Shown: in pieces, positions 1 to 5,033 of the stretch
Layout of the letters: the number at the start of each line of letters is the position of its first letter
How positions within the stretch are numbered: the first letter of the stretch is position 1
IMG/VR virus record: IMGVR_UViG_2706794662_000015
DNA from: a virus
Lineage: Duplodnaviria > Heunggongvirae > Uroviricota > Caudoviricetes
Reading direction: 5' to 3' (one strand)
Length of the DNA: 5,033 nucleotides
Translations under genes and position numbers: made by a program
Notes under the pieces: model-generated
The model's database searches: none
What the model saw: the letters and a program-made list of their open reading frames with translations, nothing else
Told to the model about the DNA's origin: nothing

Positions 1-61
1 GAACCGTTCTGACAGCTTCGGCTTTGAACTCTTTAGAGTAACGTTGGGTTTTTCTGCTCAT
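1..61 (-). CDS. IS3-family transposase OrfA, N-terminal 20 codons (5' partial in window; gene continues past position 1)
   Basis: ATG at 61..59 (minus), AGGAG RBS 6 nt upstream, translation MSRKTQRYSKEFKAEAVRTV. Not in the ORF track because it runs off the window edge. Confidence 0.6.
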   Translation of the reverse strand, partial: MSRKTQRYSKEFKAEAVRTV

Positions 62-125
62 TATTAGCTCCTTCTGATGCCATTCTATTTCAGGAAGGAG
101 TGTCCGTTAAACTCAGGCTACCTCA
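1..125 (-). mobile_element. Left end of an IS3-family insertion sequence (partial; continues beyond window start). Terminus inferred at about 125, reading TGAGGTAGCCTGAGTTTAACGGACAC... on the minus strand
   Basis: Minus-strand translation from ATG at 61 gives MSRKTQRYSKEFKAEAVRTV, the characteristic N-terminus of IS3-family OrfA proteins. A strong RBS (AGGAG, plus 67..71) precedes it. About 64 nt upstream the sequence starts TGA and has GGACAC near position 21-26, the same layout I recall for the IS3 left inverted repeat. The exact terminus (125 versus 127) is uncertain. Confidence 0.6.
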
Positions 126-377
126 CAATAGCCTTACATCATCTGCCAGTCTGGTTTCTCTTTTTGCCACAGAGAGCATCCAGTCAAACGGCTCCACAAC
201 CGCACCGCAGATTTTACAGCGGACCTGACGCTCTTTTTCGTCAACCCGTACAGAGGCGTGATGGCAATATGGTCTTTCCGATGGCTCATAAAGAAAATTA
301 ACCTGATTACGAGGGTCATCCTCTTTTACCGGAAATAAAACGATATTGCTTAACTCATCTTCTGGTTTTATTTCCAT
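123..377 (-). CDS. Small hypothetical prophage protein (84 aa) with a C-H-H...C-x2-C motif, possibly zinc binding; 3' end may be truncated by the IS
   Basis: ORF track 123..434; I prefer the internal ATG at 377 (MEIKPEDELS...) because it has a strong RBS (AAAGGAGAGGAG, plus 378..390 region) and the longer start directly abuts the upstream stop. Motif YCHHASVRVDEKERQVRCKICG. The stop TGA (123..125) coincides with the inferred IS terminal TGA. Confidence 0.5.
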   Translation of the reverse strand: MEIKPEDELSNIVLFPVKEDDPRNQVNFLYEPSERPYCHHASVRVDEKERQVRCKICGAVVEPFDWMLSVAKRETRLADDVRLL

Positions 378-434
378 GCTCCTCTCCTTTGATGCGAATG
401 CCAGCGGTAATTGAAGCCTGATAGCTAATTTCAT

Positions 435-857
435 TCACAGTATCGCCTCCTGAAAATTACCCTGATAGAAAGCCAGTACACGCTGCATAGCTTCGCTCTT
501 CCGGCACTCGCGACAGATTATATTCAGGCGCCTGTCGTAGCGGCGTATTTCTCCGTCAGGTAATGACCAGATAAGGTCCGGATCAACAACAACCGGTTTC
601 CTCACCTTTACTCTCGAGAGTTTTTTGCGGGCGCTTTGCCAGTCCTTGCGAGCCTGTTCAGACGGGAATAAGCCGTAGCCAGAATTATATACATCACCAC
701 TTGCGACCAGTTCTATGCATAAGCGACCGACAGACGCACGACTGATACCTGTTTCATCTGACAACTGCCGAATCGTGACCCGACCGTCCTGATGCACGAG
801 TTCCACAATTCGCGTCTTCAGTTCTTCCCGCTGTTCGGGAGTAAAAGGTTTCGCCAT
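435..857 (-). CDS. Hypothetical prophage protein (140 aa) with a predicted winged-helix/HTH segment (TIRQLSDETGISRASVGRL)
   Basis: Intact ORF with strong RBS (AGGAGG, 4 nt spacer, ATG at 857), 14 nt downstream of the DnaC-like stop, same strand, so a distal operon member. Function not recognised from sequence. Confidence 0.6.
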   Translation of the reverse strand: MAKPFTPEQREELKTRIVELVHQDGRVTIRQLSDETGISRASVGRLCIELVASGDVYNSGYGLFPSEQARKDWQSARKKLSRVKVRKPVVVDPDLIWSLPDGEIRRYDRRLNIICRECRKSEAMQRVLAFYQGNFQEAIL

Positions 858-871
858 AAATCCTCCTGAAA

Positions 872-1567
872 CTACTTAACAACCCTCGAATGGCTAACAT
901 TCGGACGCCAGCTCTCCCAGTTAAAATTCACCCAGCGCCCGCCGTTCATGACCATGCGATCCATCACCCGCTCGCCGAGCAATGTTTTCATCACCTCATA
1001 GTTCAGGTTTGTCAGCATCCCCACGCTGCGCATCGACGCTGTCCGGCGATCAACAATCTGGTGCAGCACCACCTGCTCGTTTTTCGTCTCGCGCTGAATG
1101 CCAATTTCATCAAGAACCAGCAGATCCACTTCGCACAGCTCCCGCAAAAATTTTTCGCCTGACTGCCCGTCGTCATAGCTGGCGTGCAGGGCGCTCATAA
1201 CATCAGCCACGGTAACCACAATCACTGTCTGACCGTCTTTCAGCAGGCGATTCCCGATAGCTGCCGCTAAGTGATTCTTCCCGGTACCAGGTTTTCCGCT
1301 GAACGCAAAATTTGTACACCCGGTCATCAGTTCATCGGCGATGGATTTCGCCTGGCTTAACGCGTATCGCTGGCCGTCGTTCTGCACCTGGTAATTCGCA
1401 AACGAGCATTTACGGTGCAACGGCTGGATGCCTGAGCGATTCAGAATTTTTTCCACCCGCAACTGGCGATTCAGGCGGTTGATCTCCTCGCTACGTTTCT
1501 GGCCTTCAGCAAGTTGCCACTCGCGCCACTCCGCTACCGTTCTGAATGGGGCGGTTACATGTGGCGG
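872..1567 (-). CDS. ydaV: DnaC-like AAA+ helicase loader, C-terminal 231 codons (YdaV-type prophage replication protein); 5' part cut off by the assembly gap
   Basis: Translation has Walker A (FSGKPGTGKNHLAAAIGN), Walker B (DLLVLDEIG) and a C-terminal MLTNLNYEVMKTLLGERVMDRM segment closely resembling E. coli DnaC as I remember it. Stop TGA at 872..874. The frame is continuous with the N-terminal fragment once the duplicated overlap is collapsed. Symbol assigned from family, synteny and reconstructed length (248 aa), not from a verified sequence match. Confidence 0.75.
   Translation of the reverse strand, partial: PPHVTAPFRTVAEWREWQLAEGQKRSEEINRLNRQLRVEKILNRSGIQPLHRKCSFANYQVQNDGQRYALSQAKSIADELMTGCTNFAFSGKPGTGKNHLAAAIGNRLLKDGQTVIVVTVADVMSALHASYDDGQSGEKFLRELCEVDLLVLDEIGIQRETKNEQVVLHQIVDRRTASMRSVGMLTNLNYEVMKTLLGERVMDRMVMNGGRWVNFNWESWRPNVSHSRVVK
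1363..1567. repeat. Left copy of an approx 205-bp diverged direct duplication flanking the assembly gap (about 94% identical to 1818..2022)
   Basis: Manual alignment of 1363..1567 to 1818..2022 shows about 13 mismatches, mostly synonymous in the DnaC-like reading frame. Confidence 0.85.
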
Positions 1568-1817
1568 NNNNNNNNNNNNNNNNNNNNNNNNNNNNNNNNN
1601 NNNNNNNNNNNNNNNNNNNNNNNNNNNNNNNNNNNNNNNNNNNNNNNNNNNNNNNNNNNNNNNNNNNNNNNNNNNNNNNNNNNNNNNNNNNNNNNNNNNN
1701 NNNNNNNNNNNNNNNNNNNNNNNNNNNNNNNNNNNNNNNNNNNNNNNNNNNNNNNNNNNNNNNNNNNNNNNNNNNNNNNNNNNNNNNNNNNNNNNNNNNN
1801 NNNNNNNNNNNNNNNNN
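1568..1817. other. Assembly/scaffold gap (250 N)
   Basis: Uninterrupted run of n from 1568 to 1817. The length is not a multiple of 3, so ORFs read across it are artefactual. Confidence 0.97.
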
Positions 1818-2022
1818 CATGTCGCTGACCGTCGTTCTGCGCCCGGTAATTCGCAAACGAACACTTCCGGTGCAACGGCTGGATGCCGGAGCGGTTCAGG
1901 ATTTTTTCCACCCGCAACTGACGATTCAGGCGGTTGATCTCCTCGCAACGTTTCTGGCCTTCAGCAAGTTGCCACTCGCGCCACTCCGCAACCGTTCTGA
2001 ATGGGGCGGTTACATGTGGTGG
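1818..2022. repeat. Right copy of the approx 205-bp diverged direct duplication flanking the gap
   Basis: See 1363..1567. The same codons (…PPHVTAPFRTVAEWREWQLAEGQKR…) are encoded on both sides with a few substitutions (S/C, QV/RA, Y/H). Confidence 0.85.
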
Positions 2023-2073
2023 GGTCAGTCTGCGGATACGCTCCAGAACGCCTCCTGTCGCAATATTTTTCAT
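1818..2073 (-). CDS. ydaV: DnaC-like helicase loader, N-terminal 85 codons (MKNIATGGVLERIRRLTPPHVTAPFRTVAEWREWQ...), truncated at the gap
   Basis: ATG at 2073..2071 lies 6 nt after the initiator stop (2080..2082), preceded by AGGGGG. Collapsing the overlap with 872..1567 gives a 747-nt, 248-codon gene, the length I recall for Rac YdaV. Confidence 0.7.
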
Positions 2074-2079
2074 GGTCTG

Positions 2080-3228
2080 TTACCCCCTGAAGCCTGGCGG
2101 GATCGCACTGTCCGGCAACGAGACGGTGTTAACCTGTCGGAGCAACGTCTCAGGCCGAACACCTTTCGGCGCGAACAGACCCTGGTATTCATTGGCGATG
2201 CTGTGTCGAATCACCTGCTCAGGTGTAAAACCCTGCTGACGGAATTTTTCCAGTTCCCGTATCGCCCCGTTAGCGCCCTGCTCCGTTCGAATCGGTTTTC
2301 GCAATGCCTGCCTGAACTGGACCCACTCATGCCAGAGTGTTTCTGGCAACCAGTCGGGCAGATCAACTGACAACGGGTCAAATTTTTTCTGGCGAACAGC
2401 CCCACCGATAACCAGAATTCCCTGCTCGGTGTGCCTTGCGATATCACTGCGCCGCAAGACACATATCCCGGTTTCAACAGCACCGATTTTGAGCAGTGAT
2501 TTCTGTCGCGGAGAATTTCGGTCAAGCTCGCTCCCACACCGGACACCGTTCCTGTCAGTCACGACGATATCAATCCGCCCTCCGCAACCGTCACCACGCT
2601 CTGGCACCGGATACTCACGACAGACATCCAGGCCAGCAGCCTGCAACGCAACCACCGCAGAATTACAAAATTCCGCTGCAGTACCGCCAGATAATCTCCC
2701 CTCAAGCACTCCAGCCACAAAATCCCGAAACTCCCTTCCGGAAGGGAAGGGTTTGGGATGGGTTAGATCTGTTTTTAGATCTTTATCTGTATCTTTATTA
2801 GTTGCCTTTGTGTTGGCATCATGTTCGAACATCACTCCAACATCTGTTTGAACACCTGTTAAATTTCTCTCTTGTTTTGTTTGAACATCTGCTTCCTTTC
2901 TGCTTCTTCTGGCCTGAACAGATGCTTTTCCTGCGGCTGATTTTTTGGTTAATTTTTCTCTGACAGATGCCAGATCTTCCTCAATCCGAAGATGCATCCA
3001 TTCGTCGCCGTTATCACAAAAAAACTCCCGCAAGGATGGTTCAACATCAACCCATCGCTCGTTAGTCAGACGGGCAATTTTTGCCAACCTGTTTTTGGGT
3101 ATTGGCTTTCCTGTTTGCCAGTAATTGAACATCAGCAACAAATACGCGCCGTGCTCCTCTGCTGACAAATGCATGGTGTCAGCCAGGTAATCAGCTATGT
3201 ACAGTTGCATGTATGGTAATGCGGCCAT
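2080..3228 (-). CDS. Phage replication initiator/replisome organiser: DUF1376-like N-terminal domain, charged linker encoding ori-like repeats, central domain of unknown function, DnaT-like C-terminal domain (YdaU/lambda-O functional analogue)
   Basis: ORF track 2080..3279 (399 aa). I place the start at ATG 3228 (MAALPYMQLYIADYLADT...), which fits the usual N-terminus of this family; the upstream 17 codons are hydrophobic and lack a convincing RBS. The C-terminus ...NTVSLPDSAIPPGFRG closely resembles the C-terminus of E. coli primosomal protein DnaT as I recall it. It sits directly upstream of, and near-coupled to, the DnaC-like gene. Confidence 0.75.
   Translation of the reverse strand: MAALPYMQLYIADYLADTMHLSAEEHGAYLLLMFNYWQTGKPIPKNRLAKIARLTNERWVDVEPSLREFFCDNGDEWMHLRIEEDLASVREKLTKKSAAGKASVQARRSRKEADVQTKQERNLTGVQTDVGVMFEHDANTKATNKDTDKDLKTDLTHPKPFPSGREFRDFVAGVLEGRLSGGTAAEFCNSAVVALQAAGLDVCREYPVPERGDGCGGRIDIVVTDRNGVRCGSELDRNSPRQKSLLKIGAVETGICVLRRSDIARHTEQGILVIGGAVRQKKFDPLSVDLPDWLPETLWHEWVQFRQALRKPIRTEQGANGAIRELEKFRQQGFTPEQVIRHSIANEYQGLFAPKGVRPETLLRQVNTVSLPDSAIPPGFRG
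2761..2900. repeat. Putative replication origin inside the initiator gene: AT-rich tract with two AGATCT and three 6-bp ATCTKT repeats (2764..2796), then three copies of palindromic TGTTYGAACAYC (2821..2833, 2846..2857, 2878..2889)
   Basis: Read directly from the sequence. The segment is visibly lower in GC than the flanking coding sequence and encodes a charged, low-complexity linker (residues about 128-177). In lambdoid phages the origin iterons lie inside the O gene. Confidence 0.5.
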
Positions 3229-3291
3229 AATTGCCCCGTATGATGCTGCCCGGTTGCTTAGAATAAGCACAAACAGCATGGAAACTTTTGC

Positions 3292-3714
3292 TTAATGAAC
3301 AATGACAGAATCGTCGGAAGACCCGCCGCCGCTGAAATGCGCTTTCCGGTAAACGGCCTGGACTGCATCATCATGCGCATCAATTGCCGTACTCAACGCT
3401 TCCTGCGCCGCCAGTAATGCACGGCGTTCCAGGGTATCGAAGATGCAGAGTCGGTGACGCAGCTCGCGCGGAAGAATTGCCAGAACCGCAGGGATCAGTT
3501 TCTGAATTTTTTCCCTTTGCGCTTTCGTTTCACCTTTCAACCAACGGTGATAGATATTCTGCTGATTGTTCCAGTCCTTGCCTGGTACAAGGGGCAATTC
3601 GCCGCCCCCCTGGCGCAGATATTCTTCAGTAATTGCGTTAGCGACCCACGCCTGCCCTTTTTCGGCTGCCAGGGCTAACAACACTGATTCGATGTGCTCA
3701 TGCCTGATTTTCAT
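3292..3714 (-). CDS. ydaT: cII-like / YdaT-like prophage protein (140 aa)
   Basis: Intact ORF whose ATG (3714..3712) overlaps the upstream stop in an ATGA junction (3711..3714), indicating translational coupling. Position (after the cro-like gene, before the replication genes) and length (140 aa) match Rac YdaT. The symbol rests on synteny and length, not on a verified alignment. Confidence 0.6.
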   Translation of the reverse strand: MKIRHEHIESVLLALAAEKGQAWVANAITEEYLRQGGGELPLVPGKDWNNQQNIYHRWLKGETKAQREKIQKLIPAVLAILPRELRHRLCIFDTLERRALLAAQEALSTAIDAHDDAVQAVYRKAHFSGGGSSDDSVIVH

Positions 3715-3953
3715 GAATCAACCGCTCCTATGCTGTTTTCGCTATGCTTACCGTCTGGGGGGAATACATCGTCAAGTCCACAATGAGCGCCAAGCCGATT
3801 AAGGGTAGAAACAATTTTTCTGCACTCCTCTAGTCCAGGGGTACGAAAATTTGCTTCGTAATTTGCCAGTCGGCTTTGTATCCACCCTAACTGAACAGCA
3901 AGTTGTCTTTGAGACAGCCCAAGCTGTTTTCGATATGTTGAAATTTTGTTCAT
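3711..3953 (-). CDS. Cro-like HTH_XRE DNA-binding protein (80 aa), YdaS-like
   Basis: ATG at 3953 with GGAGG RBS 7 nt upstream. HTH signature QLGLSQRQLAVQLGWIQSRLANYEA. Divergently transcribed from the repressor gene. Confidence 0.75.
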   Translation of the reverse strand: MNKISTYRKQLGLSQRQLAVQLGWIQSRLANYEANFRTPGLEECRKIVSTLNRLGAHCGLDDVFPPDGKHSENSIGAVDS

Positions 3954-4049
3954 TGAAAACCTCCGATGACAATTTTAAACACACCTTGTGTTATATAGCC
4001 AAGCTGTTTTGTGTTTTATGTAAATCACGATTCGTGATACAAGGATGCA
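3954..4049. promoter_or_regulatory. Divergent promoter/operator region between the cro-like and cI-like genes. Candidate operators: AACACA-cct-TGTGTT (3978..3992) and ATCACGA-t-TCGTGAT (4024..4038). Candidate leftward promoter: -35 at 3997..4002 and -10 at 3974..3979 on the minus strand, 17-bp spacer containing the first palindrome
   Basis: 96-bp AT-rich spacer between divergent HTH genes containing two perfect inverted repeats. The promoter hexamers are weak matches, so their assignment is tentative. Confidence 0.45.
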
Positions 4050-4469
4050 ATGGAAAAAGAAAACGAAAAAATTGCCGCTAGTAGGCTCAATGACAAAATT
4101 GCAATGCGTCTTAAAGAGCGCAGGCAGAAGCTTGGTTTATCTCAAGGAAAACTTGCTGAAATCTGCGGATGGACGCAATCGCGTATAGGTAACTATGAGG
4201 CGGGCAGCAGAAATGTTGGAGTACATGACGCTGTCGTATTGGGAAAGGCACTTGGCATATCTCCTCCTGAGCTCCTCTTTGGAGAACAGGAATCTTCTGA
4301 ATTGTGGTTAAATGAATCCCAACGAAAACTTCTTGAGTTGTTTAACCAGCTACCGGGCTCAGAACAACAACGAATGATTGAGCTATTTGAAGTCCGGCTA
4401 AAAGAAATCGATGAGTATGTAGAAAAATATTTGAGAGGCAGGATTAAAGATAATCCCCCACCGGAATAA
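4050..4469 (+). CDS. cI-like prophage repressor, HTH_XRE family (139 aa), RacR/DicA-like; no LexA-type (S24) autocleavage domain
   Basis: ATG at 4050 with AAGGA RBS (4041..4045). HTH QKLGLSQGKLAEICGWTQSRIGNYEAG is closely related to the cro-like protein's HTH. The C-terminal half is helical-looking (LLELFNQLPGSEQQRMIELFEVRLKEIDEYVEKYL) and lacks the Ala-Gly/Ser/Lys pattern of S24 peptidases. Confidence 0.75.
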   Translation: MEKENEKIAASRLNDKIAMRLKERRQKLGLSQGKLAEICGWTQSRIGNYEAGSRNVGVHDAVVLGKALGISPPELLFGEQESSELWLNESQRKLLELFNQLPGSEQQRMIELFEVRLKEIDEYVEKYLRGRIKDNPPPE

Positions 4470-4499
4470 TGATCTTGCTATCACAGTAATATGCCAATC

Positions 4500-4523
4500 A
4501 GCCCGCTATCAGCGGGCTTTTTT
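4500..4523 (+). terminator. Rho-independent terminator after the repressor gene
   Basis: Stem AGCCCGCT (4500..4507), loop ATC, stem AGCGGGCT (4511..4518), then a T-run (4519..4523), 31 nt after the repressor stop. Confidence 0.7.
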
Positions 4524-4565
4524 GTAGCATCATCATATGACACTCACCATAAAACACATTGCGTG

Positions 4566-4594
4566 TTGACACAAGAAAACAAATTGTGTTTAAT
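4566..4594 (+). promoter_or_regulatory. Near-consensus sigma70 promoter (pL-like, rightward): TTGACA (4566..4571), 17-bp spacer, TTTAAT (4589..4594)
   Basis: Perfect -35, 17-bp spacing, 5/6 match at -10. Inverted repeat AACAC-N5-GTGTT (4553..4567) overlaps the -35 and shares half-sites with the 3978..3992 palindrome. Confidence 0.45.
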
Positions 4595-4774
4595 AAGCAT
4601 ATCCAAACAACGCCCCACCAGAGAACGGCAGGACAATACCTCGAGTTATCCAGTCACTGAACAGGGCTAAGTAGCCAGCCTGAGGCATACGAACATGACG
4701 GCAGTTGTTGATTGATACAAAGCGCAGTAGATAAAACGTTCCGCCACCCGGCGTTAAGGGGAAATGGGGTCAAC

Positions 4775-4930
4775 ATGAATACTATCGATCTTGGCAACAA
4801 CGAATCTCTGGTATGTGGCGTGTTTCCCAATCAAGACGGCACATTCACCGCCATGACGTATACCAAAAGCAAAACGTTTAAAACCGAAGCTGGCGCACGT
4901 CGTTGGTTGGGAAGACATTCAGGTGAGTAA
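4775..4930 (+). CDS. Small hypothetical prophage protein (51 aa; MNTIDLGNNESLVCGVFPNQDGTFTAMTYTKSKTFKTEAGARRWLGRHSGE), possibly a YdaF-like small protein
   Basis: ORF track 4712..4930 uses a TTG start; I prefer ATG 4775 with a GGGG motif 5 nt upstream. Position (beyond the repressor, same strand) and length match the small ydaF-type genes next to racR in Rac, but I do not recognise the sequence with certainty. Confidence 0.45.
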   Translation: MNTIDLGNNESLVCGVFPNQDGTFTAMTYTKSKTFKTEAGARRWLGRHSGE

Positions 4931-5033
4931 AATGAACGAGACAGAATTAAAACACGTTATCGCTCTACTCCTAAATAGCTGCGCGGAATAGTAGATCACT
5001 TTGAGGGAACTTAGCCCGGATTGTGCGATCTGA

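Follow-up and report, generated by a model that had tools for sequence, protein, structure and literature searches.

The left end of an IS600 element makes up the first 125 nucleotides of the window and directly abuts the coding sequence of a small prophage gene. The window is the whole stretch of DNA that was analysed, namely the 5033-bp draft contig CWST01000195.1 of GCA_001254515.1, reversed. We consider it very probable that IS600 transposed into the small gene, truncating a 118-aa frame to 84 aa, and that the contig breaks within the repeat. IS600 (1264 bp, IS3 family, with two ORFs that overlap, a programmed frameshift and a DDE transposase) would have entered this gene, which belongs to a lambdoid, Rac-like prophage, between codons 84 (TTG) and 85 (CGC). 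Because the element and the gene lie in the same orientation and the element starts with TGA, IS nt 1–3 end the reading frame at once, after codon 84. The product would be an 84-aa protein that has kept its zinc-ribbon-like core and lost a highly charged C-terminal tail of 34 residues.

The host is most likely Shigella sonnei, because window positions 1818..5033 are 100% identical to S. sonnei 53G (HE616528.1). The contig ends 125 nt into IS600 because a multi-copy repeat cannot be crossed by short-read assembly; identifying this end as an IS600 boundary therefore explains the assembly break. The insertion is strain-specific and involves an IS that is fully known, an event that is ordinary for Shigella-type genomes.

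The IS600 end and its terminus

When a 130-nt query was searched against 5426 complete E. coli genomes, 3304 matching records were returned from 3061 of these genomes, usually with several copies per genome, and the best match was at least 99% in 3202 records. The matching copies are annotated as ‘IS3-like element IS600 family transposase’, and the name IS600 is taken from this RefSeq/PGAP annotation. Aligned in reverse complement, window 125..1 was identical at all 125 of 125 bases to nt 1–125 of a complete 1264-bp IS600 copy. The match to IS600 is far beyond chance. An earlier note on this DNA had placed an IS3-family element end at 1–130, an idea that it would have given up had the first 125 bp lacked an IS3-family hit; the strong match to IS600 bears the idea out.

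IS600 was first described in Shigella sonnei. It is among the five IS types that have expanded in all Shigella, and in S. sonnei it shows high recent activity and strain-to-strain variation (PMC7373316). The following features were located at the IS600 end and its junction with the gene:

1..125, minus strand: left end of IS600, nt 1–125, identical throughout to a complete copy; the contig stops here
99..125, minus strand: left terminal inverted repeat (IRL), TGAGGTAGCCTGAGTTTAACGGACACT, matching the reverse complement of the right end of a complete copy at 19/27 positions
82..110, minus strand: weak sigma-70-like promoter match upstream of orfA, TTAACG-17-TAGAAT, a consensus match only
68..74, minus strand: ribosome-binding site of IS600 orfA, GAAGGAG, 6 nt before the ATG, by direct reading
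1..61, minus strand: first 20 codons of IS600 orfA, MSRKTQRYSKEFKAEAVRTV, with the same start as the 100-aa OrfA of a complete copy
123..125, minus strand: TGA, nt 1–3 of IS600 and stop codon of the truncated gene, placed by the terminus and the alignment
126..128, minus strand: TTG, the last native triplet (Leu84), expected to be the 3-bp target-site duplication from the 3-bp duplications in 7/9 other copies

Read on the minus strand from 140 to 1, the junction lies between ...GATGTAAGGCTATTG and TGAGGTAGCCTGAGTTTAACGGACACTCCTTCCTGAAATAGAATGGCATCAGAAGGAGCTAATA, the latter being followed by ATG AGC AGA AAA... The orfA nucleotides from window 61 on this strand are ATGAGCAGAAAAACCCAACGT..., which translate as MSRKTQRYSKEFKAEAVRTV; in the RefSeq copies the orfA CDS starts at IS nt 65. 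Over the IRL, the orfA leader, the ribosome-binding site and the first 20 codons, the window is identical to IS600, with no visible difference. The window holds 10% of the element, and its orientation and terminus are as in the 1264-bp copies with 3-bp duplications.

Six IS600 copies were retrieved, lying in portal, erf, recE, capsid and tail-fibre genes and in a hypothetical gene of an O26 strain. All were 1264 bp long, with the 5′ end TGAGGTAGCC and the 3′ end ...CACCTCA (TGAGG...CCTCA ends). In complete copies OrfA matches HTH_Tnp_1, OrfB matches rve and related domains, and RefSeq joins orfA and orfB by programmed frameshift. An HTH-containing OrfA, an rve-containing OrfB, a programmed frameshift and TG...CA ends are hallmarks of the IS3 family, of which only the left end falls inside the window. 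The TG...CA ends were thus read from two sources: the left end, TGAGG, in the window, and the right end, ...CCTCA, from the complete copies.

To place the terminus, seven independent insertion contexts were compared, and they shared sequence only from TGAGG onward. The triplets to the left of TGAGG were TTG, CTG, TGG, TTA, TAG, CTG and ATT, and the base directly before it also varied (G, G, G, A, G, G and T). Because the seven flanks diverge immediately before TGAGG, the IS600 terminus is at window position 125. A strict target consensus for IS600 was also considered and rejected, since 14 distinct left flanks gave at most a mild A/T-rich, TAT-like bias.

The terminus agrees with the position that the earlier note had given, as does the start of orfA on the minus strand from 61 behind a ribosome-binding site (ATG at 61, GAAGGAG at 74..68). 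The note had also read the 64 nt upstream of orfA as an inverted repeat. This description fits ∼27 nt, where the 19/27 pairing is found; the rest is orfA leader. A scan of window 1..500 for promoters and terminators found one promoter-like site versus 0.7 expected by chance, and no terminator. No part of the window matched an Rfam family.

The interrupted gene and its intact alleles

The small gene and its upstream neighbours lie on the same strand:

123..377, minus strand: truncated small prophage gene, 84 aa, with a Cys/His zinc-ribbon-like region and without the C-terminal 34 of 118 residues
435..857, minus strand: upstream neighbour, DUF977 protein with a winged helix-turn-helix, 140 aa (Pfam PF06163, E = 1.1e-33)
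872..1567, minus strand: DnaC/IstB-like ATPase gene (ydaV-like), running into an N gap (Pfam PF01695; ydaV in the homologous locus)

When window 900..1 was compared with E. coli genomes by megablast, every match ended at query position 775, which corresponds to window 126. Three uninterrupted alleles were aligned across this point. In contig L024 (GCA_900160425.1), positions 5533–6974 match window 126..1567 with 100.000% identity across 1442 nt; the small gene is uninterrupted there and encodes 118 aa. A second contig, L025, is 99.93% identical to the window on the 126..1567 side and also has an uninterrupted 118-aa gene. FDAARGOS_943 matches the window at 99.7% identity as far as position 126, beyond which its sequence is CGCCAGGAGG...; the identity extends to ...GGCTATTG, and from there the intact locus has CGCCAGGAGGAACAGG... 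where the window has TGAGGTAGCC... In 1678 complete E. coli genomes, the match to a 200-nt probe with the site at its centre was uninterrupted. By their alignment to the window, L024 and L025 are empty-site (pre-insertion) alleles. Because the 100%-identical uninterrupted allele continues past window 126, the stop codon at 125..123 is the terminal TGA of IS600.

At the protein level, the window product differs by one residue (V17 versus I17) from WP_001343130.1, the 118-aa hypothetical prophage protein of FDAARGOS_943, and it lacks the last 34 residues, RQEEQERRRNIEKLIQIERNAKARIRRATKSRTE, of this phrog_1621 protein. In the intact protein these residues follow ...DDVRLL and are themselves followed by the stop codon (RQEEQERRRNIEKLIQIERNAKARIRRATKSRTE*). 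Both forms match the phrog_1621 profile significantly, the 118-aa form over positions 1–120 of 134 (E = 6.4e-56) and the 84-aa form over positions 1–87 of 134 (E = 3.5e-38), so that the 84-aa form falls short of full-length profile coverage. A Cys/His pattern, C37-H38-H39...C54-x2-C57, is visible in the small protein, and residues 36–73 match Pfam Zn_Ribbon_TF (PF08271) below the gathering threshold (21.5 bits versus a 29-bit cut-off, E = 1.6e-4). The truncated product keeps this Cys/His core, and the tail that was lost is probably helical as well as highly charged. These comparisons mark the 84-aa ORF as a pseudogene remnant of the 118-aa phrog_1621 prophage protein, whose family has no known function, and the truncated protein has presumably lost its function. 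The importance of marking the ORF in this way lies mainly in annotation.

The 84-aa form could instead be a natural short allele, with the adjacent IS600 having no part in the truncation. Nothing was found in favour of this explanation: contigs with the 84-aa product all adjoin an IS or simply end there. It is refuted by the empty-site alleles and we regard it as next to impossible, as the allele that is 100% identical up to the junction goes on for 34 codons, the PHROG profile reaches well beyond residue 84, and the stop codon consists of IS nt 1–3.

Truncation by IS600 is therefore the reading that we follow. It agrees with the suggestions of the earlier note that the TGA at 123..125 is supplied by the element and that the native 3′ end, now seen to comprise 34 further residues, has been lost. 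Among the homologues examined, none had its own stop at residue 84 without an IS. The note had also described the gene as the last of a prophage operon. This is so only in the window contig; intact relatives have queH, hok, rem, DUF1367, ybcO and a Q-like antiterminator gene downstream of it.

Two further observations concern the limits of the small ORF. An alternative in-frame ATG at 434 (minus strand) would lengthen it to 103 aa in the window and 137 aa in L025; for L025 the gene caller chose the ATG that matches window 434, and the RefSeq start is the ATG at 377, with the ribosome-binding site GGAGAGGAG. At the other end, six contigs from unrelated assemblies and metagenomes (L010, L011, L012, L013, L014 and L017) end 0–2 nt past codon 84, and in three of the six the native sequence goes on for 1–2 nt (C or CG). 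From this it seems that forks in assembly graphs are frequent after codon 84, at an IS junction or a mosaic boundary.

The insertion event and the draft contig

The window ends inside IS600; the other IS end, the duplication and the fate of the distal genes lie outside it. If the event was a simple insertion, the element would be a full-length copy flanked by a duplicated TTG, and the 3′ fragment of the gene would lie on its far side. The right junction expected from such an insertion is GCCAGTACACCTCA followed by TTGCGCCAGGAGGAACAGG (...GCCAGTACACCTCA-TTG-CGCCAGGAGGAACAGG). Neither the exact left junction nor the predicted right junction (IS600 right end, TTG and codon 85 onward) had a match in the genome and metagenome contig collections, and none of 5426 complete E. 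coli genomes had the left junction. Searching with the exact 84-aa protein returned the source contig and no longer contig crossing IS600. The gene/IS600 junction is carried by one assembly only.

The flanks of other IS600 copies were used to judge how the element is likely to have arrived. A 3-bp target-site duplication was present in seven of the nine complete copies with readable flanks, and a simple insertion in the window is accordingly rated as likely, to about the degree that this duplication rate implies. Alternatively, the IS600 copy may be a solo IS end or the edge of an IS-mediated rearrangement. In the latter case the junction would mark one edge of a deletion or inversion that the IS had mediated, or a point at which two IS600 copies had recombined; the rest of the gene would not lie on the far side of the IS, and the distal genes would have been lost or moved, the possibility that the earlier note had raised as ‘deleted or displaced’. 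This course of events is unlikely, and yet it has some backing: the matching 3-bp duplication was missing in the remaining two of the nine copies, the corresponding region of S. sonnei 53G has undergone heavy rearrangement by IS600 and IS1, and Shigella genomes contain 229–348 IS copies each (PMC7373316). It is opposed by the seven copies that are simple insertions with a duplication, and by an IS629 element at the same site in E. coli O145:H28, which is also a simple insertion with the rest of the gene directly after it.

We also considered whether the junction might be an assembly artefact, that is, a chimeric join to a repeat at the contig end, with the gene intact in the real genome. The junction is 125 nt from the contig end and comes from a single assembly, and the scaffold already contains a questionable 250-N join between paralogous prophage segments. 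However, the join falls exactly at IS nt 1, as in true insertions, whereas a chimera would be expected within shared k-mers, and the gene and IS600 have none in common. A real contig flanking an IS normally reaches ∼k−1 bases into the repeat, and another draft contig, L009, likewise reaches 28 nt into IS629. An artefact is thus very improbable, and transposition of IS600 into the gene is retained as the explanation. Being strain-specific, the IS600 site could serve as a lineage marker, as Shigella IS sites do (PMC7373316).

The same prophage module has undergone independent IS decay in S. sonnei 53G (HE616528.1; L018:12381–14849). There the paralogous small gene, a member of the same gene family with the same prophage surroundings, has been inactivated by IS1 rather than IS600 (L018:13741–14508). 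The IS1 element is inserted after codon 9 (MEIKPEDEL) with a 9/10-bp repeat, AAGATGAGTT, and the 118-aa C-terminus is still present downstream. Separately, the neighbouring DUF977 gene of S. sonnei 53G is shortened to 138 aa by another, inverted IS600.

The 250-N run at 1568..1817 of the window joins different alleles of the dnaC/ydaV-like gene. Its flanks (1367..1564 and 1822..2019) overlap by 198 nt at 93.9% identity. One side of the gap, 1818–5033, is 100% identical to S. sonnei 53G, and the other, 126–1567, is 100% identical to a second prophage module. In L024 the sequences matching the two sides are separated by 2316 nt. ORFs listed across the 250-N gap are artefacts.

An IS629 insertion at the same nucleotide

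An IS629 element of E. coli O145:H28 12E115 (AP024921.1; L008:10253–11562) occupies, to the nucleotide, the site that IS600 has in the window and points the same way, its left junction likewise lying after ...GGCTATTG. This IS629 copy is 1310 bp long and begins TGAACCGCCCC, and its initial TGA gives an identical 84-aa product. It is a simple insertion with a 4-bp ATTG duplication, and the 3′ end of the gene follows directly after the element. The same IS629 junction was found in two draft contigs (L009:10253 and L015:5321), one of which has it on a different allele, CTCTTG. In contrast to the window, 12E115 has a different prophage backbone and a visible right side, and its element has no detectable DNA similarity to IS600.

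The upstream contexts of the IS600 and IS629 insertions share only 281 nt, which is the gene itself. Since the two elements share no DNA and only these 281 nt are common upstream, the insertions are independent events. Replacement of IS629 by IS600 through homologous recombination was rejected, as there is no detectable DNA similarity between the elements.

The two insertions at one site may reflect a hot spot common to both elements, or they may coincide by chance. IS629 is reported to have no sequence-based target and to produce 3–4-bp duplications (PMC3271280), and the IS629 cases were found by searching for an identical truncated protein, so that the coincidence is subject to ascertainment bias. 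That the TTG/CGC junction is a true insertion hot spot common to IS600 and IS629 strikes us as rather improbable. If it were one, a local DNA feature rather than a sequence would be recognized by two IS3-family transposases. The same-site IS629 insertion is in any case a small data point on target choice in the IS3 family.

One such local feature can be put forward as a candidate. The native AGGCTA upstream of the junction (120..135, minus strand) is the inverted complement of TAGCCT at IS600 nt 6–11. Together they form a 6-bp inverted repeat at the junction, 8 nt apart (AGGCTA-TTGTGAGG-TAGCCT), which was noticed after the fact.

Follow-up and report, generated by a model that had tools for sequence, protein, structure and literature searches.

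A split and duplicated DnaC-like gene in a Shigella sonnei draft record as the probable product of a false join between two Rac-like prophages

The stretch of DNA analysed here (the window, 5,033 bp) is the whole of the draft record CWST01000195.1 from assembly GCA_001254515.1. In it, a gene for a DnaC-like protein is interrupted by a run of Ns, and the sequences on the two sides of this run encode the same part of the protein. Such an arrangement could represent a gene that has been split and partially duplicated in a prophage, or it could have been created when the sequence was assembled. The comparisons described below favor the second reading, to which we assign a probability of about 85%: the apparent split and duplication are an artefact that arose when contigs belonging to separate Rac-like prophages of one S. 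sonnei genome were linked through a 250-N gap.

The run of Ns is the only one in the window and spans exactly 250 positions, 1568..1817, which confirms the gap that the sequence-only reading of this DNA had placed within the DnaC-like gene. The independently fetched NCBI record CWST01000195.1 (GCA_001254515.1) contains the same 250-N run, and the idea that the Ns are a mask added later to the data was therefore rejected. The two flanks of this scaffold gap, positions 1363..1567 (overlap copy A) and 1818..2022 (overlap copy B), are each 205 bp in length and are read from the minus strand. Aligned in a single register, they need no gaps and differ at 15 of 205 positions (92.7% identity), so that the initial estimate of about 94% was slightly high; the best local BLAST alignment between them covers 201 bases at 93.5% identity (E = 7e-86). 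That they encode the same stretch of protein, as had been proposed, is borne out by their minus-strand translations, both of which correspond to residues 18-85 of the 248-aa protein YdaV. The differences between them are mostly synonymous, again as first described: 10 of the 14 differing codons are synonymous, and the other four are non-synonymous (S43C, Q77R, V78A, and Y85H).

The window contains two incomplete pieces of the gene. To the left of the gap, the ydaV-A fragment (872..1567, minus strand) comprises codons 18-248 and the stop codon, and to the right, the ydaV-B fragment (1818..2073, minus strand) comprises codons 1-85 and one additional base. Joining 2073..2023 to 1567..872 yields a clean gene of 747 bp, with 248 codons and a stop. 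The earlier proposal that collapsing the overlap gives a clean 248-codon gene is thus correct, but the join that it used, 2073..2022, counts one base twice and produces 748 bases. Two ORFs cross the N-run, 872..1948 (358 aa) and 1555..2073 (172 aa), and neither is a gene. Since 250 is not divisible by 3, the 358-aa ORF leaves the ydaV frame to the right of the gap, where its N-terminal 44 aa (1818..1948) are out of frame; its earlier designation as an artefact is upheld.

Judged from its family scores, the gene is predicted to encode the helicase loader YdaV, a Rac-prophage paralogue of DnaC, and not DnaC itself. The 248-aa product of the collapsed gene does not differ from A-type YdaV in finished genomes. 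This protein scores 510.4 bits against NCBIfam model NF009043 (cutoff 389) and 71.4 bits against Pfam IstB_IS21 (PF01695; cutoff 24.1), and its phrog match is phrog_50, “DnaC-like helicase loader”. The DnaC equivalog model NF005931 aligns with it from end to end (residues 7-242) and gives 306.1 bits, below the cutoff of 357. A score above the cutoff for NF009043 together with one below the cutoff for the DnaC model points to the Rac-prophage paralogue YdaV. Matches to IstB_IS21 and NF009043 are assigned to the fragment 872..1567, and the Walker A (GKPGTGKN) and Walker B (LLVLDEIG) motifs are readable in the translations of both alleles. In the window and in the finished chromosome of S. sonnei 53G alike, 6 bp separate the end of an upstream ydaU-type gene from the ydaV start, and the RefSeq annotation of the matching genes is ydaV.

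The origins of the two sides of the gap were traced by looking up YdaU (399 aa) and the DUF977 protein (140 aa) of the window by exact protein sequence. The finished chromosome of S. sonnei 53G (HE616528.1; PMC10673971) contains two matching loci, designated A and B. Window positions 126..1567 match the A locus, at ~0.78 Mb, at 100% with no mismatch, and positions 1818..5033 match the B locus, at ~1.95 Mb, at 100% with no mismatch, including the junction with IS630. Each locus contains a complete ydaV of 248 codons. ydaV-A is found at 778,068-778,814 on the plus strand and ydaV-B at 1,954,876-1,955,622 on the minus strand, such that 1.18 Mb separates the two genes, which point in opposite directions. 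Between the alleles, 108 of 747 nucleotides and 29 amino acids are different. The ydaV-A fragment of the window is 100% identical to 53G ydaV-A, and the ydaV-B fragment is 100% identical to 53G ydaV-B. Within the overlap, copy A is 100% identical to loci L001 and L029 (the 53G A locus) and 93.5% identical to L002 and L015, and copy B is 100% identical to L002, L003, and L015 (the 53G B locus) and 93.5% identical to L001 and L029.

The complete genome of Escherichia coli FDAARGOS_944 has the same arrangement, with two loci 715 kb apart that match the left contig at 99.9% and the right contig at 99.5%; the cross-matches reach just 88.8% or are patchy at 94-96%. In every one of the finished chromosomes shown, the 399-aa YdaU lies in a B-type neighborhood and the A-type DUF977 gene lies beside an A-type ydaV. 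The sequence-only reading had suggested that the contig ends came from two related prophages and were scaffolded without being merged, and that the left and right halves of the record might stem from different prophage copies. Both suggestions agree with these data, as the flanks are distinct ydaV alleles that lie at separate loci in 53G and the halves belong to different copies in each finished chromosome inspected. A 261-kb plasmid of FDAARGOS_944 carries ipaH7.8 amid IS630, IS1, IS91, and ISSfl7 elements (NZ_CP065614.1, 83,887-88,950). These plasmid features suggest that the closest relative labelled as E. coli is enteroinvasive and Shigella-like.

The A and B loci of 53G are not divergent throughout. 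They share an exact repeat of 265 bp, equivalent to window positions 715..979, that runs from the 3′ end of ydaV into the 5′ part of the DUF977 gene and lies within the left contig. A second, near-exact repeat consists of exact segments of 100 and 131 bp separated by one mismatch. It covers the ydaV-ydaU junction and the 3′ end of ydaU, lies within the right contig at window positions 2079..2310, and corresponds to positions 1624-1855 in the numbering of the left contig. The core between these repeats is 644 bp in length, contains the divergent ydaV, and is ~85% identical between the two loci. Three points are shown directly by these alignments: each half of the window corresponds to its own locus, finished genomes contain both alleles in full, and repeats surround the divergent core.

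A false join would account for the contents of the window as follows. Contig L (1..1567) would derive from Rac-like prophage A and would carry the end of an IS600 element, an 84-aa ORF, the DUF977 gene, and codons 18-248 of ydaV-A. The terminal part of IS600 occupies 1..125 on the minus strand, with the left end of the scaffold inside this IS600 copy; window positions 1..127 are 100% identical to positions 11750..11876 of the IS600 copy in L003, and the match to the 53G A locus begins at 126. The adjacent phage ORF (123..377, minus strand; phrog_1621) is 84 aa in length here through the IS600 insertion and 118 aa in 53G. When this 84-aa product was looked up by exact sequence, the window itself was retrieved, as the full record CWST01000195.1. 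The DUF977/Ren-like gene of prophage A (435..857, minus strand; PF06163, 116.5 bits; phrog_142) has an exact copy in the 53G A locus. The IS600 terminus lies at ~125, and the insertion is absent from the matching locus of S. sonnei 53G; the junction between IS600 and the prophage is absent from the genome contig collection. The same 84-aa product is found beside IS3-family transposases in unrelated prophage contexts.

Contig R (1818..5033) would derive from Rac-like prophage B and would carry codons 1-85 of ydaV-B followed by ydaU, ydaT, cro, cI, a DUF1391 gene, and the end of an IS630 element. The ydaU-type replication initiator gene (2080..3279, minus strand) is an intact ORF of 399 aa with matches to Pfam DUF1376 (87.6 bits) and to phrog_6451, a primosomal protein, and has an exact copy in the 53G B locus. 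The ydaT-family gene (3292..3714; PF06254) and the gene for a Cro-like helix-turn-helix regulator (3711..3953; PF01381) are also on the minus strand, and the gene for a cI-like helix-turn-helix repressor (4050..4469; PF01381) is divergently transcribed from the plus strand. It is followed on the plus strand by the DUF1391 gene (4775..4930), which has a gene call and a Pfam match in CWST01000195.1 at 104..259, and by the left end of IS630 (~4974..5033), which matches DNA just upstream of the IS630 transposase genes and inside which the scaffold ends on the right. The IS630 junction beside the DUF1391 gene is the same in S. sonnei 53G and is missing from E. coli FDAARGOS_944 and VL40. Together, the predicted genes of the window, from DUF977 to DUF1391, correspond to a standard early region of Rac-like lambdoid type.

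The YdaU protein is itself a mosaic, in which residues 22-104 form a primosomal-type N-terminal part (DUF1376) and residues 296-386 form an O-like C-terminal part. The sole match of the intervening residues 189-293 is phrog_1347, a family of unknown function, and a search of the 399-aa protein against NCBIfam gave no match. PGAP annotates E. coli copies of ydaU that are 99.5-99.8% identical as two pseudogene fragments, a call that looks like a mis-flagging of the inserted middle module.

With a length of 5 kb, both ends inside multi-copy insertion sequences, and an internal N-run, the record looks like a small scaffold of a repeat-limited short-read draft. Under the false-join reading, the window would be one such scaffold, built of two contigs from a fragmented S. 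sonnei assembly, and the scaffolder would have linked contigs L and R and written 250 N between them. In gene coordinates the two contig ends would share 205 bp, yet they would have stayed unmerged, since ends that carry different alleles cannot be merged. In the cell, there would be neither a duplication nor a split gene. We infer that read pairs falling in the 265-bp and 100 + 131-bp repeats, which are ambiguous between the two prophages, produced a link between the right side of B and the left side of A, and that allele-specific gap filling from either side then produced the overlapping, divergent ends.

The Velvet, SSPACE, and GapFiller pipeline of the Sanger Institute contains greedy steps that may cause false joins, writes its joins as runs of N, and produced 299 S. 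sonnei assemblies with a mean of 405 contigs (PMC5320598). Entries in the supplementary table of that paper include S. sonnei under the neighboring prefixes CWWN, CWWR, and CWWQ (PMC5320598), and CWST01 was likely built with the same pipeline. Sister draft records have gaps of 1, 11, and 17 N in the same region. In one of these records, L021 (FUDH01000158.1), a single N at position 4215 links a complete B unit (ydaU, ydaV-B, and DUF977) to an A-type unit that contains ydaT, ydaV-A, DUF977, QueH, and further genes. L021 is a second, different cross-link between prophages A and B.

Some features of the gap fit a false join less well. A plain overlap between contigs should give a negative or minimal gap estimate, and the value of +250 N counts against it. 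Neither contig end, 1567 or 1818, lies at a boundary of an A/B repeat. Both lie in allele-specific sequence, and the longest exact run common to the two copies within the overlap is 42 bp; an explanation in which the contigs end at repeat boundaries was rejected for these reasons. At least seven independent Logan run assemblies (L035-L041) contain contigs that end at left-contig position 1569, 2 nt past the end at 1567 in the window. These contigs encode the exact truncated product of 231 aa and keep repeat overhangs at their other ends. The recurrence of this end indicates a branch in the assembly graph near 1569 in some strains. A third sequence sharing the right-hand continuation of prophage A was sought among the fetched loci and 46 IMG/VR loci, the latter chosen by carrying an A-specific 34-mer, and none of these diverges at 1569.

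Among the alternatives to an artefactual join, the one that survives best holds that the scaffold link is physical. The duplication would still be an artefact, and the strain would contain a hybrid prophage in which the right-hand portion of B is connected to the left-hand portion of A by a single ydaV. Homologous recombination between the inverted prophages A and B would generate such a hybrid together with a chromosomal inversion of ~1.18 Mb, and reads of the reciprocal hybrid would have been used to extend one of the contigs at its end, most likely contig R at 1818..2078. Read pairs joining the contigs colinearly were indeed detected by the scaffolder, and with the ydaV genes of 53G in mutually inverted orientation, recombination between them would give viable hybrids.

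A contig with this kind of junction is also known. In L022 (AATWRL010000165.1), which contains no N, the sequence is A-type up to left-contig position 1724 and B-type from 1856, placing the crossover inside the 131-bp exact repeat, equivalent to window positions 2180..2310. In this contig, which belongs to another assembly, an A-type ydaV with the genes downstream of it continues without a gap into a B-type ydaU with the genes upstream of that; the contig is either chimeric or derived from a prophage that recombined naturally. As it allows that an adjacency of A on the left and B on the right is possible in nature, L022 counts against a false join. However, both contigs of the window are colinear with 53G at 100% across the shared repeats, as a correct assembly of a 53G-like genome predicts, and a hybrid needs a mis-walk through the 232-bp repeat. 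The hybrid is also absent from the finished chromosomes retrieved through the exact YdaU or DUF977 proteins. Because the two contigs track 53G exactly across the shared repeats, a hybrid prophage is considered unlikely. The inverted Rac-like prophages of 53G, with their exact repeats of ~100-265 bp, could serve as the substrate of an inversion of ~1.18 Mb in the chromosome.

It is more doubtful still that both diverged ydaV segments reside on one molecule, whether through a partial duplication or through a hybrid junction formed by recombination between the inverted prophages with its inversion of ~1.18 Mb. Very improbable, too, is a mixed or contaminated sample, in which alleles from two strains sequenced together would likewise be placed at two contig ends as versions of one segment. 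A single S. sonnei 53G chromosome carries the two alleles, each 100% identical to its counterpart in the window, along with the lineage-specific junction to IS630, and FDAARGOS_944 also has both in one genome; a mixture is unnecessary because one finished genome contains the two alleles. The genuine partial tandem duplication that had been offered as the alternative (codons 1-85 of ydaV-B, ~250 bp, and codons 18-248 of ydaV-A on one molecule) is backed solely by the colinear orientation and positive gap estimate of the scaffold and is barely credible, as a recent duplication predicts near-identical copies and these are 7.3% apart, each copy is 100% identical to a separate, pre-existing paralogue in finished genomes, and the 455-bp period, not being a multiple of 3, would break the reading frame. 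A junction spanning the gap, with anchors 235-265 bp apart, was also not found in public collections of genome, viral, and metagenome contigs. Among the looked-up loci (L005-L041), copies A and B lie ~455 bp apart only in the source record CWST01000195.1, and the sole other locus with both alleles is L021, in which they are ~2.5 kb apart across the 1-N gap.

If the join is false, as we consider most probable, the feature is an artefact that connects known, ordinary Rac-like replication modules of S. sonnei and holds nothing biologically new. The 358-aa and 172-aa ORFs across the N-run, and calls of a “split” or “duplicated” DnaC-like gene, should not be counted as biology, and the left and right halves of the record should not be handled as a single prophage. 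More generally, diverged paralogous prophage modules that are bracketed by exact repeats can give rise to chimeric scaffolds in IS-rich Shigella drafts. Were the scaffold link true, it would denote a prophage-mediated inversion in S. sonnei, an event of a known type and of modest interest.

The locus can be compared with several known systems. The A and B loci resemble the products of mosaic recombination among lambdoid prophages in that they interleave exact segments of ~100-265 bp with sequence that is 85% identical or unrelated, and alternative mosaics are seen in L022 and L019. The apparent junction in the window, however, is an N-run and gives no evidence of a recombination event. The host helicase loader DnaC is similar to the predicted protein in fold family and length, although YdaV scores below the DnaC equivalog cutoff. 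The closest likeness at the gene level is to the YdaV encoded by Rac-type lambdoid prophages in E. coli and Shigella, with which the gene agrees in length, in family scores, and in having ydaU upstream and DUF977 downstream. There is no gene-level difference from this known YdaV; the window contains a part of each of two alleles and the full gene of neither. As for the join, although the gap size of +250 and the end points of the contigs are not accounted for by false joins of the SSPACE/GapFiller type (Page et al. 2016, PMC5320598), the window shares with them a small, IS-limited scaffold in which contigs are joined by Ns, and the join likewise falls at a two-copy, diverged gene flanked by near-exact repeats.

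Follow-up and report, generated by a model that had tools for sequence, protein, structure and literature searches.

In phage lambda, the origin of replication lies within the initiator gene O itself, past the part encoding the N-terminal DNA-binding region, and combines four iterons (18 bp each in the lambda record, at nt 349-433 of O, codons ~117-145) with an AT-rich block, operating through O-P-DnaB loading. Two further systems offer points of comparison: the DnaT-DnaC primosome of the host, in which DnaT acts in replication restart and not at an origin, and the RepA_N plasmid initiators of Gram-positive bacteria (e.g., the pSK41 type). A fourth is the Rac prophage of Escherichia coli K-12, whose origin, oriJ, is said to have been mapped by Diaz et al. 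in 1979. Passages of PMC3945230 describe Rac as carrying oriJ as an active origin; plasmids based on oriJ have been studied (Potrykus 2000, as cited in a passage of PMC11014345), and recent papers call the K-12 Rac prophage replication-defective (so worded in a passage of PMC11014345).

Here we have analysed a 5,033-nt stretch of DNA from a tailed-phage record (IMGVR_UViG_2706794662_000015), hereafter the window, which comprises a lambdoid prophage's module for immunity and replication, its early genes lying on the minus strand. From the sequence evidence set out below, we consider it likely that positions 2763-2889 form the vegetative replication origin of this Rac-like prophage, a counterpart of oriJ lying inside the prophage's own initiator gene, ydaU.

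The resemblance to lambda is one of layout. In both, the element sits inside the initiator gene past the N-terminal DNA-binding part (the window's repeats span nt 340-429 of the gene as counted from its MAALPY start, codons about 114-143); in both, a block whose coding strand is rich in A lies on the promoter-distal side of the repeats, the gene stands between a CII-like gene and a helicase-loader gene, and the N-terminal half moves together with its repeats as one unit. The components differ. The window's repeats are 10-12-bp AACA/TGTT palindromes with ~11-bp phasing, the N-terminal domain of its initiator is a DUF1376 domain without sequence match to lambda O, the C-terminus of YdaU is DnaT-like, and the loader is a DnaC-type AAA+ protein rather than lambda P. 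Homology of the initiator to lambda O was not found: Pfam returns DUF1376 alone, and the partial match to the PHROG family 'replication initiation O-like' is confined to the C-terminal part (aa 296-373), which suggests that YdaU works in the manner of the lambda arrangement while standing outside the O family. The A-rich block looks like that of lambda by eye (ACACAAAG...), yet 394 of 2000 shuffles score as well, and we rejected homology between the two blocks.

Likeness to the host primosome is concentrated at the other end of the protein, where the YdaU C-terminus resembles DnaT (down to the same IPPGFRG end) and the adjacent gene product, YdaV, resembles DnaC; DnaT itself has neither a DUF1376 domain nor an embedded repeat array. 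With the RepA_N initiators, YdaU has in common a generic winged helix (16% identity in structural alignment, no detectable sequence similarity), and the two differ in hosts and in C-terminal partners. In K-12 Rac, ydaU has ~97% DNA identity to the window from the N-terminal domain through the repeats to the A-rich block, the window allele differing by an extra middle domain that starts at the edge of the A-rich block.

Gene context and domain architecture

Three genes lie upstream of the YdaU gene at 3292-4469, recognised by Pfam and PHROG matches: a divergent repressor-like HTH gene (4050-4469, plus strand), a cro-like HTH gene (3711-3953, minus strand) and a YdaT/CII-like gene (3292-3714, minus strand). 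Continued through YdaU and the DnaC-like YdaV, the gene order is that of K-12 Rac, racR-ydaS-ydaT-ydaU-ydaV, and early rightward-type transcription from the upstream genes would be expected to cross the repeats. The loader gene, ydaV (872-2073, minus strand), is assigned by NCBIfam (PRK12377, E 7.9e-144; DnaC, E 4e-88) and by phrog_50, 'DnaC-like helicase loader'. In the window it is broken by a run of N (1568-1817) whose flanks are duplicated, 174 of 185 positions being identical, and a gene for a DUF977 protein follows it in the gene list.

The YdaU-family (DUF1376) initiator-type gene itself occupies 2080-3228 on the minus strand and encodes 382 aa from MAALPYMQ; an in-frame ATG at 3279 would lengthen the ORF to 399 aa (2080-3279), and homologues begin at MAALPY. 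Its N-terminus matches Pfam DUF1376 (PF07120; E 7.3e-25; 87.6 bits, cut-off 30.1), and in PHROG the gene product hits 'primosomal protein' (E 2.3e-116). A winged helix (aa 1-79) and a long basic helix (aa 80-117) carrying AAGKASVQARRSRK make up the N-terminal part, encoded at 2875-3228 on the minus strand; a PDB sequence search with the DUF1376 profile gave no meaningful match. AlphaFold run on the full protein as a single sequence reached a pLDDT of 42, and the model used here is from a run with an alignment.

Past the linker, a middle domain of about 114-134 aa (2365-2766, minus strand) corresponds to the gap in the K-12 alignment and is absent from K-12 YdaU. Pfam has no match to it, and phrog_1347, of unknown function, is its sole match in PHROG; the same domain is found in proteins of 376-380 aa with a different N-terminus. 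The C-terminal domain (aa 290-382, encoded at 2080-2361 on the minus strand), which ends in IPPGFRG, is DnaT-like: these last 93 residues match the C-terminal domain of DnaT in a phmmer search of the PDB (2ru8_A, E 1.9e-4; 9zbt_D, E 7.6e-4), and Pfam finds a DnaT domain in one homologue of the set, L026. A DNA-binding head, joined by its linker to a tail that could handle a helicase-loader complex, gives YdaU the look of an initiator. The repeats (codons ~114-136) and the A-rich block (codons 140-156) are both encoded in this linker, after the N-terminal domain.

Phased repeats and an A-rich block in the YdaU linker

The 12-mer TGTTYGAACAYC occurs three times, at 2822-2833, 2845-2856 and 2878-2889, where 0.01 would be expected and none of 200 dinucleotide shuffles reaches the same count. 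The first copy in the direction of the gene (2878-2889, GATGTTCAAACA on the coding strand) falls within 11 nt that are peculiar to the Rac type. The second is part of a repeat pair, AACAGGTGTTCAAACAGATGTT on the coding strand (2839-2860), that aligns with the core AACGnnCGTTC-AACGnnCGTT of 16 homologues, and the third (2821-2833) includes the perfect palindrome TGTTCGAACA (2822-2831) and is read in a frame different from that of the other two. Further along, at 2800-2814, two more AAC half-sites stand 11 bp apart (AACA at 2811-2814, AACT at 2800-2803), their columns being conserved. The three 12-mers thus belong to a longer array of AACA and TGTT half-sites: on the coding strand, AAC triplets start at 2860, 2848, 2825, 2814 and 2803 (spacings of 12, 23, 11 and 11), with a further copy at 2878-2887. 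Taken together, the two 4-mers average 1.3 per 100 nt across the window (sd 1.7) but reach 10 per 100 nt at 2791-2920.

Immediately beyond the array, an A-rich, low-GC block (CAACTAATAAAGATACAGATAAAGATCTAAAAACAGATCTAAC on the coding strand, 2763-2810) is a candidate DNA-unwinding element. It covers nt 419-466 from the MAALPY start (codons 140-156) and nowhere else in the gene is GC as low. Even counting the intergenic regions, no 50-mer of the window is less stable than the one that begins at 2762 (dG -56.0; mean -69.2, sd 4.6). Both AGATCT sites (2765-2770 and 2777-2782) fall inside the block, as does an ATCTTT repeat of 3.3 copies (2779-2798, by TRF).

Much of this had been anticipated. The original prediction, which placed an origin-like cluster inside a replication initiator gene, had listed two AGATCT motifs, an ATCTKT tandem repeat and three palindromic elements, all of which are present; the palindromes, said to be spaced 25 and 32 bp apart, measure 23 and 33 bp from start to start. 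The low-GC island that it saw in the initiator ORF is borne out by a GC of 0.37-0.38 at 2750-2899, the gene's 3' half having 0.52-0.61, its placement of the cluster in the linker after the N-terminal domain agrees with codons ~114-156, and the initiator assignment fits the DUF1376 winged-helix N-terminus, the DnaT-like C-terminus and the DnaC-like loader gene downstream. Its parallel with lambda holds for the layout, with repeats and then an A-rich block on the coding strand as in lambda O codons ~117-160, and it was right to separate the repeat from the lambda iteron, the A-rich block being likewise without significant similarity to lambda's. The GATC-containing motifs that it listed fare less well: AGATCT is not above chance (3 occurrences against 0.95 expected, reached by 16 of 200 shuffles), GATC shows no enrichment in the window (16 against 19 expected), and AGATCT is missing from several homologues. 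Lacking both enrichment and conservation within the family, these motifs carry no weight as an origin feature, and a SeqA-based idea built on them was rejected. DnaA boxes were found neither in nor near the cluster, and their total in the window is not enriched.

Conservation of the element at the DNA level

We compared 29 genomic loci that encode domains related to the N-terminal one; they extend from Escherichia as far as Pseudomonas and one genome of the Methylococcaceae (100% to 46% identity). Nucleotide conservation starts above 0.8 at the beginning of the gene, falls to 0.45-0.6, rises again to 0.72-0.76 exactly at the repeats and the A-rich block, and then drops below 0.3. The identity of codons given the same amino acid, a pairwise measure among 15 non-Escherichia homologues, is 0.51 in the DUF1376 core and 0.45 downstream, and reaches 0.92, 0.70, 0.99 and 0.91 in the four successive 10-codon blocks of repeats and A-rich block, the last two values belonging to the A-rich block; amino-acid identity in this region is lower than in the DUF1376 core. 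The computational test put forward with the original prediction, whether homologues conserve the repeats while the linker codons around them vary, came out positive: the homologues keep repeats and an A-rich block at this position with their synonymous sites frozen, and the linker on either side and the domains further down differ or have been exchanged.

The reading frame tells a similar story. The first half of the 2839-2860 pair, AACAGGTGTTC, is kept as DNA in the window and in all 16 homologues, yet the window reads it one frame off from every one of them, since indels of 11 nt and 1 nt set the window apart from the homologues. Such frame differences, between copies and between homologues, are the signature of a DNA element overlapping coding sequence, and selection over the repeats and the A-rich block acts on DNA and not on protein. 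Local recombination could inflate nucleotide identity in this region, a caveat to which we return below.

In most homologues the core reads AACGnnCGTTC-AACGnnCGTT, CCGTTnGAAC, CAACGG and then CAACTAATAAAGATACAGATACAGATCTAAAAGA, with AAC triplets recurring about every 11 bp, so that the family-wide repeat can be written as AACGNNCGTTC with 11-bp phasing. Typical of the family are AACRnnYGTTC repeats phased at 11 bp, together with an A-rich block, at 320-420 nt from where the domain starts; the window carries this pattern in an AACA/TGTT variant. It shares this variant with Citrobacter braakii, its closest relative outside Escherichia, both carrying AACA/TGTT across their copies where the others carry AACG/CGTT; such a concerted change of copies is expected if a site and its reader shift specificity together.

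The arrangement extends to phages with little protein similarity. In Pseudomonas phage PfDIW6, a purine-rich run comes after four 11-bp units. Moraxella phage Mcat25, at 31% protein identity, still has AACGACCGTTCAAC three times and then AACCAATAACCA repeats, and keeps the motif although its ORF stops inside the A-rich block. Genes of a Rhizobium phage and an Acinetobacter phage carry different repeats at the same position. A blastn search of the region against phage records matched two Rac-like phages only. Where DUF1376 genes occur in plasmid records, these are mostly large replicons, which give no pointer to autonomous replication.

In a viral contig collection, the pattern AACGNNCGTTCAACGNNCGTT occurs in at least 120 stretches, compared with 6 for a scrambled control of the same composition. 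Among the matches listed, 63 of 80 loci have it on the strand of a DUF1376 domain and 200-700 nt past the start of that domain, the offset being 321-420 nt with a median of 338 at the 59 measured loci; at a further 10 of the 80 it follows a Lin1244_N domain by 356-380 nt, an assignment checked against Pfam for one representative. Either domain therefore precedes the motif at 73 of the 80 loci among the matches listed, and 2 of the other 7 are cut by the locus end. An A-rich repeat usually follows, and the lowest-GC 40-mer of these listed loci is found most often 20-60 nt past the first repeat pair.

Two observations bear on the part of the protein that would read the repeats. DUF1376 variants that have gained a T5orf172 domain carry a different repeat, GTAGCTACG, and Lin1244_N proteins have the AACG repeat in common with the DUF1376 type, with the peptide AGKASA just upstream. 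Together these argue against a simple one-domain, one-site rule, and there are hints that the reader may be the basic helix and not the winged helix.

A likely origin, its alternatives and its wider family

From the repeats, the unstable block, the conservation at the DNA level and the domain architecture, we infer binding, melting and helicase delivery in the following order. Early transcription from the immunity region would supply YdaU together with the DnaC-like loader YdaV; YdaU would bind the phased AACA/TGTT palindromes at 2811-2889 through its winged helix, perhaps with the adjoining basic helix; the adjacent A-rich block (2763-2810), the DNA of the window that melts most easily, would open; and the DnaT-like C-terminus of YdaU would bring in the host DnaB helicase held by YdaV.

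The same stretch has a second history, as a place where initiator genes are recombined. Mosaic joints are concentrated at 2763-2789, the 3' edge of the A-rich block: homology to K-12 ydaU ends at ~2767, after which 340 bp are missing there, and in further E. coli alleles the break falls at query nt 694-710, corresponding to window 2773-2789. In E. coli ETEC4075, an initiator with an unrelated N-terminus becomes homologous to the middle and C-terminal parts of YdaU from GATCTAACCC onward, and upstream of this joint the gene has repeats of its own (GGTAACGC/GCGTTAC) with a purine-rich (GAAGAG)n run at the same gene position. An unrelated head with its own repeats, joined at the far edge of the A-rich block, means that a head and its repeats travel together. 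Lambdoid O genes have been described as modular in a like manner.

It is here that the strongest competing account arises, namely that a conserved DNA element serves some purpose other than replication: a recombination joint for swapping initiator halves, an autoregulatory operator, or a pause site in ydaU. The clustered breakpoints are what a joint would produce, and frequent exchange of a short common segment alone would keep phages similar at just this place. Left unexplained by a joint, however, are phased palindromes that change in concert, a fixed position after an initiator winged-helix domain (the 73 of 80 viral loci among the matches listed) and a place right beside the window's least stable DNA. 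No promoter-like site was found at 2600-3400. We therefore regard a non-replication role as unlikely.

Palindromes may also act as folded nucleic acid, and an mRNA or single-stranded DNA structure here could regulate ydaU translation or signal primosome assembly. Indeed, 2755-2925 folds somewhat more stably than its shuffles (z -2.4, with 5 of 200 shuffles folding as well), and two pairs have changed on both sides. Against this, the consensus of 16 homologues gives a single weak hairpin of -4.9 kcal/mol, the conserved palindrome centres of 1-2 nt are too short for hairpin loops, Rfam returns no match, and the apparent covariation is the same AACG-to-AACA change that is expected of a palindrome bound by a dimer. 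Such a structure seems very improbable as the basis of the conservation.

Slightly less probable again is that the repeats have no role as DNA and are a by-product of a low-complexity protein linker (DVQT/GVQT, DTDKD). The composition is simple, to be sure: (GATACA)n encodes (DT)n, and the copy number of the hexamer varies between homologues. Yet synonymous sites hardly change even where the amino acids do, one and the same motif falls in different reading frames, both among its copies in the gene and from one homologue to another, an 11-bp unit cannot hold a reading frame, and the motif persists in Mcat25, whose ORF ends there. The frame and synonymous-site evidence excludes a purely protein-level repeat. 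Chance occurrence in an AT-rich stretch, with nothing beyond the small size of the motif to recommend it, is scarcely credible given three copies unmatched in 200 shuffles and an element kept from Enterobacteria to Moraxella phages.

An origin inside ydaU is favoured by the convergence of non-random repeats, the least stable DNA of the window, constraint at the DNA level, copies that change in concert, placement in viral contigs, modularity, initiator architecture, a lambda-like position and identity with Rac. By that identity, the repeats are probably the oriJ of Rac. The 'oriJ' primers of PMC3945230 map ~700 bp downstream, inside ydaV, and serve for copy-number PCR; they do not map the origin. 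The MG1655 RefSeq record lists no origin feature in this stretch, and a text search of the accessible papers returned nothing relevant for ydaU together with an origin, nor for the repeat strings. For Rac-type prophages, the window thus offers base-level coordinates of a likely origin, which for this stretch of DNA is mostly a matter of tidy annotation.

The idea of an origin inside its initiator gene is a known one; what the comparison adds is that one DNA module turns up again and again in phages not related to each other. DUF1376, and probably also Lin1244_N, may be read as origin-binding initiator domains with an embedded origin, and the DNA signature of AACGNNCGTTC units followed by an A-rich block could locate origins in phage and prophage genomes. 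A bolder version, to which we give a little less than even credence, is that the origin in the window represents just one form of a phage module that is widespread and apparently undescribed: an 11-bp AACGNNCGTT(C/G) array with an A-rich repeat block, always right after the conserved AGKASA basic helix, common to initiators with either of two N-terminal domains that have no assigned function, DUF1376 and Lin1244_N, and better conserved as a DNA motif than the proteins themselves, the motif being identical in Moraxella phages and their enterobacterial relatives although the proteins are 31% identical. Were this so, the site would be read by the shared basic helix and not by the variable winged helix, and phage genomes by the thousand would become open to origin prediction. 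With its AACA and AACG classes, the family provides a natural pair for swapping specificity.

The mosaic nature of the gene also bears on how it is recorded. Rac-type prophage matches are present in 1506 of 5426 complete E. coli genomes, and the full-length ydaU allele of the window in only 2 of them. The full gene is 99.9% identical to that of E. coli FDAARGOS_944, where the annotation pipeline cuts the intact ydaU ORF into two 'pseudogene' pieces, a kind of breakage that the mosaic gene structure explains.

Origin-like repeats behind two initiator heads

The candidate origin is not confined to genes with a DUF1376 head. In the phage proteins of ten IMG/VR loci among the matches listed (L049, L064, L071, L078, L081, L083, L097, L099, L113 and L116), Lin1244_N (PF14297) takes the place of DUF1376 as the N-terminal domain, with the motif lying 356-380 nt downstream of the start of the Lin1244_N domain. 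The proteins of all ten carry the same peptide as the DUF1376 proteins, AGKASAEKR..NDRSTTVQQ, and their genes share with the DUF1376 genes the DNA AACGACCGTTCAACGACCGTTCAAC, after which AAAGTAAAGGAAAG repeats come next. Two initiator families whose heads differ thus have one origin-like module in common.

Directly upstream of the repeats in ydaU lies a basic helix, AAGKASVQARRSRK (2893-2940, minus strand, aa 97-112), whose protein sequence is conserved and whose codons are free (codon identity 0.43); it reads AGKASV in genes of the AACA class, to which the window belongs, versus AGKASA in those of the AACG class. Its ARRSRK stretch is at most reminiscent of a bZIP basic region.

Repeat number and variant architectures

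Copy number of the 11-bp unit, AACGNNCGTT(C/G), varies greatly within the family, as some phages hold very long arrays of 8-12 tandem copies (L053, L072 and L086, IMG/VR loci among the matches listed). A variant architecture, in which DUF1376 occurs together with T5orf172/GIY-YIG-like and DnaT domains, was found in Pseudomonas, Kosakonia, Phytobacter and Leclercia genomes (L026-L029, L032). The AACG repeats are absent from these five variants, and several GTAGCTACG / CGTAGTAGCTACG palindromes are found within and downstream of the inserted domain. The A-rich block TACAGATACAGAT is retained in L026-L028 and L032; L029 has AATAAAGATCTAGATAAAGAT instead.

In the window, the coding strand of ydaU carries, within the gene and immediately downstream of the A-rich block, a terminator-like hairpin with a T run behind it (TTCCGGAAGGGAGTTTCGGGA TTTTGTGG; 2723-2743, minus strand).

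Middle domain and mosaic joins

The window's protein has a middle domain of ~134 aa (2365-2766, minus strand) that is missing from K-12 YdaU and has no Pfam family, its sole match being phrog_1347 (unknown function); its GRIDIVVTD...ELD stretch resembles a nuclease-like motif. This domain also follows a different N-terminal domain in E. coli proteins of 376-380 aa. The 378-aa initiator-type protein of E. coli ETEC4075 (L038 3100-3330, minus strand) begins with an unrelated N-terminus, MASNWIKLEV..., for which Pfam returned no match. The corresponding position of its gene is occupied by repeats of its own, GGTAACGC/GCGTTAC, together with a (GAAGAG)n run, and GATCTAACCC marks the fusion to the middle and C-terminal domains that the window's protein also has.

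Annotation and assembly

Because no YdaU model matches the middle domain, the intact 399-codon mosaic ydaU of E. coli FDAARGOS_944 (L001 3001-4200) was annotated by the pipeline as two partial pseudogenes. In the window, the DnaC-like gene ydaV is interrupted by a 250-nt run of N (1568-1817), whose flanks (1380-1564 and 1835-2019) both represent one and the same 5' part of the gene, the two copies being identical at 174 of 185 positions. The run looks like a scaffold gap joining two alleles or two Rac-like prophages rather than real biology.

Follow-up and report, generated by a model that had tools for sequence, protein, structure and literature searches.

What does an additional segment of about 120 residues do in the middle of a phage replication initiator? 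The question was raised by a stretch of 5,033 nucleotides, here called the window, from a virus of the Caudoviricetes (IMG/VR record IMGVR_UViG_2706794662_000015). The window represents a Rac-like prophage of E. coli/Shigella type, of which it covers the region for immunity and replication, and over positions 1818-4973 it was 99.5% identical to E. coli FDAARGOS_944 (L001). A first-pass annotation of its 399-aa initiator had taken the length of YdaU of Rac as 285 aa, had estimated the excess at about 100 residues and had pointed to a faint PD-(D/E)xK nuclease-like pattern within it. Theta-type initiators of phages, such as lambda O, YdaU and their relatives, are generally regarded as proteins that bind DNA and recruit partners and that have no enzymatic activity.

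Organization of the initiator gene and its surroundings

The following features were assigned in the window.

2080-3279, minus strand: replication-initiator gene, 399 aa (ORF listing), a hybrid of the ydaU type and the phrog_2509 type
2968-3216, minus strand: DUF1376 N-terminal domain, aa 22-104 (Pfam PF07120, E 7.3e-25)
2822-2889, no strand: three iteron-like repeats TGTTYGAACAYC at 2822, 2845 and 2878 (repeat search, family D1)
2389-2766, minus strand: in-frame cassette, aa 172-297 (LTHPKPFPSG...GGAVRQ), from protein and DNA alignments against short and long alleles
2404-2739, minus strand: folded PD-(D/E)xK-type core, aa 181-292 (alpha-alpha-beta-beta-beta-alpha-beta plus beta hairpin)
2452-2616, minus strand: family-conserved residue block (column frequencies in 153 homologues)
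2083-2361, minus strand: DnaT-like C-terminal domain, aa 307-399 (phmmer against PDB; matches to phrog_678 and phrog_18589)
1818-2073, minus strand: 5' part of ydaV, a DnaC/IstB-like loader (ORF 1555-2073), by synteny with the 'ATP-binding protein' in L001 and L002
3292-3714, minus strand: ydaT-like gene, named by synteny with annotated genomes
3711-3953, minus strand: ydaS-like HTH gene, named likewise

The DUF1376 match of the 399-aa ORF reached 87.6 bits, compared to a Pfam gathering cut-off of 30.1, and a phmmer search related residues 307-399 to the C-terminal region of DnaT, with E 2e-4 for PDB entry 2ru8 and E 8e-4 for 9zbt. By analogy to lambda O-type initiators we presume that the DUF1376 domain binds the origin, and the DnaT-like C-terminus presumably contacts helicase or loader, and ssDNA. 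The YdaU family, phrog_6451, matched the protein in two stretches around the cassette (E 2.3e-116), and a collinear full-length fit to the YdaU/DUF1376 family of approx. 272-285 aa was not obtained. When the ORF was aligned with the 285-aa YdaU, the surplus amounted to 114 aa and was found entirely between D171 and K298. The extra central segment that had been suspected between linker and DnaT-like tail was thus located to residues from about 172 to 297, and the estimated excess came close. Positions 2374-2739 on the minus strand, to which attention had been drawn, translate to residues 181-302 (GREFRDF...RIDIVVTDRNGVRCGSELDRNSPRQK...KKFDP). The boundaries of the cassette were drawn from short ydaU together with long and short alleles of the phrog_2509 type.

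After the iterons comes, as read from the sequence, an A+T-rich stretch (about 2764-2801) that contains GATC sites, and both sit in the linker-coding part of the gene, where they encode residues 142-170. We regard the iterons and the A+T-rich stretch as a putative origin inside the gene, as in lambda O.

Downstream of the initiator gene, ydaV is broken by a run of 250 N (1568-1817). The 198 bp to the left of this run (1367-1564) were 94% identical to positions 1822-2019 to its right, and thus the window contains two copies of the 5' part of ydaV. The left side of the window (421-1567) was only 89% identical to FDAARGOS_944. This arrangement suggests that a scaffold gap or mask has brought together two diverged prophage copies, rather than a true tandem duplication. 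A frameshifted ISEc52 transposase gene (L001 6412-7581) separates the DUF977 gene from the next block in FDAARGOS_944; the window is without this insertion, its positions 126-424 align to L001 7654-7952, and the ISEc52 site falls at about 421-424.

The central segment has the fold of a restriction endonuclease

Residues 181-302 matched phrog_1347, a family of "unknown function", over profile positions 161-266 (E 1.9e-20), and the stand-alone PhiR12_3 protein matched the same family at E 3.6e-56. This was the sole family found; Pfam, NCBIfam and PADLOC gave no match to the domain of the window. When 1.84 billion representatives were scanned with the segment by HMMER, 241 proteins were retrieved at E<=1e-3.

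An AlphaFold2 model of residues 181-302, built with 72 aligned homologues, reached a pLDDT of 90.5 and a pTM of 0.85. Its elements followed the order helix, helix, three strands, helix, strand and beta hairpin, and residues 181-292 contained the alpha-beta-beta-beta-alpha-beta core of the PD-(D/E)xK superfamily. In the model IDIVVT formed strand beta2 (residues 234-241) and SELD ended strand beta3 (residues 247-253), in agreement with the earlier suggestion that IDIVVTD and ELD represent core strands of a restriction-endonuclease fold. Searched against the PDB with Foldseek, the model matched Bax1, NucS, AF1548 and BamHI at probabilities of 0.96-0.99, and a non-nuclease fold was not what the search returned. 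In a viral structure library the top match (E 1.5e-9) came from phi191, an uncharacterised protein, and the next (E 3.9e-4) was annotated as 'PD-(D/E)XK nuclease'. In a model of the full-length protein the nuclease-fold domain reached pLDDT values of 92-97 and was joined by a short connector to the C-terminal helices, and the linker of residues 142-170 remained at 33-43.

Evidence at the level of sequence profiles pointed in the same direction. A profile of the stand-alone homologues matched AF1548 in the PDB at E 0.005, and in this alignment RIDlvA was placed on EIDVVA and iElD on IECK. The alignment identifies D237 as the canonical Asp and E251 as the canonical Glu, and puts D253 at the position of the canonical Lys. 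PDB searches with a single protein and with three profiles yielded only AF1548 (E 0.005-0.09) plus noise; we consider this match enough to map the motif and insufficient to assign a family. Among 56 stand-alone homologues weak Pfam matches were obtained to MTES_1575 (22), Mrr_cat (8), Hjc (5), BamHI (4) and NucS_C (2), all of them families of the same fold. Every one of them was below the family threshold, the best being MTES_1575 at E 3e-5 (gathering score 38.2 bits), and the gathering thresholds of REase_MTES_1575, Hjc, VRR-NUC and UPF0102 (YraN) were not reached. The PD-(D/E)xK-like fold that had been proposed from a faint pattern was supported both by the AF1548 alignment and by the consistency of these sub-threshold matches. 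We are highly confident that residues from about 172 to 297 form a genuine, independently folding PD-(D/E)xK (restriction-endonuclease-like) domain, and that it is a modular cassette.

Conservation and selection

Column frequencies were determined in 153 homologous segments, taken from representatives of clusters at 50% identity. The conserved residues were E222 (0.89), R228-G229-D230-G231 (about 0.95), G234 (1.00), D237 (0.97), E251 (0.99), D253 (0.99), P257 (0.86), R258 (0.98), K260 (0.93), S261 (0.99), K264 (0.99) and R276 (0.97). The block showed invariant columns in alignments A3, A4 and A6 as well, and the protein of the window keeps every one of these residues from E222 through R276. 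On the minus strand their codons are E222 at 2614-2616, D237 at 2569-2571, E251 at 2527-2529, D253 at 2521-2523, K264 at 2488-2490 and R276 at 2452-2454; RGDG 228-231, G234, P257-R258, K260 and S261 also fall within 2452-2616. The signature of the family is E222, an RGDG loop, D237 on beta2, E251-x-D253 on beta3, and S-P-R-x-K-S-x-x-K in the next helix. An Asp, D253, thus occupies the Lys position of the (D/E)-x-K motif, and the conserved lysines K260 and K264 are found in the helix that follows. ELD instead of E-x-K had been read as possible degeneration, an interpretation that did not hold, since E-x-D at 0.99 for both residues is a hallmark of the family. In an enterobacterial subgroup of stand-alone proteins E222 is gone, as is most of the RGDG loop, and D237, E251, D253, R258, S261 and K264 are kept.

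Between the copy in the window and that of ETEC1746 the central domain showed 11 synonymous and 3 non-synonymous differences (dN/dS 0.09), similar to the dN/dS of 0.08 for the C-terminal domain. Judged from these codon differences, the central domain is under purifying selection.

Two exchanges within the conserved block were observed in prophage copies. In the window codon 250 directly before E251 is AGC for Ser (2530-2532), a position occupied by I, L or V in 95% of the family; the cluster P0001 of Shigella sonnei, with 408 member sequences, has Ser too, and Ile (ATC) is found in S. flexneri and in relatives from E. coli. In the copy of ETEC1746 the invariant Gly is exchanged (G234E). The copies with Ser250 and with G234E may be impaired.

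In RefSeq, PGAP presents the long alleles of FDAARGOS_944 and ETEC1746 as two partial pseudogenes each, 'missing C-terminus' and 'missing N-terminus', and such a labelling, like the cryptic, Rac-like prophage context, would suit a broken gene with a junk insert. But the 399 codons of the window gene were uninterrupted, and long relatives likewise had open frames, of 374-378 or 424-448 codons; the dN/dS of 0.09, the confident fold and the 241 homologues also argue against a broken gene. We rejected the pseudogene on its intact ORFs and its dN/dS and give this explanation hardly any credence. Intact long initiator genes bearing the pseudogene label were located at L001 4001-5200 and L008 3563-4687, with the cassette left unannotated.

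The domain occurs in many phage replication initiators and as a stand-alone protein

All 79 of the 79 long homologues matched phrog_1347 plus PHROGs of replication initiators (270, 9474, 678, 9327, 428, 345 and others). Their N-termini were winged-helix domains of varied type (HTH_36 in 10, DUF1376 in 8, Phage_rep_O in 4, DUF6291 in 4, MarR and others), and the C-terminal domains of some included Phg_2220_C and DnaT. Two further word-index protein searches yielded mainly the stand-alone form, and the contexts of distant long forms were inspected through IMG/VR loci and P0014. In IMG/VR the domain was joined to at least 7 N-terminal types, and the gene after the long forms was DnaC-like (about 248 aa) or of DnaB size (about 465 aa). 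On one phage contig a 223-aa protein starting with the domain was followed by DnaC-like and DnaB genes. When genome contigs were searched with a profile from a narrower alignment, only 3 loci were found. By these profile matches the long forms are fused near-exclusively to replication initiators. The cassette is positioned in the flexible linker of the initiators, with the presumed origin-binding domain on its N-terminal side and, on the other, the domain that presumably recruits helicase or loader. A defence system was rejected as an explanation, on the absence of a PADLOC match and on the initiators as fusion partners; the PADLOC models gave only fragments at E about 2-3e-3 with two stand-alone homologues.

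About a third of the representatives were stand-alone proteins of 100-140 aa. The gene order in Salmonella and E. coli prophages was cI, cro, a small ORF, the stand-alone domain, SF2 helicase, primase, DUF1367 and NinG. In lambdoid prophages the genes that directly follow stand-alone homologues of 123-125 aa encode an SF2 helicase (ResIII/DEAD/Helicase_C) and a Toprim primase; such modules lie at L004 2926-5778 and L005-L007 5001-7875. The stand-alone domain next to an SF2 helicase is reminiscent of archaeal Bax1-XPB, a pair of nuclease and helicase, and Bax1 was also one of the Foldseek matches of the domain.

Literature on DUF1376, YdaU, MTES_1575 and nuclease or PDDEXK in combination with initiator was searched, and neither a description of the domain nor a role at an origin was found. 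The sequences themselves are known and have been clustered by PHROGs; the fold, the signature and the recurrent placement within initiators appear to be undescribed. The extra segment is not a standard part of YdaU, and the sources searched recorded no function for it, so the other way in which the first-pass annotation might have been overturned, a familiar part of the initiator family with a known function, did not materialize.

The cassette was acquired by recombination

Nucleotides 1-510 of the window gene were 97-100% identical to ordinary ydaU and nucleotides 511-1200 were 93-100% identical to the initiator gene of the ETEC1746 type, which encodes a phrog_2509 protein of 374 aa with the N-terminus MASNWIKLEV. 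The gene of the window is thus a recombinant. Both types share the final 210 nt or so. Judged from these identities, the cassette of the window was acquired by recombination between a ydaU-type gene, which supplied the N-terminus and the iterons, and a phrog_2509-type gene, which supplied the cassette and the C-terminus. The alignment with YdaU that the earlier annotation had recommended therefore substantiated the extra segment, but not a simple insertion, since the cassette came with another type of initiator. The iterons and the A+T-rich stretch (2764-2889) lie directly upstream, in the sense of the gene, of the recombination junction at about 2766. Hence the putative origin moves together with the binding half at the N-terminus, and the cassette together with the C-terminal half.

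Long (374 aa) and short (262 aa) alleles of the phrog_2509 type were 93% identical overall. The short ones read ...NTD-LPLNPPRQKRAS-KKFEP..., the long ones ...NTD-(126-aa cassette)-KKFDP..., and short ydaU has a 12-aa linker, PPLNPPRGNRGV, at the cassette site. In two E. coli initiator families cassette and 12-aa linker are thus exchanged at identical boundaries. Cassette DNA was present in 40 of 5426 complete E. coli genomes, only 2 of them with the ydaU N-terminus; short alleles were present in more than 2000 of the 5426. Several long homologues shared only the cassette with the window protein (35-48% identity, flanks unrelated), and the lambda-O-type protein P0007 was 77% identical to it in the cassette and 48% in the C-terminus.

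We also compared the linker of the short alleles (L058 and L059 1521-2309) with the cassette (L008 3563-4687). LPLNPPRQKRAS matched, in frame, the conserved LDRNSPRQKSLL of the cassette at 21 of 36 nt, a value reached by 10 of 2000 shuffles. The linker could be the relic of an internally deleted cassette, or the likeness could be a chance one of Pro/Arg-rich strings.

A selfish endonuclease of the homing type would also spread in such a pattern: it would cut cassette-free alleles near TD|linker|KKF and be copied in by repair, in frame and without splicing. Presence and absence at identical boundaries in two families, the rarity of the cassette among the E. coli genomes, and a cassette in P0007 that is better conserved than either flank (77%, compared to 48% on one side and an unrelated sequence on the other) would all be consistent with it. 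Yet the same pattern is accounted for by ordinary lambdoid mosaicism, and the right-hand junction in the window is an ordinary homologous exchange in the shared C-terminus. The architecture is moreover widespread and old, with 35-50% identity across many initiator families, stand-alone copies occupy fixed positions in replication modules, and Pfam detected no Hint/intein or intron features. We consider homing very unlikely. An intein or homing insertion in the stricter sense was rejected, as Pfam gave no Hint, LAGLIDADG, HNH or GIY-YIG match and the 126 aa hold a single PD-(D/E)xK fold.

Proposed function at the origin

Loss of the acidic triad or of the basic residues is very rare, and the domain therefore most likely binds a divalent metal and cleaves or nicks DNA. 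The role of the canonical Lys would fall to Asp253 or to a lysine of the following helix, much as Glu113 fills it in BamHI. Through the N-terminal domain, the nuclease-fold domain would be tethered to the iterons, which lie within about 50-120 bp of the coding sequence of the cassette; so tethered, the domain would act on the DNA of the origin or on branched intermediates that arise there. We conceive of a nick that eases unwinding, of a nick that supplies a 3' end, or of fork or bubble processing during the hand-over to the DnaB helicase loaded by YdaV. As a whole, the statement that the cassette is tethered at the origin and works there as a metal-dependent nuclease, or else as a protein that binds branched DNA, has in our judgement a somewhat better than even chance of being right. 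Catalytic competence, read from the conserved residues, is about an even prospect or slightly better, and any specific role at the origin is conjecture that we think rather unlikely to be correct in its particulars. Most alleles of the same initiators lack the cassette, and for this reason it is probably accessory and not essential.

The absence of the canonical Lys counts against this explanation, and so do the enterobacterial stand-alone proteins that lack E222 and the RGDG loop, and the Ser250 and G234E exchanges of the prophage copies. As a rival explanation, the domain would have the PD-(D/E)xK fold and be catalytically dead, serving as a DNA-binding or dimerising spacer that, for instance, recognises unwound or branched origin DNA or bridges initiator dimers. 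However, among the 153 homologues conservation reaches 97-99% at three acidic and three basic or polar residues in catalytic positions, which is unusual for a purely structural module, and enzymes of the BamHI type work without the Lys. We judge a dead domain to be less likely than a nuclease.

As a more specific form of the tethered nuclease, the cassette might in some phage initiators be an origin-tethered nickase that provides a 3'-OH primer or converts theta to rolling-circle (sigma) replication. We regard this as unlikely. To our knowledge the theta-to-sigma switch is still not fully explained, and if the cassette were such a nickase, the natural pairs of long and short alleles would be a ready-made genetic system for it.

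Significance and comparison with known systems

A strongly conserved nuclease-fold module that recurs between the two functional halves of initiators suggests that initiation in some phages includes an added step in which DNA is cut or a branch is recognised. The results suggest a group of theta-type phage initiators with an embedded nuclease-fold module, and for the module a new family in a well-known superfamily. Defining the domain would correct the annotation of the long alleles in the 40 complete E. coli genomes and in the Shigella sonnei cluster, and the near-identical long and short alleles in E. coli prophages are a clean natural experiment for its function.

Enzymes of the BamHI/OkrAI type have the PD-(D/E)xK fold with an acidic residue in place of Lys. 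In BamHI the residues are E77/D94/E111/E113, with an acidic residue at the Lys position, and the spacing in the domain of the window is similar at the level of sequence. These enzymes differ in that significant sequence similarity is absent, in that the domain of the window has about 110 aa and no recognition subdomains, and in that they belong to restriction-modification systems, whereas the domain is embedded in a replication initiator. NucS/EndoMS, the Mrr-like AF1548 and Bax1 keep the canonical E-x-K (seen in AF1548 as IECK) where the family of the window has E-x-D, and they function in repair, not in initiation. Pfam REase_MTES_1575 (PF18741) was the commonest weak match of the homologues, 22 of 56, and did not match the domain of the window itself.

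The closest relatives as initiators are the Rac YdaU/DUF1376 proteins (phrog_6451), with the same N-terminal DUF1376, iteron-bearing linker, DnaT-like C-terminus and downstream ydaV, and with 96-100% DNA identity outside the cassette. They have the 12-aa linker where the window protein has 126 aa, and ydaU plus cassette is the rare form, in only 2 of the 5426 genomes. The lambda O-type initiators (Phage_rep_O) also resemble the window protein in N-terminal iteron binding, an origin in the linker-coding region and C-terminal recruitment of the loader. Lambda O itself and most O-like PHROG families are without the cassette, and some O-type proteins carry it, namely P0007 and the protein of Providencia phage PSTCR7lys, which phrog_345 matched in two stretches around the cassette.

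Follow-up and report, generated by a model that had tools for sequence, protein, structure and literature searches.

A portable C-terminal tail common to primosomal protein DnaT and phage initiators of the YdaU type, and its association with the loader family of the next gene

Why does the putative replication initiator of an Escherichia coli prophage end in the same residues as the host primosomal protein DnaT, and how far into the protein does the likeness extend? The question is raised by a ydaU-like gene in a 5033-bp stretch of viral DNA (the whole of it hereafter called the window), which covers the immunity and replication genes of a Rac-like prophage of E. coli. In a megablast search, the window matched chromosomes of E. 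coli in which these genes bear the names ydaT, ydaU, and ydaV. The synteny is of the Rac type and comprises a cI-like repressor gene (4050–4469, plus strand) and, on the minus strand, a cro/YdaS-like HTH gene (3711–3953), ydaT (3292–3714), the ydaU-like gene (2080–3279, 399 aa plus the stop codon), the DnaC-like ydaV, and a DUF977 gene (435–857). An N-run of 250 at positions 1568–1817 interrupts ydaV. The 5′ part of this gene for a DnaC-type loader (1818–2073, minus strand, 85 codons) runs into the N-run and matches NCBIfam PRK12377 (E 6e-47) and also the DnaC equivalog PRK07952 (E 2e-19). A second, diverged ydaV copy (residues 18–248) is located beyond the N-run at 872–1567 on the minus strand (NCBIfam PRK12377, E 8e-144; Pfam IstB_IS21), and a 198-bp repeat with 94% identity (1367–1564 versus 1822–2019) is found on both sides of the run. 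A prophage with 99.5% identity has an intact ydaV, whose product comprises 248 aa. The level of identity between YdaV and E. coli DnaC is 49% over 243 aa, full length; the adjacent DnaC-like loader noticed in a preliminary description of this DNA is thereby confirmed.

The ORF on which that description relied (2080–3279, minus strand, 399 aa) had been written out correctly. Its product belongs to the YdaU/DUF1376 initiator family and not to the DnaT family; the RefSeq protein names are “YdaU family protein” or “phage replication initiator YdaU family protein”. YdaU is called a prophage replication initiator because of its position, its annotation, and its analogy with lambda O, and this designation should be read as putative; a literature search found no experimental paper on YdaU function. 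The protein is modular. It consists of the DUF1376 domain (residues 22–104; 2968–3216, minus strand; Pfam PF07120, E 7e-25), which is presumed to be the origin-recognition part of the initiator, a low-complexity linker with an inserted domain, a three-helix bundle, and a disordered C-terminal peptide. The C-terminal part of the product reads ...LPDWLPETLWHEWVQF...RQVNTVSLPDSAIPPGFRG, and its residues 303–399 correspond to positions 2083–2373.

The likeness to DnaT is concentrated at the very end of the protein. The DnaT-type tail, referred to below as tail A, comprises residues 380–399, LRQVNTVSLPDSAIPPGFRG (2083–2142, minus strand; stop codon at 2080–2082). It is connected to the bundle by a short spacer of low pLDDT (residues 373–379; 2143–2163, minus strand), the length of which varies across aligned tail-bearing homologues. 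Over the final residues, RQVNTVSLPDSAIPPGFRG of YdaU and RDVNTVSEPDSQIPPGFRG of DnaT (161–179) are identical at 16 of 19 positions, and the terminal residues (approximately 20) of E. coli DnaT (primosomal protein i; PDB 2RU8, 4OU6/7, 9ZBT/9ZBU) can be regarded as the same as those of YdaU. The DnaT sequence given for this comparison in the preliminary description proved to be exactly the translation of the K-12 dnaT gene. A pairwise BLASTP alignment of YdaU with DnaT has an E value of 5e-10. A phmmer search with the whole protein against PDB sequences returned DnaT as the best matches (2ru8_A, E 2e-4; 9zbt_D, E 8e-4), with YdaU 307–399 aligned to DnaT 92–179. A homologue search with the C-terminal 107 aa yielded nothing but fragments of this protein. 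When 16 tail-bearing phage C-termini were compared with the DnaT family by hhalign, the alignment was confined to the last 23 residues, with 97% probability and an E value of 5e-11.

The peptide pattern common to YdaU and DnaT is R-[DQ]-V-N-x-V-S-x-P-D-x-x-I-P-x-G-F-R-G-COOH. The same residue logo (R-D-[VI]-N-x-[IVL]-S-[EQ]-P-D-x-x-I-P-x-G-F-R-G) describes 48 unique tails from phages and 49 from DnaT, and P-10, I-6, P-5, G-3, F-2, and G0 are invariant in both sets; the final G is trailed by a few residues at most. The similarity of the YdaU and DnaT tails is far beyond chance. In the AF2 model, the tail has no regular secondary structure (pLDDT 59–72), and the tail of DnaT has been described as a flexible 20-residue segment with no partner assigned (PMC5778457).

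The tail is preceded by the YdaU-type three-helix bundle (residues 303–372; 2164–2373, minus strand; AF2 pLDDT >90), which holds the W-rich LPDWLPETLWHEWVQF segment. In the AF2 model of residues 293–399, the helices are located at approximately 313–325, 333–348, and 353–362. The bundle is widespread, with 2811 cluster representatives at E ≤ 1e-3; it is C-terminal in initiators with diverse N-termini, and several different short C-terminal tails come after it across homologues. It matches the PHROGs families phrog_6451, 18589, 678, and 2509, several of which are labelled “primosomal protein”, presumably as an echo of BLAST matches to DnaT.

The preliminary description had extended the likeness to the W-rich segment and to the C-terminal domain of DnaT as a whole. 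Residues 303–399 might then be a very diverged DnaT C-terminal domain with the tail as its best-kept remnant; such a domain would form filaments on ssDNA at the melted origin, on the model of the DnaT C-terminal domain, which filaments on lagging-strand ssDNA. Several features agree with this view. Both proteins contain a small three-helix unit of approximately 65–70 residues, followed by a spacer of approximately 10 residues and the same tail (PMC5778457), and a [YL]PDW.P motif opens both units. In addition, an HHpred comparison with 2ru8_A led Brezellec et al. in 2017 to recognize a “DnaT_C” element in the O-like protein DopC (PMC5509034). However, no significant similarity was left when the tail was removed. 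The hhalign comparison of a profile of 129 tail-less YdaU-bundle homologues with DnaT 80–158 gave P = 0.09, or P = 0.17 against a DnaT profile widened with phage DnaT-type domains; an hmmsearch with the bundle profile against DnaT 1–160 gave E = 0.088 with just one target, a score that was reached or exceeded by 264 of 2000 shuffled versions of the DnaT segment. PF17948, the DnaT DNA-binding domain, has no match in the YdaU C-terminus even at E ≤ 10 (E. coli DnaT, as a control, scores E 4e-21), and Pfam and NCBIfam scans with the C-terminal 107 and 206 residues revealed no DnaT family at E ≤ 10. No match was found between the bundle and the DnaT structures (fold of 4OU6/2RU8). Of the helix-2 residues F124, Y127, and W128, through which DnaT contacts ssDNA bases (PMC4132743), two pair with non-aromatic YdaU residues in the phmmer alignment. 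Nor were the N-terminal oligomerisation domain and the acidic PriB-binding linker of DnaT found: the N-terminus of YdaU is DUF1376, and the phmmer and BLASTP alignments cover DnaT 92–179 only. Thus, the likeness to the DnaT C-terminal domain holds for the terminal residues (approximately 20), whereas the helical bundle fails all the homology tests run here, and the resemblance of the W-rich segment taken without the tail does not rise above chance.

The distribution of the tail was analyzed using a degenerate DNA pattern for P-D-x-x-I-P-x-G-F-R-G-stop, for which we estimate from its information content approximately one chance match per 1e11 bases. At least 120 viral contigs matched. Among the matches listed, all 120 are at the 3′ end of initiator-like ORFs of 260–400 aa, which have at least ten N-terminal sequence types. 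Clustering of the approximately 100 residues preceding the tail divided the proteins, among the matches listed, into five mutually unrelated groups: the YdaU-type bundle (56 proteins), a “YPxxFExxWxxYP” domain without a Pfam match (39), a domain of the lambda-O C-terminal type (37; 34% identity to lambda O, E 5e-23), a genuine DnaT domain (seven; PF17948, E 4e-18), and Phg_2220_C (three). The alignment of the third group with lambda O stops just where the tails begin. A DnaT-profile HMM picked eight initiators with E values of 1e-18 to 1e-33, seven of which fall in the DnaT-domain cluster. Among the annotated phages, tail-containing matches come from phages of Escherichia, Salmonella (Gifsy-1, Gifsy-2), and Klebsiella, while in annotated Burkholderia, Bordetella, and Pasteurella phages the bundle is present and tail A is absent. 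Tail A is, therefore, a motif of the extreme C-terminus that is portable between unrelated domains and occurs both in DnaT and in numerous initiators from phages.

These groups bear on the nature of the bundle. Three of the DnaT-domain initiators have a DUF1376 N-terminus; therefore, YdaU-family initiators occur with either bundle and the same tail. The presence of the two units in the same position makes them interchangeable modules, which is in line with a diverged DnaT domain in YdaU. In turn, the tail is also attached to three other domains that are clearly not DnaT-like. Together with the tests on the tail-less bundle, this makes a diverged DnaT domain quite improbable, in our estimation.

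Another possibility is that the tail serves the self-association or the ssDNA contact of its own protein and recruits nothing. Truncation of DnaT to residues 1–161, which removes the tail, turns the trimer into a dimer (PMC5778457), and this shift hints at a role of the tail in self-association. However, a tail with such a function should co-vary with the domain that it touches, while the same tail is found on five unrelated domains with many N-termini and tracks the loader type instead. We regard this explanation as the least probable of those considered here.

The relationship between the tail and the loader was traced in approximately 240 viral loci. In addition to the tail A matches, a second set of loci was gathered by a conserved bundle motif independently of the tail, and a small extra set was gathered for one other tail; the gene following the initiator was then classified. 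Among the matches listed, tail A is followed in 98 loci by a gene for a loader with a full-length identity of 39–54% to E. coli DnaC, in 39 loci by a DUF977 gene, and in 11 loci by another gene. A different tail, KDYG..P.WAR, precedes a Zn-ribbon AAA+ protein of approximately 290 aa, 30–39% identical to DnaC (28 of 28 among the matches listed). The HWNS..AW.DF and DFNNTDW tails precede lambda P (PF06992; 24 of 24 among the matches listed), and the AWRGYL..QAY tail precedes a DUF3268 zinc-finger protein (seven of seven among the matches listed). No tail A with a lambda-P-type or another non-DnaC loader was found among the matches listed in the approximately 240 loci. In the 50 tail A loci where no DnaC-type gene adjoins the initiator, the fetched DNA is free of genes resembling DnaC, P, Zn-AAA+, or DUF3268; in 39 of them, the initiator is immediately followed by DUF977, which is the gene after ydaV in the window, and this gives the impression that just the loader cassette is missing. 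The third of tail-bearing initiators that lack a phage loader gene fits the use of host DnaC and equally the use of some other host partner.

The C-terminal element of the initiator thus varies with the loader family of the next gene and predicts it. Bundles with 85% identity to each other can differ in their tails, with tail A in one phage and a lambda-type tail in another, and the loader gene matches the tail in each case; the points of exchange are therefore located where bundle and tail meet, and no such point was observed from the tail to the loader. The association has to be read with caution, since the tail A codons are within approximately 60 nt of the loader gene, so that co-segregation could be plain linkage in mosaic phages, and the locus counts are not independent events, because viral contigs are redundant. 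The genes themselves are closely spaced: 2 nt separate the dnaT stop from the dnaC start in E. coli K-12, 6 nt separate the ydaU stop from the ydaV start, and 2 nt lie between the O homologue and the DnaC-like gene of Gifsy-2. In dnaT–dnaC and ydaU–ydaV alike, the DnaC-type gene is directly downstream.

The explanation we favour, with a probability of about one half, is that tail A may be a docking peptide for the DnaC-type loader or for the DnaB–DnaC complex. The tail would bring the loader, or the DnaB6–DnaC6 complex, to whichever protein designates the place of loading, which would be the phage origin in the case of YdaU and the other initiators of phages and the PriA/PriB-bound fork in the case of DnaT. 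Phages that have tail A and no loader gene of their own would use host DnaC. Such recruitment would resemble that of P in phage lambda. The C-terminal part of lambda O recruits P. We infer that the extreme tail of lambda O may be the P-binding determinant.

According to the preliminary description, the initiator might mimic DnaT in order to engage the host restart primosome or ssDNA. Loader docking fits better than binding to ssDNA or to PriA/PriB, because the tail accompanies five unrelated domains and co-segregates with the loader type. On the whole, the observation made there is confirmed as regards the tail and not as regards the W-rich segment, and its interpretation is supported in part.

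A broader form of that idea deserves attention, namely that the tail docks some other Enterobacterales host factor common to DnaT and the phage initiators: PriA, PriB, PriC, SSB, or DnaB. The 50 tail A initiators without a phage loader gene in the fetched locus are in agreement with it, as is the restriction of the annotated tail A phages to those of Enterobacterales. The C-terminal D-D-D-I-P-F-COOH tip of SSB plugs into pockets on PriA, PriC, and other proteins, and the I-P-x-G-F-R-G-COOH end of tail A loosely recalls this tip. DnaT, moreover, binds PriA, PriB, and PriC (PMC5778457, PMC13377028). However, a tail for such a factor should occur with lambda-P-type or other loaders too, and tail A never does so among the matches listed in the approximately 240 loci; for this reason, the hijacking of PriA/PriB by means of a copy of DnaT is ranked below loader docking. 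Furthermore, the preprimosome structures attribute the contact with PriA to the C-terminal domain of DnaT, for which the 84–153 crystal structure was docked, and the contact with PriB to the acidic linker of DnaT; the terminal tail was given no role (PMC13377028). Docking to another host factor appears unlikely to us, if somewhat less so than a diverged DnaT domain. A phage using the tail in this way would be tapping the restart machinery, which is close to what the preliminary description had in mind.

Returning to loader docking, the consequences for DnaT itself can be considered. In the preprimosome structures published in 2026, the DnaT C-terminal domain was modelled from the 84–153 crystal structure, the recruitment of DnaB/DnaC by the preprimosome “remains unknown”, and the authors consider the N-terminal domain of DnaT the preferred candidate for this role (PMC13377028), a view that counts against the tail as recruiter. 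No contact of DnaC with PriA, PriB, or DnaT has been shown (PMC11087952). The handover from the preprimosome to DnaB–DnaC is thus an acknowledged gap, and the highly conserved DnaT tail offers a direct test. More tentatively, and with less confidence than we place in docking as such, we suggest that the DnaT tail might be the missing DnaB/DnaC-recruitment element of the PriA–PriB–DnaT preprimosome, that is, a phage-derived “loader address tag” belonging to a small interchangeable code, and that dnaT–dnaC might be a domesticated phage initiator–loader cassette. In this code, the DnaT-type tail would be read by DnaC-type loaders, the lambda-type tail by P, the KDYG-type tail by Zn-ribbon AAA+ loaders, and the AWRGYL-type tail by DUF3268. 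Domestication of the cassette would have involved the replacement of the origin-binding domain with a PriA/PriB-directed domain. The dnaT–dnaC operon and the phage initiator–loader pairs are likely to be connected by shared ancestry or module exchange, and it is less likely that the phage imitated DnaT in a one-way fashion. A phage origin of dnaT, alongside dnaC, is supported by these data.

Similar arrangements are known from other systems. Like YdaU/YdaV, lambda O/P combine a modular initiator with a loader encoded in the next, nearly overlapping gene, O overlapping P by 4 nt; the domain of the lambda-O C-terminal type is also found with the DnaT-type tail. Lambda O ends in ...LDLTNTDWIYGVDL and pairs with P (PF06992), whereas YdaU ends in ...PDSAIPPGFRG and is paired with a DnaC-type loader of the AAA+ class. 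In the DopC/DopE pair, DopC combines an O-like initiator N-terminus with a “DnaT_C” element, and a helicase-loader-like gene adjoins its gene, as is the case for ydaU; unlike YdaU, DopC is encoded by a domesticated chromosomal gene, occurs in other bacterial orders, and has a lambda-P-related partner (PMC5509034). DnaT shares with YdaU a gene position directly upstream of a DnaC-type loader gene and differs in carrying an N-terminal oligomerisation domain in place of DUF1376; DnaT is a PriA-dependent restart factor, while YdaU is a putative prophage origin initiator. The tail itself is a genuine and insufficiently annotated motif; as a putative C-terminal recruitment element of an initiator, it belongs to a general kind that is already known. 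As far as we can tell, its portability and its association with the loader type are new: a literature search revealed no earlier description linking YdaU or DUF1376 with DnaT, and none with “DnaT-like” or “PPGFRG”. Many phage initiators that are unrelated to one another bear tail A, and among the matches listed the loader beside it is in every case of the DnaC type or is missing altogether. This suggests a rule according to which the last 15–20 residues (approximately) of an initiator predict the loader family used by the phage, and the rule extends to phages without a loader gene, which presumably borrow host DnaC. If the association is mere linkage, what is left is an under-annotated but ordinary motif common to YdaU and DnaT.

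A distinctive feature of YdaU in the window is the inserted domain in its linker. The Rac prophage YdaU of E. coli K-12 (285 aa) belongs to the same family and has the same C-terminus and the same ydaT–ydaU–ydaV synteny; the protein encoded in the window differs from it in a 126-aa in-frame insertion in the interdomain linker (residues 172–297; 2389–2766, minus strand), delimited by BLASTP against standard YdaU, which takes the place of 12 residues of the standard 285-aa protein. Outside the insertion, the level of identity with a 285-aa YdaU-family protein of strain IGC_EcoliInv_1.1 is 90–95%. A phmmer search of the PDB with the 126 residues gave no match, and the AF2 model of the insertion is unusable (pLDDT 48). 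The insertion matches phrog_1347 (function unknown) and is found in two of 5426 complete E. coli genomes, in which PGAP splits the gene into two “partial” pseudogenes.

The 399-aa initiator encoded by ydaU carries an in-frame insertion of 126 aa (positions 2389-2766, minus strand; residues 172-297), which stands in place of 12 linker residues of the standard YdaU. Only two of the 5426 complete E. coli genomes contain ydaU with this insertion, and in both of them the gene, despite its intact reading frame, is recorded by PGAP as a pair of "partial" pseudogenes. The insert matches phrog_1347. P0020, an initiator with a different N-terminus, carries the insert too, 99% identical to that of the ydaU product. 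The AlphaFold2 model of the insert is alpha-alpha-beta-rich; however, its pLDDT of 48 is too poor for fold classification. Speculatively, a GRIDIVV...SELD pattern in its sequence might be seen as a loose resemblance to PD-(D/E)xK nucleases.

Nuclease-type domains can be noted at the matching position in two other, homologous initiators whose C-terminal bundle is that of the ydaU product. In P0045 (residues 135-181) and P0021 (residues 111-182), an HNH endonuclease or T5orf172/MUG113 (GIY-YIG-like) domain separates the N-terminal domain from the bundle. The interdomain linker of bundle-bearing initiators seems to be a recurrent insertion point for domains of this type.

A genuine DnaT DNA-binding domain was detected in two phage proteins, those of the viral loci L007 (residues 176-249) and L122 (residues 164-237), with an HMM E-value of about 1e-25 in each case. 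Both have a YdaU-type DUF1376 N-terminus and also the DnaT-type C-terminal tail. These proteins are natural YdaU/DnaT hybrids.

Among the viral loci L004-L245, which were collected by DNA patterns of the tail or the bundle, at least 5-6 distinct short tails are seen at the C-terminus of initiators that have the YdaU-type bundle. Each tail is accompanied by one family of downstream genes, encoding lambda P, Zn-ribbon AAA+, DUF3268, or short AAA+ proteins; the latter, of about 200 aa, follow initiators with the HTGF..K.Y..W tail. The DUF3268 zinc-finger protein is a putative loader partner.

The gene of the DUF977 winged-helix protein (435-857, minus strand) is always located after the replication genes, both in the window and in at least 39 viral loci (e.g., L004 and L021). 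Where a phage lacks the DnaC-type gene, the DUF977 gene comes immediately after the initiator gene, at a constant distance of 40 nt. Directly upstream of ydaU lies a gene of the YdaT "toxin" family (3292-3714, minus strand), overlapped by 4 nt by a cro/YdaS-like HTH gene (3711-3953, minus strand). These two genes and ydaU share one direction of transcription, while the cI-like gene (4050-4469) runs in the opposite one. This arrangement corresponds to the typical Rac-type racR/ydaS/ydaT layout.

No intact copy of the ydaV loader gene is present in the window as given. Two copies of its 5' part (1367-1564 and 1822-2019), 94% identical to each other, flank a run of 250 N (1568-1817). To the right of this run, the DNA shares 99.5% identity with the FDAARGOS_944 prophage, whereas to the left the identity is only 89%. 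Either two different Rac-like alleles were joined in the scaffold, or the masking conceals a genuine feature, namely a partial duplication or the junction of a recombinant.

Follow-up and report, generated by a model that had tools for sequence, protein, structure and literature searches.

A Cro-like gene of non-YdaS type and ydaT as the probable lysis/lysogeny control pair of a Rac-like Escherichia coli prophage

Overview of the locus

We conclude, with a probability of about 0.8, that the two genes in positions 3292-3953 of the window (the whole 5,033-nucleotide stretch of DNA analysed here) control lysis and lysogeny in a Rac-like E. coli prophage as a pair of the ordinary kind, made up of a Cro that is not of the YdaS type and of YdaT. 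The early "rightward" operon of this lambdoid prophage very probably begins with this interval and runs on the minus strand of the window (Table 1). Apart from a proposal about promoter geometry that is described below, the pair belongs to a known system as one of its ordinary members, and the module is of a well-understood kind, in a common mosaic arrangement; some 150 genomes already have it with generic annotation.

At 99.7% identity, the region 3200-4600 matches an E. coli chromosome on which the genes are annotated 'toxin YdaT family protein', 'helix-turn-helix ...' and 'YdaU family protein', and on which genes for DUF977, DnaC-like ATPase, Ea22-like, Rha, RecE and Gam proteins lie nearby; within the window itself, Pfam and PHROGs matches identify YdaU/DUF1376 (replication), DUF977 and DUF1391. 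The genetic context is that of a complete λ-like immunity and replication region. An earlier note on this DNA had described the pair as cro-like and cII-like genes directly below a divergent operator region, and the ORF positions and homologies, including those of a divergent repressor, bear this out; 96 bp separate the start of the cro-like gene from the divergent 139-aa HTH gene. The single Rfam match in the window, a sub-threshold Trp_leader hit on the repressor terminator, is taken as chance.

Table 1. Features of the control region and their positions in the window
Feature	Position	Strand	Basis
cro-like gene, 80 aa	3711..3953	-	ORF list (ATG start); XRE/HTH_3 family, VT1-Sakai/mEpX1 Cro type
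ydaT, 140 aa	3292..3714	-	ORF list (ATG start); Pfam, PHROG, K-12 YdaT alignment
YdaT-box TTGATT-CATGAA-AATCAG	3704..3721	-	pattern scan; footprints known in K-12, CP-933P
Shine-Dalgarno AGGAG of ydaT	3725..3729	-	sequence reading; 10 nt before ATG, inside cro-like coding sequence
predicted -10 hexamer TATGCT of putative YdaT-activated PRE-like promoter	3743..3748	+	positional conservation of TAnnnT; inference
Shine-Dalgarno GGAGG of cro-like gene	3960-3964	-	sequence
divergent control region, OR-like	3954..4049	.	two exact 15-bp palindromes
prophage repressor, 139 aa	4050..4469	+	XRE HTH; weak sub-cutoff DicA-like match
intrinsic terminator after repressor gene	4500..4518	+	computed
OL/PL-like region	4553..4594	+	operator copies overlapping TTGACA-17-TTTAAT
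ydaU-like replication gene (DUF1376), next in same rightward operon	2080..3279	-	Pfam, PHROG
DUF1391 (ydaF-like) gene	4775-4930		Pfam; PL-like element reads towards it

The ydaT gene

The downstream gene of the pair, which the earlier note had called cII-like and of the YdaT type, is a genuine ydaT. Its product is identical to K-12 YdaT at 136 of 140 positions (97%), matches Pfam PF06254 (YdaT_toxin) with 44.4 bits against a cutoff of 21 and the PHROG phrog_163 'CII-like transcriptional activator' with an E value of 1e-36, and aligns over its full length with the solved YdaT structures 3c4r and 8bt1. In K-12 YdaT, H56 and R57 are needed for DNA binding and L107 and A110 (in alpha-6) for tetramerisation (PMC11879457), and the translated sequence of the window gene keeps all of these as well as W58. 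The YdaT family consists of tetrameric, POU-like HTH proteins that are CII-analogue transcription activators, and YdaT is the CII analogue of Rac. PF06254 is the sole Pfam match of the window protein, which does not match the λ CII family model (Phage_CII), and YdaT is a functional analogue of λ CII and not a relative in sequence.

The partner of ydaT, and the question of toxicity

The 80-aa protein encoded upstream matches the Pfam families HTH_3, HTH_19 and HTH_31, and it has homologues with the annotation Cro in VT1-Sakai, mEpX1, mEp213, Mannheimia phages and others; over residues 1-66 it is 62% identical to VT1-Sakai Cro (E = 9e-32). Across the HTH, the protein and the divergent repressor are 45% identical and have the recognition-helix region in common, which is consistent with a Cro and a repressor that recognise common operators. 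By these similarities it is most probably a Cro analogue of the XRE/HTH_3 type (VT1-Sakai/mEpX1 family), with operator binding predicted. Like the window protein, the Cro proteins of Stx1 phage VT1-Sakai and of mEpX1 are encoded in a position divergent from the repressor, but they are 72 aa long, are paired with a 212-aa CI (the window repressor has 139 aa), and are followed by nutR/tR1 and then, about 115 nt downstream of cro, by a λ-type cII, whereas in the window YdaT follows with no spacer. The same Cro and repressor family is also present in a Salmonella relative, there beside a very divergent 164-aa YdaT-family gene with a 14-nt overlap; that locus has no recognisable YdaT-box and was excluded from the box analysis described below.

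The earlier note had taken the 80-aa protein for a possible variant of YdaS (its figure of 98 aa for K-12 YdaS is confirmed by the sequence). Such a strict YdaS/YdaT pair, in which the protein would be a truncated or variant YdaS with the toxicity reported for YdaS, would be in keeping with its place in the ydaS position upstream of a 97%-identical ydaT, with the fact that both are small HTH proteins, and with a marginal HTH_3 match of K-12 YdaS itself (25.3 bits), which points to a common fold clan. However, BLASTP gives no alignment of the 80-aa protein with K-12 YdaS at E<=100; there is no match to PF15943 (YdaS) even at E 0.01, a model against which K-12 YdaS scores 107.7 bits; the DNA upstream of the YdaT-box is unrelated to K-12; and the nearest relatives are the VT1-Sakai and mEpX1 Cro proteins, which adjoin λ-type cII genes. 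Membership in the YdaS family is refuted at the family level by BLASTP, Pfam and DNA alignment, so that we consider this reading extremely improbable, and the earlier family call for the Cro partner was wrong. Scarcely more probable is a type II toxin-antitoxin module with the HTH protein as antitoxin and with co-expression ensured by the overlap of the genes. The Pfam names 'YdaS_toxin' and 'YdaT_toxin', like the NCBI names, invite this interpretation, YdaT expression kills K-12 cells (PMC11879457), and the 80-aa protein has weak matches to the HipB, MqsA and Y4mF antitoxin HTH models of NCBIfam, but these reach only 20-21 bits against cutoffs of 62-79, and no NCBIfam match of the protein to an antitoxin family is above threshold. 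Moreover, YdaT binds DNA as a tetramer and has defined operators, and its toxicity is reportedly tied to regulatory effects that include activation of rcsA; the CP-933P YdaT is not toxic (Jurenas 2021, PMC8630535); YdaS/YdaT-type proteins have been argued and shown to be regulators rather than a genuine toxin-antitoxin pair (Jobling 2018, PMC5917428; Jurenas 2021, PMC8630535); and the context in the window is a complete λ-like immunity and replication region.

When K-12 YdaT is expressed, cells filament, their membranes are damaged and CFU fall 10^4-fold (PMC11879457), and the same toxicity is expected of the window YdaT because of its 97% identity and intact DNA-binding residues. Of the earlier proposal of a host-toxic module, the YdaT part is thus supported by the K-12 work, and the part that concerns YdaS fails because YdaS is absent and its toxicity is not transferable; by analogy with K-12, toxicity upon derepression should here come from YdaT and not from YdaS. 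The cassette is present in about 150 of the 5426 complete genomes of E. coli, and its derepression should expose cells to the same YdaT that kills K-12 on expression. For annotation, the label 'toxin YdaT' and a guessed 'YdaS' would both mislead in the case of a Cro/CII-type switch.

Repressor and operators

The 139-aa repressor, which contains no Peptidase_S24 domain, is unrelated in sequence to RacR. Between its gene and the cro-like gene are two exact 15-bp palindromes, AACACACCTTGTGTT (3978-3992) and ATCACGATTCGTGAT (4024-4038), both of which fit the operator pattern AWCACR-N3-YGTGWT exactly, and the same pattern recurs beyond the repressor terminator at 4553-4567 and, with one mismatch, at 4576-4590, where the copies overlap TTGACA (4566-4571)-17-TTTAAT. 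Operator copies on both sides of the repressor mirror the OR and OL/PL layout of λ. The Cro-like protein presumably competes with the repressor for the two intergenic operators, their occupancy by both proteins being predicted from the sequence. Neither a consensus scan nor inspection by eye allowed confident placement of PR and PRM in the intergenic region; a consensus sigma-70 scan of 3250-4800 returned no plus-strand promoter and two weak minus-strand matches, the same as in shuffled sequences. The lack of a plus-strand consensus promoter is expected for an activator-dependent promoter, yet lends it no positive support.

The YdaT-box and the mosaic boundary with Rac

A YdaT-box, TTGATTCATGAAAATCAG, with a single mismatch to TTGATTN6AATCAA (AATCAG instead of AATCAA) is the only site this close to that pattern in the window, and the ATG of ydaT and the TGA of cro both sit in its 6-nt spacer, of which the ATGA forms the centre. 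Binding of this box by YdaT is predicted. In K-12, Wons et al. 2025 found the corresponding sequence, ATGATTCATGAAAATCAA, to be footprinted by YdaT over the ydaT start codon, and the box is required there for YdaT-dependent transcription in the repressor direction, which is activated up to 29-fold (PMC11879457); similarly, Prolic-Kalinsek et al. 2023 footprinted TTGATT-N6-AATCAA at the ydaS/ydaT border of CP-933P (PMC9986795). By analogy with these published homologues, the window YdaT would bind its box and activate transcription in the reverse direction. The first base of the window box is T and its last is G, while the Rac K-12 box has A at both ends. Of possible extra YdaT-box-like sites in the intergenic region, such as K-12 has, the best (4011-4028) has three mismatches, and the total of four such sites is at the level of chance (3.5 expected).

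In an alignment with the DNA of K-12 Rac, an identity of about 95% sets in at TGATTCATGAAAATCA, some 7 nt ahead of the ydaT ATG, and the window is unrelated upstream of this point. The 5' end of ydaT is matched in 1564 of 5426 complete E. coli genomes, and 153 of the 1564 also carry this cro and intergenic region; partial genome matches stop at window positions 3720-3722, and in some genomes with divergent YdaT genes the common stretch is only the 32 nt from 3691 to 3722. The mosaic joint coincides with the outer edge of the 18-bp YdaT-box that straddles the ydaT start codon. The cro and repressor are unrelated to those of Rac and lie beside a ydaT that is 97% identical, so the locus is a heteroimmune mosaic in which the immunity cassette (repressor, operators and cro) has been swapped relative to Rac K-12 and the ydaT-ydaU-ydaV block is Rac-like. 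It shows clearly how lambdoid phages exchange modules, the joint falling here precisely on a regulatory site.

The racR-ydaS-ydaT region of K-12 Rac (Wons et al. 2025, PMC11879457; see also Krishnamurthi 2017 and Bindal 2017) otherwise has much in common with the window: a YdaT-box over the ATG of ydaT, ydaU, ydaV and DUF977 genes downstream, a DUF1391 (ydaF-like) gene beyond the repressor, and a λ-like layout. In addition to the unrelated immunity genes and operators, it differs in that its two genes are 22 nt apart and those of the window overlap by 4 nt, and in its intergenic YdaT operators and the promoter PracR4, which have no recognisable counterpart in the window.

The four-nucleotide overlap

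The plus strand reads TCAT at 3711-3714, and the overlap of the two genes in an ATGA, as described earlier, is correct: the 80-aa ORF, with its TGA stop, and the 140-aa ORF, with its ATG, have four nucleotides in common. Overlaps of 4 nt are common in bacterial operons and have no statistical rarity by themselves. We compared the upstream genes of 93 loci with a Rac-type or related YdaT; their products belong to at least four families (YdaS_toxin, P22_Cro, HTH_17-like, and the HTH_3 type of the window). The 80-aa cro type with its ATGA overlap and the K-12 YdaS type with its 22-nt gap each account for 24 of the 93 loci, an HTH_17-like type also has an ATGA overlap with ydaT, upstream types of the YdaS family overlap by 17 or 1 nt or stop just before the ydaT ATG, and one type has no upstream ORF at all. 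Where upstream ORFs are present, the ends of all types fall between 22 nt before the ydaT ATG (K-12 YdaS) and 17 nt after it, most of them within -10 to +17. The fixed sequence of the ydaT start region, TTGATTCATGAAAATCAGGCATGAG, has TGA in all three frames (TTGATT, ATGAAA, GCATGAG), and because the box and ydaT start hold a TGA in each frame, an upstream ORF of any frame stops near the ydaT ATG. The frame of an incoming cro such as that of the window would stop at the TGA of ATGAAA, and the ATGA overlap is probably a by-product of the box and the ydaT start, and no special trait of this pair. The last 14 or so codons of the cro-like gene overlap the predicted PRE -10, the Shine-Dalgarno sequence of ydaT and the left half of the YdaT-box.

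A conserved -10-like element next to the YdaT-box

We assembled 147 YdaT-linked loci (from IMG/VR and GTDB, K-12, the window, and YdaT-verified matches to the box pattern) and clustered the 60 nt beyond the box, which gave 16 sequence types. On the strand that reads in the repressor direction, 15 of the 16 clusters have a TAnnnT that begins exactly 21 or 22 nt beyond the box (the 16th has CAAAAT), and G is present at -14 in 10 of the 16. The background of TAnnnT elsewhere in the same sequences is 1.5% per position, a control set of chance box matches without a YdaT ORF has it at those offsets in 5 of 60 clusters, and the maximum in 2000 shuffles was 6 of 16 clusters. Eleven of the 16 clusters encode distant YdaS-family relatives, so that the samples are not fully independent, though their flanking bases have diverged. 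Only T1, A2 and T6 of the hexamer are conserved across clusters, and the flanks vary. T-12, A-11 and T-7 are the hallmark positions of the sigma-70 -10 element, and an activator centred at -41.5 or -42.5 is in the classical class-II position. The pattern suggests that YdaT loci generally have a PRE-like promoter close to the box, whose centre would be at -41.5 or -42.5. Two other roles for the conserved hexamer were considered and rejected: a YdaT half-site, from whose TGATT core the invariant T1, A2 and T6 differ, and an in-frame stop on the coding strand, since the cro ORFs read through the hexamer.

The window has TATGCT as this hexamer, within the final codons of cro and oriented antisense to cro, in the direction of the repressor gene. 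The start of the putative promoter is predicted to be near 3755, with the box centre at -42.5. After derepression, one transcript would yield both Cro and YdaT, and YdaT would bind its box and, acting in a class-II-like manner from -42.5, would switch on this weak promoter. The resulting transcript would be antisense to cro and sense for the repressor, and so the functional equivalent of that from λ PRE.

The locus paaR2-ydaS-ydaT of prophage CP-933P (E. coli O157:H7) offers a close parallel to this arrangement and independent support for the box-proximal element. There too a cro-type gene ends in ATGA inside a box, TTGATT-CATGAA-AATCAA, and YdaT (PDB 8bt1) activates a PRE-like promoter in a short fragment that adjoins the box: the YdaT-activated PRE933P reporter, whose extent we mapped from the published primers onto a CP-933P-type locus, spans only 84 nt past the box and includes a -10-like hexamer, TACAAT, at offset 22. 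CP-933P differs from the window in that its YdaT is only about 30% identical to that of the window, its Cro partner is a 100-aa YdaS-family protein where the window has an HTH_3 type, and its repressor PaaR2 is followed by the ParE2/PaaA2 toxin-antitoxin pair.

Two other explanations bear on this junction, one for the overlap and one for the promoter. The earlier note called the genes translationally coupled, and coupling of the cro-like gene and ydaT is plausible. That the ATGA is a selected coupling device that fixes the Cro:YdaT ratio, a view compatible with our main explanation, is possible but doubtful. The 4-nt overlap without a promoter in between, the bicistronic ydaS-ydaT mRNA shown in K-12, the overlaps of 1, 4 or 17 nt in most upstream types, and the ATGA in CP-933P all agree with it, but ydaT keeps its own AGGAG or purine-rich GGAG at the Shine-Dalgarno position in every upstream type, the K-12 genes are 22 nt apart with an identical ydaT, the RNA fold of the junction (3670-3790, minus strand) does not exceed shuffled sequences in stability (z = +1.09) and does not sequester the ydaT start, and the type of overlap is set solely by the frame that enters the fixed box sequence. 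As for the promoter, YdaT might instead act at a distance on one deeper in the cro-like gene or intergenic region, TAnnnT not being the activated promoter. Wons et al. 2025 read their K-12 reporter data in this way and credit PracR4, about 190 bp from the box, and the YdaT tetramer is able to bridge two DNA sites. However, PracR4 was assigned by BProm and EcoCyc predictions, and we found no start-site mapping in the text of Wons et al. (nor, in the publications consulted on these phages, a mapped transcription start for the YdaT-dependent promoter). Furthermore, the K-12 reporter retains the box-proximal region including TATGAT, 84 nt past the box are enough for activation in CP-933P, the window cro is unrelated to ydaS and has no plus-strand consensus promoter, and the T-A-T positions are fixed in distance while their flanks vary. 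We consider action at a distance unlikely.

We lean somewhat towards the view that the 18-bp YdaT-box and the -10 at a fixed 21-22 nt from it form a portable PRE cassette at the module boundary. If this is true, any immunity cassette that becomes joined to ydaT, be it one with a YdaS, P22-Cro, HTH_17-like or VT1-Sakai type of Cro, keeps a YdaT-driven repressor; the YdaT-dependent promoter of Rac K-12 is the box-proximal TATGAT (box centre -41.5) and not PracR4 190 bp away; and a promoter on the other strand imposes constraints on the final codons of each cro that partners ydaT. The conserved -10-like hexamer implies a testable, class-II-like YdaT geometry, which would be a refinement of the published model with its activation at a distance. 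This one modest new inference is the most useful outcome of the comparison, and it suggests that a simpler mechanism of the PRE type may hold throughout the YdaT family.

The logic of such a switch is the same as that of cro-cII-PRE in λ, where an activator made from the PR transcript switches on a leftward promoter, antisense to cro, from which the repressor mRNA is made. λ and the window show no similarity in sequence here, and the two activators differ in their sites: λ CII binds direct repeats that flank the -35, whereas YdaT binds an inverted repeat centred near -42.

Repressor, operator region and Cro relatives

The divergently transcribed repressor of this Rac-like prophage is only 139 aa long and has no Peptidase_S24 domain, so it is unlikely to undergo RecA-stimulated self-cleavage. 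At related loci a Rha/Phage_pRha-ASH gene is found close by, which may offer an antirepressor route to induction. The features discussed here are collected in the table.

Features of the window discussed in the text
Feature	Position	Strand	Remark
Repressor gene	4050-4469	+	
AATCAG half-site	3684-3689	-	20 nt downstream of right half of YdaT-box, in ydaT codons 9-11
CTATGCT, first copy	3728-3734	+	at offset 8 from the box
CTATGCT, second copy	3742-3748	+	contains predicted -10
YdaU-like gene	2080-3279	-	399 aa (K-12 counterpart, 285 aa)
N run	1568-1817		250 N, in ydaV-like gene
Flanks of N run	1363-1567, 1818-2022		about 205 nt each

A second AATCAG half-site, also kept in K-12, follows the YdaT-box (TTGATT-N6-AATCAA, which spans the ydaT start codon). 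The 95-nt footprint in CP-933P includes weaker flanking sites (PMC9986795), and this half-site may be the equivalent of those sites. Between the box and the predicted PRE-like promoter the heptamer CTATGCT is repeated, its two copies lying 14 nt apart; the first has no counterpart among the other sequence types found upstream of ydaT.

The nearest solved structure to the cro-like protein (3711-3953) is PDB 28tn_A, with an E value of 8e-15 over residues 1-69; this 82-residue chain is named "lambda repressor-like protein". Two Salmonella enterica loci (L006 and L007) encode a Cro that is 75% identical to that of the window and share its repressor family. Their cro adjoins, with an overlap of 14 nt, a very divergent YdaT-family gene of 164 aa; no TTGATT-N6-AATCAA box was recognised at these two loci, and this divergent subfamily may use a different operator.

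YdaU- and ydaV-like genes

The YdaU-like protein is 95% identical to K-12 YdaU over residues 1-171 and 89% identical over residues 298-399; between these, about 126 extra residues (172-297) stand where the K-12 protein has a 12-residue linker. The extra segment matches phrog_1347, a PHROG of unknown function. The annotation of the closest genome splits the ydaU-like gene into two pseudogene fragments. The neighbouring DnaC/IstB-like (ydaV-like) gene is broken by a run of N, whose flanks are roughly 93% identical and represent the same gene segment twice. Run and doubled flanks together look like a scaffold join of two related prophage copies, an artefact rather than real sequence.

Database records of doubtful label

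The locus L003 lies in a 47.5-kb complete phage record, PP818812.1, labelled as an Actinobacillus pleuropneumoniae phage ("Actinobacillus phage vB_Apl-pPE4"). It encodes a cro-like protein 100% identical to the window's, together with ydaT, a DicA-like repressor, Kil and exodeoxyribonuclease VIII, every one of the E. coli Rac type; the assignment to an Actinobacillus host seems doubtful. Should the record prove reliable, this cassette is present in an intact phage. Two GTDB MAGs, "Candidatus Nanosynbacter" and "Collinsella" (L014 and L022), have enterobacterial ydaT loci on short contigs, one of them encoding a YdaT 97% identical to the window's; these loci are probably binning contamination.

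Follow-up and report, generated by a model that had tools for sequence, protein, structure and literature searches.

A predicted lambdoid OR region between a DicA-family repressor gene and a cro-like gene of an E. coli prophage

Introduction

Within a 5,033-nucleotide stretch of caudoviral DNA (the window), two genes for helix-turn-helix (HTH) proteins diverge from a short spacer that contains two inverted repeats. The first-pass annotation proposed a lambda-style cI/cro switch at this locus and raised the question of which of the two palindromes is the operator. Sequence and comparative evidence bears out such a switch, and the reading favored here, at a probability of roughly 85%, is that positions 3954-4049 are the OR region of a lambdoid prophage with the promoters PR and PRM and with predicted sites for the repressor and Cro. 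The question of a single operator is replaced by an array centered at 3985, 4008 and 4031, in which both palindromes would take part. The immunity region is real but ordinary, and this kind of switch is well understood.

Results

Divergent regulators of the prophage

The genes and signals around the spacer are as follows.

3711..3953, minus strand: cro-like gene, 80 aa (ORF list; Pfam HTH_3, E = 6.7e-10)
3960..3964, minus strand: SD sequence GGAGG of cro, separated by 6 nt from its ATG at 3953, read from the sequence
3954-4049, 96 bp: spacer between the divergent cro-like and repressor genes
4050..4469, plus strand: repressor gene, 139 aa, with HTH families only in Pfam
4500..4525, plus strand: intrinsic terminator after the repressor gene, 8-bp stem (6 of its pairs G-C) and then TTTTTTG

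The annotated pair of divergent HTH genes was recovered: both ORF products were HTH_3 proteins in Pfam, and the RefSeq annotation agrees. Divergent repressor and cro genes with a short regulatory spacer, here 96 bp, form the arrangement of the lambdoid CI/Cro type. The two proteins had been said to possess near-identical recognition helices, and a BLASTP comparison confirmed this (19/42 identities), the string LGLSQ..LA...GW.QSR(L/I).NYEA being common to both. LGLSQ and G-x-x-QS of lambda CI are kept in the repressor as well as in the Cro-like protein, whose recognition helix is GWIQSRLANYEA. Residues 8-27 of the latter align with lambda CI with LGLSQ and QS retained, and its best PDB match was 28tn_A, a "lambda repressor-like protein" (E = 8e-15).

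The repressor showed 29% identity over its full length with DicA of K-12 (BLASTP, E = 2e-15) and 31% identity with the N-terminal domain of lambda CI (E = 2e-6), and its residues 12-80 showed 58% identity with the N-terminal domain of mEp213 cI. Its HTH N-terminal domain is like that of lambda CI and its helical C-terminal domain like that of DicA, and no S24 peptidase domain was detected by Pfam. With HTH_3, a DicA-like C-terminus and no S24 domain, it is a DicA-family short prophage repressor. The prophage is an E. coli lambda-like element with a Rac-like backbone.

Three sites of one consensus in the spacer

The spacer carries three 15-bp sites.

3978-3992, unstranded: OR1, AACACA-CCT-TGTGTT, perfect palindrome in the PR spacer/-10 region
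4001-4015, unstranded: OR2, AAGCTG-TTT-TGTGTT, half-site that fits the consensus in its right arm only
4024-4038, unstranded: OR3, ATCACGA-T-TCGTGAT (AATCACGATTCGTGATA), perfect palindrome of the ATCAC subtype

Both annotated palindromes, OR1 and OR3, were present at their positions with perfect arms. They had been described as distinct, but a single consensus, A(A/T)CAC-N5-GTG(T/A)T, covers the two, and OR2 belongs to it as well. The centers of OR1, OR2 and OR3 are located 65, 42 and 19 bp upstream of the repressor ATG, respectively, and neighboring centers are 23 bp apart; the same distance separates two further sites (centers 4560 and 4583) in a second cluster, OL. As a 17-mer, OR3 is composed of the half-sites AATCAC and TATCAC, the same type as TATCAC of lambda. 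The spacer therefore holds several sites of one consensus, which overlap promoters as judged from the sequence only. We predict that the two palindromes are OR1 and OR3, the outer pair of a three-site right operator. The OR2 half-site, the OL pair at 4553-4590 and the closeness to the lambda operators had been overlooked in the first-pass annotation.

Palindromes of this size are common in the window. Those with perfect 6-bp arms and 0-4 bp spacers numbered 13, against 6.0 ± 2.8 in shuffled sequences, and perfect palindromes with 7-bp arms numbered 4, against 1.5 expected. Neither palindrome is therefore significant alone, as had been correctly cautioned, and both might be functionless features of an AT-rich spacer. 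Against this stands their recurrence: at no more than one mismatch, AACACAnnnTGTGTT had 3 matches in the window where 0.01 were expected, and AWCACnnnnnGTGWT had 4 where 0.53 were expected, neither count being equaled in any of 200 shuffles. All consensus matches were located in the two promoter regions flanking the repressor gene. The regular 23-bp spacing likewise argues against chance, as does the recurrence of this operator type in independent phages that share the recognition helix.

Another reading takes the palindromes as RNA hairpins in divergent leaders, that is, attenuators or stability elements instead of DNA sites. Short hairpins can indeed be folded from both, but their folding energies are ordinary (z -0.4 to -1.1; 31-68 of 200 shuffles fold equally well or better), the stems are only 5-6 bp with no T-run after them, and no Rfam match was obtained. 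Since most sites would lie upstream of the transcription starts, given the inferred promoters, and more copies with identical spacing occur at a third promoter, we regard this reading as very improbable.

Conservation of the operator arms

Sequences of relatives were collected by scans of viral contigs, and the OR footprint was examined in 35 distinct spacer versions from 84 related loci. Among these versions, 37 of the 96 spacer positions were variable. The arm positions delimited in the first-pass annotation varied at 2 of 26 positions versus 35 of 70 elsewhere (Fisher p = 7.6e-5), and the core arm positions at 0 of 25 (p = 4e-7), while the central bases varied freely. In OR1, the arms 3978-3982 and 3987-3992 were invariant and 3984-3986 variable; in OR2, positions 4007-4017 were invariant and the left arm, 4003-4006, variable; in OR3, positions 4023-4029 and 4032-4039 were invariant and 4030-4031 variable. 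The block 3956-3964, which contains the cro SD sequence, was invariant as well. The OL footprint displayed the same pattern in 54 versions. The palindromes are thus conserved in related prophages, and the invariance of their arms in 35 variants, with varying linkers and central bases, suggests that both behave as operators. Conservation, recurrence and the operators of mEp213 and Chris1 effectively refute the chance reading.

OR2 and OL1 have one good arm apiece. In addition, promoter hexamers overlap several conserved arms, namely the left arm of OR1 and the right arms of OR3, OL1 and OL2, and the promoter rather than the operator could account for part of the conservation of those arms.

Promoters of the cro-like and repressor genes

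The following promoter elements were placed in the spacer.

3972..3979, minus strand: putative PR -10 block TTTAAAAT, directly abutting OR1
3997..4002, minus strand: putative PR -35 TTGGCT, which is TTGACC in most relatives
4034..4042, plus strand: putative extended -10 of PRM, TG-a-TACAAG, with the repressor ATG 6 nt downstream

In an in-register alignment, the PR -10 block lines up with the lambda PR -10 GATAAT (its PL equivalent is GTGTTTAAT), and the PR -35 aligns with the lambda PR -35 TTGACT. The PR -35 is also placed relative to the operators in the same way as the PL TTGACA at 4566-4571. Relatives carry TGATAAAAT or TGATAAAAG at the PRM -10 position, 6-7 nt before the ATG. A consensus promoter scan reported none of PR, PRM and PL; it gave only a site inside the coding sequence of cro and another past the repressor gene. 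Because the scan missed them, the assignments are founded on the lambda alignment and on conservation. Each proposed -10 is weak or requires a spacer of 18-19 bp, and TACAAG of PRM is without the usual final T.

The 19-bp distance from the OR3 center to the start codon also occurs in lambda, Chris1 and more distant repressor classes. The cI mRNA of lambda is leaderless, and the repressor mRNA of this prophage is probably leaderless too. An SD-like AAGGA is located 4 nt before the repressor ATG, which speaks against an exclusively leaderless transcript.

It might be supposed that the repressor operators are confined to sites of the AACAC type (OR1, the OR2 half-site, OL1 and OL2) and that ATCACGA-T-TCGTGAT is functionally separate, being read by Cro or another factor only or being just the PRM promoter, to which a symmetric partner was added by accident. 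OR3 does differ from the other four sites, with T instead of A at arm position 2 and G instead of A at position 6 in 35 of 35 variants; its right arm shares bases with the extended -10 TGATA, an element kept from one repressor class to another, and it resembles the operators TTCACAcaTCGTGAT of a second cassette served by an identical Cro. However, its left arm (4023-4029) is invariant though it lies outside the proposed PRM -10, it keeps the position of lambda OR3, at a distance of exactly 23 bp from OR2 and of 19 bp from the ATG, and it has the common A-CAC-N5-GTG-T core. Mixtures of arms are, moreover, found elsewhere: lambda operators of one repressor mix TATCAC and TAACAC half-sites, and mEp213 operators mix AACAC, ATCAC and ACCAC arms. 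A separate role for OR3 thus seems improbable, and it would instead be a conserved ATCAC-subtype variant of the same operator.

A second cluster beyond the repressor gene

Downstream of the repressor gene, two sites accompany a PL-like promoter.

4553-4567, unstranded: OL2, AACACA-TTG-CGTGTT, overlapping the PL -35 by 2 bp
4566..4571, plus strand: PL-like -35 TTGACA, counterpart of lambda PL and Qin dicBp
4576-4590, unstranded: OL1, AAAACA-AAT-TGTGTT, in the PL spacer/-10 region
4589..4596, plus strand: putative PL -10 block TTTAATAA, invariant in close relatives

As a 17-mer, OL2 is identical to lambda OR2 at 13 of 17 positions. In 54 variants, AAAACAC-N5-GTGTTGAC of OL2 was invariant with varying central bases, and the right arm of OL1 was invariant with a weaker left arm, of which AAAAC was kept in close relatives and not in the 84%-identity class. 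The TTGAC of the PL -35 was conserved in nearly all variants, and the PL block GTGTTTAAT was invariant in all 54. OL2 and OL1 thus flank TTGACA in a conserved arrangement, as in an early-left operator cluster. Inspection by eye of 23 bp on either side of OL1 and OL2 gave no third OL site.

Comparison with lambda, mEp213 and Chris1

The annotated lambda operators have their centers at distances of 19, 42 and 66 bp from the start codon of cI, compared with 19, 42 and 65 bp in this element, and the OR centers are 23-24 bp apart in lambda and 23 bp here. The half-sites are TATCAC, TAACAC and CAACAC in lambda and AATCAC, TATCAC, AAACAC, TAACAC and CAACAC here. An ungapped alignment to lambda anchored at the start codon gave 38/80 identities, against 21 ± 3.9 for shuffles, of which 0 of 5000 reached 38. 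Both have divergent repressor and cro genes and a second operator cluster at PL beyond the repressor gene, and operator positions 2-6 are common to both, whereas positions 7-8 differ. Unlike lambda, OR2 is a half-site, only two OL sites are recognizable, YdaT replaces cII, and Cro is an HTH_3 protein outside the lambda Cro fold family; the S24 self-cleavage C-terminus of lambda CI is replaced by the DicA-like helical domain. The specificity is not that of imm-lambda (operators TATCACCGnCGGTGATA), to which only the N-terminal domain is related, at 31% identity, the C-terminal domain being unrelated. We therefore distinguish two statements: the element is predicted to work like lambda's operators, and its immunity type differs.

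Further counterparts were found in the lambdoid phage mEp213 and in Citrobacter phage Chris1. The recognition helices of mEp213 (cI, GWASQSRIGNYESG; Cro, GWNQSRLANYES) and of Chris1 (GWAQSRIGNYEAG and GWRQSRLSNYEN) are nearly the same as those described here, and the N-terminal domains are 58% and 65% identical to that of the repressor, respectively. Both phages have arrays of the operator type A(A/T/C)CAC-N5-GTG(T/A/G)T at OR and OL. In mEp213 there are three OR sites, all of them full palindromes, and three OL sites; the counterpart of the OR2 half-site is the full palindrome AACACAAATCGTGTA. Chris1 has OR1, OR3 and one OL site. On the other hand, mEp213 cI has a classic S24 C-terminus and the phage a lambda-type cII, and neither is present in this prophage.

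Comparison with Qin, CP-933P and Rac

DicA of the cryptic prophage Qin (E. coli K-12) resembles the repressor in being short and without S24 and in sharing the C-terminal LELFN.LP.SEQ motif. Its operators lie between the divergent genes and at the downstream promoter of the DUF1391 (ydfA) gene, as here (bioRxiv 10.1101/2023.04.14.536235). The DicA-region repeats, however, are of the TGTTAG/CTAACA type and not CAC-N5-GTG, and DicC has no similarity to the Cro-like protein, which sets aside a DicC-type module.

CP-933P of E. coli O157:H7 has a similar layout, in which a 97-bp spacer separates the gene of the short CI-like PaaR2 from the cro-like gene of YdaS, with ydaT next in line. PaaR2 and YdaS each give a footprint on the spacer, PRM is the promoter that YdaS preferentially represses, and the repressor transcript has no leader; the same operators recur at a PL-like promoter, and YdaT binds the cro/ydaT junction (PMC8630535, PMC9986795). 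Its operators are of the GTTTAGTAA type, unlike those described here, and its repressor gene is followed by the paaA2-parE2 toxin-antitoxin pair instead of a terminator and PL.

YdaT of Rac (K-12) is 97% identical to YdaT here, and a YdaT-box is present at the ydaT start in both (PMC11879457). RacR has three 6-3-6 inverted-repeat operators, a geometry shared with this spacer; O1 falls on the promoter of ydaS and O3 at the start of racR, whose strongest promoter gives a leaderless transcript (PMC9638921). The RacR operator, (T/A)TAGGC-n3-GCCTA(T/A), differs from the present one, and no significant similarity to RacR or Rac YdaS was found, so that the immunity is not of the Rac type; the likeness to Rac is limited to YdaT and the genes downstream of ydaT. 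YdaT was also considered as a reader of the spacer palindromes and rejected: TTGATT-N6-AATCAA fits weakly, with 3 mismatches at 4011-4028, and its matches in total (4 versus 3.5 expected) are at chance level. A good YdaT-box is located at 3704-3721, outside the spacer.

An exchangeable cassette that excludes cro

The repressor and its operators form one block.

3954..4598, unstranded: exchangeable immunity cassette containing OR, the repressor gene, the terminator and OL/PL

In other prophages this cassette is swapped as a block for a second type. Identity to strain U90 and phage pPE4 breaks off at the start codon of cro and returns at "catatccaaacaacg", at about 4599, so that the boundaries are exactly the cro start codon and a point just after the PL -10. 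The window cassette has the repressor helix GWTQSR and AACAC-type operators, and in the second cassette TTCAC-type operators go with a 61% identical repressor whose helix is GWSGSSR. One and the same cro allele, encoding the helix GWIQSRLANYEA, adjoins either cassette, and each of the two cro alleles (80 or 84 aa) is found with each cassette type. Because the identical Cro also accompanies TTCAC-subtype operators, it may not read all sites equally. OR3 is the site most alike between the two cassettes. If the cassettes are heteroimmune, Cro might conceivably be a generalist that acts on the shared CAC-N5-GTG core, chiefly at OR3, although we consider this rather unlikely.

Discussion

The sequences, recurrence, spacing and conservation of the sites and the homologies of the proteins were observed directly. 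From them a mechanism can be proposed, in which binding, the order in which the sites are occupied, the points where the promoters start, activation and induction are inferred. OR1 would be situated between the -35 and -10 elements of PR, from which cro is read leftward, with the OR2 half-site abutting the PR -35, and OR3 would overlap the extended -10 of PRM, the repressor's own promoter. OL2 and OL1 would cover the PL-like promoter driving ydfA-like early-left genes. Repressor dimers filling OR1 and OR2, and OL1 and OL2, would turn PR and PL off, and repressor at OR2 may also stimulate PRM by analogy with lambda. Occupation of OR3, by Cro first or by excess repressor, would turn PRM off.

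The DNA-reading residues of lambda CI and Cro, namely a Gln that opens helix 2 and a Gln-Ser pair that opens helix 3, appear in both proteins. Both could read the sites because these residues are kept and fit lambda-type half-sites. In view of the shared helix and the results on homologous systems (PMC8630535), the repressor and Cro may bind the same operators with opposite preference, which would make the switch bistable. Since the repressor is without an S24 domain, and by analogy with DicA (bioRxiv 10.1101/2023.04.14.536235), induction is probably brought about by an antirepressor, as with DicA, and not by RecA-stimulated cleavage.

The understanding of lambdoid switches is unchanged by these results. 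The map of operators and promoters that they provide is precise and testable, and it applies to an immunity type found in 162 of 5426 complete E. coli genomes (about 3%), including O157:H7 and O145:H28 strains. They also indicate that a short DicA-type repressor can bear a lambda-CI-like DNA-reading head together with lambda-like operators. The pair of mEp213 and this element illustrates domain shuffling between S24-type and antirepressor-type repressors, and a predictive rule may be stated that links the QSR recognition helix with A(A/T)CAC-N5-GTG(T/A)T operators. The Cro shared by two cassettes constitutes a small natural experiment on Cro specificity and prophage cross-talk. If Cro is indeed a generalist, the exchanged immunity unit would be without cro, unlike the textbook imm region, and a heteroimmune neighbor could have its repressor switched off by the Cro that a prophage makes.

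A search of genome contigs with the repressor alignment gave 226 pattern matches, none of which was confirmed, and a literature search with the RefSeq protein accessions gave no match. In the E. coli genomes carrying this immunity type, both regulators are annotated merely as "helix-turn-helix protein", and the names of the protein clusters are generic. A Rha-family gene was observed downstream in a near-identical locus (L001).

Genetic context of the spacer

The spacer at 3954–4049 occupies the 96-bp gap between divergent cro-like and repressor-like ORFs. A Pfam search of both proteins returned HTH_3 and nothing else notable; an S24 peptidase domain was absent from the repressor. The following features surround the spacer.

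3711–3953, minus strand: cro-like ORF, 80 aa, Pfam HTH_3
4050–4469, plus strand: repressor-like ORF, 139 aa, Pfam HTH_3, divergent from the cro-like ORF
4500–4518, plus strand: intrinsic terminator 3' of the repressor gene
4775–4930, plus strand: DUF1391 (ydfA/ydaF-like) gene, beyond the terminator

The gene order on the minus strand is cro-like, YdaT (the counterpart of cII; 97% identity with Rac YdaT of K-12), YdaU/DUF1376, DnaC-like ATPase and DUF977. An 801-bp region around the spacer palindromes was present in 162 of 5426 complete E. coli genomes, including O157:H7 and O145:H28 strains, and was chromosomal in every case. The gene context and these exclusively chromosomal copies indicate that the host element is a Rac-like lambdoid prophage. 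In protein comparisons, RacR and Rac YdaS had no similarity to the repressor and Cro of the window, and its immunity genes are evidently different from Rac's own. Qin DicA and the window repressor are homologous over their full length (29% identity, E=2e-15), the C-terminal LELFN.LP.SEQ helix region included. Qin DicC was unrelated to the window Cro in the same kind of comparison.

A run of 250 N (1568–1817), flanked by a 198-bp direct repeat (1367–1564 and 1822–2019, 94% identical), falls within the DnaC-like/YdaU region. It has the appearance of a gap left in scaffolding or of a duplication joined in error, and ORFs called across it (e.g. 872–1948) are artefacts.

Predicted operator array in the spacer

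The first-pass annotation had described two distinct palindromes between proteins sharing an HTH core and had left open which of them is the operator. Both sequences, AACACA-CCT-TGTGTT at 3978–3992 and ATCACGA-T-TCGTGAT at 4024–4038, were present with perfect arms, and BLASTP of Cro against the repressor gave 19/42 identities over the helix-turn-helix, the common string being that given in the first-pass annotation, GLSQ..LA...GW.QSR(L/I).NYEA. Its caution about chance palindromes was justified: the whole window contains 13 palindromes with perfect arms ≥6 bp long and 0–4 bp spacers, versus 6.0 ± 2.8 in shuffles (four versus 1.5 for 7-bp arms), and neither spacer palindrome is significant by itself. 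Two further perfect palindromes, TGCTTAGAATAAGCA (3255–3269), within the ydaU-like ORF close to its start codon (3279) and near the ydaT stop (3292), and TCCCTTCCGGAAGGGA (2732–2747), within the ydaU-like gene, are both within chance expectation.

When one mismatch at most was allowed, the first palindrome had three matches in the window versus 0.01 expected, a number reached by 0 of 200 shuffles. Its copies OL2 and OL1 lie on either side of TTGACA (4566–4571), shortly 3' of the terminator that follows the repressor gene, a position taken by OL/PL in lambda and by dicBp in Qin. Centre-aligned, the two spacer palindromes have A-CAC-N5-GTG-T in common, and AWCACnnnnnGTGWT with at most one mismatch occurs at exactly four sites in the window (OR1, OR3, OL2 and OL1; 0.53 expected). 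The centres of the spacer palindromes, 3985 and 4031, are 46 bp apart, with a further site at their midpoint; the OL2–OL1 distance is also 23 bp.

4001–4015: OR2, AAGCTG-TTT-TGTGTT, centre 4008 (exact midpoint), right arm perfect, left arm degenerate
4553–4567: OL2, AACACATTGCGTGTT, copy of the first palindrome with at most one mismatch
4576–4590: OL1, AAAACAAATTGTGTT, copy of the first palindrome with at most one mismatch

The shared consensus, the midpoint site and the 23-bp spacing therefore point to a three-part array, OR1-OR2-OR3, in the spacer and to OL2-OL1 at the downstream promoter. The spacer is thus predicted to be the OR region of a lambdoid immunity switch, with the palindromes as OR1 and OR3. 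The annotated palindromes do not have separate identities but form one operator family, both fitting A-CAC-N5-GTG-T, and consensus, spacing and conservation indicate that both are operators.

Conservation in related prophages

An IMG/VR scan for loci encoding the repressor returned 80 loci, 65 at ≥97% identity and 15 at about 84%; even in the 84% group the HTH domain is identical. From the 80 loci plus four of E. coli, 35 distinct spacer versions were obtained, in which 37 of the 96 positions varied. Palindrome conservation, suggested as a check in the first-pass annotation, was borne out: 2/26 arm positions were variable versus 35/70 elsewhere (one-sided Fisher p=7.6e-5, rough because the sequences are kin), and none of the 25 core positions (AACAC/GTGTT of OR1, GTGTT of OR2, ATCAC/GTGAT of OR3) varied (p=4e-7, rough for the same reason). 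Variation was free in the central 2–3 bases of each OR site and in the inter-site linkers. Among 54 distinct OL versions, AAAACAC-N5-GTGTTGAC and GTGTTTAAT were unchanged and the centres variable; OL2 is a perfect AACACA-N3-TGTGTT in some relatives. This pattern is the footprint that would be expected of sites read by dimeric HTH proteins. As caveats, several operator arms coincide with promoter hexamers, and there is no constraint on the left arm of OR2, nor on that of OL1 in the 84% class.

Comparison with lambda and phages sharing the recognition helix

The annotated lambda operators have the half-sites TATCAC, TAACAC and CAACAC; the 17-mers of the window have AATCAC, TATCAC, AAACAC, TAACAC and CAACAC. 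Lambda OR2 (TAACACCGTGCGTGTTG) and window OL2 (AAACACATTGCGTGTTG) both lead into a TTGAC −35 element. In lambda, the distances of the OR3, OR2 and OR1 centres from the cI ATG are 19, 42 and 66 bp; in the window, the distances from A4050 are 19, 42 and 65 bp. When the 80 nt 5' of each repressor gene were aligned without gaps, counting from the start codon, 38 positions were identical (shuffles, 21 ± 3.9, 0/5000 reaching 38; other offsets, ≤31% identity). The N-terminal domain of the window repressor is 31% identical to that of lambda CI (E=2e-6), in which ELGLSQ...GMGQSGVG matches KLGLSQ...GWTQSRIG; the counterpart in the window Cro is LGLSQ...GWIQS. In lambda repressor and Cro, the Gln starting helix 2 and the Gln-Ser starting helix 3 read TATCAC positions 2 and 4. 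The invariance of A2, C4, A5 and C6 in the operators is attributable to the retention of these residues in both window proteins.

A tblastn search of sequenced phages yielded two informative relatives, mEp213 and Citrobacter phage Chris1. The mEp213 cI is of the classic S24 type, with an N-terminal domain 58% identical to window repressor residues 12–80; its helix is GWASQSRIGNYESG and that of Cro GWNQSRLANYES. The mEp213 OR consists of three sites, AACACATATTGTGAT, AACACAAATCGTGTA and ACCACGGAATGTGAT, their starts being spaced by 23 and 24 bp, and three OL sites lie directly 3' of cI. Chris1 has a DicA-type repressor that shares 65% identity with that of the window; OR1 is AACACATAATGTGTT, OR3 is AACACGTAACGTGGT with its centre 19 bp from the ATG, and the site 3' of the repressor gene is AACACATGCCGTGTT. 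As these S24-type and DicA-type phages show, recognition helix and operator type travel together, irrespective of the repressor C-terminal domain.

The centre of mEp213 OR3 (L147 878–904) is 13 bp upstream of the annotated cI start (ATG 898, protein MRMNRTE...). Measured from the second ATG (Met3, 904), the OR centres lie at −19, −43 and −66, as in lambda and the window; Met3 may therefore be the true, probably leaderless, start.

Putative promoters

A consensus promoter scan of the window did not report PR (cro), PRM (repressor) or PL. The following elements were assigned from alignment to lambda and from conservation and are putative, apart from GGAGG.

4002–3997, minus strand: PR −35, TTGGCT (TTGACC in most relatives)
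3979–3972, minus strand: PR −10 block, TTTAAAAT
3964–3960, minus strand: GGAGG of cro, between the PR −10 block and the ATG at 3953
4034–4042, plus strand: PRM TG-a-TACAAG, in the OR3 right arm and 6 nt short of the ATG

OR1 occupies the PR spacer up to the −10, and OR2 shares 2 bp with the −35. PL has the same layout (TTGACA, 4 nt, OL1, TAATAA), OL2 sharing 2 bp with its −35. Position 3999 is C in the window and T in most relatives, giving TTGGCT versus TTGACC/TTGACT in nearly all related prophages; the cro promoter of this copy may be weakened.

At the PRM position, relatives carry TGATAAAAG or TGATAAAAT 6–7 nt before the ATG, some without any Shine-Dalgarno sequence. The distance from the OR3 centre to the start codon is fixed at 19–20 bp in lambda, the window, Chris1 and more distant classes, and would otherwise have no reason to persist, which argues for a leaderless repressor transcript. 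Lambda cI mRNA is leaderless. The same has been shown for PaaR2 (PMC8630535) and RacR (PMC9638921) mRNAs. The PRM −10 of the window is weak, and AAGGA, 4 nt before the repressor ATG, could serve a longer transcript from a YdaT-dependent promoter.

Exchange of the immunity cassette

Next to the same Cro, 33 IMG/VR loci as well as strain U90 and phage pPE4 carry a second cassette; the 80-aa and 84-aa alleles of this Cro both have the identical HTH. The second repressor shares 61% identity with that of the window and has GWSGSSR as its helix. Operators of the second cassette comprise TTCACAtttCGTGAG, a CGTGAG half-site and TTCACAcaTCGTGAT at spacings of 24 and 25 bp, and its PL bears CTCAC-type sites. 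Identity between the window and second-cassette loci ends at the cro start codon and returns just past the PL −10, at about 4599, and all four combinations of cro allele (80/84 aa) and cassette type were found. OR, repressor gene, terminator and OL/PL are exchanged as a cassette with sharp boundaries. Between both cassettes OR3 is the most similar site, which would be compatible with a Cro that recognises the shared core with a preference for OR3.

The exchanged block corresponds to window 3954–4598 and, in the comparison loci, to L002 1758–2372 and its equivalent in L003 (PP818812.1, 'Actinobacillus phage vB_Apl-pPE4'); an identical cro occurs with two repressor/operator types, AACAC and TTCAC. 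Phage pPE4 and E. coli U90 have near-identical immunity regions that agree in cro, ydaT, the repressor and the spacer, which is unexpected in a phage assigned to Actinobacillus pleuropneumoniae and suggests very recent transfer or a mis-assigned host.

Lambdoid immunity switches of this kind are thoroughly known. The specificity of the present one appears uncharacterised, since both proteins bear only generic names and no literature matches were found for them.

Proposed regulation

We infer every mechanistic step from homologous systems. Repressor dimers would bind OR1 + OR2 and OL1 + OL2, binding to half-sites probably needing cooperativity. PR would then be off and cro, ydaT and the replication genes silent; with PL off, the ydfA-like operon would also be silent. 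Repressor on OR2, centred at −42, would be positioned to stimulate PRM in the manner of lambda CI, and filling of OR3 would block PRM. OR3 is a conserved variant: in 35/35 spacer versions, arm position 2 is T and position 6 is G; this retention suggests a built-in affinity difference, repressor binding more weakly, Cro more strongly, or both.

3704–3721: YdaT-box at the cro stop/ydaT start, CTGATTTTCATGAATCAA, minus strand TTGATTCATGAAAATCAG

This box has one mismatch to the CP-933P YdaT site TTGATT-N6-AATCAA (PMC9986795) and matches the Rac YdaT-box ATGATTCATGAAAATCAA almost completely; the Rac box activates a ydaS-internal promoter in reverse orientation, from which racR is transcribed (PMC11879457). 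On this precedent the window box is probably a PRE-type control element, by way of which YdaT would stimulate a promoter within cro and probably increase repressor production. Because the repressor is without an S24 domain, prophage induction probably proceeds through an antirepressor, as for DicA (bioRxiv 10.1101/2023.04.14.536235).

In L001, a near-identical E. coli locus, the stretch at 8116–8955, past the right end of the window, encodes a phage regulator of the Rha family and carries a RecE gene in interrupted form. The Rha-family gene is a candidate antirepressor for the S24-less repressor; IS elements in L001 show that this prophage copy is decaying.
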